From positions 1-58,063 of the forward strand of contig JBHHUM010000004.1 in the NCBI GenBank assembly GCA_046861645.1: a DNA stretch of 58,063 nucleotides, read 5' to 3'. Source of the DNA: Fidelibacterota bacterium (GTDB lineage Bacteria; Fidelibacterota; Marinisomatia; Marinisomatales; UBA2128). A model generated the notes under the pieces. That model saw nothing but the letters and a program-made list of their open reading frames with translations, ran no database searches and had not been told where the DNA came from. The position numbers and the translations under genes were made by a program. Of the stretch, positions 1-58,063 are shown one piece after another; position 1 is the first letter of the stretch; each line of letters begins with the position of its first letter.

Positions 1-1298
1 GCCTCCCACCTGTCCCGGATAAATGCCTTCAATGATTTACCGGAAGTCATAAACTCCTCCTGAATCTGCAGGCTGAATGGTCCCTTGGTGAGGAACTGTT
101 CGGCAAAGGCTTCCAGATAGATGCGTTCGCTGGGAATGCCTATTTGCTCTGCCCGTGTGTCCAACCCCATCAGGCTGAGTTCGAAAAGTTGTTCAAACCA
201 GGTGTGAAACGATTTACCATGGAAGGTAGTCTGCGAGAGGTCGAGGGTTTTTGACTTTTCTACGGCTTCCCGTCGCTCCTTAAGTGACCACGAAGAGGCT
301 AACTCGACTACCTCATCCAGGCAACAGGGCTCCTTCAGCAATCCGGTGATGAAGGCCACCGGTGCCATTTCGTAACCTAAAGGAGGCCGGTCCGGTGTCC
401 GGATCTCTAAAATGTCCTTGAAGCGGACGTGGGTAAAGATCTGGTGCAGTGCTATTAATCCTTCTCTGCTGTGGAGTTCCCGTGTCTTGGCTACAGATTC
501 CAGCCAATCGCCAAGAGTTCCCTCGAAAGGAACTATGGTGTCATTCTCGTCCTGTCCGAAGATGGCTGGAGCTTCAGTCACCAGATGGGTAAAAGCCGTA
601 AGCAGTTCCGCTTGAGTGGTAATGCCGTGGTCCAGTAACCCACCGCAGCGGGCTGGGTCCGTATCCTCCCATATGTCGAATCGCATATTCCGCTTAGCGT
701 TGGGCTTGCCATTCATGAAAGGGGCATTAGCTGTGAGGAGGGACAGGAACGGTTGAAGAACATCAGCGACCAAAGCCAGTTGTGCCGCCTCTTCCGCAGA
801 ACTGTAGTCCAAGTTGAGTTGCAGGCTGGCGGTCATCTTCATCATCCAATGACCGTGGAACCCCGTGGTGCCAAAACGTTCATGCATCAAGTGGTATTTG
901 GTTTGATCAATGATGATAATGTCTTCAGGTTTGTAAAGAGGATCGAGAGCAAAGTCTAGGAGAATAAGGTCTTCCTCTCGGCAGATTTCAAAAAGATTCT
1001 CCTGGTATTTTTGCAACTCCTCGTGGACTTGGTGAAGATCGCGAAAGGGTGAGCCACCAAATTCAATCTGTCCACCCGGCTCCACCGTTAGTGAGGGGAA
1101 AATACCCGCTTCTACGCACCTTTTCTCAAGAGAATCTCTTAGCTCTACAGCAGAGAAGTGCTCACCGGGATTGACTGGAAGCCGCATCAGGTCGGAACGG
1201 TAGACCATGTTTTCCAGCTCCATACCGGCAAGCATTTGAAAGGGTTTCCTCAGGCGAGAGAGGATGGTGTGGGTGAGATGCTGAGTAACGGTACTCAT
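1..1298 (-). CDS. gshA: Glutamate-cysteine ligase (GCS2 / plant-alphaproteobacterial GshA-like), runs off left edge
   Basis: Not in the ORF track. Manual translation from ATG at 1298 gives an open frame to the edge with GMELE, TVEPGGQIE, MMKMTASLQLNLDY, ANAPF, R..IWEDTDPARCG and HVRFKGHLEIRTPD, all GCS2 motifs. Confidence 0.85.
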   Translation of the reverse strand, partial: MSTVTQHLTHTILSRLRKPFQMLAGMELENMVYRSDLMRLPVNPGEHFSAVELRDSLEKRCVEAGIFPSLTVEPGGQIEFGGSPFRDLHQVHEELQKYQENLFEICREEDLILLDFALDPLYKPEDIIIIDQTKYHLMHERFGTTGFHGHWMMKMTASLQLNLDYSSAEEAAQLALVADVLQPFLSLLTANAPFMNGKPNAKRNMRFDIWEDTDPARCGGLLDHGITTQAELLTAFTHLVTEAPAIFGQDENDTIVPFEGTLGDWLESVAKTRELHSREGLIALHQIFTHVRFKDILEIRTPDRPPLGYEMAPVAFITGLLKEPCCLDEVVELASSWSLKERREAVEKSKTLDLSQTTFHGKSFHTWFEQLFELSLMGLDTRAEQIGIPSERIYLEAFAEQFLTKGPFSLQIQEEFMTSGKSLKAFIRDRWE

Positions 1299-1339
1299 AT
1301 TAGTCTTGGGCTCTGGATAAGTGAGTGGAGCGTGGGACA

Positions 1340-1507
1340 TCAATTCTGTTTTCGTCGCTGACGGCGGCGGATCTCCTTCAGATCGGCGCCGTGTCCCCGT
1401 CCATTTTTTTCGAATTGATACCACCACTCGAGCTCCTTTTCAGACCGCTTACTCAAGCGCTGCCACCATCCCAGATCAGTAATAGTGGAGTGTTCTTTCC
1501 GCTTCAT
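1340..1507 (-). CDS. Small basic hypothetical protein (55 aa)
   Basis: Manual translation MKRKEHSTITDLGWWQRLSKRSEKELEWWYQFEKNGRGHGADLKEIRRRQRRKQN. It fills the gap between co-oriented nuoB and gshA and is below the ORF-track cutoff. Confidence 0.5.
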   Translation of the reverse strand: MKRKEHSTITDLGWWQRLSKRSEKELEWWYQFEKNGRGHGADLKEIRRRQRRKQN

Positions 1508-1564
1508 ATAATTTGATAGTTAACGGATAAGTATTAGAGAACCGCGCGAGGAAGGGGTAGACCG

Positions 1565-2098
1565 TTATCCCGCCTTGAGAGCGGGACCTTTTTTTCTGGA
1601 AAAGAGATTTTTCAAGTTGGGTATGACAGTCTCCTGCATGGGACGTTCACCGCGGATTTTTTCCTGGAGATTCAGTAGACCTTCGATGAGGGCCTCCGGC
1701 CGGGGTGGGCAGCCAGGCACGTAAACATCTACGGGCACCACCAGGTCCACACCTTTGAGCACGTGGTATCCATACTGCCAGTAAGGTCCACCACTGGTGG
1801 CGCAACTTCCCATGGCGATGACGTACTTGGGATCAGCCATTTGTTCATAAAGACGTTTTACGCGGAGCGCCATCTTCATGGTGACTGTACCGGCAACTAT
1901 CATGACATCTGACTGTCGCGGTGAGGAACGGGGCATCATCCCGATCCGCTCCAGATCATGACGGGAGGCTGCCGTAGCCATCATCTCAATAGCGCAACAC
2001 GCCAGACCGAATTGAAAGTACCACGGAGAAGTGGATCGAGCCCAATTCAGGAGCTTATTCAAAGGCGCTACGATGATATTTCCAGAACCATCCTTCAT
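1565..2098 (-). CDS. nuoB: NADH-quinone oxidoreductase subunit B
   Basis: [23 protein letters not shown] and [16 protein letters not shown] motifs with the four N2-cluster cysteines. Confidence 0.95.
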
Positions 2099-2216
2099 TT
2101 CTCAGGGCAGGTAATTTAGATACACTCACCCTTTTGACAAACGTGTTTACCATAGAAATTTATTTAGTTTTCTGGATCACTCCCTTTCCCTTTTAAAGCA
2201 TTCCTCCGTAATTTGA

Positions 2217-3941
<1,725 letters not shown>

Positions 3942-3967
3942 GGCAGTATTAAATACTATACACAGAT

Positions 3968-4003
3968 AAAGATGACATCTTTTCAATAGATGTCATCTTT
4001 TTT
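3968..4003. terminator. Bidirectional intrinsic terminator between convergent maeA and dppC
   Basis: Perfect 13-bp inverted repeat AAAGATGACATCT / AGATGTCATCTTT with a 7-nt loop, followed by a T-run. Confidence 0.75.
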
Positions 4004-4005
4004 AT

Positions 4006-5055
4006 CTACCCCCCCTGCCTCGGGTCAATTTTCATCTTCGGATCCAGTGCATCCCGTAGCCCATCACCCAGCAGGTTAAAGCCCAGTACAGTTATAGCGA
4101 TAGCGATGCCGGGGTAAATGCTCATCCACGGAGCCACTCGTAGAAAATCTTTACCGTAGTTGATCATGGCACCCCACGAAGGTGTGGGTGGTTGTGCACC
4201 GAGGCCCAGGAAGGAGAGACTGGCTTCCGCCATGATAGCGCCGGCAATCCCCATGGTATAAGCAACAATAACAGGAGCCAGACAGTTGGGAAGAATATGC
4301 CGGAAAAGAATACGCAGATCGTTAAGTCCCAACACCTGGGCTGCTTGAACATACTCGAGTTCCTTCACGCTCAGGACCTGACCACGTACAACGCGGGCCA
4401 TGGAAGGCCAGCTAACGAAACCAATGGCGAAAAAAACCACGGTCAGGCTTGGTTCAAAAGCAGCGGTGATGCCAATAAGAAAGAGAAGTGCCGGGAAACC
4501 AAACATGATATCTGTCAGGCGCATGATGATGGTATCGACCCATCGGCCGTAATATCCGGCTAAGAGTCCCAGCATCGTCCCGATGAGCAGTGAAAGTGTG
4601 CTGGCGATGAAACCGACCTCTATGGAGATGCGGGCGCCATATATGATTCGTGTGAGAATATCTCTCCCAAAGTTGTCCGTCCCGAGCCAGAAGCGAGGTT
4701 GCCAATGCCATTCGTTTTCAGTTATCCCGTGCAATTGCTTGCGGTGAACAGTAAATGTCCTTCCCAGTAAATCTATGTAGTGAAGTGAGTCCCCGGTTAT
4801 CGTAAAAGACTGTACAGGTAAAAGGGGACTTACCCATAATTCTCCTCTCTTAAGGATTATAACATTTCCCGTAAAGCCCGCTGGCTTCCGCTGATATTCA
4901 AGGATTTGAGTATCAGGATCCATGGGTGTAAGCCAGGGTCCACACAGGGCAATAGAAAGTACCAGTATGACTAAAATAGAACCTACCATGGCCGCCCGGT
5001 TTCTCTTCATCCGTCGCCAGGTATCTGCCCATAGACCCCGTCGAGAATCAGACAT
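4006..5055 (-). CDS. dppC: Peptide/nickel ABC transporter permease (DppC/OppC)
   Basis: LGTDNFGRDI, EYVQAAQVLG EAA loop, SLSFLGLG, FNLLGDGLRDALDPK. Has an extracytoplasmic insertion near the N-terminus. Confidence 0.92.
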   Translation of the reverse strand: MSDSRRGLWADTWRRMKRNRAAMVGSILVILVLSIALCGPWLTPMDPDTQILEYQRKPAGFTGNVIILKRGELWVSPLLPVQSFTITGDSLHYIDLLGRTFTVHRKQLHGITENEWHWQPRFWLGTDNFGRDILTRIIYGARISIEVGFIASTLSLLIGTMLGLLAGYYGRWVDTIIMRLTDIMFGFPALLFLIGITAAFEPSLTVVFFAIGFVSWPSMARVVRGQVLSVKELEYVQAAQVLGLNDLRILFRHILPNCLAPVIVAYTMGIAGAIMAEASLSFLGLGAQPPTPSWGAMINYGKDFLRVAPWMSIYPGIAIAITVLGFNLLGDGLRDALDPKMKIDPRQGG

Positions 5056-5980
5056 TTCGGCGCTCCAGACGTACTTTAGGATCTACTACCCCATAGAGGA
5101 GATCGACGATAAAGTTAGCCAGAATAAAGACTAATGCGGTAAAGAGTACGGTACCCTGAATCACGGGGAAGTCACGTTTCAGAATGGCATCCAGGGCGAA
5201 CCGACCGATCCCTGGCCAGCCAAAGATGGACTCGGTCAGTACGGCACCGGATAAGTAGCTCCCGAAGTCAACCCCGATGATGGTGATGACGGGAATTAAG
5301 GTATTTGGAAAAGCGTGTTTGAGAACCACTTTCCACTCCGGCAGACCTTTTGCCCGTGCCGTGCGGATGTAGTCCTGCTGAAGTACGTCCAGCATAGTGG
5401 CGCGGGTGACCCGTGCCAGGAAAGCCGCAGAGCGGGTACCCAGAGCAATAGCCGGCATGATGAGGTATTCCATCCCCCCGTAACCGGTAGGAGGTAACCA
5501 CTTGAGATTCACGCCTATAATAAGGATAAGGAGCAGACCTACCCAGAATACAGGTGCAGAGATTCCTGTGAGGGCCAAGAGCATCGTACCGCGGTCGAGG
5601 AGAGAATTTGGTTTGAGTGAGGAGATAATACCTACTGATAGCCCCACAGTGATTGATATAATCATTGCTGCCGCTGCCAGAAGCAAGGTGAAAGGGAACT
5701 TTTCCATTAAGTCCGCTGCAACGGGTCGCATAGTGATGAAAGACTTGCCCAGATCCCCTCGGGTAAGATTGCCCAGATAATTTCCGAACTGCTTCCAGAG
5801 AGGGTCATCCAGGTGGAGATTTTGACGTAATTTCTGAATAGTAGCTTCATCGTAGCGCTCACCCACCATGGAGAGAACCGGATCACCGGGCACTACATAC
5901 ATTAGGATAAAGGTAAAAACGATTACCCCCAAGATAACAGGAACCGTCTGCAAGGACCGTCTGATTAGATAGGATAACAT
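5048..5980 (-). CDS. dppB: Peptide/nickel ABC transporter permease (DppB/OppB)
   Basis: PGDP, GDLGKS, DYIRTARAKGL, ESIFGWPGIG, RDFPVIQG. Confidence 0.93.
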   Translation of the reverse strand: MLSYLIRRSLQTVPVILGVIVFTFILMYVVPGDPVLSMVGERYDEATIQKLRQNLHLDDPLWKQFGNYLGNLTRGDLGKSFITMRPVAADLMEKFPFTLLLAAAAMIISITVGLSVGIISSLKPNSLLDRGTMLLALTGISAPVFWVGLLLILIIGVNLKWLPPTGYGGMEYLIMPAIALGTRSAAFLARVTRATMLDVLQQDYIRTARAKGLPEWKVVLKHAFPNTLIPVITIIGVDFGSYLSGAVLTESIFGWPGIGRFALDAILKRDFPVIQGTVLFTALVFILANFIVDLLYGVVDPKVRLERRNV

Positions 5981-6139
5981 AACTACCTTATTATAAACCT
6001 ATACCTCTTCTTTTTACTTCCAGGATAAGTTCCAACATAAAAAGTAATCCATATCGTCTGTTGTGGAAAAAGACGACAGCGACAAACCTTAGAGGCCAGC
6101 TATCGGTTGGATAGTCGGTGGGCGGTTGCTCAGGCTGAT

Positions 6140-7696
6140 TCATTCTGAGAACTCCTTATTGATAGTAGTGTATTGTTGAGCATTGAACATGAGCTTGGGT
6201 TTAAAACCCGAAATCCAAGGCTGTGTTACAACTTGGCTTACGGAGTGCCAGAGGAAAACCCAGGGAGCATCAGCGTAGATCAAACTGTCGACCTCAGAAA
6301 GTAGTCGGTTTCTCTCGGGTGACCCAGCCATAGACTGGATTTTTTCGATCCGGTGGTCCACTTCGTGGTTTCTATAGCGATTACGTTTTACCATGGACTC
6401 AGTAGAATGGAACAGGGGAAAGAGAAAATTCTCCCCATCTGGGTAGTCTGCGTACCAGTCTAGATAATAAGCATCCGGTTTACCTTCCCGTACGGCAGAC
6501 TTGAAGACGTTCCAATCGTTGCGTACAATTTTGGCTTCTACACCTATTGTTTTCCAATATGACTGAAACGCTTCCATCACCTGGGCCAATCCGGAAGCAT
6601 GACTCTGCCATAGCTCTATGGTAAAACCATGAGGATAGCCAGCTTCAGTTAAGAGCTTTAGTGCCTGGTGAGGATCATAGGGATAGGGACGTCGGTTCGG
6701 GTTATATCCAGAGATACCTGGGGGGATTGCCCCATGGGCTAGGGTTCCATCTCCTGACAGCACGAACTGCAGGATTTTTTCGCGGTCTACCGCCAGATTC
6801 ATAGCCTGACGAACACGGGAATCGTTAAATGGTGGCCTGGAGCAGTTCAGTCCAATGTAATAGGTGCTTAGTTCGGGCTGTTCATGGATGAGTCCGGCCC
6901 ATCGTGGGTCCTGCAGCCATACCTCCGTTTCTGCTCCGGGAATACCAAAGATATCCAGATTCCCGGCTTCAAACTCTGCCGATTGTGTCATCTCCTCTGA
7001 GATAATCCGCAACTTGAGTTTCTTCATCTTGGGGGGACCATAGAAGTAATTTTCGTTAGATGAGAAGAGCATATGACCGTCGCGTACCCATTCCTCTAAT
7101 TTCCAGGGGCCCGACCCAGCCGCCGCCAGCGTGAGTTCAACAGAACCGTTTTCTATAGCCCGGTGATTAACAACGGCCATGGCGGGCATAGCCAGAAACT
7201 GAAGGAAGGGTGAAAAAGGTTTTTTTAATCTTATTTCAATCAGAAAACCTTCTTCACCTTCTGGGAGCGAAATTCCAGCAATGTGAGACGTTTCGCCAGC
7301 AAGGAAACGAGATGTGCCGATAATACGGGTGAAGAGCCAACTCTGTGGTCCCTGGGCAGCCCGCTCGAAAGAATAGCGAATATCTTCCGCAGTGATTTCA
7401 GTACCATCGTGGAACCTAAAACCGTGGTGAAGGCGAAACGTATAAGTAAGTTCTCCTTCTGAAATAGTCCAAGACTGGGCAATGCCGGGAATCAATTCTG
7501 TGCTGTCTCCAAAGTGAACGAGGTTATCGTAGGTAAGGGCGATGACCTGCCCGGAGCGGACATCTACAGCCTGAGCCGGATCAAAGCTTTTGATATCTCC
7601 CAACCGGGCAATAACAAGCATGTTGGGGTCCGGCTTCTGCTGGCAGGCGGTCAGCAGCAGTGCCGTCAGAAACAGGTGTGGGAGTGATTTTGACAC
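6140..7696 (-). CDS. dppA: Peptide ABC transporter substrate-binding lipoprotein (SBP family 5)
   Basis: Lipobox LTAC; SFDP, YTFRL..G.RFHDG, GSGPW, PFND.RVRQA. Confidence 0.9.
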   Translation of the reverse strand: MSKSLPHLFLTALLLTACQQKPDPNMLVIARLGDIKSFDPAQAVDVRSGQVIALTYDNLVHFGDSTELIPGIAQSWTISEGELTYTFRLHHGFRFHDGTEITAEDIRYSFERAAQGPQSWLFTRIIGTSRFLAGETSHIAGISLPEGEEGFLIEIRLKKPFSPFLQFLAMPAMAVVNHRAIENGSVELTLAAAGSGPWKLEEWVRDGHMLFSSNENYFYGPPKMKKLKLRIISEEMTQSAEFEAGNLDIFGIPGAETEVWLQDPRWAGLIHEQPELSTYYIGLNCSRPPFNDSRVRQAMNLAVDREKILQFVLSGDGTLAHGAIPPGISGYNPNRRPYPYDPHQALKLLTEAGYPHGFTIELWQSHASGLAQVMEAFQSYWKTIGVEAKIVRNDWNVFKSAVREGKPDAYYLDWYADYPDGENFLFPLFHSTESMVKRNRYRNHEVDHRIEKIQSMAGSPERNRLLSEVDSLIYADAPWVFLWHSVSQVVTQPWISGFKPKLMFNAQQYTTINKEFSE

Positions 7697-7828
7697 GGAC
7701 TGAGTATAGGAGAAATGAGAGTCAATTACAATAGGCCAGAGCCCGATTGTTGAAAATGAGGAAATAGTATTGGAACTGTAATAATGATAAGACGTAAATT
7801 GTAAAAAGCTGAAATTAAGGGGGACAAA

Positions 7829-8173
7829 ATGATATCCAGAAATGTAATACTGGCAGGGATTACACTGTTACTTATCAGTTGTGCTCCACAATCGCAGGCT
7901 GACCGTTTGACCCTCGGAACAGTGCAGTCATCTATCCATATGGGAATGACTGGAGGAGAAGTTCAGGAAGCTCTCGGGGCTCCGAACATTATCTCTAAAA
8001 ACAATGATGGCAACGAAGTGTGGACTTATGATCGTGTATCCAAAGAGGCAGTTAGCCGTGGATTCCTTTTCTGGGGTTCAGAGGAATCTACGCAGCGAAC
8101 CCTCACGGTACTCATCACGTTCGACAACAGTGGCCGTGTCGCTGACTTCACGTATCATTCCACAGAGTTCTAG
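7829..8173 (+). CDS. BamE/SmpA-like lipoprotein
   Basis: Lipobox LISC; GMTGGEVQEALGAP...EVWTY and L.V.FD..G.V pattern of the SmpA/OmlA fold. Confidence 0.65.
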   Translation: MISRNVILAGITLLLISCAPQSQADRLTLGTVQSSIHMGMTGGEVQEALGAPNIISKNNDGNEVWTYDRVSKEAVSRGFLFWGSEESTQRTLTVLITFDNSGRVADFTYHSTEF

Positions 8174-8836
8174 ATGAAGAATTTCAGAGACCCCAAGACC
8201 CGTCTAATGAGGTTTGCCAGCCTCGCTCTCAGGCTATACCTTGTGTCTTTTATTGCTGGTTGTGCCCCAACCAAACCCCCTGCAACTGTCGCTGAAGCGA
8301 GGAGTATGGAGACCCGAACCGTTGATGCGGAGTACAACAAGGTGTTTAAGGCTTCCCTTAATGTCCTTCAGGATCTTTACTATAGTGTGGATTTAGTAGA
8401 AGCAGAAATTGGGTTGATTCAGGCCAGCCGACATACGGAGGGAAAACAGGTAGAAACAGTCGATGAGATGGGTCAAGAACAACCTCCTGATTGGAAGAAG
8501 ATATGTGGAATAGCAGCTGTAACAGTGCTTGTTATTGGTTTAATCACTTTGCTGTTCTCAGGTAGTGACGATGAGGATGATACCGAGGAAAAAGGCAACG
8601 CAGAGCATCATTACTATATACAAGATGATGATGGACCAAGCGGACCTGTTTTGTACAAGTACAAAGTGACAGTGAATCTGGAGGCAGCAGGGGACAGTCA
8701 GACAAAGGTACGTGTCAGTGCCCAGGGGGAACGGTTGGTAGGAGGTAGTGTTGTCGAGGCAGGACCTATTCAAGAGCCAGAATTCTTCCAGCGTTTCTTC
8801 GCCAGTCTGGACAAATCCCTCTTTCTTGAAAACTAA
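8174..8836 (+). CDS. Hypothetical lipoprotein with internal hydrophobic helix
   Basis: Lipobox IAGC; abuts the upstream gene; internal ICGIAAVTVLVIGLITLLF followed by acidic SDDEDDTEE. Start may be 8207. Confidence 0.7.
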   Translation: MKNFRDPKTRLMRFASLALRLYLVSFIAGCAPTKPPATVAEARSMETRTVDAEYNKVFKASLNVLQDLYYSVDLVEAEIGLIQASRHTEGKQVETVDEMGQEQPPDWKKICGIAAVTVLVIGLITLLFSGSDDEDDTEEKGNAEHHYYIQDDDGPSGPVLYKYKVTVNLEAAGDSQTKVRVSAQGERLVGGSVVEAGPIQEPEFFQRFFASLDKSLFLEN

Positions 8837-8913
8837 CGTCTAAACAGATTCTCCCAAGATAGGACTCCAGGGTGAATCAGGTAGATAATAAGTGATTACA
8901 ACTCAGAAAAGAT

Positions 8914-9384
8914 TTATTCACCGATGGCTGCTTCGGGTGGGGTATTAGGTTCCGCAGTAATACGGTACGTCTGTTCAGTCGTTGCCATCTCGCCGTAAGG
9001 GTCTGTGACTATCAGACGAAAGGTATATTCCCCCGGCCCCGCTTCAAAGCTTGTTTTTGCAGCCGTAGGATTATCGATTTTAACCTCTTTACCTTTAATT
9101 TGCTCCCAACGGAATGTCAGCTCATCCTTATCCTGGTCTAAGCCGGAACCACTCAACGTGATGGTCATACTTGCTGTGGCGGGGTTGCCATCATGTTTCA
9201 AAGTATATTTAATGATGGCATCTTCTATAGCCTGATGCCGATCTTGTTCGGCCTGTAAGGCTTCCAGCTTAGCGCGCTCTTCTTGCTCTTGCCGTATCTG
9301 CTGGTTCTTGAAATAAAGGGGACCACCGATGACGAGTATAAGGAGAATAATGAAGAGTACTAATTGACCAAAACCGTTATTCAT
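8914..9384 (-). CDS. Membrane-anchored PKD/Ig-like domain protein
   Basis: N-terminal TM helix, short coiled coil, then TITLSGSG.D.D.DELTFRWEQ..G...GEYTFRLIVTD.YG, a PKD pattern. Confidence 0.7.
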   Translation of the reverse strand: MNNGFGQLVLFIILLILVIGGPLYFKNQQIRQEQEERAKLEALQAEQDRHQAIEDAIIKYTLKHDGNPATASMTITLSGSGLDQDKDELTFRWEQIKGKEVKIDNPTAAKTSFEAGPGEYTFRLIVTDPYGEMATTEQTYRITAEPNTPPEAAIGE

Positions 9385-9514
9385 GTGTCACCTTCCGTAT
9401 AAAATCATTGACCAGTAATTATCTCTGGTTGAATCTGATCCATTCTATACTCAGTTATAAGAAGATACTAACAGTTCTATTTGGTTGCAATCGTTTTTAG
9501 TGTAGGTGGGGATG

Positions 9515-10447
9515 TTACCCCTCGAACCAGAACAGATCAGTATGGTCATGGAACTCCTTGTATAAGCTCTCCATGGAATCAATGACATAGTATCGGTCTT
9601 GGATATCACTGTAGTCGAAACGGGTGAGACATGCTTCTTCTATATCAAAAGGCAGAAAGCGGGAGCTATGTGCTTTCCCCTGGGCACAGAGGATTACATT
9701 GGTTACTTCGTTATAGGAGGAGAGGATTCCAGCGCCATAGATATCATAGTCCATGTCGTTTGGTTTTTTCCGCAGGGAATCCGTGCGGGAAGACTTTTTC
9801 ATTACCCCAAATTCATAAGTCCACCAGGCGAGGTTCTGCAGACGCTTCAGATTGTGAGCGATGAGCTGTGGACCCAGTCCCCGCTCATCTTCAATGAGCT
9901 CAAGACCTAACCGAGCCATTTCCCAAACATAGTGACCATAAGCCTCATCAGTGAGGAAGGGCAAATGTCCGCGCACATCGTGAAAGATATCAGGTTCTGG
10001 CGTATACACATCTTCGTTTTGAATGCGTACGCCGGCGTACTTTTCGTCGAAGCGTCGGCTGGTGCGGATGATATCCGTTACGGGAAATTTGAACTGTGCA
10101 GTGAGAGAGAAAAAGACGTATTCATCAAGGAAGCCAGCGACAGGTGTTACTTGCCACCCGGAGAGTTTCTTCAGCTGAGTTGATAACTCAGTGAAGTCAG
10201 GTATAACCGCATCGTTGAGGTGGAGTGCCGGCAACCCCCGGAGATATTCTTCGGAGGCATATTGATCAAGAAGGGGTGCCAGTTTGTGTGAAAGATGATG
10301 CCAGATTTTATGTTCTTCAGCAGCGATGGAGTGGTAGTTTTGCTCGATCAGGTAGTCGTCTTTTGTGCCAAAAATCCTGATATTGCCAACAGCATGAGGT
10401 TTCACATTGAAGAAAAGATGGTCGTAGTTATTGTAGGCTTCGAACAT
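9515..10447 (-). CDS. phhA: Pterin-dependent aromatic amino-acid hydroxylase (phenylalanine 4-monooxygenase family)
   Basis: YTPEPDIFHDVRGHLP (two Fe-His ligands), WWTYEFG (Glu ligand), IYGAGILSS, Q.RYYVIDS. Substrate not determinable. Confidence 0.85.
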   Translation of the reverse strand: MFEAYNNYDHLFFNVKPHAVGNIRIFGTKDDYLIEQNYHSIAAEEHKIWHHLSHKLAPLLDQYASEEYLRGLPALHLNDAVIPDFTELSTQLKKLSGWQVTPVAGFLDEYVFFSLTAQFKFPVTDIIRTSRRFDEKYAGVRIQNEDVYTPEPDIFHDVRGHLPFLTDEAYGHYVWEMARLGLELIEDERGLGPQLIAHNLKRLQNLAWWTYEFGVMKKSSRTDSLRKKPNDMDYDIYGAGILSSYNEVTNVILCAQGKAHSSRFLPFDIEEACLTRFDYSDIQDRYYVIDSMESLYKEFHDHTDLFWFEG

Positions 10448-10515
10448 GTTAACAATTTACAATAATCGGCAAAAGTCGCAAAAGTTTCGCCCTATAAAAT
10501 TGTTATCCTTTTTTC

Positions 10516-10544
10516 TTGCCATTTTCATCAGGTAATCATAGACT
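10516..10544 (+). promoter_or_regulatory. Candidate sigma70 promoter of the motor-like operon
   Basis: TTGCCA-N17-TAGACT, ending 44 nt upstream of the 10589 start. Confidence 0.5.
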
Positions 10545-10588
10545 TTCACGTGCCATTTGGCTTCCCTTAATCCGGGGCAAAATCCGAG

Positions 10589-11719
10589 GTGGAATTGAAA
10601 ACGACTTACAAAGTTAGCCTATTGTTGTTAGGGCTGTTACTTCTGCAACAGCCTATCTCCGCAAAGACCAAGAAGTACACCGTTAAAGGCACCGTCGAAG
10701 ATGTGGACGGTGAAGCCATCAAGGGTGTTGAAGTTGTACTTCTGGATTCTGAAGGAGAAGAAGTAAAATCCGATAAGACCAGCAAGAAGGGTGCTTTCAA
10801 ATTAAAGAAGATTAAAGAAGGCAGCTATACCCTGGTTGCGGATGATGAAGACTTTGGCTCTTCATCTAAACAAATAGAGTTGAAGGATGATATAGAGGTC
10901 ATTCTGGTACTCTCCAAGACGACAGCTGAAGAAGCAGTTGAAGAAGCTGAGACAGCTGCAGAAGCAGGGGAAACTACAGAAAGAATGCCTCAGGAGGAGT
11001 ATGTTTCAACTGAATTGAGCTTTGAGGTTAAAAAGCTGCAAGCTGAGCTGGACCATGTCGGCTCACAGCTCAGGGACCTGCAAGCTAAGAGTGAAATGTG
11101 GGTCAATCCCCTTTCTATCTATAGTAAAGAGATCATCCTGAGTAATGGAAGTACGGTGTTCGGCAAGGTGGTTTACCAGGATGAAGAAATCCTCAAGGTT
11201 GAGACATTATTGGGATATCTGGTGATAAACCGGGAAGAGGTTGTGCGCATTATTGAAAATGTGGCGGGGCAGGAGGAACCAGAATATATCCCAGAGCAGA
11301 TTCGCGAGACTTACAGTCCTCCCCCCATGCCCAAATTAGCAGAGCCGCGGTATGTTGCCTCTGAACCTACCGAACGGATGTCGGATAAGCAGCGGTCTGC
11401 TAACGTGGTTCTCGTTGGTAACATTTCTGAGCTTAAGGATCGTTCCGGCAATATTACCTTCTCTGGCCAGGTAAAAAATATTGGTGGGCGGAGAGCTGAT
11501 TTTGTTAAACTCAATTTCGTTTTCCGTAAGAACTGGAGCGGTGAGACACAAACCCTGACCACATTTGTTTCGGGAACCTACCATACGTTTGATTCTGGAA
11601 TTGTGACGGACTCTTCTCTTCTTCCCGGTGCGTCGGGAAACTTTGAGTTAGTTGTACCATCGAGTTTTGGACCGTTTATTGGCTATTCTTACACGATTGA
11701 TTGGGAAGAATACGAGTGA
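10589..11719 (+). CDS. Secreted multidomain protein: carboxypeptidase-regulatory-like Ig domain, coiled coil, Sm/SH3-like domain, FxLYD-like C-terminal domain
   Basis: Signal peptide; VKGTVED.DGE.IKGVEVVL...G.F.LK.I.EG.YTL; heptad FEVKKLQAELDHVGSQLRDLQ; IILSNGSTVFGKVVYQDEEILKVETLLGYLVINREEVVRI; FSGQVKNIG...LLPGASGNFE. Confidence 0.75.
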   Translation: MELKTTYKVSLLLLGLLLLQQPISAKTKKYTVKGTVEDVDGEAIKGVEVVLLDSEGEEVKSDKTSKKGAFKLKKIKEGSYTLVADDEDFGSSSKQIELKDDIEVILVLSKTTAEEAVEEAETAAEAGETTERMPQEEYVSTELSFEVKKLQAELDHVGSQLRDLQAKSEMWVNPLSIYSKEIILSNGSTVFGKVVYQDEEILKVETLLGYLVINREEVVRIIENVAGQEEPEYIPEQIRETYSPPPMPKLAEPRYVASEPTERMSDKQRSANVVLVGNISELKDRSGNITFSGQVKNIGGRRADFVKLNFVFRKNWSGETQTLTTFVSGTYHTFDSGIVTDSSLLPGASGNFELVVPSSFGPFIGYSYTIDWEEYE

Positions 11720-12666
11720 TTTTTTCTGCACGGCAAGCACGGTTCAAGCGATTGGTGCTTTTTGGGATATGCATTGGAGCAGTGCCCTGGCATATATTTT
11801 CGCAAACTACTCCAACAAGTGGTGGCGATGATTTCTTTTTGGATTTGGGTATAGTTATTGAACCGTCAACCGGTAATGAAAAAATTAATCGGTTTATCCA
11901 AGCCCCGCCTGAAAAGGTAAAATTATTCATCGACAAGGCTCCCAGTGGCTCCGTCTATATGGCCTCTACGAAGGAGCTCCAGGAGACCCTGATTCGAATC
12001 AATCGGAAGATTGAAAGCTTACAGCTTGCTTTTCAGCGACAAACGAATTACCTCAAAGAAGAGAACAACGAACTGCGTCTCATGATTACAGACCTTATGG
12101 AGCAGGTAAACACTCCTGCTGAGGTTTCTACCCCTACCGTTAGCCCGGGAGAAAAGCACTCCAACAGCGAGGAAATAACAACGACATCCCCCATAATGGA
12201 GTTAGCAAAAGGATCCTCTGTGAAAGCTCCTAATTCAAAAGAAATAGACGAAGAACAGATATCCTTGGTCGTCAAGGATGATAAGCCAGCAGTGTTCAAC
12301 CGCATGCTCTACATGAATGCCGTGTTTGCTTATCAGCGGGAAGATTATCAGACGGCAATTCGACAGTTTAAAGACTTGGCGGTAAATGTTGCGGATGATA
12401 TTACAGCGGGTAACGTGATCTATTGGATGGCAGACTGTCATTTTCAGCTCGGTCAACCCACCGAAGCCCTTTCGGTGCTCTCCCAACTGGATGCATTTAA
12501 GGGCTCTGATAAACTGGATGATGCTAAGATTCTGGAAGGTCTCTCCTTACGACAGTTGGGACGGTATGAACAAGCTACTGCAGCCTTTGCCAAGGTCGTA
12601 GAGCAGTATCCTGAAAGTGAATACTATCGTTTGGCGCAAATGGAATTCAACCGGTCTAAGAGATAG
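11716..12666 (+). CDS. Secreted coiled-coil + TPR protein (CpoB/YbgF-like C-terminus)
   Basis: GTG overlaps the upstream TGA; N-terminal hydrophobic signal; coiled coil LQETLIRINRKIESLQ; YWMADCHFQLG, KLDDA, F.KVVEQYPESEY. Confidence 0.8.
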   Translation: MIFSARQARFKRLVLFGICIGAVPWHIFSQTTPTSGGDDFFLDLGIVIEPSTGNEKINRFIQAPPEKVKLFIDKAPSGSVYMASTKELQETLIRINRKIESLQLAFQRQTNYLKEENNELRLMITDLMEQVNTPAEVSTPTVSPGEKHSNSEEITTTSPIMELAKGSSVKAPNSKEIDEEQISLVVKDDKPAVFNRMLYMNAVFAYQREDYQTAIRQFKDLAVNVADDITAGNVIYWMADCHFQLGQPTEALSVLSQLDAFKGSDKLDDAKILEGLSLRQLGRYEQATAAFAKVVEQYPESEYYRLAQMEFNRSKR

Positions 12667-12667
12667 T

Positions 12668-14029
12668 ATGAAGAAGACCTACCTTAGTATAACCGTTTTG
12701 TTGGGGTTGTTGCTGGTTGTTTCGTTGAGCGCTGTGACGCGCATATCCTATACACATCCTGGGCAGATGATAAAAATCCCCACGACCAGTACTGACCGCT
12801 CTCCCTATCTTTTCAGTGCAGGATTTGGGACGGAAATTCACAGTTTCTCTCCATTTAATACGGCCCGAGGGGTGTATTTTTACATGGATTTGTCCAAGAA
12901 TTTTACATTGGGTTTTTCTTCCGGTCAGGGGGCTGATACTACCGCCCTTCTGGCAGAATCGCAATATGTACCCCCGGTGGAATTCGGGTTCCATGTTCAG
13001 CAGCGGCTTTATACGCGTGGGGATATATCTTTCTCCATAGGTATTCATGATATTGTATTTGAAAATGCAGATACAGGTGTTAGCCTGGACCCGAAGCAGC
13101 TCTCTTTCTTCGGTGTCTTAGGTAGCCAGAAGCCATTAGGGGATTACAGTCTCAGAACATACATGGGGTTTGGCACCGGTGGGTTTGCGCAACAGACAGC
13201 TACTTTAGATACTACAACAACAACCGATACAACCGGTACAGAAGCAGGAACAAATGCAGGAGTTTTTGCAGGTTTTATTTTGAACACACCGTTTATGCCC
13301 AAGTGGGGTGGTTTAGATTTTGTGGGTGAATTCGATGGTACAGGCATCAATGTGGGACTCCGCATCCCCCTTACCTCGGATTATCGCCTGAGCCTAGGGT
13401 TCACCCACATACAGAATTTGCCTAATTGGACAGAGCCTTACGATGTAACTCACCCTGGCTTCACAATGGGACTTGATATGTCCGTTCCCAGGGGAGTTGG
13501 AAAGGAAGTGCCATCTTTGCCTTCAGGTGAAGCCGGTCCTTATCCTGTACCTGAGGAAGGGATGTATGATTCAGTTATGGTAGCTGCGGATGCTGCTGTC
13601 TCCAACCTGCGTGACTCCTTGCGTGTCAGCGAGCATGAATTGCGTAACCTGGCGACACAGATTGCTCAACTTAAACAGAAAAACATTGCCCTGGAAGATT
13701 CTGTGAAAACAATGATGTTGGTGAGGAATAAATCCCAGAAGAACATCAACCGGGCTATGCGCCATCTTTCAAGATCTTTGAGATATTTTTATTCAGGTGA
13801 TTATCGTGAAGCCCTTCAGGAGGTGGAAACTGCCCTGGAGCTGAATCCTAACTTGGCATTGGCCTACGCTAGACGTGGTTCTATTTATTACAAGTTAGGT
13901 GACACACAGCGAGCCACGATTAACTGGAATCTCGCCTTGCAAATGGATCCAGAATATGATGATGTGAGGAACATTTTAAAAGCGCTGCACGAAAATCGAT
14001 TGAAGACAACCAGTTTTAGTCGTGAGTAA
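12668..14029 (+). CDS. Secreted beta-strand-rich (possible outer-membrane barrel) + coiled coil + TPR protein
   Basis: Signal MKKTYLSITVLLGLLLVVSLSA; alternating Gly/aromatic strands (GLDFVGEFDGTGINVGLRIPL, YRLSLGF); coiled coil; TPRs ALELNPNLALAYARRGSIYYKLG...ALQMDPEY. Confidence 0.8.
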   Translation: MKKTYLSITVLLGLLLVVSLSAVTRISYTHPGQMIKIPTTSTDRSPYLFSAGFGTEIHSFSPFNTARGVYFYMDLSKNFTLGFSSGQGADTTALLAESQYVPPVEFGFHVQQRLYTRGDISFSIGIHDIVFENADTGVSLDPKQLSFFGVLGSQKPLGDYSLRTYMGFGTGGFAQQTATLDTTTTTDTTGTEAGTNAGVFAGFILNTPFMPKWGGLDFVGEFDGTGINVGLRIPLTSDYRLSLGFTHIQNLPNWTEPYDVTHPGFTMGLDMSVPRGVGKEVPSLPSGEAGPYPVPEEGMYDSVMVAADAAVSNLRDSLRVSEHELRNLATQIAQLKQKNIALEDSVKTMMLVRNKSQKNINRAMRHLSRSLRYFYSGDYREALQEVETALELNPNLALAYARRGSIYYKLGDTQRATINWNLALQMDPEYDDVRNILKALHENRLKTTSFSRE

Positions 14030-14043
14030 GTAGGGGACATTAA

Positions 14044-14835
14044 ATGGATATAGCAACATTAGTAGGAATTGTTTTAGGTCTGGCCTCTATATTCGGGGGA
14101 ATATTTATAGCGGCCTCGGATGCTGGAGCTGGAATGAGTGGATTTATTTCCACGTCCAGTTTCGCCATCGTTTTTGGAGGCATGGTGGCGTCAGTCTCTG
14201 TTGCTTTTCCTCTGGCAGAGGTGATGAAGCTGGGCGCCGCTATCGGAGCTGTTTTCAAAGGTAGCAAGGAAAAACTTGGTTTAATGGTAGACGATGCTGT
14301 GGAAATCGCTACTGTTGGCCGGAAAGGGGCTGCGGACCTGGAGAAATCCATTGAAGGGATAAAAAATCCCTTTTTCAGAGACGGTGTTCAAATGGTCGTG
14401 GATGGATACTCTGAGGAGGAGTTAATCGACATCCTGGAGACCAGAATTCAATATCGAGAAGTGAGAGAGCGTTCACAAGCCAGTCTTTTCCAAACCATGG
14501 GTACCATGGCTCCAGCCTGGGGAATGATTGGTACGCTAATTGGTTTGGTTATTATGCTGGCTGGCTTTGGTGGTGAAGGTGGTGGGGGCACTGAGGCTCT
14601 GGGGTCGGGTATGTCGGCCGCACTGATTACGACTTTTTATGGTGCCGTTTTTGCAAATCTGTTTTTCCTTCCTATGGCGGCAAAACTTAATTCCCGAGTC
14701 TCCTCAACCAGTACACAGCAAGCCATGTTTATCGAGGCAGCCAGACTTATTCATCAAAGAAAGCACCCCTTAATTGTGAGGGAAAAGCTCAACTCATATA
14801 TTCCTCCTAAGGAGTGGAGAAGAGAAGAAGGCTAA
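14044..14835 (+). CDS. motA: Flagellar-type stator A subunit (PomA/MotA)
   Basis: MDIATLVG, IVFGG, GRKG...LE, FFRDGVQMVVDG, APAWGMIGTLIGL, AALITTFYGA..ANL.FLP.A.KL. Confidence 0.93.
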   Translation: MDIATLVGIVLGLASIFGGIFIAASDAGAGMSGFISTSSFAIVFGGMVASVSVAFPLAEVMKLGAAIGAVFKGSKEKLGLMVDDAVEIATVGRKGAADLEKSIEGIKNPFFRDGVQMVVDGYSEEELIDILETRIQYREVRERSQASLFQTMGTMAPAWGMIGTLIGLVIMLAGFGGEGGGGTEALGSGMSAALITTFYGAVFANLFFLPMAAKLNSRVSSTSTQQAMFIEAARLIHQRKHPLIVREKLNSYIPPKEWRREEG

Positions 14836-14840
14836 TCTGA

Positions 14841-15587
14841 GTGGCGACACAGAAAGAAAAAAAGGCATATAAGAAGGGATTTAAAGACGGTGCAGAATCA
14901 GTAGAGGAAGGGCTCCCGGGTTGGTTTGGTACTTTTGCTGATATGATGACGTTGCTCTTCGCCTTTTTTGTGCTCCTGGCGGCTATTTCTACCATTGATC
15001 CGGTGAAACTGCAGGAGATGGCTGACTCCATGGGGAAAAAGGTTGGCAAGACGAAGAAAGAAGGTAAAGCCATGAATCTGGCGGATATAAAGAAAGCCGT
15101 GGATGAAATGGTAAAGAATATGCCCGAGGATGAGACAGGAAAGAAACCAGTGGAAGTTAGGACCAGCCCAAAGGGAGTGACCCTGGGAATATCCTCTGAT
15201 ATCAGTTTTGCTTCAGGGACAGCGGATCTGCAACCGGGTATTATTGATGTTCTTAAGAAACTGGTGCCAACGATTGACGATCCTAACAATGCTTTTCCAG
15301 TAGCGATAGAGGGGCACTCAGACAGTGATCCCCTACCGGAAAGATTTCAGGATAAATATCCATCTAACTGGGAACTATCGGCAGCCCGTGCTGCTGCTGT
15401 AGTGCGTGAGCTTATGAAATTGGGGGTGGATCCCACCCGCCTCCAGGCTGTCGGTTATGCTCAATATCAGCCTAGGGAAAAACCAACTGACTGGATTCCA
15501 ACAGAAAAGGATATACCAAAATTTAACAAAACACCGGAGGAAAAAGCACTTAACCGGCGTGTAGAGATAACCTTCTTAGCAAGATAA
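14841..15587 (+). CDS. motB: Flagellar-type stator B subunit (PomB/MotB) with OmpA-like peptidoglycan-binding domain
   Basis: WFGTFADMMTLLFAFFVLL with the conserved Asp; IEGHSD, YPSNWELSAARA, NRRVEI. Confidence 0.93.
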   Translation: MATQKEKKAYKKGFKDGAESVEEGLPGWFGTFADMMTLLFAFFVLLAAISTIDPVKLQEMADSMGKKVGKTKKEGKAMNLADIKKAVDEMVKNMPEDETGKKPVEVRTSPKGVTLGISSDISFASGTADLQPGIIDVLKKLVPTIDDPNNAFPVAIEGHSDSDPLPERFQDKYPSNWELSAARAAAVVRELMKLGVDPTRLQAVGYAQYQPREKPTDWIPTEKDIPKFNKTPEEKALNRRVEITFLAR

Positions 15588-15629
15588 GAACATCTATTTT
15601 TGACCGAGGTAAGGAAATGAGGAGAAATT

Positions 15630-17186
15630 ATGAGAAATAGGATACTATTGACCCTTACACTGTTATTGTGTTTGGGACTTTTCCTGAGCAGCGGAGTGGG
15701 TCAGGAATCAACGTATCTTTCCCAGAAACTGATGTTGGAGCAAGATTTGCGTTCGCGCATCGAAAGTGCACTCAGCAAGATTTTGGATGACCAGCGTTAC
15801 GTTCTGGACGTTACGGTAGACCTGAAATTCACTCCTACCATTAAAGAAGAGGTTACTTACCGGCCAAGTGAAGAGCGTCCTGTTGGGGTAGCAACAGAAG
15901 AAGAGTCTTCCAGGGAAAGGGAAAAAGTACCCTCAAGGGAGGAACCTACATCCCGATATACAGGTCTGCCCATACCGGGCTTTGAATTCAGGGACTACGA
16001 TGAAGGAAAGCCTGTAGTTGAAACTTCACCAGAAGAGACAACAACAGCTCCTGCTACACCTGCTGAAGAGGCGAAAATTCTGACGCAGTCTTACACAGAT
16101 ATAAAGTCGTCTGTTCCAGAGATTTCACAGATGGAGATCAGTTGTATTTTACCAGAAGGATCTGCCCCGGAACTTATAGAGAATGTGCGGCAGATTATCA
16201 TGGTTGCCTCCCGCTTCGATAGAAGCCGGGGTGATGTTCTTTCCATCATGACCGCTTCCTTTAAAGAGAGGAAGGACGAGAAAACCGCTGAGGCTGTAAT
16301 ACTCCGCACCATTGCTCATAAGATTGATTCCTTAGAGAATGCCCAGACTACAGAAGCGACTACAGAAGGTAGTATGTTGATGGAGGAGTGGCTTCGCTGG
16401 CAGGAGGAAGAGCGTTCCCGACGAGAAGAAGAGATGAACATATTGGCTTCTGAGCTGGCAGCCTTAAGAGATAAGCTTGAGGAAAAGGAAGCCGCTGCAG
16501 AAATCAGTGAAGAAGAGATACAGTTGGCTCGCATGGACGAATATGCCAAGCAAATTAGTATGTTGCAAACTCGCCTGGACAGTCTTCAGGTAATTGCCAG
16601 CCAGGAACAGGAGAATGCCGAAGAATTATCTCAGGTAGATTTAACACCACAGGAATTAGCAGCCGCTCCTGTTCAGGAGGAGGTGTCAGGAGGTATTGAT
16701 AACCTCCCGATTTATCTAATGAGTGCTATTTCTCTATTGGCTGTTATAGCTTTAGCAGCGGTTATTATTTTCAATGGGCGGTCAAAGCCAAAATATGTTA
16801 TGCCCCCACCGTGGATGATGCCTCCACCGAAGAAAAAAAAAGTGAAGAAGACCAAGAAGAGTAAGAAAGAAAGTGGGGATCAAGAAGAAGAGCAGGCATT
16901 GGCGACACCAGCACCACCACCAGCACCGTCACAGCCGCCGCAACCGGCCATGGAAACAGAGGAAGACACCGCAGTAATGCAATCAGAGATTAAGAGTGCT
17001 CGTCAATCGGTCGTGTCTATGAGCGTAGGACAACCTGATACGGCCACATCCATAGTCCGGGAATGGCTAGAGCAAGAGGCGCCCCCTCCGCCGGAACCAG
17101 CCCAAACCGCTGAGGCCGGACCTGCTGAACCGGAGGCAGCTGCCGAGGATGAGAAGGGCAAGAAGAAGAAAAAGAAGAAAAAGTAG
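15630..17186 (+). CDS. Atypical FliF-like MS-ring protein (RBM3 only, long coiled coil, one TM, FliG-binding tail)
   Basis: LEQDLRSRIESALSKIL...VLDVTVDLKF and EISQMEISCIL...IENVRQIIMVASRFDRSRGDVLSIMTASF match the two halves of FliF RBM3. TM LPIYLMSAISLLAVIALAAVIIF. Tail SARQSVVSMSVGQPDTATSIVREWL. Sits directly upstream of fliG. Confidence 0.75.
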   Translation: MRNRILLTLTLLLCLGLFLSSGVGQESTYLSQKLMLEQDLRSRIESALSKILDDQRYVLDVTVDLKFTPTIKEEVTYRPSEERPVGVATEEESSREREKVPSREEPTSRYTGLPIPGFEFRDYDEGKPVVETSPEETTTAPATPAEEAKILTQSYTDIKSSVPEISQMEISCILPEGSAPELIENVRQIIMVASRFDRSRGDVLSIMTASFKERKDEKTAEAVILRTIAHKIDSLENAQTTEATTEGSMLMEEWLRWQEEERSRREEEMNILASELAALRDKLEEKEAAAEISEEEIQLARMDEYAKQISMLQTRLDSLQVIASQEQENAEELSQVDLTPQELAAAPVQEEVSGGIDNLPIYLMSAISLLAVIALAAVIIFNGRSKPKYVMPPPWMMPPPKKKKVKKTKKSKKESGDQEEEQALATPAPPPAPSQPPQPAMETEEDTAVMQSEIKSARQSVVSMSVGQPDTATSIVREWLEQEAPPPPEPAQTAEAGPAEPEAAAEDEKGKKKKKKKK

Positions 17187-17203
17187 GCGAGGGGCTAAAG
17201 ATA

Positions 17204-18130
17204 ATGATTACAGACTACAATACATTATCAGGTTTGGATAAAATAGCTATTATTTTCACCATCCTTGGTGAGAGCTTGGCAATAAAACTTATTAAAGGAC
17301 TCCCGGAAACGGACATCAAGAAGATACGAACAAGGATTCGCGAAATGGGAGCTGTCTCTACGGCTGTAAGGAAGCAGGTGGTAGATGAATTTTACCTTTC
17401 CTTTCTATCCAAGAAATTCAGCGAAGAGGATGGCGATTCCCAACGCCCATTTCAGTTTCTGGAGGGGATGCCCGACGAGCGTCTTCTTGCTCTGCTGGAG
17501 GTGGAAGAACCACGCATTATTGCCTTAGCCCTGGCACAAGTAAGTGCTGATCAACGACGCTTTGTTCTGGATAGACTTCCCCGGGAAGTGACTGGTCGTG
17601 TGCTGATCGAGATGGGGGTACTGCATGAGATTCCGCTGGAAGGTGTTGTCAGTATTGCTGCACAGTTGGAGGAAAAATCTCACTTTCTCCCCAGAGGAGT
17701 GGATTTCTCCAGGGGTGGTGGCAAGGATATTGCTGAAGTCCTCAGCTCCATGAGTATGGAAGAGGAGGAAAAATATCTGGAAGCTATCGGGCGAGAGTCT
17801 CCGGAACTGTTAAAGGAAATCAAAAAATACCACCTCTCTTTCGAAGATATTTTTCAATTTCCTGATACTCTCCTTAGGGATCTTATGAATTCAGTGGAGT
17901 TGGATACTATCGCCATGGCTATGAAGGGTTTGGATCAAGCTACAGTGGATCGGGTGATTGAAAATCTTCCCCAGAAGAAGCAGGCTATGTATGAACCTGT
18001 GGAAGGAGCTGTGGCCAAGCGTGAAATCGATGCTGCCCGTAAGAATATAGTGACTGCTGCCAGACAAATGGAGGAGGATGGTCGTTTCAGTCTGGAGGAT
18101 ATCCTGGGTGGTGGAGAAATGGTGGAATAG
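17204..18130 (+). CDS. fliG: FliG-family rotor protein (shortened, divergent)
   Basis: LSGLDKIAII...LGE, VVDEFY, PFQFL, GGG linker, SFEDI, IAMAMKG, EIDAARKNIV..ARQMEEDG correspond to the FliG N, M and C domains. Confidence 0.88.
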   Translation: MITDYNTLSGLDKIAIIFTILGESLAIKLIKGLPETDIKKIRTRIREMGAVSTAVRKQVVDEFYLSFLSKKFSEEDGDSQRPFQFLEGMPDERLLALLEVEEPRIIALALAQVSADQRRFVLDRLPREVTGRVLIEMGVLHEIPLEGVVSIAAQLEEKSHFLPRGVDFSRGGGKDIAEVLSSMSMEEEEKYLEAIGRESPELLKEIKKYHLSFEDIFQFPDTLLRDLMNSVELDTIAMAMKGLDQATVDRVIENLPQKKQAMYEPVEGAVAKREIDAARKNIVTAARQMEEDGRFSLEDILGGGEMVE

Positions 18131-18137
18131 AATCCTC

Positions 18138-18908
18138 ATGTACGATTATTACGGAGAGCCTCTCCCGAAATACCTGTGCGGGAGAGGTTTTCTCTTATTA
18201 ATAGGGTTGGTATTACTAGGGCTGAATTCTGCTGATGGTTCTGATATGTGGACAAATTCCGTCTCTGGATCCTGGACATTGACCAGTGGAAATACCGAGC
18301 AGTCTGAGTATGCGGCGACGGGTTCCTTCTCACGTAAGGGTGATATTAAGATAGGCTCTACCCTGTTGCAGGATACAGAATTGCGGATAGTGCTTTCCCA
18401 TTCCAGAGGGGTACTTGAGGATAGTCTCTATCAACATGAAGGGGAAGCAACTTTCCTGTTCGATGTCATGGCGCATCAGACGTTTTCACCATTTTTTCTT
18501 TCCGGTTGGGAATATGATTCTACCGCAGGTTTAGACTCCCGGCTGGAGGCAGGGCTGGGTCTAAAGTGGGCCTTTGGTAGTGGATTTTCTATTAGCGGAG
18601 CGGTATTATTTGAGCTGGAAGATTATAAGGGAGAAGGTCGGGTTTCTCAAATAAGATGGTCTATTCGGCCCAAATACAAAAAAACATTTCCATCAGGAAT
18701 GTCCGTGGTTTATATGGTATTCTTTAAGCCGATTCAGGGAGATTTCAATAACTATCTGATTAAAAATGACGCTTTTATTGAGTTACCCACCGCTCTACCA
18801 TGGCTTTCTATAAAACTGACAGTTGAACATGATTATAATTCTCAACCTCCCAGTGATGTTAAAAAGTGGGATAATGAAATCAATATTGGTATAAAGATAA
18901 ATTTATAA
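18138..18908 (+). CDS. DUF481/YdiY-like outer-membrane beta-barrel
   Basis: Signal-like hydrophobic segment; W...VSGSW.LTSGNT, GLDSR.E.GLGL.W, YNSQPP..VKK.D....IGI terminal strand. Confidence 0.7.
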   Translation: MYDYYGEPLPKYLCGRGFLLLIGLVLLGLNSADGSDMWTNSVSGSWTLTSGNTEQSEYAATGSFSRKGDIKIGSTLLQDTELRIVLSHSRGVLEDSLYQHEGEATFLFDVMAHQTFSPFFLSGWEYDSTAGLDSRLEAGLGLKWAFGSGFSISGAVLFELEDYKGEGRVSQIRWSIRPKYKKTFPSGMSVVYMVFFKPIQGDFNNYLIKNDAFIELPTALPWLSIKLTVEHDYNSQPPSDVKKWDNEINIGIKINL

Positions 18909-18909
18909 G

Positions 18910-20328
18910 ATGTCGCAGGATATACGAGAGATCAGCAAGTCCAAAACCTCTTACAGGACTATCATTGAGCCCTTCAAGATCAAGTCGGTGGAAGCTATAC
19001 GGTTGACGAATCGCCCCGAGCGGGAGGAGATTCTAAGGAAAGCTGACTACAACGTGTTTCTGATAAAGGCTCGGGATGTAATTATTGATCTATTAACTGA
19101 CAGTGGCACCAGTGCTATGAGTGCTGGGCAGTGGAGTGCCATCATGGGTGGTGACGAAGCTTATGCCGGGAGTGACAGCTACGACCGGTTTGAGTCGATG
19201 GTGAAGAGCACCTTTGGGTTTAAACACGTTATACCTACGCACCAGGGTCGGGCTGCCGAACGAATATTATTTTCGGTAATGTGTAGGGAGGGAGATATTA
19301 TTCCCAATAATACTCATTTTGATACGACCCGTGCCAACGTGGAATTTCAGGGAGCTGTAGCTGAGGATATGGTGATAGAGGAGGGCAAAGATCCCCAGAG
19401 TCTGCATCCTTTTAAAGGGAATATGGACCTCGAGAAATTAGAGAGGCTCATCAAAAGTGTTGGGAAAGAGAAAATCCCCCTCTGCATGATCACGGTAACA
19501 AATAATTCTGGTGGTGGTCAACCAGTTTCGCTGGAGAATATTCGTGCCACGAAAGAGCTGCTCTCCCGCTATGGAATTCCCCTTTACTTGGATGCCTGTC
19601 GCTTTGCGGAGAATGCTTATTTTATTAAGCTTCGGGAAAAGGGGTATTCGGGAAAACATGTTCGCGACATCACTTGGGAAATGATGAGTTATGCCGATGG
19701 ATGCACCATGAGCGCAAAAAAAGATGGTCTTGCCAATATCGGTGGCTTTCTCTGTACTAATGATGATCTTCTGGCTCAGCAGGAAAGGGAATTACTTATT
19801 TTGACGGAAGGATTTCCCACGTATGGTGGTCTGGCCGGAAGAGATCTGGATGCCATTGCTGTTGGATTGGAGGAGGTACTTCACGAAGATTATTTACTTT
19901 ACCGTATTTCCGAGACACGCTATCTTGGTGAACATCTGCAGGAGGTTGGATATCCAATTGTACAACCTCCAGGTGGACATGCTGTTTATATTGATGCCAA
20001 AGCGACATTACCCCATATTCCACCATTGCAGTTGCCAGGTCAGGCTTTGGTGGCAGAGCTCTATGCAGCTGCTGGCATACGGGCAGTGGAGATCGGAACA
20101 TTAATGTTTGGTCGGATTGATCCGGAGACAGAGAAAGAACTGCCTGCAGATATGGAGCTGGTACGACTGGCTATCCCCCGTCGTGTGTATACACAGAGTC
20201 ATATTGACTATGTTGTTGAAGGATGTAAACGTGTCTGGGAAAACCGGGAATCACTGGTGGGATACCAGATTGTCGAACAGTCTAAGTTTCTGCGCCATTT
20301 TACCGCCCGACTTAAACCTATAACCTGA
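18910..20328 (+). CDS. tnaA: Tryptophanase (PLP-dependent beta-eliminating lyase)
   Basis: IDLLTDSGT, THQGRAAE, MSAKKD (PLP Lys). HFDTT, GIRAVEIG and LRHFTA are the TnaA variants rather than the tyrosine phenol-lyase variants (FTTT, ERG, LRFF). Confidence 0.88.
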   Translation: MSQDIREISKSKTSYRTIIEPFKIKSVEAIRLTNRPEREEILRKADYNVFLIKARDVIIDLLTDSGTSAMSAGQWSAIMGGDEAYAGSDSYDRFESMVKSTFGFKHVIPTHQGRAAERILFSVMCREGDIIPNNTHFDTTRANVEFQGAVAEDMVIEEGKDPQSLHPFKGNMDLEKLERLIKSVGKEKIPLCMITVTNNSGGGQPVSLENIRATKELLSRYGIPLYLDACRFAENAYFIKLREKGYSGKHVRDITWEMMSYADGCTMSAKKDGLANIGGFLCTNDDLLAQQERELLILTEGFPTYGGLAGRDLDAIAVGLEEVLHEDYLLYRISETRYLGEHLQEVGYPIVQPPGGHAVYIDAKATLPHIPPLQLPGQALVAELYAAAGIRAVEIGTLMFGRIDPETEKELPADMELVRLAIPRRVYTQSHIDYVVEGCKRVWENRESLVGYQIVEQSKFLRHFTARLKPIT

Positions 20329-20353
20329 CTTACGTCTCATCTTGAGGTGATTC

Positions 20354-21520
20354 ATGAAAACCATATTACCCGGATTACTTATCCTTGCTAGCCTGTACAG
20401 CCAATCTTCTAATCGCCTGCATTTTAATTCCTATATAGCCGATACTCACAATGATGTCCTCTTACGTGTATTAAGTGGTGAAGATATTACGGAGTGGACT
20501 ACCAGCGGTCACTCAGACATCCCTCGCCTTTTGGCAGGTGGTATGGATGCCCAGGTTTTCTCTATCTGGGTTAATCCCTCGGAATTTCTCCCAGACCGAG
20601 CTTTCTCTCGGGCAAATGAGATGATTGATGCCCTGGAGGAGGTAGTAGCTGCAGCTCCAGAAAATGTAGGAATTGCGGACTGTTATGCGGATCTAATCCA
20701 GTTGGAACAAGAAGGGAAGCTGGCCGCAGTGATCGGAGTGGAGGGAGGTCATGCAATTGAAAGCAGCATTGCCAACCTGGAGGCACTGTATAATCGGGGA
20801 ATGCGTTACTTGGGGGTAACTTGGAATAATTCTAATTCGTGGGCTACATCAGCAAAGGACGAAGTAGAATCTGATAGCCTAAAATTTAAAGGACTAACTG
20901 ATTTTGGTCGGAAAATTATTCGCCGTTGTAACGAGTTGGGAGTAATGGTGGATGTGTCTCACGCTGGCGAGCAGACTTTCTGGGATATCCTGGAAATAAG
21001 TACCAAACCGGTCATAGCCTCTCATTCTTCGGTCTATGCGCTCTGTCCTCACTTCAGAAACCTTAAAGACGATCAGCTACAAGCAATAAAAAAGAATGGG
21101 GGTGTGGTTTTCGTCAACTTTTATCCCGGATATATTGACAGCACTTATAGTCTGAAAGCAACCGATATCCGTGAGAGTCACAAAACAGAATTGGATTCAT
21201 TAAAATCTCTATACGGGGAGGATTCTGATGACTTTTGGTATGCATCCATAGCTCTTCTTGAGGAAGAATTAGGAGCAGTAGCACCATCTGTGGATGTACT
21301 AGTGGATCATATAGATTATATTGCCAAACTCCTTGGTCCTGAGTATGTAGGTTTGGGGTCAGATTTTGATGGTGTGGATGTGCTTCCGCAAGGACTGGAG
21401 GATTGTACCAAGTTACCAGTTATTACTAAAAAATTGCAGGAACGGGGTTATTCTGAAAAAGATATTCGCAAGATACTGGGAGGGAATTTCAGGCGGGTAT
21501 TTAAGGAGGTTGTTGGTTAA
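20354..21520 (+). CDS. Secreted membrane dipeptidase (peptidase M19)
   Basis: DTHND, GVEGG, DVSH, IASHS, RNLKDD, HIDY, GLGSDFDG, KILGGNF. Confidence 0.92.
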   Translation: MKTILPGLLILASLYSQSSNRLHFNSYIADTHNDVLLRVLSGEDITEWTTSGHSDIPRLLAGGMDAQVFSIWVNPSEFLPDRAFSRANEMIDALEEVVAAAPENVGIADCYADLIQLEQEGKLAAVIGVEGGHAIESSIANLEALYNRGMRYLGVTWNNSNSWATSAKDEVESDSLKFKGLTDFGRKIIRRCNELGVMVDVSHAGEQTFWDILEISTKPVIASHSSVYALCPHFRNLKDDQLQAIKKNGGVVFVNFYPGYIDSTYSLKATDIRESHKTELDSLKSLYGEDSDDFWYASIALLEEELGAVAPSVDVLVDHIDYIAKLLGPEYVGLGSDFDGVDVLPQGLEDCTKLPVITKKLQERGYSEKDIRKILGGNFRRVFKEVVG

Positions 21521-21522
21521 GA

Positions 21523-21557
21523 AACCTTCAAGGTTCGCTAAACCTTGAAGGTTACAA
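21523..21557. repeat. REP-like palindrome, left of RAYT
   Basis: AACCTTCAAGGTT-CGCTA-AACCTTGAAGGTT, a perfect 13-bp stem, followed by ACAA. Confidence 0.85.
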
Positions 21558-21611
21558 TCAGAGCAGGTTACAATCAGAGCAGGTTACAATCAGAGCAGGT
21601 TACAATCAGAG
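21549..21611 (+). repeat. 16-bp tandem repeat, about 3.9 copies of AGGTTACAATCAGAGC
   Basis: Directly visible; begins inside the right arm of the left REP. Confidence 0.95.
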
Positions 21612-21622
21612 AGATAAAAAAC

Positions 21623-22171
21623 TTGAAGTATCATAAAGAAGGTCACTATCATTTGTATAATCGTGGTGTTGACCGTCGGGATATCTTCTTCGATAACAGG
21701 GATTATTTATTTTTCCTAAAACGATTTAAATTGTTCAAGACACGATATAAGGTTTCAGTGATATCCTACTGTTTGATGCCTAACCATTTCCACCTCTTTT
21801 TAAAACAAAACAGTGAAAAACACTCTATCGGGAAGATGATTGGGGACTTGACAAACTCTTATACAAAAGCAATCAATGTTAAATATGAAAGAATAGGGGT
21901 ATTATTTGAGGGGCCGACGAAATCTAAATCAGTCGAGGAGAACTCGCATTTTCTTTGGCTGGTGAAGTATATATTGACAAATCCTGTTCGGGCTGGGCTA
22001 TCTCAAAAAGTTGAGGATTGGGAATACTCGAGCGCCCAAGATCTACTTGGTCTTAGGGATGGAACACTTGTTGAAAAAGGCGAAGTTCTATCTTGGTTTG
22101 AATCTCCTTCTCATTTTAGCGATTTTATTCGTGATGAGGGTCTTAAATTTGACTATAGTATATTCTTCTAA
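21623..22171 (+). mobile_element. REP-associated tyrosine transposase (RAYT / IS200-like HUH Y1)
   Basis: YHLYNRG..R.DIF, YCLMPNHFHL (HUH), YILTNPVRAGL, WEYSS. Start likely TTG 21623; the ORF track extends it to 21545 through the repeat. Confidence 0.88.
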
Positions 22172-22177
22172 CAGTTG

Positions 22178-22212
22178 TTGTAACCTTCAAGGTTCGCCAA
22201 ACCTTGAAGGTT
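22178..22212. repeat. REP-like palindrome, right of RAYT
   Basis: TTGT-AACCTTCAAGGTT-CGCCA-AACCTTGAAGGTT, same stem as the left copy. Confidence 0.85.
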
Positions 22213-22215
22213 TAT

Positions 22216-23850
22216 TTAATACTTGATATGGAGTGGAATCTCTGGTTGAAGCTCGCTTTTCAGGTTTTGATCCCAATCATTATTCTTCAGATTTGCCATC
22301 CCCCATCCGGTTAGATATACCAGTTTAGCAACCTTTTCCAACTTAGAGAAATTGATCTTATCTCTTGTGTCAGTCGGTTGATGATAGTCTTCGTGGATTC
22401 CGGCGAAATAAAAAATGATCGGGATGCCATGCTTAGCAAAGTTGTAGTGATCACTTCGGTAATAAAAACGATTAGGGTCATCGAGGGAATTGTAGCGATA
22501 ATCGAGCCAAAGATTGTCAATGTATTTAGCTGCTGTTTCATTCATATTGTGCAAGTCTTTACTGATCATATCAGACCCAATAATGTAGATGCTGTCAGGG
22601 GCATTTCGACCAATCATGTCAATGTTTAAGTCTGTAATGATATCTTCGAGCGAAATAAAAGGATGTTCGATATAGTAATGTGATCCCAGAAGACCCTTTT
22701 CCTCTCCAGCAACAGCTAAAAATAAGAAACTCCGGGGCGCTCGTTTAGAGTTGGAAGCCATCGCCTCTGCGATTTCTAATACTGCTGAGGTTCCAGAGCT
22801 ATTATCATCAGCGCCGTGCCAGATGGTACCCTTACTATCGATACCGAGGTGATCATAATGTGCTGAAATAATCACAGTTTCGTGACGCAGCTCCGGGTCG
22901 TTCCCGGGAAGTAATCCAGCTACATTTTGCGTTACTACTGTTTCTTTGTCAAGAGCTACGGAGAAAAACAGTTTTGAACCGATTATGCTGCTTGAGGTAG
23001 AGGTTCCTTCTTCAATCTCCTGTTGCAGTTGACGAAGAGATTTTCCGGTAGCCGAGAGCAGACGGTTGGCTGTCCTTTCATTGATGAAGAAGACGGGAGC
23101 CGGTGTCTGCGGTGAAGGTAGAGCCATGGCCTCCTGCATAAGCCATCGTTCCCACCGCTTTAATCGGTCTGAAAACAGGGTCTTTGAACGGGGGTTAAAA
23201 GTAATAAGAATAGCAGCAACTCCATTACTCCGGGCGGTGGCAATTTTTTGTCGAACATCACCGAGATGGGTTTCTGTCTCGCCAGTGAAGTAGTCTGATC
23301 CGGGGATTTCCGGTTGGCCATCGATGATCAGCACAACCTTATCTTTGACATTAATTTCAGCATATTCGTCCCATTCATGTTCTGGGGCCGTGATACCATA
23401 GCCGGCAAAGACCAGTGGAGCCTGTCCTTCTACCGATCCAGTAAGCCCTCGTGGGGAAACAAAAAAATCTTCACCGTACTGGAACTTCTCCCGCGACCAA
23501 CCTTCAGCCTGGTTCTCGATTAGCATCAAACGAATATCATCAGTAAGTTGAATTTTGATGACTTCAAACTTTTGGAAATAGGTACCCTCTGCCCCAAATG
23601 GTTCGAGACCAAAACGGCGAAATTGGGAAGCGATATATTCGGCGGCGACCTGAAGTCCAGGTTGACCTGTCCCACGACCGGCAGCTGCGTCCGAGGATAA
23701 AAAGTCGAGGTGAGCCTGCAGGTCACGAGCATTGATTGTATTCATACCAGTGGCGGCTGCAGCTACGTTTAAGAGAGCGCCTGTAGAAGTGGGGCCTTGT
23801 CCATACAGCAAAGTAGATAAGAGCAGAAGTTGTGGGATATTCTTAAGCAA
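22216..23850 (-). CDS. Secreted M28 family aminopeptidase with PA domain
   Basis: SAHYDHLG, GADDNSSG, GEEKGLLGS, LNIDMIGR, RSDHYNF, HEDYHQPTD; PA insert FAGYGI...DEY. Start likely TTG 23850; the longer ORF overlaps fabG on the opposite strand. Confidence 0.9.
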   Translation of the reverse strand: MLKNIPQLLLLSTLLYGQGPTSTGALLNVAAAATGMNTINARDLQAHLDFLSSDAAAGRGTGQPGLQVAAEYIASQFRRFGLEPFGAEGTYFQKFEVIKIQLTDDIRLMLIENQAEGWSREKFQYGEDFFVSPRGLTGSVEGQAPLVFAGYGITAPEHEWDEYAEINVKDKVVLIIDGQPEIPGSDYFTGETETHLGDVRQKIATARSNGVAAILITFNPRSKTLFSDRLKRWERWLMQEAMALPSPQTPAPVFFINERTANRLLSATGKSLRQLQQEIEEGTSTSSSIIGSKLFFSVALDKETVVTQNVAGLLPGNDPELRHETVIISAHYDHLGIDSKGTIWHGADDNSSGTSAVLEIAEAMASNSKRAPRSFLFLAVAGEEKGLLGSHYYIEHPFISLEDIITDLNIDMIGRNAPDSIYIIGSDMISKDLHNMNETAAKYIDNLWLDYRYNSLDDPNRFYYRSDHYNFAKHGIPIIFYFAGIHEDYHQPTDTRDKINFSKLEKVAKLVYLTGWGMANLKNNDWDQNLKSELQPEIPLHIKY

Positions 23851-23941
23851 GGTACGAGAAATTACAGTTTTGGAGACTAAGAAAAAAGTGTGGATGTAGG
23901 AAGATAGAGTAACGAAATTCGCACTCAGGCTGGAGGACGAC

Positions 23942-24685
23942 ATGAAAGGACTAAAGGACAGAGTTGTATTAGTCACAGGTGCCGGGCAGGGGATCGGCCA
24001 GGCTACAGCAGTTCGCTTTGCTGACGAAGGATCTAAGGTGATTGTGGCTGAATACAATGCTGATACAGGTGAAGCCGTAACGACCCAGATTAACAAGAGT
24101 GGCGGTGAAGCCCTATTTGTTCAAGTGGATATTGCCCATCCGGAGAGCGTAAAGGCCATGGTATCGCAAGTGATGACTACGTTTGATCACCTGGATGTTT
24201 TGGTAAATAATGCGGGGGTTATCAAGGATAATACCCTGCAGAAAATGACCGAGGAAGAGTTCGACCGGGTTTTGTCTGTGAATCTTAGAGGCACCTACAA
24301 TTGTACACAGGCCGCAGCAGAAATAATGCGTGAGCAGGGTTCCGGCGTGATCCTGAATGCAGCTTCAGTAGTGGCTCTTTACGGTAATTATGGTCAGACG
24401 AACTATGTGGCTTCTAAAGCTGGTATTATTGGTATGACGAAGGTTTGGGCTCGGGAATTGGGTAAGGACGGAATTCGAGTAAATGCAGTAGCACCCGGGT
24501 TTATTGCCACGGATATGACCGCTGGTATCCCTGACAGTGTCTTGGAAATGATGATGAAGAAAGTTCCACTTCGCAGGATGGGTGAAGCTGAAGAGGTAGC
24601 GTCTGTTTATGCCTGGTTGGCCAGTGATGATGCCAGTTATGTCACCGGAGCGGTAATCAGTGTTGATGGTGGAGTGGTGGTTTGA
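23942..24685 (+). CDS. fabG: SDR oxidoreductase, 3-oxoacyl-ACP/acetoacetyl-CoA reductase family
   Basis: [24 protein letters not shown] (YxxxK), [12 protein letters not shown]; GGAGG RBS. Confidence 0.85.
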
Positions 24686-24715
24686 TTGTTGCCTCAGAGA
24701 TTATAGGGAGTACTC

Positions 24716-24829
24716 ATGGAGATCGAGAAGAGTTCAACAGAGTATAAGATTAAGGCAACCAATCGCATGATCAATAGAGTGGTTTCTGAAATATATGGTT
24801 TGATTGAAGAAGAGGTAATGATTGTGTAA
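24716..24829 (+). pseudogene. Remnant resembling the C-terminus of a type IIG-like restriction-modification protein
   Basis: MEIEKSSTEYKIKATNRMINRVVSEIYGLIEEEVMIV resembles the I..TD.EID.LVYELYGLTEEEI.IV tail of such enzymes. Confidence 0.5.
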
Positions 24830-24864
24830 GAAAGCTTTAGTTAAGATCAATTTCCTTTTTTCAC

Positions 24865-25270
24865 TTACCATCAATCAGGTTTGTGACATGTACCTTTATC
24901 GTCCTCAAGTACATCTGAGAATAGACTCTTATTCAGAACCCCTTTCCTGATGGGTTTGTAGAAATCTGCTACTGGAAGTAGAACTTTACTTGGGTATCTA
25001 TAGGGATTCAATATCCCTATTTTTTTCTTCAAGGTTTTTCGCACAATCTTTATCGGTTCAAGAAGGTCACTGTCGTTGGAAACCACCACTCCAACATCAT
25101 ATTTATCCTGATAGGCGTCGTTAAGAAGATGTGTGGCAAGATTGACATCCGAGCCTTTTTCCTCTGTTTTGATTACGTGGGCATACCTGTTTTTCCCGAT
25201 TGGGTTTACCAGGGGTAGTCTCACGGAATGTGAAAGGAAGTGGCCGTAAGTTATTTTCTTTATATTTCAA
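24865..25270 (-). pseudogene. NYN/PIN-domain nuclease, N-terminally truncated
   Basis: ITYGHFLSH, EEKGSDVNLA..LL.DA, VVSNDSDL. The N-terminal D..N motif is missing, and a TGA precedes the expected terminal Trp (KPD*W*). Confidence 0.75.
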
Positions 25271-25532
25271 CCTCTTTTTGAAATCCTGTCTTACTTGGGT
25301 TATGGCTAATACCATTCACCTCAAGAAGAACAGTATTAAATAAATGTATGCTTCCCCAACTGTTCATCACAACACATTTTTATCCTTAAAGTAAGATCCA
25401 CTCAAAGGACGGTCTCGCAGCCTGCACCGAAGTGACAGGGGTGATAAGGAATTCGACCCTTGGGACAAAGTTATTGGTTATTTCTCTTATATTTTATTCT
25501 CTTATTACAATCCCGCAGAAGTGGGGCGATAG

Positions 25533-28238
25533 CTACATGTTGGTAAGTACTGCCTGTGCCGCCGCCAGTCTGGCAATAGGCACACGGAAAGGCGAGCAGC
25601 TGACATAATTTAATCCTGTCCTGTGACAGAAGTCTATGGAGTCGGGGTCTCCACCGTGCTCGCCACAAATCCCTACCTTTAACTCTGGACGTGCAGATTT
25701 TCCTTTCTCTACTCCGATTTTCACCAATTGTCCTACACCATCCTGATCTAGCGACTGGAATGGATCGTGAGAGAGAATTTTTTCCTCCAGATAGGTAGGC
25801 AGAAATCCCCCGATATCATCCCGAGAGAAGCCAAAGGTTGTCTGTGTAAGATCATTGGTACCAAACGAGAAGAACTCCGCAGTTTTCGCCACTTCATCTG
25901 CTGTTAAACAGGCCCGGGGGATCTCAATCATAGTTCCTACGAGGTAGGGGAATTCAATACCGGTTTCTTGGGTAACGTCTTTAGCTATCTTCCGCACCAG
26001 ATTTTCCTGATGGCGAAACTCAGCGGCAGTACTGATGAGAGGAATCATAACCTCAGGGAAGACTTCGACACCTTCCTGGGTGAGTTTCACCGTTGCCTCA
26101 AAAATTGCTCGGGCCTGCATTTCGGTAATCTCAGGATAAGCAATGCCCAGGCGGCAACCCCGATGCCCTAACATGGGATTCAATTCATGGAGAGCTTCAA
26201 TACGAGCTTTCAACTTTCCTTCCTCTACATGGAGCTCTTGGGAGAGATCTCTGATCTGCTCATTGGTTAAAGTAACGAATTCATGTAGTGGTGGGTCCAG
26301 GAGTCGGATCGTAACGGGAAAGCCGTGCATGGCTTTAAGAATATCGTAGAAATCCTGTCGTTGAAACGGGAGGAGTTTCATAACAGCTTGGCGGCGAGCT
26401 TCTTCAGTTTCGGCGACAATCATTTCCCTCATGGCGGTAATGCGCTCAGGATCAAAGAACATATGTTCAGTTCGGCACAGTCCAATTCCTTCTGCGCCAA
26501 AGGCGCGGGCCTGCATAGCATCCTCCGGGCGCTCGGCATTCGCCCGTATACTAAGAGACCTTACCTCATCTGCTAATTCCATGACTCTTAGGAAGGCTTT
26601 ATTGTTAAGGGGATCCGCTGGGACGAGGGGTAAGATGTCACGATAGACATTTCCTTTGGTACCATTCAGGGTGATCCAATCACCCTCATTCAGTACCTGT
26701 CCGTTAACTGTGATAATCTTCTTGGCACGGTTAATATTCAGGGCGCCGCAGCCAACGATGCAGCACTTGCCCCACCCCCGAGCTACCAGTGCTGCATGGC
26801 TGGTCATGCCACCTTTAGCGGTCAGAATAGCGGCGGCGGCATGCATTCCATGGACATCCTCTGGAGACGTTTCGTTTCTAACCAGTACGACCTGTTTGCC
26901 GTCTGCTGCCCAGGTTTCAGCATCATCCGCAGAAAAGACAATTTGTCCGCTGGCGCCGCCGGGACCGGCGGGTAAGCCCCGGGCCAAAACCTTTGTACTG
27001 GCTTCTGCATCAGGATCAACTATTGGATGCAAAAGTTCGTCCAGATGATCTGAGTTTACTCGTTGCAGGGCTTCTTCTCTTGAAATTAAGTCCTCGTCAT
27101 ACATGTCTATTGCCATTTTAATGGCAGCAAAGCCATTACGCTTCCCGACCCGAGTCTGCAACATCCATAATCGACCGTCCTCAATGGTAAATTCGATATC
27201 TTGCATATCACGGTAGTGAGTATCCAAGTGCTTCTGAATCCTGTCAAGCTCAACATAGAGTTCGGGCATGGTCTCTTCCAGAGAGGGAAGATTTGCGTTT
27301 TTTCTGGTTTTACCGGCGATGTTAATTGGATAGGGAGTCCGTGTACCAGCCACGACATCTTCTCCCTGAGCATTAGACAACCATTCCCCGTAGAACATGT
27401 TTTCACCTGTAGCGGGATTACGGGTGAAAGCCACGCCAGTGGCAGATTTTTCGCCCGTATTTCCAAACACCATGGCCTGTACGTTCACAGCAGTACCCAT
27501 CTCGTCCGGTAAGCCTTCAATCCGGCGGTAGGCTACAGCCCGTTTTCCATTCCAGGACTGAAAGACTGCGCCGATTCCTCCCCAGAGCTGATCATAAGGA
27601 TCATCTGGAAATTCTTCACCCAAGACGTCCCGAACGGTTGCCTTAAAAGATTCAGACAACTCTTGCCAGTCATCACCGTCCAACTCCGTATCCTGTGAAA
27701 CGCCCTTGGCTGCTTTGCGTTTTTCTATCTGCTCTTCCAGCCTTTCTCGTATCCCTATGCCGTCCTTAGGTTCAATGTCTGCCGCTTTTTCCATTACTAC
27801 GTCAGAATACATCATGATGAGGCGGCGATAGGCATCGTATACAAAACGGGGATTCTGTGTTCTTTCAATAAGTGCTGGTATGGTTTTTGAAGTGAGACCC
27901 ACATTCAGAACAGTCTCCATCATTCCAGGCATTGATATGGCTGCTCCGGAACGGACGGAAACCAGCAAAGGGTTCCGGGAATCTCCAAACTTCTTCTCCA
28001 TGATAGCTTCTACGCTTTGTAGAGCATCTGACACTTGATCTTTCAACTCGGGAGGATATTTTTTATTGTGATCATAAAAGTAAGAACAAACTTCTGTTGA
28101 AATTGTAAAGCCGGCCGGTACCGGAATACCCAAGTTAGTCATCTCAGCGAGATTAGCACCCTTACCTCCTAATAAAGCTTTCATCTCTACATTACCATCA
28201 GCCTTGCCGCTACCGAACCTGAAAACATACTTTTTCAT
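25533..28238 (-). CDS. ppdK: Pyruvate, phosphate dikinase
   Basis: LLGGKGANLAEM, LLVSVRSGA, GGMTSHAA (phospho-His), GLCRTEHMF, FSFGTNDLTQ, GICGEHGG. Start placed at MKKYVF. Confidence 0.97.
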   Translation of the reverse strand: MKKYVFRFGSGKADGNVEMKALLGGKGANLAEMTNLGIPVPAGFTISTEVCSYFYDHNKKYPPELKDQVSDALQSVEAIMEKKFGDSRNPLLVSVRSGAAISMPGMMETVLNVGLTSKTIPALIERTQNPRFVYDAYRRLIMMYSDVVMEKAADIEPKDGIGIRERLEEQIEKRKAAKGVSQDTELDGDDWQELSESFKATVRDVLGEEFPDDPYDQLWGGIGAVFQSWNGKRAVAYRRIEGLPDEMGTAVNVQAMVFGNTGEKSATGVAFTRNPATGENMFYGEWLSNAQGEDVVAGTRTPYPINIAGKTRKNANLPSLEETMPELYVELDRIQKHLDTHYRDMQDIEFTIEDGRLWMLQTRVGKRNGFAAIKMAIDMYDEDLISREEALQRVNSDHLDELLHPIVDPDAEASTKVLARGLPAGPGGASGQIVFSADDAETWAADGKQVVLVRNETSPEDVHGMHAAAAILTAKGGMTSHAALVARGWGKCCIVGCGALNINRAKKIITVNGQVLNEGDWITLNGTKGNVYRDILPLVPADPLNNKAFLRVMELADEVRSLSIRANAERPEDAMQARAFGAEGIGLCRTEHMFFDPERITAMREMIVAETEEARRQAVMKLLPFQRQDFYDILKAMHGFPVTIRLLDPPLHEFVTLTNEQIRDLSQELHVEEGKLKARIEALHELNPMLGHRGCRLGIAYPEITEMQARAIFEATVKLTQEGVEVFPEVMIPLISTAAEFRHQENLVRKIAKDVTQETGIEFPYLVGTMIEIPRACLTADEVAKTAEFFSFGTNDLTQTTFGFSRDDIGGFLPTYLEEKILSHDPFQSLDQDGVGQLVKIGVEKGKSARPELKVGICGEHGGDPDSIDFCHRTGLNYVSCSPFRVPIARLAAAQAVLTNM

Positions 28239-28529
28239 AGTGATATCCTTTTTTCTGACAGAAGAGTCATAATACAAGTCGCAAATTTAATGTGAATTAT
28301 CCGACAGCAAAATGAATATAGAGGCATTGATGAGATTTCTTTGCATAAATCTATAATATTAGGTGCCAAGGAACTCTGCTGACTATACCTTGCTCAGGAT
28401 TAAATTTCTTTGAACCAAACTTGATCAACTATTGAATCCGATAACAAAGTGTGAGGTAGCGAGACGTATTTCGGTTGATTTTAACAGGAATCGTCGTTAC
28501 CATTTACTTTCCTAAAGGAAAGGTCTACG

Positions 28530-30482
28530 ATGTCTAAAATCATGTGGCAAGCGACAACTGATCAGGTGCAGCAGACTCAGATGGATCAGTTCCGGAAGCG
28601 CATTAACGAAAACTATGAATTGCAGTTAGAAAGCTACAATCAACTGCACGATTGGTCGATTAACCATATCCCCGAATTCTGGGCGGAGATATGGACTTGG
28701 AGTGGAGTCATTTATTCGGAGCCGTACCGGGATGTTGTGGATAATCTGACCAAAATGCCGGGAGCCAAGTGGTTTTCAGGAGCACGTCTAAATTTTGCTG
28801 AGAATTTGCTTCGCTATCGTGACGAGCAACCGGCGTTAATATTTCAGGGAGAAGATCAACCGCTGCTCACCCTCACTTATGAGGAGCTTTATAATGCTGT
28901 GACCAGAATGGCTAGTGCCCTTCGCCGAGAGGGTGTAGGAGTTGGTGACCGGGTAGCAGGTTTCATACCTAATATGCCTGAAGCTGTCATTGCCATGTTG
29001 GCCACTGCCGCCATCGGGGCAATTTGGAGCTCATCTTCTCCCGATTTTGGAATTAGAGGTGTGCTGGATCGCTTTACCCAGATCAAGCCCAAAGTACTTT
29101 TTTCTGCTGACGGTTATTTTTACAATGGCAAAGTCTTCAGTTCCCTGGAAAAACTGCAAGGCATCCTTCATGAACTCCCCAGCGTAGAACACGTGGTTGT
29201 GGTTCCTTATACGGCAGAGTCTGTTGATTTGTCAGCCATAAGCAACAGTATCCTTTATCAGGATTTTCTCGATGTTGGAGAAGATTCGGTGTTGGAGTTT
29301 GTCCAACTTCCCTTTGATCACCCTTTATATATCATGTATTCATCTGGCACTACAGGTCTCCCAAAATCCATTGTTCACAGTGCCGGAGGAACACTCATCC
29401 AGCATTTAAAGGAGTTGCGTCTACATACTGATCTTCGACGAGGAGACACAATATTTTACTTCACCACCTGTGGCTGGATGATGTGGAACTGGTTGGTGAG
29501 TTCTCTGGCTGTCGGAGCAACGGTAGTTCTTTACGACGGTTCACCGTTTTATCCCGATCAAAGTGCCATGTGGCAAATGGCTCAGGATTTGAGGATCTCT
29601 GTTTTTGGTACCAGTGCCAAGTTCATAGCTGCCTGCCAGGAAGCAGGGCTGGCCCCAGGAAAGAATTTCGACCTCAGCAGTTTAAGAGCTATCCTTTCTA
29701 CTGGCTCACCATTAGTGGAGGAGAATTTTGATTATGTTTACACTAAGATAAAGAGAGAGGTTCTCTTGGCGTCCATTTCAGGGGGGACGGATATTATTTC
29801 CTGTTTTTCGTTAGGCAACCCCACTTTACCGGTCTATCGAGGTGAACTCCAGTGTCGGGGGCTGGGAATGAACGTCCTGGCTTACGATGATAATGCACAC
29901 AGCATCGTCGCTGAGAAAGGTGAATTGGTCTGTGCCTCGCCTTTTCCCTCTATGCCCATTGCCTTCTGGAATGATCCTGATGGAGAGAAATACCGCCGAG
30001 CCTATTTTGCCGATTTCCCTGGGGTATGGACGCACGGGGACTATATAAGGATAAATGAGCACGGCGGTGTGAAGATATTTGGTAGGAGTGATGCTACTCT
30101 AAATCCTGGGGGTGTTCGGATAGGGACAGCGGAGATTTACCGTGTAGTGGAGGCTCTTCCAGAAGTGGCGGACAGTCTCGTGGTGGGACAGAAATGGGCA
30201 GAAGATGAAAGGGTCATTCTATTTGTAAAGATGAGTGCAGGGTATTCTTTGACGAAGGAGATTGTTACCCGTATCCGGCAGATTATCCGCTCAGAATGTT
30301 CACCCCGACATGTCCCCGCCAAGGTGCTGCCTACAGAGGACGTTCCCTATACCATCAATGGTAAGAAGGTGGAAATAGCTGTCAAGAAAATCATTCATGG
30401 TGAGGAGGTACTAAACCGGGATGCCCTGGCTAATCCTGAGTCTCTCGAGCTGTATAAACACATACCGGAGCTGGAAGAATGA
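28530..30482 (+). CDS. aacS: Acetoacetate--CoA ligase
   Basis: YIMYSSGTTGLPK, YFTTCGWMMWNW, SISGGTDI, GRSDATLNPGGVRIG, PRHVP. Confidence 0.92.
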   Translation: MSKIMWQATTDQVQQTQMDQFRKRINENYELQLESYNQLHDWSINHIPEFWAEIWTWSGVIYSEPYRDVVDNLTKMPGAKWFSGARLNFAENLLRYRDEQPALIFQGEDQPLLTLTYEELYNAVTRMASALRREGVGVGDRVAGFIPNMPEAVIAMLATAAIGAIWSSSSPDFGIRGVLDRFTQIKPKVLFSADGYFYNGKVFSSLEKLQGILHELPSVEHVVVVPYTAESVDLSAISNSILYQDFLDVGEDSVLEFVQLPFDHPLYIMYSSGTTGLPKSIVHSAGGTLIQHLKELRLHTDLRRGDTIFYFTTCGWMMWNWLVSSLAVGATVVLYDGSPFYPDQSAMWQMAQDLRISVFGTSAKFIAACQEAGLAPGKNFDLSSLRAILSTGSPLVEENFDYVYTKIKREVLLASISGGTDIISCFSLGNPTLPVYRGELQCRGLGMNVLAYDDNAHSIVAEKGELVCASPFPSMPIAFWNDPDGEKYRRAYFADFPGVWTHGDYIRINEHGGVKIFGRSDATLNPGGVRIGTAEIYRVVEALPEVADSLVVGQKWAEDERVILFVKMSAGYSLTKEIVTRIRQIIRSECSPRHVPAKVLPTEDVPYTINGKKVEIAVKKIIHGEEVLNRDALANPESLELYKHIPELEE

Positions 30483-30928
30483 ATCGTGAGGTCATTGGAA
30501 AAACCTATCCCCCGGTGTCCTACGAAGTGTGTCGGGAAAAGATTCGGGAATATGCCCGTGCCACTCTGCAGAAAAATCCGCTGTACACTAACCCGGAATT
30601 TGCTCGTAGCTCTTCCTATGGTAACATTGTAGCTCCTCCTATGTTTGCTGCGGTTTATTGTGGGGAAATCTTTAACCAGGTCTTCTTTGATAAAGAGCTG
30701 GGAATCCATCTGCCGCATATAGTTCATGGGGAGCAGGAGTTTGTATTTGTTGAAGTTGTCCGCTCGGGAGATGTAATCACCTCGGTGGCACAAGTGGTGG
30801 ATGTCTTTTCCCGGGAGAGCAGTACGGGCGGTGTAAATGAGTTTTGTGTCGTAAAGACTGAGTCGAGGAATCAGAATGGGGAGCTGGTTTCTACGGGAAA
30901 ATGGACTGTAGTAGAGAGAGGAATTTAG
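30479..30928 (+). CDS. MaoC-like dehydratase, N-terminal half (HadA-like)
   Basis: KIREYARA...NPLY, APPMF, IVHGEQEF, NQNGELV. Confidence 0.8.
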   Translation: MNREVIGKTYPPVSYEVCREKIREYARATLQKNPLYTNPEFARSSSYGNIVAPPMFAAVYCGEIFNQVFFDKELGIHLPHIVHGEQEFVFVEVVRSGDVITSVAQVVDVFSRESSTGGVNEFCVVKTESRNQNGELVSTGKWTVVERGI

Positions 30929-30930
30929 AA

Positions 30931-31284
30931 ATGCGCGCAGTCAAAGAGCGGTTTATAACTATTGATAAGTATTTACCTCTGTACTATGCAGGCGCCAGTG
31001 GAGATTTTAATCTGATCCACATCGATCCAGAGTTTGCCCGAGGACAGGGTTTGGAAAGCAATATTTTGCAGGGACTATGCACTTTAGGTATTGCCACAGG
31101 ACTTCTGATTGGTGATCGTGATCCTGCTATCCTCAAATCCATCAAGGTACGGTTTGCCAATCCAGTTCTTCCGGGAGATAGACTTACGTTTACTATAGAA
31201 GAAACTGCAGGTGAAGTTCAATTTACCGCCGTAAATCAAGGCGGTGTAGTGGTTCTGGAAAACTGTTCAGCAGAACTGCACTGA
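30931..31284 (+). CDS. MaoC-family dehydratase, catalytic half (HadB-like)
   Basis: YAGASGDFNLIH.D..FA hydratase-2 motif; VRFANPV.PGD. Confidence 0.8.
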   Translation: MRAVKERFITIDKYLPLYYAGASGDFNLIHIDPEFARGQGLESNILQGLCTLGIATGLLIGDRDPAILKSIKVRFANPVLPGDRLTFTIEETAGEVQFTAVNQGGVVVLENCSAELH

Positions 31285-31291
31285 CGCCGCC

Positions 31292-32161
31292 ATGTCGGCT
31301 CAAATTCTCGTATATGGTATCACATTAGGGTGCGTGTATGCTCTCGTAGCGCTGGGGCTGGTACTGATCTACCGGGCAACAGAACTGGTCAACTTTGCCC
31401 AGGGCGAGATGATGATGTTAGCAGCTTATGTCTTCTTTACTTTTAATTCTGCCGACGTGGGATTATTGGGGTCAGTGTTAGGCTCTTTACTGTTTGCTAC
31501 AGTCTTGGGTATTCTGATGAATTTCATTATCAGTCGTCCTCTTATTGGCAAGCCTGTCTTTGCGCAGATCCTGGCCACTATTGCCCTGTCGATCGTATTA
31601 CGGAGCCTGACCGGGGTCATCTGGACTCACGAGGATCAGTTTATGCATCCACCACCCGTTAGCATGGTACCGTTGAGATTAAGTTTTCTGCAGGTATCAC
31701 CTTACCAACTGGTAATAGTAGGGGTGTCTATATTCCTGGTTGTGTTACTGTATCTTTTTCTAAACCTTACTCGCTTTGGGACGGCTATTAAAGCCACCTC
31801 CGAAAGTCCCGTAGCTGCTCAACTTATGGGAATTCCCATCAAGCGTATTTACGTTGTAGTATGGATACTTTCCAGCGTGACCAGTGCCGTGGCCGGGATC
31901 CTCATCGTTCCGCAGTTTGGTTTACAGCCCATGTTGGGATCTCGCCTGCTGATGATGGCGCTTCCAGCTGCTGTGTTGGGAGGTTTCGGCAAGCTGGAAG
32001 GCGCCATTGCAGGAGGGTTAATACTGGGAATTCTGGAAAGCATGGCTACAGTTTATCTATCAACGAGTGTTTACGACATCTTCCCCTGGCTTATTCTTAT
32101 TCTAATGCTACTGATTCGACCCGATGGCTTGTTGGGTACACCGGAAAGGAAGAGGGTATGA
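31292..32161 (+). CDS. livH: Branched-chain-amino-acid-type ABC permease (LivH family)
   Basis: YALVALGLVLIY....VNFAQGE, TRFG.AI.A, AAVLGG.G, RPDGLLG. Confidence 0.88.
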   Translation: MSAQILVYGITLGCVYALVALGLVLIYRATELVNFAQGEMMMLAAYVFFTFNSADVGLLGSVLGSLLFATVLGILMNFIISRPLIGKPVFAQILATIALSIVLRSLTGVIWTHEDQFMHPPPVSMVPLRLSFLQVSPYQLVIVGVSIFLVVLLYLFLNLTRFGTAIKATSESPVAAQLMGIPIKRIYVVVWILSSVTSAVAGILIVPQFGLQPMLGSRLLMMALPAAVLGGFGKLEGAIAGGLILGILESMATVYLSTSVYDIFPWLILILMLLIRPDGLLGTPERKRV

Positions 32162-33174
32162 AAGATCGTTATGCGGACGAGAGGATTTGGTGGATACCTC
32201 TGGTCATTGGTATAACCCTCCTTCTTCCTAAGGGGTTAGACAGTTATTTCACTTATGTATTTAACCTGGCTGGTATTGCAATAATTGTGGCTGTTGGCCT
32301 GGACCTGTTGTCAGGATATACGGGGCTGATTTCCTTGGGACATGCAGCCTTTATGGCTGTAGGAGCTTATACTTCCGCCGTTTTGATGGTGCACTTCGGT
32401 TGGCCTTTTATTTTGTCAGTACCTGCGGCGGGACTGGTAGCCTTGCTGGCGGGTGTCGCACTGGGATTTCCTGCCCTCCGCATCTCTGGATTATATCTTG
32501 CCATTGTGACCATGGGTTTTGGTGTTGTTGTACACAGGATCATAATTGAACTTCAGGTATGGACGGGTGGTTCTGACGGAATGCCCGTACCAGCGGCGGA
32601 GATTCTGGGTGCAGAAATAACATCTGATCGCTCCCTCTACTATCTTATCTATGCAAACGCCATTATTTTAATCATGGTCGCTAAAAAGTTAATGGCTACC
32701 AAAATAGGTCGGGCTTTGGTAGCCATCAGGGATAGTGAAGAAGCGGCTCAGACCGCAGGTATACATCTGGCAAGATATAAGGTTTTAATATTTGCAGTAA
32801 GTGCATTTTATGCCGGGATCGGCGGAGCTCTATATGCCCACACCATCCGGTTCATAACCACGGACTACTTTAGTATTCTTCTTTCCATTCAATTTTTGGT
32901 TATGGTCATTGTTGGTGGCATTGGTTCGATCTATGGTGCTGTATTAGGAGCCCTATTCATTACTTTTTTACCAGAACTTATTCGTGTCATAAAAGACTTT
33001 CTGCCTCCTGGAATAGCTCAATTCAATGATCTGCAGGCAATCTCTTTCGGTTTAGTCATGCTTTTCTTTATTTTGTTTGAACCATTGGGGCTCTACCGGA
33101 GATGGCTGAAAATCAAAGTATATTGGAGATTATTCCCCTTTAATCCCAAACAACGTGGTAAAACGAATTATTGA
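32158..33174 (+). CDS. livM: Branched-chain-amino-acid-type ABC permease (LivM family)
   Basis: GYTGLISLGHAAF, YLAIVT.GF, GRAL.AIRDSE.AA, GGIGSIYG. ATG 32158 overlaps the livH stop. Confidence 0.88.
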   Translation: MKDRYADERIWWIPLVIGITLLLPKGLDSYFTYVFNLAGIAIIVAVGLDLLSGYTGLISLGHAAFMAVGAYTSAVLMVHFGWPFILSVPAAGLVALLAGVALGFPALRISGLYLAIVTMGFGVVVHRIIIELQVWTGGSDGMPVPAAEILGAEITSDRSLYYLIYANAIILIMVAKKLMATKIGRALVAIRDSEEAAQTAGIHLARYKVLIFAVSAFYAGIGGALYAHTIRFITTDYFSILLSIQFLVMVIVGGIGSIYGAVLGALFITFLPELIRVIKDFLPPGIAQFNDLQAISFGLVMLFFILFEPLGLYRRWLKIKVYWRLFPFNPKQRGKTNY

Positions 33175-33199
33175 CAGTATGGATAACTTTAACTACAAT
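33171..33199 (+). promoter_or_regulatory. Internal sigma70 promoter ahead of the substrate-binding gene
   Basis: TTGACA-N17-TACAAT, starting in the livM stop region and extending into the only large gap of the operon. Confidence 0.65.
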
Positions 33200-33252
33200 T
33201 AGAGAAGCTTAAGTGAGTTAGTGGTACGAGTGAGAAACAGGAGGGTACGAAC

Positions 33253-34425
33253 ATGAAAAAAGTAACTTGGATCGTGGTTGTTCTTTGGGTCATAGTAGAA
33301 GTTGCTATGGGCAGTGAGCCAGAGATGAGCCCCGGTGTGACGGATGACGAAATCCTGATTGGTAACATCCAGGATTTGAGTGGTCCCATGGCCTATCTTG
33401 GTAGTGAAATTAAGCATGGTGCCGAACTGTATTTCCGCCATGTAAATGAGTCCGGTGGGGTCTATGGTCGTAAGATTAGAATGATCACAGAAGATCACCA
33501 GTACAATCCAGCTATGAGTCTGGCAGCGGCCAAGAAACTTCTTGACCGGGATGGTGTTTTTTGCCTGTTCAATGTGATAGGTACGGCCACCGCATCAGCC
33601 CTTTTCAATCTGGTGGAGGAACAGGGTGTACCATTTATCGCTCCAGCTACCAATTCCAGCACCATGTCAAATCCCCCGAAGAAGTATGTCTTTGCCACCG
33701 ATACTCCCTATGATGCCCAGGGTAGAATCCTGTGTAACTATCTGGCACAGCGAGGTGACGAAAACCTCAAGGTTGGGATTATTTATCAGGATGATGATTT
33801 CGGCAAGGATTGCCTGAAGGGTGTACAGGAAGGTGCGGCGGCACATGGCTGGGAATTTGTTGGTGCAGAGCCATTCCAGCGGGGTAGTGCCCCGACTTTT
33901 GGACCCCATTTGACCAGTTTGAGGAACAAAAGTGCCACACATATCTTTCTCGGACTTGTCCTCGAAACCGTGCATGTGTTGAGAACCGCCGAGGCATTGG
34001 GATACACACCTCAGTTTCTTGGCTTTGCACCAGCGTCTGACCCCCGCATCGCCCAGAAAGCGGGTACTGCTGCTGAGGGATTCATCAGCAACATCTACAT
34101 GGTACCACCTCAGCATCCTGATCATCCTGCAGCTGTGCTATACCGTGAATTACTACAGAAGTATGATCCTGAGCACCAGATAGGTTTCTATAATTTCTAT
34201 GGCTTTGCGGCTGCCCAGGTATTGGTGGAGGGTCTACAGCTATCCGGTCCTGATTTAACGAGGGAAGGTCTCGTAGCAGGAATGGAGAAGATGAAGGACT
34301 TCCAGGGCAGTCCTCACCCGGCGATCACCTATGGGCCGGGAGACCGAGCCGGGGGCTCTAAAACCATTGTTCTACAGGTTAAAGAAGGTGTTCCTACCCC
34401 AGTCACAGGGTTTTTAGGGGAATAA
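33253..34425 (+). CDS. ABC substrate-binding protein (LivJ/K-like, periplasmic binding protein class 6)
   Basis: PGVTDDEILIG...DLSGP, VNE.GGVYGRKI...ED.QY.P, IYQDDDFG. Confidence 0.85.
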   Translation: MKKVTWIVVVLWVIVEVAMGSEPEMSPGVTDDEILIGNIQDLSGPMAYLGSEIKHGAELYFRHVNESGGVYGRKIRMITEDHQYNPAMSLAAAKKLLDRDGVFCLFNVIGTATASALFNLVEEQGVPFIAPATNSSTMSNPPKKYVFATDTPYDAQGRILCNYLAQRGDENLKVGIIYQDDDFGKDCLKGVQEGAAAHGWEFVGAEPFQRGSAPTFGPHLTSLRNKSATHIFLGLVLETVHVLRTAEALGYTPQFLGFAPASDPRIAQKAGTAAEGFISNIYMVPPQHPDHPAAVLYRELLQKYDPEHQIGFYNFYGFAAAQVLVEGLQLSGPDLTREGLVAGMEKMKDFQGSPHPAITYGPGDRAGGSKTIVLQVKEGVPTPVTGFLGE

Positions 34426-34467
34426 ACTCTATCCGGTTTAGCTGGAGAGGGAGGCGTCATTTCGGTA

Positions 34468-35235
34468 TTGTTTTCAGCGCAGGATATCTACGTTCATTTT
34501 GAGGGACTCGTCGCTCTGAATGATTTTTCCCTATCTGTGGACAGGGGAGAGATTGTTGCCTTAATTGGCCCCAATGGCTCTGGTAAAACTACTTTTTTCA
34601 ACACCATCTCTCGTTTTGTATCTTCGGAACGGGGACTTATTACCTTTGGTGGACAGGACATCACCTATTTTTCCGCACACCAGGTGTCTGAACTTGGTAT
34701 TGCTCGAACTTTTCAGAATCTTGAGCTATTTCCCTATTTAACAGTTCTTGAGAATGTTCTGGTGGGTACTCATGGCAGAGTGTCCCTGGGACAGGCGATG
34801 AAGAATATGGTCTCCAGAGCCGAGCGTCAGCGACAGGAGTTCATGGCTCTGGAGATACTTGACTTTTTAGGCATTTCTGGATTCGAGCAGAGTAGTCCGG
34901 CTGGACTTCCCTTTGGTATACAAAAACTTGTGGAGTTAGCCCGCGCACTGGCTGTTAAGCCTATCTTTATCCTTCTGGATGAACCGGCAGCTGGGATGAA
35001 TGAGCAAGAGACTAGGGAGATCGGAAGAATCATTACTGACATCCGGGATGAATTGGGAATAACGGTATTGCTCGTGGAGCATGATATGAGTTTAGTCATG
35101 GATATCTCTGATCGTGTAGCGGTAATGAATTCTGGAGAACTTCTGGCTGAGGGTAAACCGGAAGAAGTAAAAACTGATCTACAGGTGTTAGAAGTATTTT
35201 TAGGTGCTGGATTTGAGAATCGGGATCATGCTTAA
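34468..35235 (+). CDS. livG: ABC ATPase (LivG family)
   Basis: GPNGSGKTT, GIARTFQN, LLDEPAAG, VEHDM. Confidence 0.9.
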   Translation: MFSAQDIYVHFEGLVALNDFSLSVDRGEIVALIGPNGSGKTTFFNTISRFVSSERGLITFGGQDITYFSAHQVSELGIARTFQNLELFPYLTVLENVLVGTHGRVSLGQAMKNMVSRAERQRQEFMALEILDFLGISGFEQSSPAGLPFGIQKLVELARALAVKPIFILLDEPAAGMNEQETREIGRIITDIRDELGITVLLVEHDMSLVMDISDRVAVMNSGELLAEGKPEEVKTDLQVLEVFLGAGFENRDHA

Positions 35236-35962
35236 GCTCAGGGGAGTAGAGACTTATTACGGTAAAATAAAAGTCCTACAGGGTATCAGCTTATCTATAC
35301 ATCAGGGGCAGTTCGTTACGGTTTTAGGTTCTAATGGAGCCGGTAAAACAACCCTTCTGCGAACCATTAGCGGTGTAGTTCAGGCGGAGTATGGAGAGAT
35401 TGTTTTCGAAAGCCAACGAATTGAGAAACTTGATCCGGAGGATATTGTCCGTCTGGGTGTGGTACATGTTCCACAGGGTCGCATGATTTTCAGTGAGTTG
35501 AAGGTGGTGGATAATCTACTGTTAGGTGGGTATACATTCACACAAGAGGGCAGTTTGGATGAAGTGTTCAATTATTTTCCCGTTCTGAAGCACAGGCTTA
35601 ATCAATATGCCGGTACCCTTTCCGGTGGAGAGCAACAGATTTTGGCGATTGGTCGGGCCATTATGGCGAGGCCTAAATTACTCTTACTGGATGAGCCGTC
35701 TTTAGGATTGGCGCCACAATTGGTGCAGGAGATTATGGAAATTTTAAAAAGATTACATAAGGGTGGTTTGACCATTCTACTTGTAGAGCAGAATATCCAT
35801 CATGCTCTTAAAATTGCAGATTATGCCTATGTAATGAGGAATGGAAAAATCTTCATGAGTGGAGAACCAGAAGTAATTCTGGAGGAAGAGCAGGTTCGGG
35901 AATCGTACTTGGGCCGGGGAAAAGGGAAGTACACCAGGCGGGCGAAAATATGGGGTCGTTAG
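35228..35962 (+). CDS. livF: ABC ATPase (LivF family)
   Basis: GSNGAGKTT, LSGGEQQ, LLLDEPSLGLAP, VEQN. Start ATG 35228. Confidence 0.9.
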   Translation: MLKLRGVETYYGKIKVLQGISLSIHQGQFVTVLGSNGAGKTTLLRTISGVVQAEYGEIVFESQRIEKLDPEDIVRLGVVHVPQGRMIFSELKVVDNLLLGGYTFTQEGSLDEVFNYFPVLKHRLNQYAGTLSGGEQQILAIGRAIMARPKLLLLDEPSLGLAPQLVQEIMEILKRLHKGGLTILLVEQNIHHALKIADYAYVMRNGKIFMSGEPEVILEEEQVRESYLGRGKGKYTRRAKIWGR

Positions 35963-37761
35963 TAGAGCAATCGCTCTCAGAAAAGGTACGGAGTGTGCCA
36001 GCTATGCTTACATGGTGGAGTCAAAATAAACCAGATAAAGAAGCACTTTATCACAAAGAAAGGGGGTGGTGGCAGCCGTTAACTTGGCGGGAATATCAGC
36101 ATCGTGTTGATTCTACTGCGGCGGGACTCCTGGCAACCGGGATTACCTCTGGTGATCGAGTAGCTATTCTGTCACTTACCAGGTTGGAATGGGTTTTAGC
36201 TGACCTGGCGATCATGAGTTGTGGAGCTATAACCGTACCAATCTATCCCACGAACACCTCAGCTCAGTGTGAGTATATCATCAGACATGCGGAGTGCTGT
36301 GCTATCTTCCTGGAAGATCAGGAACAGCTGGATAAGCTCCTCGAGGTGTGGGATCGTGTACCCCAAGTAAAGAAAGCCATTATTTTTGAGCGTTGTAAAA
36401 GTGACGATGACCGAATCATGTCATTCAAGGAGTTGGAGTTAGTTTCCGCAGACATAGCAAGCGTGGCAGCCGTCAGGGAAAAAATTAGAAGTAAAGATAT
36501 TGCAACAGTGGTGTACACTTCTGGAACCACTGGTCCGCCCAAAGGGGTGATTTTAAGTCATAGAAATATTGTGTTCATGGCACGTCAAATCGCCGCTTTT
36601 ATGAAGTTGACCCCAGACGATCTATCCGTGGCTTATCTTCCCATGGCGCATATCGCTGAACGCTTGGTGGGGGCCTTCATCAAACTTGCCAGTGGAGCCC
36701 GGACGGCTTTTGCAGAAAGTATGGATGATCTCTTATTCAACATGAAGGAGGTGGGGCCCACGTTTCATTTTGGAACTCCTCGCGTGTACGAGAAATTTCA
36801 TGCCAAGATTACCACAGCGATTGATGATGCCACTACCTTGCAGAAAGCTGTATTTCGTTGGGCGGAGCGATCCGGTGACAGGGATAAAAACTTACGCTTA
36901 GCTCATAAAACCAAGCCGTTAAGTCACCAACTGCTTCATGGACTCCTCGATTGGTTAGTTTTGCGCAAGGTGAGGAAGTTTATGGGAGGAAAGTTGAGAT
37001 TTTTAGTTTCCGGTGGTGCCCCCATAAGTCCAGAGATTCTCTCGTGGATGCAGAACATGGGACTGAACATTTTCGAGGTCTACGGATTAACGGAGTCAAC
37101 AGGTCTGATTGCTGTAAATCGAACCGATGATAATCGTCTGGGTTCTGTAGGAAAGGTGTTAGCAGAAACTGAGATGCGCATCGCTGCAGATGGGGAAATC
37201 CTGACCAGGGGGGAGCATGTCTGTCAGGGATACCTGGGAAATCCGGATGAAACTGCCGCCCTCATTAGTGCTGAGGGGTGGCTGCATTCCGGAGATATTG
37301 GGAGAGTAGATGAAGACGGCTACCTCTGGATTACCGATCGGAAAAAAGATCTAATCATCACCGCTGGTGGGAAAAATGTAGCCCCCCAGAATATTGAGAA
37401 TCTCATGAAAACGTCTCGGTATATCAGTCAATTTATGGTCTTTGGCGATCGTCGTAAATACCTGGTGGGATTACTGACCCTGGATGAGGATGAAATTACC
37501 AAGTTTGCCCGGGATAACGGTTTGATATATAGAGACCTCAGAGACCTTACTCAACAGAACGAAGTTAATCAACTCATTGGAAGAGAGATCACTCGGCTGA
37601 ATAAGCAGTTGGCATCATACGAAACCATAAAAAAATTCAAAATTCTGGAAGAGGAATTATCTCAAGATGATGAAGAAGTAACCCCGACTTTGAAAGTTAA
37701 GCGGGATGTAGTGCAGCATCGATACAATAATTACATTGAGGAACTCTATGCAAATGTCTGA
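35950..37761 (+). CDS. fadD: Long-chain-fatty-acid--CoA ligase (FadD15-like)
   Basis: YTSGTTGPPKGV, YLPMAHIAER, EVYGLTE, WLHSGDIG, ITDRKKDLIITAGGKNVAP, TPTLKVKR. Confidence 0.88.
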   Translation: MGSLVEQSLSEKVRSVPAMLTWWSQNKPDKEALYHKERGWWQPLTWREYQHRVDSTAAGLLATGITSGDRVAILSLTRLEWVLADLAIMSCGAITVPIYPTNTSAQCEYIIRHAECCAIFLEDQEQLDKLLEVWDRVPQVKKAIIFERCKSDDDRIMSFKELELVSADIASVAAVREKIRSKDIATVVYTSGTTGPPKGVILSHRNIVFMARQIAAFMKLTPDDLSVAYLPMAHIAERLVGAFIKLASGARTAFAESMDDLLFNMKEVGPTFHFGTPRVYEKFHAKITTAIDDATTLQKAVFRWAERSGDRDKNLRLAHKTKPLSHQLLHGLLDWLVLRKVRKFMGGKLRFLVSGGAPISPEILSWMQNMGLNIFEVYGLTESTGLIAVNRTDDNRLGSVGKVLAETEMRIAADGEILTRGEHVCQGYLGNPDETAALISAEGWLHSGDIGRVDEDGYLWITDRKKDLIITAGGKNVAPQNIENLMKTSRYISQFMVFGDRRKYLVGLLTLDEDEITKFARDNGLIYRDLRDLTQQNEVNQLIGREITRLNKQLASYETIKKFKILEEELSQDDEEVTPTLKVKRDVVQHRYNNYIEELYANV

Positions 37762-37762
37762 A

Positions 37763-39301
37763 TTAGTGCTTGAAAGATCTCACTCCCGTAAATACCATGG
37801 CAATCCCGTGTTCGTCACACGCCTCGATAACCTCTTCATCCCTGATTGATCCTCCCGGCTGGATAATAGCTTTGATTCCGGTACTGCCAAGCTTGTCAAT
37901 GCTGTCACGGAAGGGAAAGAAGGCGTCTGAAGCCAGGATGGCGTCATTTAGTTTATCTCCTGATTTGCGGATGGCGATTTCCACAGCGTCCACGCGGGAG
38001 ACCTGACCGGGTCCAATGCCTAAAGTGGTATTGTCTTTCGCGGTAAGAATGCCGTTGGACTTGACGTGTTTCAGCACTTTCCAGCCGAAGAGCATGTCAG
38101 CCATGTTTTGATGTGACGGCTTTGCCTTTGTTACGGTATTTAAGTGTTCAATTGTTATAGTGTTAACGTCTGTCTCCTGAACTAAAAGACCGCCATCCAC
38201 ATACTTGAATTCCAGATTGGGATTACGGGCGCCAAAATCACCAATCTCCAAAACACGGAGATTTTTCTTCTTAGTGAATAGTTCCAGAGCTCCACTTTCA
38301 AAATCAGGTGCCAGCACAATCTCGATGAATATCTTACGGAGAGCTTCGGCGATTTCCGTAGTGCACGTTCTGTTGAGAGCGACAATACCACCAAAGGCCG
38401 AGAGGGAGTCAGCGTTGAAGGCACGATGAAAGCAGTCGGTAATATCGTCTCCTGTTGCAACGCCGCAAGGATTGGCGTGTTTTACCACCACACAAGCTGG
38501 TTCAGTGAATTCCTTCACACAGTCGAGAGCGCCATCAGCGTCCATAATGTTATTATAAGAGAGCTTTTTGCCCTGGTGAATCGTGGCATTCAGGATATTC
38601 GGACCTGAGGAGATAGGCACCGAGTAAGCAGCCGCCTGCTGATGAGGGTTCTCACCGTAGCGGAGGTCGTAGTATTTGGTGTAGGTTAGAGAGAAATTGT
38701 CGGAAAGGGGTTCATCTTTGAGATAATTGTGAATGATTGCGTCATATTGGGCGGTATGTCCGAAAGCTTTGGCGGAAAGGTGTCTGCGAGTTTCAAACGT
38801 AAGTCCACCTTCGGTTTTGAGTTTTTCCACCACCCAGTTGTAATCTGCAGGATCAACAACCACACCGACCCATCCGACATTCTTAGCAGCGCTGCGGATC
38901 ATGGTGGGGCCGCCGATGTCAATATTTTCCACTGCCTCATCAAGAGTAACATCAGGTTTCCGAATAGTGTCGGCGAAGGGGTAGAGGTTGCAGACCACCA
39001 GGTCAATCCACTTGATGTTTTGCTCTTTGGCAACTTCAGCGTGCACGTCTCTCAAGCCGAGAATTCCCCCTTCTATCAGGGGGTGTAGAGTCTTCACCCG
39101 CCCACTCATAATCTCGGGAAAGCCTGTATAGTCGGAAACTCTCGTGATGGGGATACCCGCGCTCTGGAGTCTTTTTGCTGTTCCCCCTGTGGAAAGAATT
39201 TCAACATCTAAGTTCGCAAGCCCCGTTGCGAATTCAACAATTCCATCTTTGTTCGAAACGGATATAAGGGCGGTTTTAATGTTTGTTTTTTCTGTATTCA
39301 T
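37763..39301 (-). CDS. purH: Bifunctional AICAR transformylase/IMP cyclohydrolase
   Basis: ALISV..K.G, GRVKTLHP, IDIGGP, LRYGENPHQ, KHANPCG, ASDAFFPF. Confidence 0.96.
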   Translation of the reverse strand: MNTEKTNIKTALISVSNKDGIVEFATGLANLDVEILSTGGTAKRLQSAGIPITRVSDYTGFPEIMSGRVKTLHPLIEGGILGLRDVHAEVAKEQNIKWIDLVVCNLYPFADTIRKPDVTLDEAVENIDIGGPTMIRSAAKNVGWVGVVVDPADYNWVVEKLKTEGGLTFETRRHLSAKAFGHTAQYDAIIHNYLKDEPLSDNFSLTYTKYYDLRYGENPHQQAAAYSVPISSGPNILNATIHQGKKLSYNNIMDADGALDCVKEFTEPACVVVKHANPCGVATGDDITDCFHRAFNADSLSAFGGIVALNRTCTTEIAEALRKIFIEIVLAPDFESGALELFTKKKNLRVLEIGDFGARNPNLEFKYVDGGLLVQETDVNTITIEHLNTVTKAKPSHQNMADMLFGWKVLKHVKSNGILTAKDNTTLGIGPGQVSRVDAVEIAIRKSGDKLNDAILASDAFFPFRDSIDKLGSTGIKAIIQPGGSIRDEEVIEACDEHGIAMVFTGVRSFKH

Positions 39302-39897
39302 GAATTACTCCATGGACCTTCTTTGTTTTGAAATATTCGGATAGCTTGAAGAAAGGCATCCCCTTCCAGCTCTTGGACTTTTGTTTTCAGTGATTCTGGA
39401 GTGTCTTCTGGAGACACCGTACATTTCTTCTGTACCACAATAGGACCGGCATCCACTTCAGCCGTGACAATGTGGATCGTACAACCTGTCTCGGCATCAT
39501 GATTTTTAAGTACTTCTTCGTGGACATTCATATCCATACCTCCAGCGTACTTTGGAAGGAGAGAAGGATGGACATTCAGAATACGGTTGTTCCAATGTTG
39601 GCAAAACCAGGGTGAGAGAATTCGCATGAATCCGATGAGGAGAATGAGTTCCACACCTTTAGCTTCCAGTAGTTCTGTCATCTCTCGATCGAACTGCTCC
39701 CGTTCCTTCCCCTTGTGACTTATATAGACGGTATCGATATTGTGGTTTCGGGCACGCTCCAGGATGTAAGATTTCTTACGATTGCTGATGACGATTTCTA
39801 CGGATGCGTCGAGTCTTCCGTCTGTTATGGCATCAATGATAGCTTGTAAGTCAGTCCCTTTTGTGGAGCCGAGGACGCCGAGTTTTGTGATTGACAT
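39298..39897 (-). CDS. purN: Phosphoribosylglycinamide formyltransferase
   Basis: GSTKGTDLQA, GFMRIL, LNVHPSLLP, GCTIH.V..EVDAGP. Confidence 0.93.
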   Translation of the reverse strand: MSITKLGVLGSTKGTDLQAIIDAITDGRLDASVEIVISNRKKSYILERARNHNIDTVYISHKGKEREQFDREMTELLEAKGVELILLIGFMRILSPWFCQHWNNRILNVHPSLLPKYAGGMDMNVHEEVLKNHDAETGCTIHIVTAEVDAGPIVVQKKCTVSPEDTPESLKTKVQELEGDAFLQAIRIFQNKEGPWSNS

Positions 39898-39933
39898 GTT
39901 AGCCCTTAAGTAATTGTATGTGTTCTATTCTCT

Positions 39934-39972
39934 TTCTACAGCTTCTTTTACAACCCACTCTAATGTGGGCAT
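39934..39972 (-). repeat. Diverged direct repeat, copy A (encodes MPTLEWVVKEAVE)
   Basis: 31/39 identity with 40596-40634 by manual alignment. Confidence 0.6.
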
Positions 39973-40048
39973 GGGTAAAAAATTCTCTTCTGTTTTAAAA
40001 CAAATCATTTACGCTTGAAAATATCAGCAAAATAAATGCATAACTCAT

Positions 40049-40269
40049 CTAAAGACGGTGAATGAAATCTTCAACAGACATTCCTGATTTGCGAATCAAA
40101 GTACGTAACAAGCCGGGCCCAAGTTCTTTATGTTGTGGAATGGAAAGTGAAAAAATTGACCTTTTTTTGTCATAACAACATGACTGCCCTTTTGTCGCGA
40201 TGCAGTCCATCCGCATTTTCAAAATATTTTAACAGCTTTTGCTCCCGATACTTTTGGTAATTTAGGCAT
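40049..40269 (-). pseudogene. hicA: HicA toxin, inactivated
   Basis: MPKLPKVSGAKAVKIF*KCGW...RQKGSHVVM, then in a shifted frame LSIPQHKELGPGLLRTLIRKSGMSVEDF. One in-frame TGA and one frameshift in a homopolymer run. Confidence 0.85.
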
Positions 40270-40474
40270 GCGATGGTAGAGCTAATTCCATCGTGTCAAT
40301 TGTAATTGGGAGACCGTGTTTTTTTCGTTCTTCTATGCACAATTCAATAGCTTCACGTTTATTAGCAATGGCTTCACTTTTAGTTTTTCCTTGACTAACA
40401 CAGCCGGGAATGCTTGGGCATTCTACAACAAACCAACCGTCTTCATCTTGAAATATGGTAATGTTGAGATTCAT
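40262..40474 (-). CDS. hicB: HicB antitoxin (short form without DNA-binding domain)
   Basis: DEDGWFVVECPSIPGCVSQGKTKSEA..N..EAI; overlaps the hicA start. Confidence 0.88.
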   Translation of the reverse strand: MNLNITIFQDEDGWFVVECPSIPGCVSQGKTKSEAIANKREAIELCIEERKKHGLPITIDTMELALPSHA

Positions 40475-40595
40475 TGCTTTCTCCTCTTTTACTATTATGA
40501 AATTTACATCATAATCATGATCTTAATAACGGATTTAACGTTTCAGCTTTTACGAATAATCATTCAACCGCTGGTTTAATATATTGGATTTCTTC

Positions 40596-40634
40596 TTCCA
40601 CGGCTTCATTTACAGACCTGTCTAATGTAGGCAT
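40596..40634 (-). repeat. Diverged direct repeat, copy B (encodes MPTLDRSVNEAVE)
   Basis: 31/39 identity with 39934-39972. Confidence 0.6.
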
Positions 40635-40754
40635 TACAATATTATTCCACTTTTTCGTACTCGTCACCACAATAATATTCCATTCATAGGGTTAGCCATG
40701 GAATATTATTCCAGTTAGAACTGTTTTTACCGGGATATTATTCCAATCAATATT

Positions 40755-42074
40755 TTAAGTGAGCTGCCCACGAATAAGACTTATATGCTTAACCCTCTTC
40801 TGAATCAGATCTTCAGTCCCGATATCCGCCCGATGAAATAGCGGTCCCCTGACCCTCGATATCTCCGCCTCAGCCTTCGCCTCAGCCTCTGAAAGGGTAT
40901 CAGCCATACCCGCAAATGCCACCGTCCGGGAGCCGGCTTCGATCAGTTTGCCGTTTTTCATGTCCACCGAGGCGTAGTAAAGTTGATCCGTGTCGATGAC
41001 GTGGGATACATCGATGGGTTCGCCTTTTACAGGACTGTCCGGATATCCTTCTGGAACAGCGTATTTACAGACTGTTGCCTGATTTCTGAACGAGACATCT
41101 TTCTCATACAGGTTTCCTTCCACGATACCCCTACAAATATCCACGAAATCCGACTCCAGGAGTGGAAGCACATTCATGGCTTCCGGATCACCAAAACGAG
41201 CATTATATTCAATGAGTTTTATGCCATCACCGGTAGCCATAAAACCACCGTAAAGGATGCCCTTGTAGCCCTCTCCAAATTCTTTTTTCAATGCTAGCAT
41301 GGTAGCCTCGTTGTATTTTTGAGCTTGGTCAATGTCTTCACTTATGAGGAAGGGCAAACTGTGATCTGCAAAAGAGTAGCTCCCCATTCCACCCGTGTTG
41401 GGGCCTTTATCTCCCTCGAAAGCCCGCTTATGATCCTGTACGGGTGGCATGTGCACCAGATGATTGCCGTCACAGAAACTCATGAGTGAAAATTCTTCAC
41501 CAATCAGTTTTTCTTCGACCAGGAACGAACCACCACGACTAACGAGTTTCTTACAGTAGTCCAGAGCTTCGTCATGTGAGTGTAGGTGATCACCGGCGAC
41601 CTTCACACCCTTACCACCCATGAGTCCATCGAACTTGACCACATAGTTATCACCTAACTCCGACAGAAACACAGCTACACCCTTAAGAGACTCAAAGCGT
41701 CGGTAGACAGGACAAGCTGGAATGTTGTATTTCGTCAACAGATCGCGGGTGAACCCTTTGCTCGTCTCTATCTGCGCGTGTGCTTTCCTAGGACCGATTG
41801 TAGGAATTCCTGCACTCCATAAAGCATCTGCCACACCTGATTCAAGCGGCGCTTCCGGACCGATGATGGCCAAGTCAGCACCGAACAGCTTAGCAAAAGT
41901 AACAGTCGTCGCCGGATCGTTGATGTTGCCTGCCTCAAAGTGTTCGGCAAGTTCTTGAATGCCGGGATTGTTATTGGAAGCGAAACAGGCAATGGCAGGG
42001 TTTTGTGGGGATCTGGCCAATGCCCTGGCAATAGCGTGTTCTCTAGCCCCCGAGCCGATAAGAAGAATGATCAC
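40755..42074 (-). CDS. purD: Phosphoribosylamine--glycine ligase
   Basis: GSGAREHA, IGPEAPL, GGKGV, QDHKRA.EGD.GPNTGGMG, EYNARFGDPE. Confidence 0.95.
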   Translation of the reverse strand: MIILLIGSGAREHAIARALARSPQNPAIACFASNNNPGIQELAEHFEAGNINDPATTVTFAKLFGADLAIIGPEAPLESGVADALWSAGIPTIGPRKAHAQIETSKGFTRDLLTKYNIPACPVYRRFESLKGVAVFLSELGDNYVVKFDGLMGGKGVKVAGDHLHSHDEALDYCKKLVSRGGSFLVEEKLIGEEFSLMSFCDGNHLVHMPPVQDHKRAFEGDKGPNTGGMGSYSFADHSLPFLISEDIDQAQKYNEATMLALKKEFGEGYKGILYGGFMATGDGIKLIEYNARFGDPEAMNVLPLLESDFVDICRGIVEGNLYEKDVSFRNQATVCKYAVPEGYPDSPVKGEPIDVSHVIDTDQLYYASVDMKNGKLIEAGSRTVAFAGMADTLSEAEAKAEAEISRVRGPLFHRADIGTEDLIQKRVKHISLIRGQLT

Positions 42075-43552
42075 GGTAAATGGGCTCTTTCCATGTTCCG
42101 CTGGTTTTCCATAAGCAGCATTTTCTCATCATTTACATCTCCAGTTATATACCAACCATCCAGACAGGCCATACAGGGTCGATCAATATTGTGCTCCCCT
42201 TTCCGGGTGACTGCTTCAGCAAGATGCTCAATCTCCTGATATAGAAGAATGTCCACGTCCATGTAGGCTTGAATTTCTTCGGTTGACCTTGTTGCGGCCG
42301 TCAGCTCAGTCTTGGTAGGCATATCCACACCATAAAAACAGGGAAACTTCACCGGTGGACAAGCGGAAACAAAGTAAACTTTTTTTGCTCCAAACTCCCG
42401 GATCATACGAACGATTTCGCGGCTGGTGTTACCACGTACAATGCTATCATCCACGATCAGCACGTCCTTATCCCGGATCTCAAATTCTTGGGGTACTAAT
42501 TTATAACGGATGGATCTTTTCCTGGCTTCCTGTCCTGGCATGATGAAGGTTCGTCCGATAAAGGGATTTTTGTACAACCCTTCGGAGTAACGTACTCCCA
42601 GCTCATTGGCGAAGCTCAAGGCTGAGGTATTGGCAGTGGAAGGTGCGGGAATAACAATATCTGGTGTAACATCAGGATAAAGCTTTTTCCAGTGCTGCGC
42701 GAGGTTCTGCCCCATGCGCAGACGGGCTCGATAGACACTGACCTCGTTCTGAATACAGTCTGGTCTCGAGAAGTACACATATTCAAATATGCAGGGTGTA
42801 AACTGCTCGTTGCGCAGGATACGGTTGTGGCTTGTACCATCTTCTTCAATAAAAATAACTTCGCCCGGGGCCACATTTCCTGCTGGTTCATATCCTAAGG
42901 TGTAAAACATGGTATTTTCAGAAGCGAAAATATGGGCAATCGTTCCATCCTGTTGCTTTCGTATACCTCGGACCAGAGGACGGATTCCGTGGGGGTCCCG
43001 GAAGACCACCATACCCCGATTCATTATCATACTCACTACGGAATAAGCTCCGCTGACTCGTTGGAACACAGTGTCAACCGCTTGGCAAATTTGATCGAAA
43101 AAGGAGAGACCGTCTGTACTGTTCACCGGATGATCCAGGGCATGGGCAAAAATATGTAGTATGACTTCGATATCCACGGTGGAGTTGACCAAACGACGGT
43201 CTTGCTCGGAAACCTCCCGGACCAGATCGCTATAATTTACCAGATTTCCGTTGTGGGCCATGGCGATACCATAGGGAACATTGGTCATTACTGGTTGGGC
43301 TTCTTCAATGCTGAAACCCCCTACTGTAGGGTATCTTGTATGACCAATACCGACATTTCCGAGGAGACGTGCCATGTTCTTTTCGTCAAAAATATCCCGG
43401 ATAAGGCCCGTCCCTTTTTTTACATGGAAGCGTTCATTGTAAGTCATGATGCCCGCAGCATCCTGTCCACGATGCTGTAGGTGGATGAGACTTTCATAGA
43501 GTTCTCCAGCCACAGGTCGCTGGGTGGAAATAATACCGACAACCCCACACAT
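42071..43552 (-). CDS. purF: Amidophosphoribosyltransferase
   Basis: N-terminal MCG, LQHRGQD, GHTRYPT, CIFEYVYF.RPD, IVDDSIVRGNT. Confidence 0.96.
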   Translation of the reverse strand: MCGVVGIISTQRPVAGELYESLIHLQHRGQDAAGIMTYNERFHVKKGTGLIRDIFDEKNMARLLGNVGIGHTRYPTVGGFSIEEAQPVMTNVPYGIAMAHNGNLVNYSDLVREVSEQDRRLVNSTVDIEVILHIFAHALDHPVNSTDGLSFFDQICQAVDTVFQRVSGAYSVVSMIMNRGMVVFRDPHGIRPLVRGIRKQQDGTIAHIFASENTMFYTLGYEPAGNVAPGEVIFIEEDGTSHNRILRNEQFTPCIFEYVYFSRPDCIQNEVSVYRARLRMGQNLAQHWKKLYPDVTPDIVIPAPSTANTSALSFANELGVRYSEGLYKNPFIGRTFIMPGQEARKRSIRYKLVPQEFEIRDKDVLIVDDSIVRGNTSREIVRMIREFGAKKVYFVSACPPVKFPCFYGVDMPTKTELTAATRSTEEIQAYMDVDILLYQEIEHLAEAVTRKGEHNIDRPCMACLDGWYITGDVNDEKMLLMENQRNMERAHLP

Positions 43553-43554
43553 GG

Positions 43555-44922
43555 TTAAAGTAACTTCTCTGTGATCTTGGTTGCCAATCCGATGTAACTT
43601 TCCGGGGTCAGAGCCAACAATCTCTCTCTATCTTTTTCTGGAAGGTTCAGAGCCTGAACAAATGATTTGATGTCATCTTTAGTTATGTTGTGACCTTGAG
43701 TCATAACTTTCAGCCGCTCGTATGATTGCCGATCACCGGTCTTGCGGAGAATGGTCTGGATAGCTTCTGCTAGCACTTCCCAGTGATCGCCCAGTTCTTT
43801 ATATAATCTTTTTTTGTTGACTCTCAGCCTGTCCAACCCTTTTAGAATACTCTTGCAGGCAAGTAAGGAATGTGCCAGGGGTACGCCCTGGTTACGAATA
43901 ACCGTACTGCCGGAAAGGTCCCTCTGCATCCGAGAAACAGGAAGCTTTTGTGCCAGATGGGAAAGGTAGGCGTTGGCAATGCCCAGGTTGCCTTCGGCAT
44001 TTTCAAATTGAATCGGGTTTACTTTGTGGGGCATAGTGCTGGAACCCACTTCACCTCTTTTCGTTTTCTGCCCAAAGATGCCGCGACTGATGTAGAACCA
44101 GATGTCCCGGCAGAAATCCAGCAGAATGGTGTTCACCCGGATCAGGTTATGATAGCTTTCTGCAAGAGAGTCATGGGGTTCGATTTGGGTAGTGAGGAGG
44201 TTAGGAGTTAGCCCCAGGGACCTTACAAATTTTTTACTGAAGTTAATCCAGTTTACATCTGGGTAGGCAACCATATGAGCACTCCAGGTGCCACTGGCTC
44301 CGGAGAGTTTGCCTTGGAGTTTTTGCCGTTGCAACTGCTTAAACTGTTTCTCAAGGCGGTTTGCAAAAACAGCAAATTCCTTTCCCAGAGTGGTTGGAGT
44401 AGCGGGCTGGCCATGAGTAAGAGATAGCAAGGATAACTCACTATAACGCTTAGCAATGTTCTTGAGTTGGTAATGGACTTTGTTAAGTTCCGGGAGGTAA
44501 ACTTGTTGTAAGCCATCCTGCCACATGAGAGTATAAGTAAGATTGTTGACATCCTCCGAAGTGAGAGCGAAGTGGATGAAGCTTTGTTCTTCTTCGAATC
44601 CTAAAGCTTCCAGCTGTTTCTTGAGAAAGTACTCTACAGCTTTCACATCGTGTTGAGTTCTATGCTCTATTTTTTTGATGACATCATAGTTTTGATTGGA
44701 AAAATCTTGGTAAAGTGAGCGTAGTCTTACCTGATCTTCTGTCGAGAATGGGGAGAGTTCTGTAACTTGCTTCTCCAGGCTCAGGTTAACGAGATATTCA
44801 ACCTCAATCTGTATACGATATTTCATGAGGGCCATTTCTGAGAAGTAGTCTCGTAAGTCGGCCACATCCTGCACATAACGTCCGTCCAATGGTGAAATAG
44901 TACTCGCTTGATTACTCATCAT
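43555..44922 (-). CDS. purB: Adenylosuccinate lyase
   Basis: SPLDGRY, HDVKAVEYF, THGQPATPTT, GSSTMPHKVNPI.FEN.EGN. Confidence 0.96.
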   Translation of the reverse strand: MMSNQASTISPLDGRYVQDVADLRDYFSEMALMKYRIQIEVEYLVNLSLEKQVTELSPFSTEDQVRLRSLYQDFSNQNYDVIKKIEHRTQHDVKAVEYFLKKQLEALGFEEEQSFIHFALTSEDVNNLTYTLMWQDGLQQVYLPELNKVHYQLKNIAKRYSELSLLSLTHGQPATPTTLGKEFAVFANRLEKQFKQLQRQKLQGKLSGASGTWSAHMVAYPDVNWINFSKKFVRSLGLTPNLLTTQIEPHDSLAESYHNLIRVNTILLDFCRDIWFYISRGIFGQKTKRGEVGSSTMPHKVNPIQFENAEGNLGIANAYLSHLAQKLPVSRMQRDLSGSTVIRNQGVPLAHSLLACKSILKGLDRLRVNKKRLYKELGDHWEVLAEAIQTILRKTGDRQSYERLKVMTQGHNITKDDIKSFVQALNLPEKDRERLLALTPESYIGLATKITEKLL

Positions 44923-45009
44923 AGAAGGCGTTAATTTGTTGGCAGGTTAGTCTGCTTAATCATAATCTTTAATAAGGTGCGACCCTTGAAGATTGGAATA
45001 CTTCTGTAT

Positions 45010-45411
45010 CTATTCACGTGAACACTCCAAGATTCGTTTGACGGCTAGGGCACAGTTCCCGGGATCTAGGACAGTCATCACAGGAACATTACTGGGCATT
45101 TGCAGCGTGGAGTGAATATTAACCAGCATGTCTGTCTTATCTTTGAATGGTGGACACGCCAGTGTGGGGAAATCGGAATTTGCCGCCACAAAAGCTGAAA
45201 GGGCGTTGGATCGCCCGGCAATAGTAATGTAAACAATATCTCTTCCGCTCTGATACGATTCGATGATCTCCAGAACTTTCCGTGGCTGCTTGTGGGCAGA
45301 TGCTACATGTTGGTCAAAGGTAATGTCTAACTCGTCCAGCTTATCGGTTATTTCCTTGGCGTATGCTTCGTCAGATTTGGAACCGAGAATGAGAACAGCT
45401 TTTCCGTTCAT
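45010..45411 (-). CDS. purE: AIR carboxylase, class II PurE signature
   Basis: ILGSKSD, VASAHK, ITIAGRSNALS, LACPPF, STLQMPS. Confidence 0.9.
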   Translation of the reverse strand: MNGKAVLILGSKSDEAYAKEITDKLDELDITFDQHVASAHKQPRKVLEIIESYQSGRDIVYITIAGRSNALSAFVAANSDFPTLACPPFKDKTDMLVNIHSTLQMPSNVPVMTVLDPGNCALAVKRILECSRE

Positions 45412-46376
45412 AGGTAATCCGTTATGTATTTTTGAATTCGTTGAGTGATTGGGGACCTCTGATCAGGGAAGGAAAAAGGTACCCCCGTAATCATTTCGAA
45501 TAGCTGAATATAACGTTTGGAAAGTTCAATGACGAGTTCTTCAGGGGCATTGGGGAGTGTTTTGTCATGATATGGATCACAATTTTTTACGAACCATAAA
45601 CGTAGGAATTCCTTATCGATGTTTTGAGGCTCTTTTCCTTCAGCAATCCTATTTTCATATGTAGCGGCGAGCCAGTAACGACTGGAATCCGGAGTATGAA
45701 TTTCATCGACAAGGAGTATATTCCCGTCCCTATCCTTACCAAATTCATATTTAGTATCTACCAGGATGAGCCCATGCTTACGTGATATCTTCTGTCCAAA
45801 AGCAAATAGGGTGTGTGCTGCTTTGCTGGCTACAAGCCAATCTTCTTCTGTCATCAAACCCTCTTCCAGAATGTCATCCGCAGAGACGGGCAAATCATGA
45901 TCTTCAGCCTTGGTAGTGGGGGTCAGGATAGGAATATCAAGCTGTTCATTTTTTTTAAGTCCTTCCGGAAGCTCATTCCCACAGTAATTACGGACCCCCT
46001 TTGCATAGTGTGTCCATAATGATGTTTCCGTTGTGCCCGTGATGTAGCTACGCATTACGAACTCGACAGGAAAGACGGAACATTTCCTGGCTATGGTTAC
46101 ATTTGGGTCGGGCACGGCTAGTACATGATTTGGGACGATGTGTTGTGTTTGATCAAACCACCAGGCGCTGGTCTGATTGAGGACCTGTCCCTTGAATGGA
46201 ATGGCAGCAAGGATACGGTCGAAAGCACTTTGGCGATCCGTCGTGATTAAAATCAGCCTGTCTTTCAATTCGTAACGATCGCGAACCTTTCCGGAATATT
46301 TTACTCCAGCAGAAAATGAAGTCTCGGTGAGGCAATTGTGGAGATTTACAGAGATAATTTTTGTGTAATCATTCAT
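45408..46376 (-). CDS. purC: SAICAR synthetase
   Basis: GKVRD.Y, TDRQSAFD, TPTTK, LVDTKYEFG, DEIHTPDSSRYW, DKEFLR. Confidence 0.95.
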   Translation of the reverse strand: MNDYTKIISVNLHNCLTETSFSAGVKYSGKVRDRYELKDRLILITTDRQSAFDRILAAIPFKGQVLNQTSAWWFDQTQHIVPNHVLAVPDPNVTIARKCSVFPVEFVMRSYITGTTETSLWTHYAKGVRNYCGNELPEGLKKNEQLDIPILTPTTKAEDHDLPVSADDILEEGLMTEEDWLVASKAAHTLFAFGQKISRKHGLILVDTKYEFGKDRDGNILLVDEIHTPDSSRYWLAATYENRIAEGKEPQNIDKEFLRLWFVKNCDPYHDKTLPNAPEELVIELSKRYIQLFEMITGVPFSFPDQRSPITQRIQKYITDYL

Positions 46377-47631
46377 GTCTTTCGTACCGGTAGCATTCGT
46401 GCGAAAAAGGGTTGAAGAGGATATGACTTTGAAGCACCCTCTCTAGAACATCATCCGGACTGCCTTCATTGGGAGTGATGTGCCAGACGACTCCCCGCCT
46501 GATTTTCTTAATCTCTTTAATGTGGAACCATTCCTGCAAAGCTTCTTTCTTGTGTTGACCAATAAGGTCATCTTTGTAGCGTACGAGGAGGGCAATGTTG
46601 TTATTAACAGTTTTTTCGGTTAATACTTCCTTATTGGAGTTGAATAATTCTCCGGAAGCGATGATTTCATCAATAACATGTTTATCAGCTTCTGGATTAA
46701 GAGCAATCTCCCAGTGACTTTGGCGGGATACAGTAACCGGAACATTTAATTGTTGCATAGCATTCTCCACTGATTTTGCTTCATTATCGGTAATAATGAG
46801 ATCAACGAGAAACTCCTGACAGTCAGGGGGGCACTGGTAGGTTTCCAGATGAAGCCGGGAAAGCTGGTAGTCGAGAGAGGTGATGGTTAATTTTGTCTCT
46901 ACTTCCAGATATTCCCGTAGAGAGGAGAAAATGGGATCTCCGTCGGGAGAACGTTCAGGATGAGGCATCATAGCCAAAACGTTACCCGAAGTGTTACATA
47001 CCGCGGCCAGATTATCCATAGAGCCATTTGGATTTATAGGAAATTCGGGGTGTACTGTACCGGAATGATCACAGTACTTGAAAACTGACTGGTTATTTTC
47101 CTGTAGCAGAGTGAGAAGGTCTTCATCCATCATGAAGCGTCCCTCGGCGTGAGCAATAGGAAAGTTCAAAGTTTGCCCAACTCTGAGGTGTCGTGTGAAA
47201 GCGCAGCGTCGAGGGAGGGTTGTCAGTAGCACATTAACCCAGACATTGTAGTAACCTGTACCCACCACGTGACCATCTTGCACCCGATGGTTACTAGCCA
47301 AAGCCATTCCAACCTGATGACCGGGCAAACCGGGGATTAGCCCAGTCTCTACCAGGATCTGTGCTCCGTTACAAATACCCAAGACAGGTTTCCCTTTGTC
47401 TGCTTCATTACGGATGGTCTTCATCACTGGGTCTAAAGAGGCAATGATGCCCGCCCGGGAGCGATCCTCATAAGAGAATCCCCCGATGATAAAGTATCCG
47501 TCGCATTCGAAAAGCTTGTCTTCAGGTTCGTTCCATAGAAATTCCACAGGTTCCATTCCGGCTCTCTTAACAGCCATAGCTGACTCTCGCTGGCAATTAC
47601 TACCGGGGAATTGTATGATGGCGATTTTCAT
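46369..47631 (-). CDS. purQ: FGAM synthase glutaminase PurQ fused to two C-terminal PurS-like repeats
   Basis: FPGSNC, GGFSYED, GICNG.Q, IAHAEG, MMPHPER in the first ~240 aa. The extra ~170 aa holds two units ending GELFNSNKE and HILFNPFSHE. Confidence 0.9.
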   Translation of the reverse strand: MKIAIIQFPGSNCQRESAMAVKRAGMEPVEFLWNEPEDKLFECDGYFIIGGFSYEDRSRAGIIASLDPVMKTIRNEADKGKPVLGICNGAQILVETGLIPGLPGHQVGMALASNHRVQDGHVVGTGYYNVWVNVLLTTLPRRCAFTRHLRVGQTLNFPIAHAEGRFMMDEDLLTLLQENNQSVFKYCDHSGTVHPEFPINPNGSMDNLAAVCNTSGNVLAMMPHPERSPDGDPIFSSLREYLEVETKLTITSLDYQLSRLHLETYQCPPDCQEFLVDLIITDNEAKSVENAMQQLNVPVTVSRQSHWEIALNPEADKHVIDEIIASGELFNSNKEVLTEKTVNNNIALLVRYKDDLIGQHKKEALQEWFHIKEIKKIRRGVVWHITPNEGSPDDVLERVLQSHILFNPFSHECYRYERHE

Positions 47632-47648
47632 TTATTTAGTCACAGAAT

Positions 47649-48701
47649 TTACAGAGAGGTTTCAATTTTCACTTTTTGTGTACCTGGAATGACAAAGCCA
47701 ATCTTCATTGTTGGAATTTGTAGTTGCTCCAAAATTTTTAGAGCGGCAGTAGATTGTACGGGATCAAGGATAATAATCATGCCGATACCCATATTGAAGG
47801 TACGGAACATTTCCTGATCATTAATATTACCCAGTTTCTTCAGCACGGTAAATAATGGTGGAACCGGCCAGGAATCCTTTTTTATCTTAACACTGCAATT
47901 GGGGGGAAGAATACGAGGTATATTTTCCACCAGTCCACCCCCTGTAATATGAGCAATACCTTTTACAGGCAGGCCATGATCTAGTAGAGTGAAAACAGGA
48001 TGGGTATAGTTCCGGTGTGGTTCCAGGAGTACTTCACCCAGGGTTCCTTCCAGATCGTCCAGGTATGAATCAACTCTATAGCCACCGACTTCAAAGAAGA
48101 GCTTACGGGCCAGTGAATAACCGTTAGTATGTAAGCCACTGGAGGCCAGCCCCAGAACAATATCTCCAGGCCGGATGGATGATCCCGAGATCGTATTACC
48201 TTTATTTACCACACCCGTGATTACCCCAACGAGATCGTGTTCTCCCGGAAGGTATGTATCGGGCATCTCGGCAGTCTCGCCTCCTATCAGAGCTACATTG
48301 CAGTCTCGGCAGGCGGCAGCAATGCCCCTTACGATTTCTTCAATTATCTCAGGGTGCAGGCGGTCATTGGCAATGTAATCGAGGAAGGTTAGTGGACGAG
48401 CGCCGTGAACGATAATATCGTTGCACGTAGCAGCTAACAGGTCAAAACCAATGGTATCGTACTTTCTCATCATTCCTGCAACAATCATTTTGGTACCCAC
48501 GCCATCAATGCTCTGTACCAGTACCGGGTGATTGTAGTCCTTAAGAAGTACTTTTAGGTCGACCATAGCGCCAAAGCTTCCTACATCAGTCATAACAGCG
48601 GAGCTGAAGGTGCTTTGCACATGCGACTTAATGCGCGCAACTGCTTCGTTGCCAGCGGTTATGTCAACACCAGCGGATTTGTAGTCTATTGATTTAGCCA
48701 C
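47649..48701 (-). CDS. purM: AIR synthetase
   Basis: YKSAGVDI, DGVGTK, GGETAEMP, SSGLHTNGYSL, HITGGG, TFNMGIG. Confidence 0.96.
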   Translation of the reverse strand: MAKSIDYKSAGVDITAGNEAVARIKSHVQSTFSSAVMTDVGSFGAMVDLKVLLKDYNHPVLVQSIDGVGTKMIVAGMMRKYDTIGFDLLAATCNDIIVHGARPLTFLDYIANDRLHPEIIEEIVRGIAAACRDCNVALIGGETAEMPDTYLPGEHDLVGVITGVVNKGNTISGSSIRPGDIVLGLASSGLHTNGYSLARKLFFEVGGYRVDSYLDDLEGTLGEVLLEPHRNYTHPVFTLLDHGLPVKGIAHITGGGLVENIPRILPPNCSVKIKKDSWPVPPLFTVLKKLGNINDQEMFRTFNMGIGMIIILDPVQSTAALKILEQLQIPTMKIGFVIPGTQKVKIETSL

Positions 48702-48728
48702 GAGTACGTTAATCTGTACATCTTGCTG

Positions 48729-51068
48729 TTAACTCAATTTGTCTCGTAAACTATTTTCCCAAGCTTCTTTTGCTGTGGTAACGAGAAGCTCCACAAGGTT
48801 GTTTATTTTTATAATTGCTTCGCCAGTAGTTGCGCCAATTTCAGTTACTACAATTCCGTGTGATAAGAAGATATCCCTGAGTGTCTCTAAATTCTCGTGA
48901 GCAACTTCCAGCACAAATCCACCGGTTTCACAGAATAGCTTTTTGTCATTCGACAATTCTCCCGGGATAGAAACGTCACACCCGATATCATTCCGGAAGC
49001 TCATCTCAGCCAGTGTAACCGCGATACCCCCTTCAGAGATGTCGTGGCAGGCACGGATCAGTCTGGATGATATAGCATCAGTTACAGCAAAGATTTCACC
49101 TTCTACCTCTTGTAGTTCTGGTTTAGGAACCCTGGCGCCTAATTTATCATGGAGAGCGTAGTAAATACTACCACCGCATTCGTCCTTTCGTATGCCTACC
49201 AGTAATAATACTGAATCCGTCTGCTTGAAGTAAGGAGTTACAGCTTGAGAGGCGTCTTTCATCTTTCCCAGACAGGCGATAACAGGACTCGGGGGGATAG
49301 GACCCTTCCGTGATTCGTTATAAAAGGAAACATTACCGGCAATGATAGGCGTGGCTTTATCTGGATAATCTTTCAGATGGATGCTTTGGCATGCGTCAGC
49401 AACACCTCTAGTAGCTGCGACGAATTGTCCCATTTGGTCTTTCTTCTCAGGATTTCCGAAACAGAGGCAGTCAGTAATGGCAACGGGTGTGGCTCCAACG
49501 GCAACTACGTTACGCATGGATTCCACAACGGCATTCACCGCACCCCAGTAGGGGTCAATTTTACAGTAGCGAGGGTTATGATCGGTGGAGAGAGCGATCC
49601 CGGTAGAACGTATCTCCAAGGGATAGTTGTCACTGTTGAAAGGTTGCATAACGCCAGCGTCGGCCACGCCGCTCTCTACCACGGTTCTTCCTTGAACCTG
49701 CTTGTCATAGGTTTCGAAAATCGGTTGCCTTGAGGCGACGTTTTCATGGGATAAAATTTGAAGAAGAATACTATTATAGTTCTTCGGTTCTGGGATTTCT
49801 GGTTCAATCTGGTGATTGGCAGGTTTTGAAAAAGAGCGGTTATAGAGGAGTCCCCTGGTGACTTGATCTGCTGGTGCGTCAATGATTACTTCCCCCTGGG
49901 AGTGTACTACATATTGTCCATCACCACGTATTTTGCCTACGACCCTGGCCTCAGCGCCCTGGGATATTTTGGGAAGATCAAAGACCTTATTGTAGTGCTT
50001 AAGAATTAAAGGTGTCAAATCTGGATGGGTAACCCACATGAATCGTTCCTGAGTTTCAGAACAGAGAATTACGGAGGGGTGTAGATGGTCCATATCAGCA
50101 TGTACTTCGTCGAGGTTAATTTCGGCCCCATAACCCGCATTATCCGCTAGTTCCACACTGGAACAGGCAATGCCCCCAGCCCCTAAATCTTTGAATCCCA
50201 CCTTGTGTAGATTGCCTTGTTTTTTCAGGATTGAAAAAAGTGTATAAGTAGCTTGCAACAGGTGTCTTTCCAGGAAAGCATTTGGTTCTTGAACAGCAGC
50301 TTTCTTAAACTCCTTTTCGTCTTCATTTAATTCCAGAGAGGCAAAGCTGGCCCCTCCAAAACCACTGTTATCCGTGGGCTTGCCCACCAGAATCAAGTCG
50401 TAGTTCTCAGCATTTTCTGGAGCGGTGGAGTGAATGACTTCATCCTCTCGAACGATACCCAGAGTAACTACTGTAACCAGGCAGTTATCATTGTAGCCGT
50501 CGTCGAAGTATAGGTCACCACAGAGATTTGGCACGCCGATGGGATTACCATACCCGGCAATTCCTGATACGACACCTTCGCAGATCCATTTGGTCTTAGG
50601 GGTGTTGATATCTCCAAAACGGAGTCCATCTGCCACGGCTATTACCTCTGCACCCATGCAGCAGACATCCCGGACATTTCCGCCGATACCTGTGGCGGCT
50701 CCTTCATACGGCACGATCTGCGACGGGTGGTTATGGGATTCATGACTCATGACAATGCAATAGCGACGATCGTGATGGTCTGTAGCAACAGCAACAATAC
50801 CAGCGTCTTCTTTTGCACCTAAGACTACCGAGGGGCCTTCAGTCACAAATTGTTTCAAGTGGGGTCGACTGCTTTTGTATGAGGAGTGCTCTGAACCCTG
50901 GATGGACCAGAGGATACATTCAGTCAGGGAGGGAGGTCGCTGCAGGATATCGTTCTGGATCTTGAGTACCTCTGTAGGTTTCAGGGCGATACCATACGAC
51001 GCCAGCTTTGAGATAATCTCTGCCTGGGATAGGGCATTAAAATCGATGGTCTCAGAAGTAAAATTCAA
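48729..51068 (-). CDS. purL: FGAM synthase, small-type PurL
   Basis: SEHSSYKSS, ESHNHPS...PYEGAATG.GG..RD, DLGAGG, SETQER, HDISEGG. Start probably TTG 51068, just after the purA stop. Confidence 0.94.
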   Translation of the reverse strand: MNFTSETIDFNALSQAEIISKLASYGIALKPTEVLKIQNDILQRPPSLTECILWSIQGSEHSSYKSSRPHLKQFVTEGPSVVLGAKEDAGIVAVATDHHDRRYCIVMSHESHNHPSQIVPYEGAATGIGGNVRDVCCMGAEVIAVADGLRFGDINTPKTKWICEGVVSGIAGYGNPIGVPNLCGDLYFDDGYNDNCLVTVVTLGIVREDEVIHSTAPENAENYDLILVGKPTDNSGFGGASFASLELNEDEKEFKKAAVQEPNAFLERHLLQATYTLFSILKKQGNLHKVGFKDLGAGGIACSSVELADNAGYGAEINLDEVHADMDHLHPSVILCSETQERFMWVTHPDLTPLILKHYNKVFDLPKISQGAEARVVGKIRGDGQYVVHSQGEVIIDAPADQVTRGLLYNRSFSKPANHQIEPEIPEPKNYNSILLQILSHENVASRQPIFETYDKQVQGRTVVESGVADAGVMQPFNSDNYPLEIRSTGIALSTDHNPRYCKIDPYWGAVNAVVESMRNVVAVGATPVAITDCLCFGNPEKKDQMGQFVAATRGVADACQSIHLKDYPDKATPIIAGNVSFYNESRKGPIPPSPVIACLGKMKDASQAVTPYFKQTDSVLLLVGIRKDECGGSIYYALHDKLGARVPKPELQEVEGEIFAVTDAISSRLIRACHDISEGGIAVTLAEMSFRNDIGCDVSIPGELSNDKKLFCETGGFVLEVAHENLETLRDIFLSHGIVVTEIGATTGEAIIKINNLVELLVTTAKEAWENSLRDKLS

Positions 51069-51070
51069 TG

Positions 51071-52381
51071 CTATGAGCGTATGATAGTTCGTGTGCGTTC
51101 TGGACCGAGAGAAATGATTGAGATCGGACAATCGACCTCAGTTTCAATGAGTTCGATATAACCACGCACGGCACTGGGGAGACTGTCGAAGCCTTTATCA
51201 CAGAAGTTTACACTATCTTGCGGGTCAATTTCTGCCCAACCGGGAACTGTGGTGAATACTGGATGGACTCTCCGCATCTTTTCGAGACTGGCTGGCATCT
51301 CTGTAAATGTTGATTCACCAATTTTGTAGGCGGTGCAGATATGAAGGGGATCGAAACCTGATAACACATCCAATTTTGTGATAGCAAGTTCGGTGAGTCC
51401 GTTAATACGTATTGCCTGGCGCAGCTGTACCAGATCGAGGTATCCGATACGGCGTGGTCTCCCTGTAGTAGTGCCGAATTCATTACCCTTCCTGCGTAGT
51501 TTGTCACCGAAGTTATCTGTAAGCTCAGTCGGGAAAGGACTGATACCTACGCGCGTAACATAGGCCTTAGCGACACCGATGATGCGACGGTTACCGTTGA
51601 TACCTACTCCCGATCCAGCAGCAGCGTGCCCGGCCACAGTGGTAGAACTGGTGGTGTGGGGATATAGCCCATGATCCACATCCAGTGACATACCCTGGGC
51701 ACCCTCAAAGAGGAATGTTTTACCGTTTTGGTAGCCTCGATAAAGTTCCAATTCCGTATCTGTAATGTATTCTTGTAACCTTTCGCCGTACTCAAGATAG
51801 GTGGTATAAATGCTGTCAAAACTGAGGTCGAACCGGGCTTGGAAAGCATGCTCAATTACATTTTTATTAAACGTATAAGCTTTGGTGAGTTTTTCCTCGA
51901 ATAGGGCAGGCTCCTGAAGATCGCCCAGGCGAATGCCGTGACGGTACATTTTGTCGGCGTAAACAGGAGCTATACCCCGTTTGGTACTTCCAGCAGCCAG
52001 CTGGCCCTGATGCCCGGTGAGGCATTCATCCATAATAATATGATAGGGCATAATCACATGAGCCCGCTCACTGACCATAAGTTTAGGTTCGATCTGGCGT
52101 TCTCTCAGTGCTGCAATTTCGGAGAGTAATATTTTGGGGTCGACCACCACACCAGCTCCAATGACAGAAACAGGTCGGGAATAAAGAACACCCGAGGGAA
52201 TCAGATGTAGTTTATAAACCTCCTTACCGACAATAACCGTATGACCAGCATTGTTACCCCCCTGAAAGCGGACAACATAATCACACTCCCCTGCAAAATA
52301 GTCTGTGATTTTACCTTTGCCTTCATCCCCCCACTGGGTACCCACGATTATTGTAGTTTGAGGCTTGTTGTTATTGTGCAT
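51071..52381 (-). CDS. purA: Adenylosuccinate synthetase
   Basis: QWGDEGKGK, GGNNAGHT, EGAQG..LD.DHG.YP, EFGTTTGRPRR, TKLDVL. Confidence 0.97.
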   Translation of the reverse strand: MHNNNKPQTTIIVGTQWGDEGKGKITDYFAGECDYVVRFQGGNNAGHTVIVGKEVYKLHLIPSGVLYSRPVSVIGAGVVVDPKILLSEIAALRERQIEPKLMVSERAHVIMPYHIIMDECLTGHQGQLAAGSTKRGIAPVYADKMYRHGIRLGDLQEPALFEEKLTKAYTFNKNVIEHAFQARFDLSFDSIYTTYLEYGERLQEYITDTELELYRGYQNGKTFLFEGAQGMSLDVDHGLYPHTTSSTTVAGHAAAGSGVGINGNRRIIGVAKAYVTRVGISPFPTELTDNFGDKLRRKGNEFGTTTGRPRRIGYLDLVQLRQAIRINGLTELAITKLDVLSGFDPLHICTAYKIGESTFTEMPASLEKMRRVHPVFTTVPGWAEIDPQDSVNFCDKGFDSLPSAVRGYIELIETEVDCPISIISLGPERTRTIIRS

Positions 52382-52644
52382 GGGCAGGTGGGTTGAACTT
52401 AGAGAACGGTAGGAAAGGAGAGAGAGAACCTGTATTCAGAAGGAGATAAGGCACGCTGTAAGAATCCGAGGTTTCCAGCTGCAAATGTCCGGTGTCTTCA
52501 CGGGGAAGGAGGTGAGCACAAAAGCTGTCTCAATTCTGATCAACTTGGTTTCTGATGGTGAAGTGAGAAAGGTAAAGTTTACATTCTGTTGGTGGAAAGT
52601 GGAACGTGAAAATAAGAGAAATTTGAGTGATATGTAGAATTATT

Positions 52645-53574
52645 TCACTTAGGTGAGGTATTTGCACTACTACTACGGTTTATTAGATAGACGGCAGTCA
52701 TAGCCAAAATTCCACCCGCAATTGTTGAAACTTCCAGTACCTCCTTCAGAAAGATCATGCTGAAGATTACAGCACTTACCGGAACCGTAAAGATGAAAGC
52801 ACTGGCTCTCTCTGAACCGAGTCTTACCGTACCAAAGAAATAGACAGTGGTAGCGAAAACCATGGAACCAAGTGTTACCAGCAGAAGGTTTAGCCAGAAA
52901 ATCCGGTCGTAAGTGAATATTGTGAAGACGTTGTATTCAGCAGCGAATGGGTAGGAAAGAAGTGCAGCGATGGAAAATATCCAGAAGCTGAATGTGAGAG
53001 TAGGGATGTACTCTTTGGCTTTAGCAGTGATCACAGTCAGGAGCGCCCAAGAGAGAGAACAGATGATAAAGTATGTATTTCCGCTTACCATAAGCTGATC
53101 GAAGCTAAAGTCCCACACCTTCAGAATGAGAGCTCCTCCAACTAGACCAAACAGCAGCCCTAAGGCTTCTTTTGTGAGTGGAATTCGTCTGGCGAGAGCA
53201 ATTGCTAATATGAAGGTGAATACGGGATTCATGGTTGGCACCACGACACCGCCGATGCTGGCCAACCCGATATGTGTTCCATAGAAATAGGCGAAGTTGT
53301 AAAGTGTAATGGAGACAGCTCCACCTAAGACCAGCAGAGTGCTTTTTAGAGGGAGCTTCGGGGATTGTTTAGTGATAAAGAGAATCGGTACAAAGGAGAG
53401 TCCCGATAAGGCAAACCGCCAGAACGTGAGCACTGATGCAGAGGTGTAGGTACCCAGCACTTTGGCGTTGGTCCACGAGAGACCCCACATGAACATAGCG
53501 AGAATGAGGAGCAGGTAGAGTCCGAGGTGGGAACCTTGGCGTTTCACAGAGTATGCTTGACGATTACTCGTCAA
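52645..53574 (-). CDS. EamA/DMT family transporter
   Basis: About 10 TM helices in two repeats; MWG.SW, WRF, PVF, PVSA. Start may be GTG 53547. Confidence 0.88.
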   Translation of the reverse strand: MTSNRQAYSVKRQGSHLGLYLLLILAMFMWGLSWTNAKVLGTYTSASVLTFWRFALSGLSFVPILFITKQSPKLPLKSTLLVLGGAVSITLYNFAYFYGTHIGLASIGGVVVPTMNPVFTFILAIALARRIPLTKEALGLLFGLVGGALILKVWDFSFDQLMVSGNTYFIICSLSWALLTVITAKAKEYIPTLTFSFWIFSIAALLSYPFAAEYNVFTIFTYDRIFWLNLLLVTLGSMVFATTVYFFGTVRLGSERASAFIFTVPVSAVIFSMIFLKEVLEVSTIAGGILAMTAVYLINRSSSANTSPK

Positions 53575-53944
53575 GCTTTTCTACTGTTATAAGGTGGTCG
53601 TCCCGGACGGAATCCAGTACCCTGGGGTCACCATCCAACTGTCCGAGAATATTGATCGCAGTAACCAGGCGGCATTCATCTCCCTTGGAAATGGGTGTAG
53701 GTCCGTAGGGAATATCGAGGGAACTGCCTTCAACCCAAAAGCATATGGCACAGGGCGGCACAACCTGCCGGGCGTCCGGCTCGAGGTCTATATCTACAGG
53801 CACGGAGAAATAGACCTATTCTCCCCAGGTGTGGGTACTTGATTCTCAGGGAAGTGCTTCAAGGAGTGCCGTGGCTGTAGGAGAATTGTTTAGAATGCCG
53901 GTGACCTCTCCGGTGAGCCGTAAGATGCGGATGAGGTTGCTCAT
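53564..53944 (-). pseudogene. Cyclophilin-like-fold (DUF369/TM1367-like) protein with two in-frame stops
   Basis: Manual translation MSNLIRILRLTGEVTGILNNSPTATALLEALP*ESSTHTWGE*VYFSVPV...FWVEG..L.IPYGPTPIS. Homology continues across both stops. Confidence 0.75.
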
Positions 53945-54256
53945 TCTTATTATTGTAGTTTTATGAATATATCAAGTAGATGAGACAGTCTTTTCTTCTT
54001 ACTCAATTTAGTCGTCTTGGGTCCTAAAGTGTAGTAAAAGAAAGGTTGTTAAAACAGATTAATATTTTGGTGGGAAGTATAGTTGATTCAAGGCAAACAA
54101 GAAACGAGGCAGTATTATGATAGGAGGAACAGTATTTAAAAGGACGTTATATGAACCCTATGACTATAAATCAGAATAGAAATTAGGTATAATAATATAA
54201 ATATCATTGCTATAATATTATTGATAACTACATATTACACTATATATAAATAATAC

Positions 54257-54285
54257 TTGACATTTGTGCTGAGGTTGAGTATAAT
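54257..54285 (+). promoter_or_regulatory. Perfect-consensus sigma70 promoter at the start of an AT-rich island
   Basis: TTGACA-N17-TATAAT with a very AT-rich upstream (UP-like) region. Confidence 0.75.
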
Positions 54286-54411
54286 ACTTCCAGTTCGTTG
54301 ATTAAAATGTATGATGAAATAATTTCGTGAATTATGTGCTAGATGATGCTAAACTATGTAAGAAGATGTAGTAATAGGCTGATCACACCCTATCATAATG
54401 AGGCGAAGGTG

Positions 54412-54483
54412 ATGAAACATATCAAACATATCCTATTGGTAGTATTTATGGTAACTGCTTGTGCCGACACAACGCACATTTGA
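54412..54483 (+). pseudogene. Truncated lipoprotein gene (signal peptide only)
   Basis: MKHIKHILLVVFMVTAC-ADTTHI*: a lipobox followed by a stop, with more stops downstream. Confidence 0.4.
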
Positions 54484-54679
54484 ACCGCTGATCAGCAAGT
54501 TGGTAAAGCTTGTCAAAGCCACATCTAGGGCATTCATTACCAGCAATAAAATCTTCAACCGCTCTAATCATAACCAGGCTAATTTAATGCCTGGTCCGGA
54601 AATTACCCAATTACCTAAAAAAACCATGTATTGCCTAAGAATGGGGTAGGTTACAATCGCAAATATACTAGGAACTACT

Positions 54680-55906
54680 ATGAAACAAAATATTCTGCCA
54701 ATCCTTTTTCTTGTATTCTCGAGTCTGAACATTCTTGTGTCACAAAGAGTATCTAGCTTGGATGAAATATTACCCAAAGCCGTAAAAGAATGGGAAAAGC
54801 CTGTTCAAGGTGTCGTGATGGATATTGAGGTTCCGAAATTCGATAACCACGTTTATTATGTAACGGAGGATGAGGATAAGTTCAGACTTTATAAGACCAC
54901 TTTGGACGGTAATCAAGTTTGGATTCGGGAGTGGGATAAAGGGAAACCCTATCATTACGTATACGGGTTAAAAGTATCGAATTGGGGTAACTTAGTGTGT
55001 GTTCACAGCGTAGACGGTAGTGATGAAAACGTTCGAACGAGAGTATATGACGGCGATGGAAACCTAACTTATTATTCCACTCGTGGACGTGACAGCAAAG
55101 GATACAAGATGGGGTTTTACTATCCTTCGCCCAGTGGATTGTACCTTAGTTACGAAGAAACGAATGGCTTCTCCCCCTTGGAAATCTTTACCACGAAAGG
55201 GGAAGTCATTGAAATCGAGAATACCTCTCTTCTAAAAGGGGAACGACATAAGCACCGGTTTGTAGCTAAAGACCGGCTCCTTGTCTACGAGGGATTCAAG
55301 GGGAGGGGGTATCTGTATTTGATTACAGTTCCCGATGGTAACGTGTCATGGACTTTTGAATTTGACAGTCCCTTCTGGCTTATCGACTTTAATGAGCGAA
55401 ATTGCAACTATACTGACAAATACATAGCTATTCAAGGAACAAGGAGACCCAGTGATCTATACCTCTTCGATTACGGTGGAAACTTAATATGGAAAGTAGG
55501 AGGATTATACTCCAACCATGCCATTTCATTTTCCAATAATTGGCAGAAGGTAATGACCGTAGATGAAGGGCGCAATGTTGTAGTAATAGACGTTAGAACA
55601 GGAAAAATGACTAATAAGATTTATGTTGATCCTTGGAGCTTGCTAAATCGGCCACAATTTGAAATGTTAGAGAATACTCTTCTAATTACACAAGCTGATG
55701 GGATTGGTAATCTAGATGAGAAAATAGGAGTACGATATTTTTCTCATATCATTTCTTTGAATCCTGACGGAAGTAAGAATGAACACATGGCGATAAAGGG
55801 GGTAATCAGTACAAAATATGACGCAGAGTCTGGAAGTATGGTTATTCTGAATGCAGAAATTGATAAACAGACTATTACCAGGAGGACAAAACTTGTTGAA
55901 GAATAG
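54680..55906 (+). CDS. Secreted beta-propeller-like protein
   Basis: Signal peptide; repeated blades (LDGNQVW, GDGNLTY, PDGNVSW, YGGNLIW, RTGKMT). Confidence 0.7.
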   Translation: MKQNILPILFLVFSSLNILVSQRVSSLDEILPKAVKEWEKPVQGVVMDIEVPKFDNHVYYVTEDEDKFRLYKTTLDGNQVWIREWDKGKPYHYVYGLKVSNWGNLVCVHSVDGSDENVRTRVYDGDGNLTYYSTRGRDSKGYKMGFYYPSPSGLYLSYEETNGFSPLEIFTTKGEVIEIENTSLLKGERHKHRFVAKDRLLVYEGFKGRGYLYLITVPDGNVSWTFEFDSPFWLIDFNERNCNYTDKYIAIQGTRRPSDLYLFDYGGNLIWKVGGLYSNHAISFSNNWQKVMTVDEGRNVVVIDVRTGKMTNKIYVDPWSLLNRPQFEMLENTLLITQADGIGNLDEKIGVRYFSHIISLNPDGSKNEHMAIKGVISTKYDAESGSMVILNAEIDKQTITRRTKLVEE

Positions 55907-56849
55907 TCCGGTGTTGTTCTTTTCAATAGCGATAGCTGTAATTCTACCAGCAACTGTTTATGGTTTTACTTGGCCTATTGATATTGGACAATCTAACGCT
56001 CCTATCACCTCTCCTTTTGGGCCTAGGTTACATCCTTACGGCTATTATGATTTTCACCCTGGAGTTGACATAAGGACTTGGTATAGTACTACCGTAGTCG
56101 CAGCTCATGATGGGTATGCAGATTGGATTGGAAATAATGGGGGTTATGGTAAGATGATTTTCCTAGGAGAAGCATATTATGTGTACGCTACAGGCTATGC
56201 TCATCTTGAAAATTATAATGTTACTCAGGGCGATGTAGCATATGAAGGTGATCAAATTGCCGGTTCCGATGGTAATCATCTTCATTTCAACTATTACACT
56301 CGTAATGTTGATGATCTTTATTATGGTGATCACCCTAGCGATCCCGACACGGAAAATCCTATGAATATTTTGCCCTATAGTGATGATGGTTGGGGGCCAG
56401 ATTCACCTTTTGAATCGCGTGGAGCTACAGGAACAAGCAGTGATATAACTAATGTTTATTTCGATATAGAGACACAGGGTAACGAACTGGATTTAAATAT
56501 CATTGATCTAACATTGTGGGGGCAAATTACATATTTTCGACAAGAATTTGACACCAGAGAAAATATTGAAACAGATGATGGTATTAACCAAACCCAATCC
56601 ATAGATGTTAATGTGTGGCCGTATGGAAGTATTATGGTAACCTATACCGTTTATAATTTTGATGTTGATAACGATGACGTTCAAATTCTAACGGTCCATT
56701 ATGATTTTTCGTCCTATACTGAACAAATAGTTGCTCAGGATATTCAGATTGATATATCTGATGTAAAAGATAATTGGTTGACATTGTCTGGGTTCAGTGC
56801 CTCAACCATAGAAACCCCCAAAGAGGACCACAATCATAAAGGGCTATGA
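55893..56849 (+). CDS. Secreted M23 family metallopeptidase with unknown acidic C-terminal domain
   Basis: WPI, ITSPFGPR.HP, FHPGVDI (HxxxD), GGYGK, YAHL, NHLHF (HxH). Start approximate. Confidence 0.85.
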   Translation: MLKNSPVLFFSIAIAVILPATVYGFTWPIDIGQSNAPITSPFGPRLHPYGYYDFHPGVDIRTWYSTTVVAAHDGYADWIGNNGGYGKMIFLGEAYYVYATGYAHLENYNVTQGDVAYEGDQIAGSDGNHLHFNYYTRNVDDLYYGDHPSDPDTENPMNILPYSDDGWGPDSPFESRGATGTSSDITNVYFDIETQGNELDLNIIDLTLWGQITYFRQEFDTRENIETDDGINQTQSIDVNVWPYGSIMVTYTVYNFDVDNDDVQILTVHYDFSSYTEQIVAQDIQIDISDVKDNWLTLSGFSASTIETPKEDHNHKGL

Positions 56850-58063
56850 AGATGAAAAAATTACTTCCTATATGTGTTGGGCTGTGCCTGCAATTAACAG
56901 CTGTGCAAGCTGGTGAATATCTGGTGATAGTGCACAATCAGTTATTGGATAATAGTTGGTATCAACCATTTTTTAATCTGAAGTCACAGATGGGCTTTAA
57001 CGTAAATGTATTAACTTTGAGTGATGGTCAAACTCTAAACGATATAAAAGTCATGATTGAGTCCCACTCACCCCCACCGGACTATGTACTTCTTATCGGG
57101 GATGCCAGTAAATACCCTGAGACAGATCGTGAAACTGTAAATACACAGAACGGAAACTATTTACCATTAGGATATGAATTAATGAGGAAGACATTTGCCT
57201 GGCATTATAAGGATGATTATGTGGCGAGTGATAAGATATTAATAACCAGTCTGCCGGATGCTGAATTTGGTCGTCTTCCTGCACAAAGCACTTCAGAAAT
57301 AACCAGTTGGGTCAACAAGATGAGGCAGTATCACAATTTTAGTAGTTACAGTCAAGACAAGAATAGAGCTTTAATGGTGACGGACAATGTTTATCATCCC
57401 ACGGATGGGGGATCGGGTGTAGTAACAACCCGTGATAGAGACTCGCTTATCAATAACTACCTTGTTGGTTCTGCTATTGATACTGTATTACTTAATTCCT
57501 CTGATTATTGCGATTTTTATGGTAGCGATTATTATCAGAACCAATACGTAAGAACACTAGCATTTGAACAGGAGGTGAATAATGGAGTTGCTCTGATATA
57601 CACGATGGGTATTGGTGCATCAGAGAGTTTTTTAAGTAATTTCTATTTCACACCACCATATATAGAATGCGATTGGAATTTCACTAACCAGAATAAATAT
57701 CCATTCCTTTTGGGGATATCATGTAGCATTGGTGAAATACAAGATACCACAAGCAACGCAGGTAACGTTACAGAAACTGAATCAGTAATAGAGAAGCTAC
57801 TTTTTCTACCTGATGTAGGTATCATAGGTGCTTTCGCACCAACAGATGCCACGTTTTCAACTTCTGTGATGGCAATGTCAGAAAGATTGTGGGAGAGAAT
57901 TGTATCTGAGAACTATGATACGTACGGTGAACTTGTTTACGATGCCAAGGCTGCTTTTTTAGAACAATTTGCAAACACTAGGCAAACGAGAGAATGGGAA
58001 CATAGGACATATATCCTCTACGGCGACCCCTCCATGCCGCTTGCTCTCTACCAATACAAAGAT
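56846..58063 (+). CDS. Peptidase C25 (gingipain-like) family protein, partial, runs off right edge
   Basis: Not in the ORF track. Manual translation shows a signal peptide, EYLVIVH, PDYVLLIGDA, FGRLPAQS, VNNGVALIYTMGIG, YPFLLGISCSIG, YILYGDPSMPL. ATG overlaps the M23 stop. Confidence 0.85.
   Translation, partial: MKMKKLLPICVGLCLQLTAVQAGEYLVIVHNQLLDNSWYQPFFNLKSQMGFNVNVLTLSDGQTLNDIKVMIESHSPPPDYVLLIGDASKYPETDRETVNTQNGNYLPLGYELMRKTFAWHYKDDYVASDKILITSLPDAEFGRLPAQSTSEITSWVNKMRQYHNFSSYSQDKNRALMVTDNVYHPTDGGSGVVTTRDRDSLINNYLVGSAIDTVLLNSSDYCDFYGSDYYQNQYVRTLAFEQEVNNGVALIYTMGIGASESFLSNFYFTPPYIECDWNFTNQNKYPFLLGISCSIGEIQDTTSNAGNVTETESVIEKLLFLPDVGIIGAFAPTDATFSTSVMAMSERLWERIVSENYDTYGELVYDAKAAFLEQFANTRQTREWEHRTYILYGDPSMPLALYQYKD

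What the first reader, a model, noticed from the sequence alone, without database searches (positions are those of the whole stretch)
10589..18908. Candidate flagellum-less rotary motor: stator + FliF-like ring + FliG operon with its own envelope proteins
Seen: eight co-oriented genes with gaps from a 4-nt overlap to 42 nt: three secreted coiled-coil/TPR proteins, motA, motB, fliF-like, fliG and a DUF481-like barrel. No fliE/H/I/M/N, fliPQR, flhAB, flg, fliC or che gene lies anywhere in the 58 kb. Established: MotAB, FliF and FliG are the minimal torque unit, and fliF-fliG normally sit between fliE and fliH-fliI rather than straight after motAB. Non-flagellar 5:2 motors (ExbBD, TolQR, GldLM, AglRQS, ZorAB) do not use FliF/FliG. 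Inference: this is a self-contained rotor-stator machine with a non-filament output, such as surface motility, energised outer-membrane transport or envelope remodelling. All genes are intact, and both rotor proteins have lost the parts that contact the missing components, which suggests repurposing rather than decay. I cannot confirm that it is undescribed.
Basis: partly seen in the sequence, partly recalled or inferred. Interest (0 to 1): 0.93.

Follow-up and report, generated by a model that had tools for sequence, protein, structure and literature searches.

The report
Flagellum-less FliG/FliF/MotAB motor module
A marine SAR406 (Marinimicrobia) bacterium with no flagellum genes carries a conserved seven-gene operon that pairs flagellar-type stator and rotor proteins with three envelope proteins of its own, which looks like a rotary motor built for some job other than turning a filament.

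Summary
Window 10589-18908 carries eight co-oriented, tightly spaced genes: a secreted coiled-coil protein, two TPR proteins, MotA, MotB (plug + OmpA), a FliF-like protein with only the RBM3 ring motif, a three-domain FliG and a DUF481 protein. The 94.5%-complete genome has no FlhA, FliP, rod, FliM/N, YscJ_FliF or CheW match.

The first seven genes are a phylum-wide unit. They kept the same order in 15 of 15 sampled loci. This FliG type occurs in 131 of 201 genomes of the phylum, and 100 of those lack FlhA (my hand count). Five of five flagellated relatives carry the block plus a separate flagellar FliG/MotAB set. dN is low and dS is saturated. So it is not a relic and not part of a flagellum.

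Stator residues and most rotor-stator contact residues are kept. The FliM-binding EHPQR motif and FliF RBM1/2 are gone. DUF481 is only a genus-specific neighbour. A second MotAB pair lies elsewhere in the genome.

My ten literature searches found no description of it.

The parts
10589..11719 (+). Secreted coiled-coil protein ('CarbR', 376 aa). It has a signal peptide, a CarboxypepD_reg Ig-like domain (residues 31-100, found only in this order), a coiled coil, a small beta domain and a conserved C-terminal beta domain. In most other lineages the N-terminus is a lipobox (Cys).
   Evidence: Pfam; NCBIfam domain hits; family alignment A4; present in 15/15 loci.
11716..12666 (+). TPR protein 1: signal sequence, coiled coil and a C-terminal TPR domain, an architecture like CpoB/YbgF. 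It is duplicated in some lineages. The GTG start at 11716 overlaps the upstream stop by 4 nt; the longest ORF starts at TTG 11701.
   Evidence: Pfam; NCBIfam tol_pal_ybgF 50.1 bits (cut-off 90.1) and CpoB; sequence; 15/15 loci.
12668..14029 (+). TPR protein 2 (453 aa from ATG 12668). It has a signal peptide, a ~290-aa Gly/aromatic-rich N-terminal domain with no Pfam family, a coiled coil and a very highly conserved C-terminal TPR pair. It gave the lowest E-values of the seven block proteins in most sampled loci.
   Evidence: E 1e-90 to 1e-175; A1. Atlas start and a YjbH-like/Gemmatimonadota lead.
14044..14835 (+). MotA-type stator A subunit (263 aa, 4 TM). It aligns over its full length with solved flagellar MotA/PomA. 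The equivalents of E. coli R90, E98 and the two channel prolines are kept. The TM3-TM4 loop carries a Gly-rich insert.
   Evidence: (9lu9, E 3.5e-40, residues 1-255 to 1-247).
14841..15587 (+). MotB-type stator B subunit (248 aa): TM helix with the conserved Asp (FADMMT), a plug region and an OmpA-like peptidoglycan-binding domain.
   Evidence: Asp kept in 16/16 block MotB.
15630..17186 (+). FliF-like ring protein (518 aa). In order: signal/TM1; an RBM3-like domain split by an acidic low-complexity insert with an invariant PIPGF motif; a periplasmic coiled coil of variable length; TM2; a Pro/Lys-rich cytoplasmic linker; a conserved C-terminal motif KSxRQxVVSMSVGQPxTATxIVxEWL; an acidic stretch and a poly-Lys tail. 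It has no RBM1 or RBM2.
   Evidence: A2; 6scn residues 241-439, E 4.5e-07; hhalign to flagellar FliF C-termini, probability 90.3, E 1.5e-06.
17204..18130 (+). FliG paralogue (308 aa) with N, M and C domains. It has a ~24-residue deletion at the N/M junction and has lost the EHPQ...R motif. It keeps the Gly-Gly linker and most torque-helix charges.
18138..18908 (+). DUF481 protein (family of predicted outer-membrane beta-barrels, from my recall). It is adjacent but not part of the conserved unit. It was found after FliG only in the three genomes of this genus.
   Evidence: present in L038 and L039; in same-order G177 and G148 FliG is followed directly by the lyase.

Best explanation
The seven genes at 10589-18130 encode a self-contained rotor-stator machine that does not depend on a flagellum. 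It is specific to, and ancestral within, the Marinimicrobia/SAR406/Fidelibacterota phylum as far as I could search. Proposed mechanism: MotA/MotB units of the flagellar (PomAB/MotAB) type sit in the inner membrane, anchor to peptidoglycan through the MotB OmpA domain, and conduct protons or Na+ past the conserved MotB Asp. Their cytoplasmic loops push on the C-terminal domain of a FliG ring. That ring is held on the cytoplasmic C-terminal helices of a ring made of the FliF-like protein. The FliF-like protein keeps only RBM3, the motif that forms the S-ring, so the ring has no inner core to house an export gate. There is no FliM/FliN C-ring, hence probably no CheY-type switching, and no rod, hook or filament. 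The three secreted proteins (coiled-coil/lipoprotein, CpoB-like TPR1, TPR2) would form the periplasmic and outer-membrane part, either as a stator scaffold or as the element that receives the rotation. The output is unknown. Shown: gene content, conservation, selection, independence from flagella, and retention or loss of specific motifs. Inferred: ring assembly, rotation, the roles of the envelope proteins, and the output.
For: Identity of the parts:
- Pfam.
- MotA aligns full-length with solved flagellar MotA (E 3.5e-40).
- FliG matches solved FliG (4.3e-21).
- The FliF-like profile matches FliF RBM3 (E 4.5e-07).
- The FliF-like C-terminal motif aligns with flagellar FliF C-termini of the same phylum (hhalign probability 90.3). 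That region of FliF binds FliG_N (passages of bioRxiv 10.1101/2024.07.30.605930).

Functional residues (residue pairs as given in PMC12505986):
- MotB Asp kept in 16/16.
- MotA R90 and E98 equivalents and both prolines kept.
- FliG K264, R281 (as K/R), D288 (as E) and R297 equivalents kept. Five of 16 members carry the full acidic pair EDE.

Ring formation is plausible: RBM3 alone forms the S-ring, and RBM1/2 are not needed for that (passage).

Independence from flagella:
- No FlhA, FliP, rod, FliM/N, YscJ_FliF or CheW in G000.
- Hand count: 131 of 201 phylum genomes have this FliG type; 100 of them have no FlhA match over cut-off and 31 have one.
- FliMN_C matched 46 of 201 genomes, all of them FlhA-positive.
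- 5 of 5 flagellated genomes have a separate flagellar FliG plus MotAB.

Unit and selection:
- Same seven families in the same order in 15/15 loci, and no other family in all 15.
- dN 0.07-0.29 with dS above 1.3 or saturated; FliG dN/dS 0.036 and TPR2 0.063, against 0.035 for the neighbouring lyase.

Loss of exactly the contacts to absent partners: EHPQ...R, the FliM site (PMC6290876), is not conserved in any of 16 block FliG but is present in 4 of 5 flagellar FliG of the phylum, with one variant ENPQ. RBM1/2, which house the export gate, are absent.
Against:
- In the window's form the torque helix is four residues shorter and the D289 equivalent is Pro or a gap (11 of 16 members).
- The FliG N/M junction lacks about 24 residues, which could change ring packing.
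- The region that forms the beta-collar in FliF is replaced by an acidic low-complexity insert.
- All NCBIfam flagellar equivalog scores are far below cut-off: MotA 180.7 against 394, FliG 113.2 against 226.7, FliF 21.6 against 129.75.
- What the rotation would act on is unknown.
- The only cultured member of the phylum is described as non-motile (PMC11652737, passages). I did not test whether it carries the block.
- Distribution outside the phylum could not be examined.
Confidence: 0.6

Rival explanations
1. It is a proton-motive-force-dependent envelope system that does not use sustained rotation. In this reading it resembles Tol-Pal/CpoB: it tethers the outer membrane, remodels the wall or senses the envelope, and the FliF-like and FliG proteins serve only as an inner-membrane platform that gates or localises the MotAB units.
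For: TPR1 resembles CpoB/YbgF of Tol-Pal (50.1 bits). MotB carries an OmpA domain. The genome shows only one ExbB-ExbD-ExbD-TonB set and no clear TolQR among its three MotA_ExbB matches. The only cultured member of the phylum is reported non-motile. The FliF-like periplasmic coiled coil varies from zero to about 200 residues, which is odd for a precise transmission shaft.
Against: MotA is of the flagellar type over its full length. TolQ and ExbB models reach only E 0.0065-0.0067. The charged residues of both sides of the flagellar torque interface are conserved across the phylum, which is hard to explain unless FliG_C meets MotA. No TolA, TolB or Pal homologue lies in the block.
Confidence: 0.2
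2. It is an accessory or second motor set that works with a true flagellum, and it merely lingers in lineages that lost the flagellum recently.
For: 31 of the 131 genomes with the block also have FlhA. When rooted with ExbB, the block MotA branches among the phylum's flagellar MotA, which is compatible with origin by duplication of flagellar genes.
Against: 100 of 131 block-bearing genomes lack FlhA, and none of those 100 has FliMN_C. Nearly every family of the window's order carries the block without a real FlhA match; the three genomes of that order over the FlhA cut-off are G177, G183 and G189. Purifying selection is as strong as on a housekeeping neighbour. The FliM site and RBM1/2 are lost in flagellated carriers too. 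Flagellar clusters have their own FliF, FliG and MotAB.
Confidence: 0.05
3. It is a decaying relic of a lost flagellum, or the flagellar genes are simply missing from an incomplete or contaminated assembly.
For: The genome is a 184-contig assembly at 94.5% completeness. A 31-residue flagellin-N-like fragment sits at one contig end.
Against: All eight ORFs are intact. The same gene order is found in 15/15 loci, including single-contig genomes. dN/dS is far below 1. All three genomes of the genus lack FlhA and FliMN_C. The contig carries ordinary housekeeping genes.
Confidence: 0.02
4. It is a surviving relative of the pre-flagellar rotor-stator module that existed before a type III export apparatus was recruited, rather than a derivative of the flagellum.
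For: It has the composition such a stage would need: stator, FliG, and an RBM3-only ring without an export gate. The block FliG is only about 23-29% identical to the flagellar FliG of the same phylum.
Against: Within the limited MotA tree the block clade sits inside the phylum's flagellar MotA (96/91 and 92/87). The outgroup branch is very long and the tool flagged long-branch attraction. As far as I could search, the block is confined to one phylum. The missing FliF and FliG parts are more simply read as deletions.
Confidence: 0.08

Closest known systems
Bacterial flagellar motor (MotA5B2 stator, FliG ring on the FliF MS-ring)
   Same: Homologous MotA, MotB (plug, Asp, OmpA domain), three-domain FliG, FliF RBM3 and the FliF C-terminal FliG-binding motif. 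Charges at the rotor-stator interface are conserved.
   Different: No export gate, ATPase, rod, hook, filament, FliM/FliN or chemotaxis genes. FliF lacks RBM1/2 and a recognisable beta-collar. FliG lacks the EHPQR site and about 24 residues. The operon has three envelope proteins of its own. All NCBIfam equivalog cut-offs are missed.
Non-flagellar 5:2 motors: ExbBD, TolQR, AglRQS, GldLM, ZorAB (the 'GIT' class of PMC12505986)
   Same: An ion-driven inner-membrane motor with an output that is not a filament. It is encoded next to periplasmic TPR/coiled-coil and outer-membrane proteins, as in the Agl-Glt and Gld/T9SS machines (that comparison is from my recall).
   Different: The A subunit is of the flagellar 'FIT' type: four TM helices, a large cytoplasmic domain, and full-length alignment to MotA/PomA. 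The B subunit has a plug and an OmpA domain (class definitions from passages of PMC12505986). To my knowledge none of those systems uses FliG or FliF.
Periplasmic stator scaffolds of complex flagellar motors (PflA/PflB TPR proteins of Campylobacter/Helicobacter; MotX/MotY/FlgT of Vibrio)
   Same: TPR-rich secreted proteins encoded with, and possibly positioning, MotAB-type stators.
   Different: This resemblance is recalled, not tested. No sequence similarity to those proteins was found or sought beyond the generic TPR hits. Those scaffolds surround a rod-bearing basal body.
Tol-Pal system with CpoB (YbgF)
   Same: TPR1 has the CpoB layout (signal sequence, coiled coil, TPR; 50.1 bits to tol_pal_ybgF). 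It is paired with an OmpA-domain protein and a MotA-family channel.
   Different: The score is below the family cut-off of 90.1. There is no TolA, TolB or Pal. The channel is MotA-like, not TolQ-like, and FliG and FliF-like proteins are present.
Rotor proteins in genomes that lack filament genes, as tallied in 'Mapping the loss of flagellar motility across the tree of life' (PMC12199754)
   Same: [quoted passage not shown]
   Different: In the passages I read, the survey describes no specific operon, partner proteins or lineage. Here the unit, its phyletic spread and its sequence adaptations are defined.

Membership tests
Bacterial flagellum / flagellar motor | FliG with N, M and C domains | tested here: met
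   Pfam FliG_N 1.2e-13, FliG_M 4.1e-12, FliG_C 2e-23; PDB FliG 4.3e-21.
Bacterial flagellum / flagellar motor | Flagellar-type (FIT) stator: four-TM MotA with a large cytoplasmic domain; MotB with plug, conserved Asp and OmpA domain | tested here: met
   The helix count of the torque-generating interface (TGI4 or TGI5) could not be checked without a structure model.
Bacterial flagellum / flagellar motor | FliF with RBM1, RBM2 and RBM3 | tested here: not met
   Only PF08345 matches. PF01514 is absent from the genome. The family profile matches only Salmonella FliF residues 241-439.
Bacterial flagellum / flagellar motor | Flagellar type III export gate (FlhA, FliP) | tested here: not met
   0 matches in G000. 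FlhA is over cut-off in only 48 of 201 phylum genomes.
Bacterial flagellum / flagellar motor | Rod, hook and filament proteins | tested here: not met
   Flg_bb_rod 0. Flagellin_N gives only a 23.5-bit fragment at a contig end. tblastn with relatives' flagellar clusters found none.
Bacterial flagellum / flagellar motor | C-ring (FliM/FliN) and the FliG EHPQR FliM-binding motif | tested here: not met
   FliMN_C 0 in G000 and 0 in every FlhA-negative genome of the 201. The motif is not conserved in 16/16 block FliG.
Bacterial flagellum / flagellar motor | Scores above NCBIfam equivalog cut-offs for MotA, MotB, FliF and FliG | tested here: not met
   Best scores 180.7/394 (MotP), 142.5/283 (MotD), 21.6/129.75 (fliF), 113.2/226.7 (fliG).
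Generic 5:2 ion transporters (ExbBD / TolQR / AglRQS; 'GIT') | Condensed cytoplasmic domain in the A subunit; B subunit without plug | tested here: not met
   MotA aligns over its full length with flagellar MotA/PomA. TolQ and ExbB models reach E 0.0065-0.0067. MotB_plug 3e-16. Class features are taken from PMC12505986.
Tol-Pal system | TolQ-TolR-TolA-TolB-Pal with CpoB | tested here: not met
   Only a sub-threshold CpoB-like TPR1 (50.1 against 90.1 bits). No other Tol-Pal family appears among the block proteins.
Injectisome / T3SS inner ring (SctJ) | YscJ_FliF (PF01514) lipoprotein ring with export apparatus | tested here: not met
   PF01514 0 matches, FHIPEP 0, FliP 0 in G000.
The block itself (Marinimicrobia seven-gene unit) | Order: coiled-coil/lipoprotein, TPR1 (x1-2), TPR2, MotA, MotB, FliF-like, FliG | tested here: met
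   Window plus 15 of 15 loci from 15 genomes in 10 families and the two congeners.

The most novel reading that the evidence does not exclude
The block encodes a previously unrecognised envelope-spanning rotary machine. A flagellar-type stator spins an export-less FliF/FliG ring, and the ring's motion passes through dedicated TPR/coiled-coil proteins to the outer membrane. This would give SAR406/Marinimicrobia, which are widespread in the dark ocean and mostly lack flagellar genes, a non-flagellar motility or a surface-transport or outer-membrane-energising function. It would also show that a FliG-MotAB torque unit can work without a type III secretion core, which is the stage that models of flagellar origin require.
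Probability: 0.3. Interest if true: 0.95.

Novelty: new variant of a known kind. Interest (0 to 1): 0.85.

Why it matters
FliG-MotAB torque generation has so far been tied to flagella. A recent classification treats this stator type as flagellum-specific (PMC12505986). Here the torque unit is conserved under selection in a whole phylum. About half of the sampled genomes (100 of 201) carry it without any flagellar export, rod or C-ring gene.

If it rotates, it is a new use of the best-studied bacterial motor, in a globally abundant and almost uncultured marine group. It would also be a natural experiment on which flagellar parts are needed for rotor assembly and torque. [quoted passage not shown]' (raised in PMC12199754) into something that can be tested directly.

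If it does not rotate, it still defines a new envelope system built on FliF/FliG. For annotation, FliG and MotAB hits in these genomes should not be read as evidence of flagellar motility.

Tried and rejected
Relic or decay: rejected, on conservation, selection and coexistence with full flagella.

Missing flagellar genes as an assembly artefact: rejected at genus and order level.

DUF481 as part of the machine: rejected. It is genus-specific.

Extra conserved flanking genes: an all-against-all clustering of ORFs from the 15 loci found no further family in all loci. The families seen in 4-7 loci are antisense ORFs or one upstream gene found in 4 loci.

Promoter and terminator scans: counts did not exceed shuffles (19 against 17.3; 15 against 11.4). 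No operon boundary could be drawn from them.

Distribution outside the phylum: not resolved.
- The representative search with TPR2 was swamped by generic TPR proteins.
- Cluster look-ups of ten distant full-length hits gave almost no taxon names.
- The genome-contig scan kept only the best 80 of 254 relatives. The titles that name a lineage name Marinimicrobia, Neomarinimicrobiota, Fidelibacterota or 'FCB group'; many say only 'uncultured bacterium'; one 1.8-kb contig lies in a MAG labelled Nitrospinales.
- The Atlas gave a lead to a Gemmatimonadota cluster and to YjbH-like proteins for the TPR2 N-domain, and only Fidelibacterota clusters for the coiled-coil protein. These are leads, not findings.

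Folds of the envelope proteins: a PDB profile search with the coiled-coil protein family found only coiled-coil noise.

Link between the block and the second MotAB pair: in three genomes of one genus the pair lies about 7 kb downstream of FliG. The genes between them are unrelated (rubrerythrin, acyltransferase, a GAF-HD protein and others), so I do not claim linkage.

Deep origin: a MotA tree with only in-phylum flagellar sequences and one very long ExbB outgroup is suggestive at most.

Literature: ten searches found no description of a FliF/FliG/MotAB unit in non-flagellated bacteria or in Marinimicrobia. The supplements of PMC12505986 and PMC12199754, which list the genomes and proteins surveyed, may bear on whether such proteins were seen. 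Subscription-journal papers are not in the library.

Full report
**What is in the sequence**

Between 10589 and 18908 the + strand carries eight ORFs with no sizeable gap. Pfam assigns them as follows:
- 10589-11719: a CarboxypepD_reg-domain protein.
- 11701/11716-12666 and 12617/12668-14029: two TPR proteins.
- 14044-14835: MotA_ExbB.
- 14841-15587: MotB_plug + OmpA.
- 15630-17186: a protein matching only the YscJ_FliF_C model (3.4e-07).
- 17204-18130: FliG, with its N, M and C domains all above the gathering scores.
- 18078/18138-18908: a DUF481 protein.

The first three proteins and the FliF-like protein begin with signal-like hydrophobic segments. MotA has four hydrophobic segments and MotB one. 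The FliF-like protein has a second TM at residues 355-385. With the likely starts, the gaps run from a 4-nt overlap to 42 nt. Those starts are GTG 11716, ATG 12668 (the start the Atlas record uses) and ATG 18138. The next two genes (beta-eliminating lyase, M19 dipeptidase) follow just as closely, and the surroundings are housekeeping genes: malic enzyme, an Opp-type ABC transporter, an aromatic amino-acid hydroxylase, a PPDK-like enzyme. Promoter-like and terminator-like sites are no more frequent than in shuffles.

**The genome has no flagellum genes**

The window is contig C129 of a 2.51-Mb assembly (184 contigs, completeness 94.47, contamination 0.14).
- Family searches of all six frames found no FHIPEP/FlhA, FliP, Flg_bb_rod, FliMN_C, YscJ_FliF or CheW. 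Each search rang in the flagellated control genomes.
- FliG_C matched once, at this gene.
- Flagellin_N gave one match below cut-off. It is a 31-residue flagellin-N-like stretch at the very end of contig C49, and it runs straight into a TonB-dependent-receptor-like gene. It is a fragment or a chimeric contig end, not a gene.
- As an independent check I took all ORFs on the cluster strand of five relatives' flagellar clusters and ran tblastn against the laid genome. For the two clusters I printed (19 and 17 ORFs), only MotA, MotB, FliG and FliI found matches, FliI to ATP-synthase-like genes on C142. One further ORF had short ~55-residue matches.

**Who it is, and how widespread the block is**

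The closest FliG proteins (60-100% identity, the best 120 of 1207 hits) carry source names such as Candidatus Marinimicrobia, Neomarinimicrobiota or Fidelibacterota bacterium. They are called 'flagellar motor switch protein FliG', 'FliG C-terminal domain-containing protein' or 'hypothetical protein'. Of the 80 best genome loci encoding TPR2, those whose titles name a lineage give the same names or 'FCB group'. Many titles say only 'uncultured bacterium', and one 1.8-kb contig lies in a MAG labelled Nitrospinales.

In a sample of 201 genomes of the phylum, the window's FliG found a match in 151, covering 73 of 78 genera. The matches fall into two classes:
- Full-length matches at 33-88% identity (E of 1e-45 or lower).
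- Matches to residues ~82-300 at 26-30% identity (E around 1e-20 to 1e-25).

By my hand count from the table, 131 genomes have the first class. One genome, G030 (2.9e-34), is ambiguous, and I counted it as not having that class. The block type was not found in family f3 (0 of 13, genomes of about 1 Mb) or f12 (0 of 2), and in only 7 of 33 genomes of f24.

**It is a fixed seven-gene unit**

I fetched about 14 kb around the first-class FliG in 15 genomes from 10 families, some closed or nearly so. In all 15 the same order recurs: coiled-coil protein, TPR1 (one or two copies), TPR2, MotA, MotB, FliF-like, FliG. An all-against-all clustering found no other gene family present in all 15. DUF481 follows FliG only in the window and its two congeners. 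In two genomes of the same order, FliG is followed directly by the lyase. The unit is therefore 10589-18130, and DUF481 is a neighbour. In most loci TPR2 gave the lowest E-values (1e-90 to 1e-175), lower than FliG's.

**It is not part of a flagellum and not a relic**

- FlhA is over cut-off in 48 of the same 201 genomes. FliMN_C matches 46, all of them among those 48.
- Crossing the tables by hand gives: block FliG with FlhA, 31; block FliG without FlhA, 100; FlhA without block FliG, 17; neither, 53.
- None of the three genomes of the window's genus has FlhA or FliMN_C.
- In five flagellated genomes I located every FliG_C and MotA_ExbB match. Each genome has one FliG in a flagellar cluster, with FlhA, its own MotA-MotB about 9 kb away and a canonical 520-543-aa FliF next to it. 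Each also has a second FliG in the block with the block's own MotAB. The block thus coexists with a complete flagellum in some lineages and stands alone in most.
- Against the congener G099, dN is 0.07-0.29 and dS is above 1.3 or saturated. Where dS could be computed, dN/dS is 0.036 (FliG), 0.063 (TPR2) and 0.078 (DUF481), against 0.035 for the lyase.

**What was kept: the stator**

- MotA aligns from first to last residue with solved flagellar MotA/PomA (E 3.5e-40 to 4e-18).
- Its best NCBIfam models are MotP, MotA and PomA. TolQ, ExbB and ZorA reach only E 0.003-0.007.
- I aligned 16 block proteins with five flagellar ones from the phylum. The block MotA keeps the Arg and Glu that correspond to E. 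coli R90 and E98, and both channel prolines. The block MotB keeps the channel Asp in 16 of 16, a conserved plug-like segment and the OmpA-domain motifs.
- PMC12505986 (passages) gives the contact pairs R90/D288-D289 and E98/R281. It also lists the features of flagellar ('FIT') stators: a large cytoplasmic torque interface, four-helix TM fold, plug + linker and OmpA-like domain. Those I could test from sequence are met.

**What was kept: the rotor**

- The block FliG keeps the equivalents of K264 (Lys), R281 (Lys/Arg), D288 (Glu, nearly invariant) and R297 (Arg), the Gly-Gly linker and the C-terminal helix.
- Five of 16 members have the full acidic pair (EDE). Eleven, including the window, have a four-residue deletion there, with Glu-Pro in its place.
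- A profile of 17 FliF-like sequences matches Salmonella FliF residues 241-439, which is RBM3 (E 4.5e-07), and other solved FliF S-ring fragments.
- The cytoplasmic C-terminus carries the most conserved segment of the FliF-like protein, KSxRQxVVSMSVGQPxTATxIVxEWL. It aligns with the C-termini of the phylum's flagellar FliF (...NPEDAxxLIRSWL), with hhalign probability 90.3 and E 1.5e-06 over 30 columns. I had anchored both sets on the Trp motif, which favours alignment.
- In FliF that region binds FliG_N, and an RBM3 fragment alone forms the S-ring without RBM1/2 (passages of bioRxiv 10.1101/2024.07.30.605930).

**What was lost**

The losses are the contacts to the absent partners.
- The FliF-like family has no RBM1 or RBM2, the parts that form the inner core housing the export gate.
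- Where FliF has the beta-collar, the FliF-like family has an acidic, Pro/Thr-rich insert of variable length. Only a PIPGF motif is invariant in it.
- Between RBM3 and TM2 lies a coiled coil of zero to about 200 residues.
- The block FliG lacks about 24 residues at the N/M junction.
- In none of the 16 members is the EHPQ...R motif kept. The window has EEPR, and Glu where the Arg would be. Four of the five flagellar FliG of the phylum have EHPQ and one has ENPQ. That motif is the FliM-binding site (PMC6290876, passages).
- No flagellar NCBIfam equivalog cut-off is reached.

**The three envelope proteins**

- *Coiled-coil protein.* Its core is a coiled coil, a small beta domain, a Pro-rich linker and a strongly conserved C-terminal beta domain. 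In 11 of 16 aligned members the N-terminus ends in a lipobox Cys. In the window's order a signal peptide plus the CarboxypepD_reg domain stands there instead.
- *TPR1.* It has the CpoB/YbgF layout and reaches 50.1 bits on the tol_pal_ybgF model, against a cut-off of 90.1.
- *TPR2.* It has a ~290-residue Gly/aromatic-rich N-domain without a Pfam family in any of 32 members, then a coiled coil, then two TPRs that are nearly invariant across the phylum. The Atlas lists YjbH-like clusters and a Gemmatimonadota cluster as its nearest neighbours by features. This is a lead only.

I could not obtain models, so whether TPR2 is an outer-membrane barrel is open. An invariant short motif (PIPGF) in a disordered loop of the ring protein, together with invariant TPR grooves in the same operon, suggests a peptide-TPR contact. 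This is my inference and is untested.

**A second stator**

The genome's other two MotA_ExbB matches are an ExbB-ExbD-ExbD-TonB set on C184 and a second MotA (MotA_N + MotA_ExbB) / MotB (plug + OmpA) pair on C31, which is followed by a DUF4352 protein.
- The triplet is conserved in 6 of 6 loci of the order. It keeps the R90/E98 equivalents and the MotB Asp.
- The MotA of this pair is found at 43-92% identity in roughly half of the 201 genomes, including non-flagellated ones. It is missing from some genomes that carry the block, for example five genomes of genus g6. No crisp count is possible, because flagellar MotA scores overlap with it.
- In a MotA tree the block clade (16 sequences, 100/99) and this clade (6 sequences, 100/100) are sisters (92/87). 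They sit among the phylum's flagellar MotA when rooted with the genome's ExbB. The tool warns of long-branch attraction and the outgroup branch is very long.
- A non-flagellated cell with one FliG and two flagellar-type stators recalls dual-stator flagellar motors (my recall). Whether both stators serve this rotor is unknown.

**Reading**

The best-supported explanation is a paralogue of the flagellar torque unit, probably derived from it. It has been stripped of export, axial and switching parts and coupled to three envelope proteins of its own. It is maintained by selection across a phylum in which most lineages have no flagellar genes. That it rotates follows from the conserved residues on both sides of the torque interface and in the ion path, and it is not shown.

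The output is unknown. Candidates are surface movement, energising something at the outer membrane, or envelope maintenance.

Facts against, or limiting, this reading:
- The shortened torque helix in the window's form.
- The deletion at the FliG N/M junction.
- The variable coiled coil of the FliF-like protein.
- The non-motile phenotype reported for the only cultured species of the phylum (PMC11652737, passages). I did not test whether that species has the block.

**Novelty**

Ten full-text searches found no description of this unit. The nearest statement is in PMC12199754 (passages). [quoted passage not shown] PMC12505986 treats the flagellar stator type as specific to flagellar motility and does not mention Marinimicrobia in its main text. 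A 2026 preprint on the ancestral flagellum (PMC13277936) does not mention the phylum either. Supplements were closed and subscription journals are not in the library, so I cannot exclude prior mention. I file it as a new variant of a known kind: a flagellar rotor-stator without a flagellum. There is a fair chance that the whole machine is a new kind.

**Limits**

Counts that cross searches are hand tallies from printed tables. The 201 genomes are a sample, and many are incomplete MAGs. Absence in an incomplete genome is 'not found'.

Noticed in passing
G000:C31, locus L032 93-2199 (- strand); also L120-L125: A second flagellar-type MotA (270 aa, MotA_N + MotA_ExbB) / MotB (240 aa, plug + OmpA) pair, followed by a secreted DUF4352 protein, in this non-flagellated genome. 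The triplet is conserved in 6/6 loci of the order, and the R90/E98 equivalents and the MotB Asp are kept. It is found in roughly half of the 201 phylum genomes.
   Followed up: partly
G000:C49, locus L002 about 1507-1599 (- strand), at the contig end: A 31-residue stretch resembling the conserved N-terminal flagellin motif (Flagellin_N 23.5 bits, below cut-off). It is followed immediately by the start of a TonB-dependent-receptor-like gene. It may be a leftover gene fragment or a chimeric contig end.
   Followed up: partly
window 21545-22171 (+): An ORF with an IS200-like Y1 transposase domain (6.3e-09) lies about 3.4 kb downstream of the block, after the lyase and dipeptidase genes.
   Followed up: no
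window 10589-10900; alignment A4: In the window's order, the first protein of the block has a signal peptide plus a CarboxypepD_reg Ig-like domain. In 11 of 16 aligned members from other lineages the same position holds a lipoprotein lipobox. This looks like a swap of the anchoring mode.
   Followed up: partly
window 17130-17186 (FliF-like C-terminus): The FliF-like protein ends in an acidic stretch followed by a run of 8-9 lysines. Similar poly-Lys tails occur in several relatives but not all (L021, L022, L024, L027, L038, L039).
   Followed up: no
window about 14560-14600 (MotA TM3-TM4 loop): The block MotA proteins carry a Gly-rich insert of 5-10 residues in the periplasmic loop between TM3 and TM4. 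The phylum's flagellar MotA lack it.
   Followed up: no
L126 (G029:C1:136000-148000) and G011, G058: In one genus of family f24 the second MotA lies about 7 kb downstream of the block FliG. The genes between them include a GAF + HD (HD_5) protein. There, an extra 227-aa ORF sits between MotA2 and MotB2.
   Followed up: partly
window 8914-9384 (-) and 8174-8836 (+): A small PKD-domain protein (K319L-like_PKD, 1.5e-11) and a 220-aa ORF with no Pfam family at E up to 1e-05 lie just upstream of the block, beyond the aromatic amino-acid hydroxylase gene.
   Followed up: no
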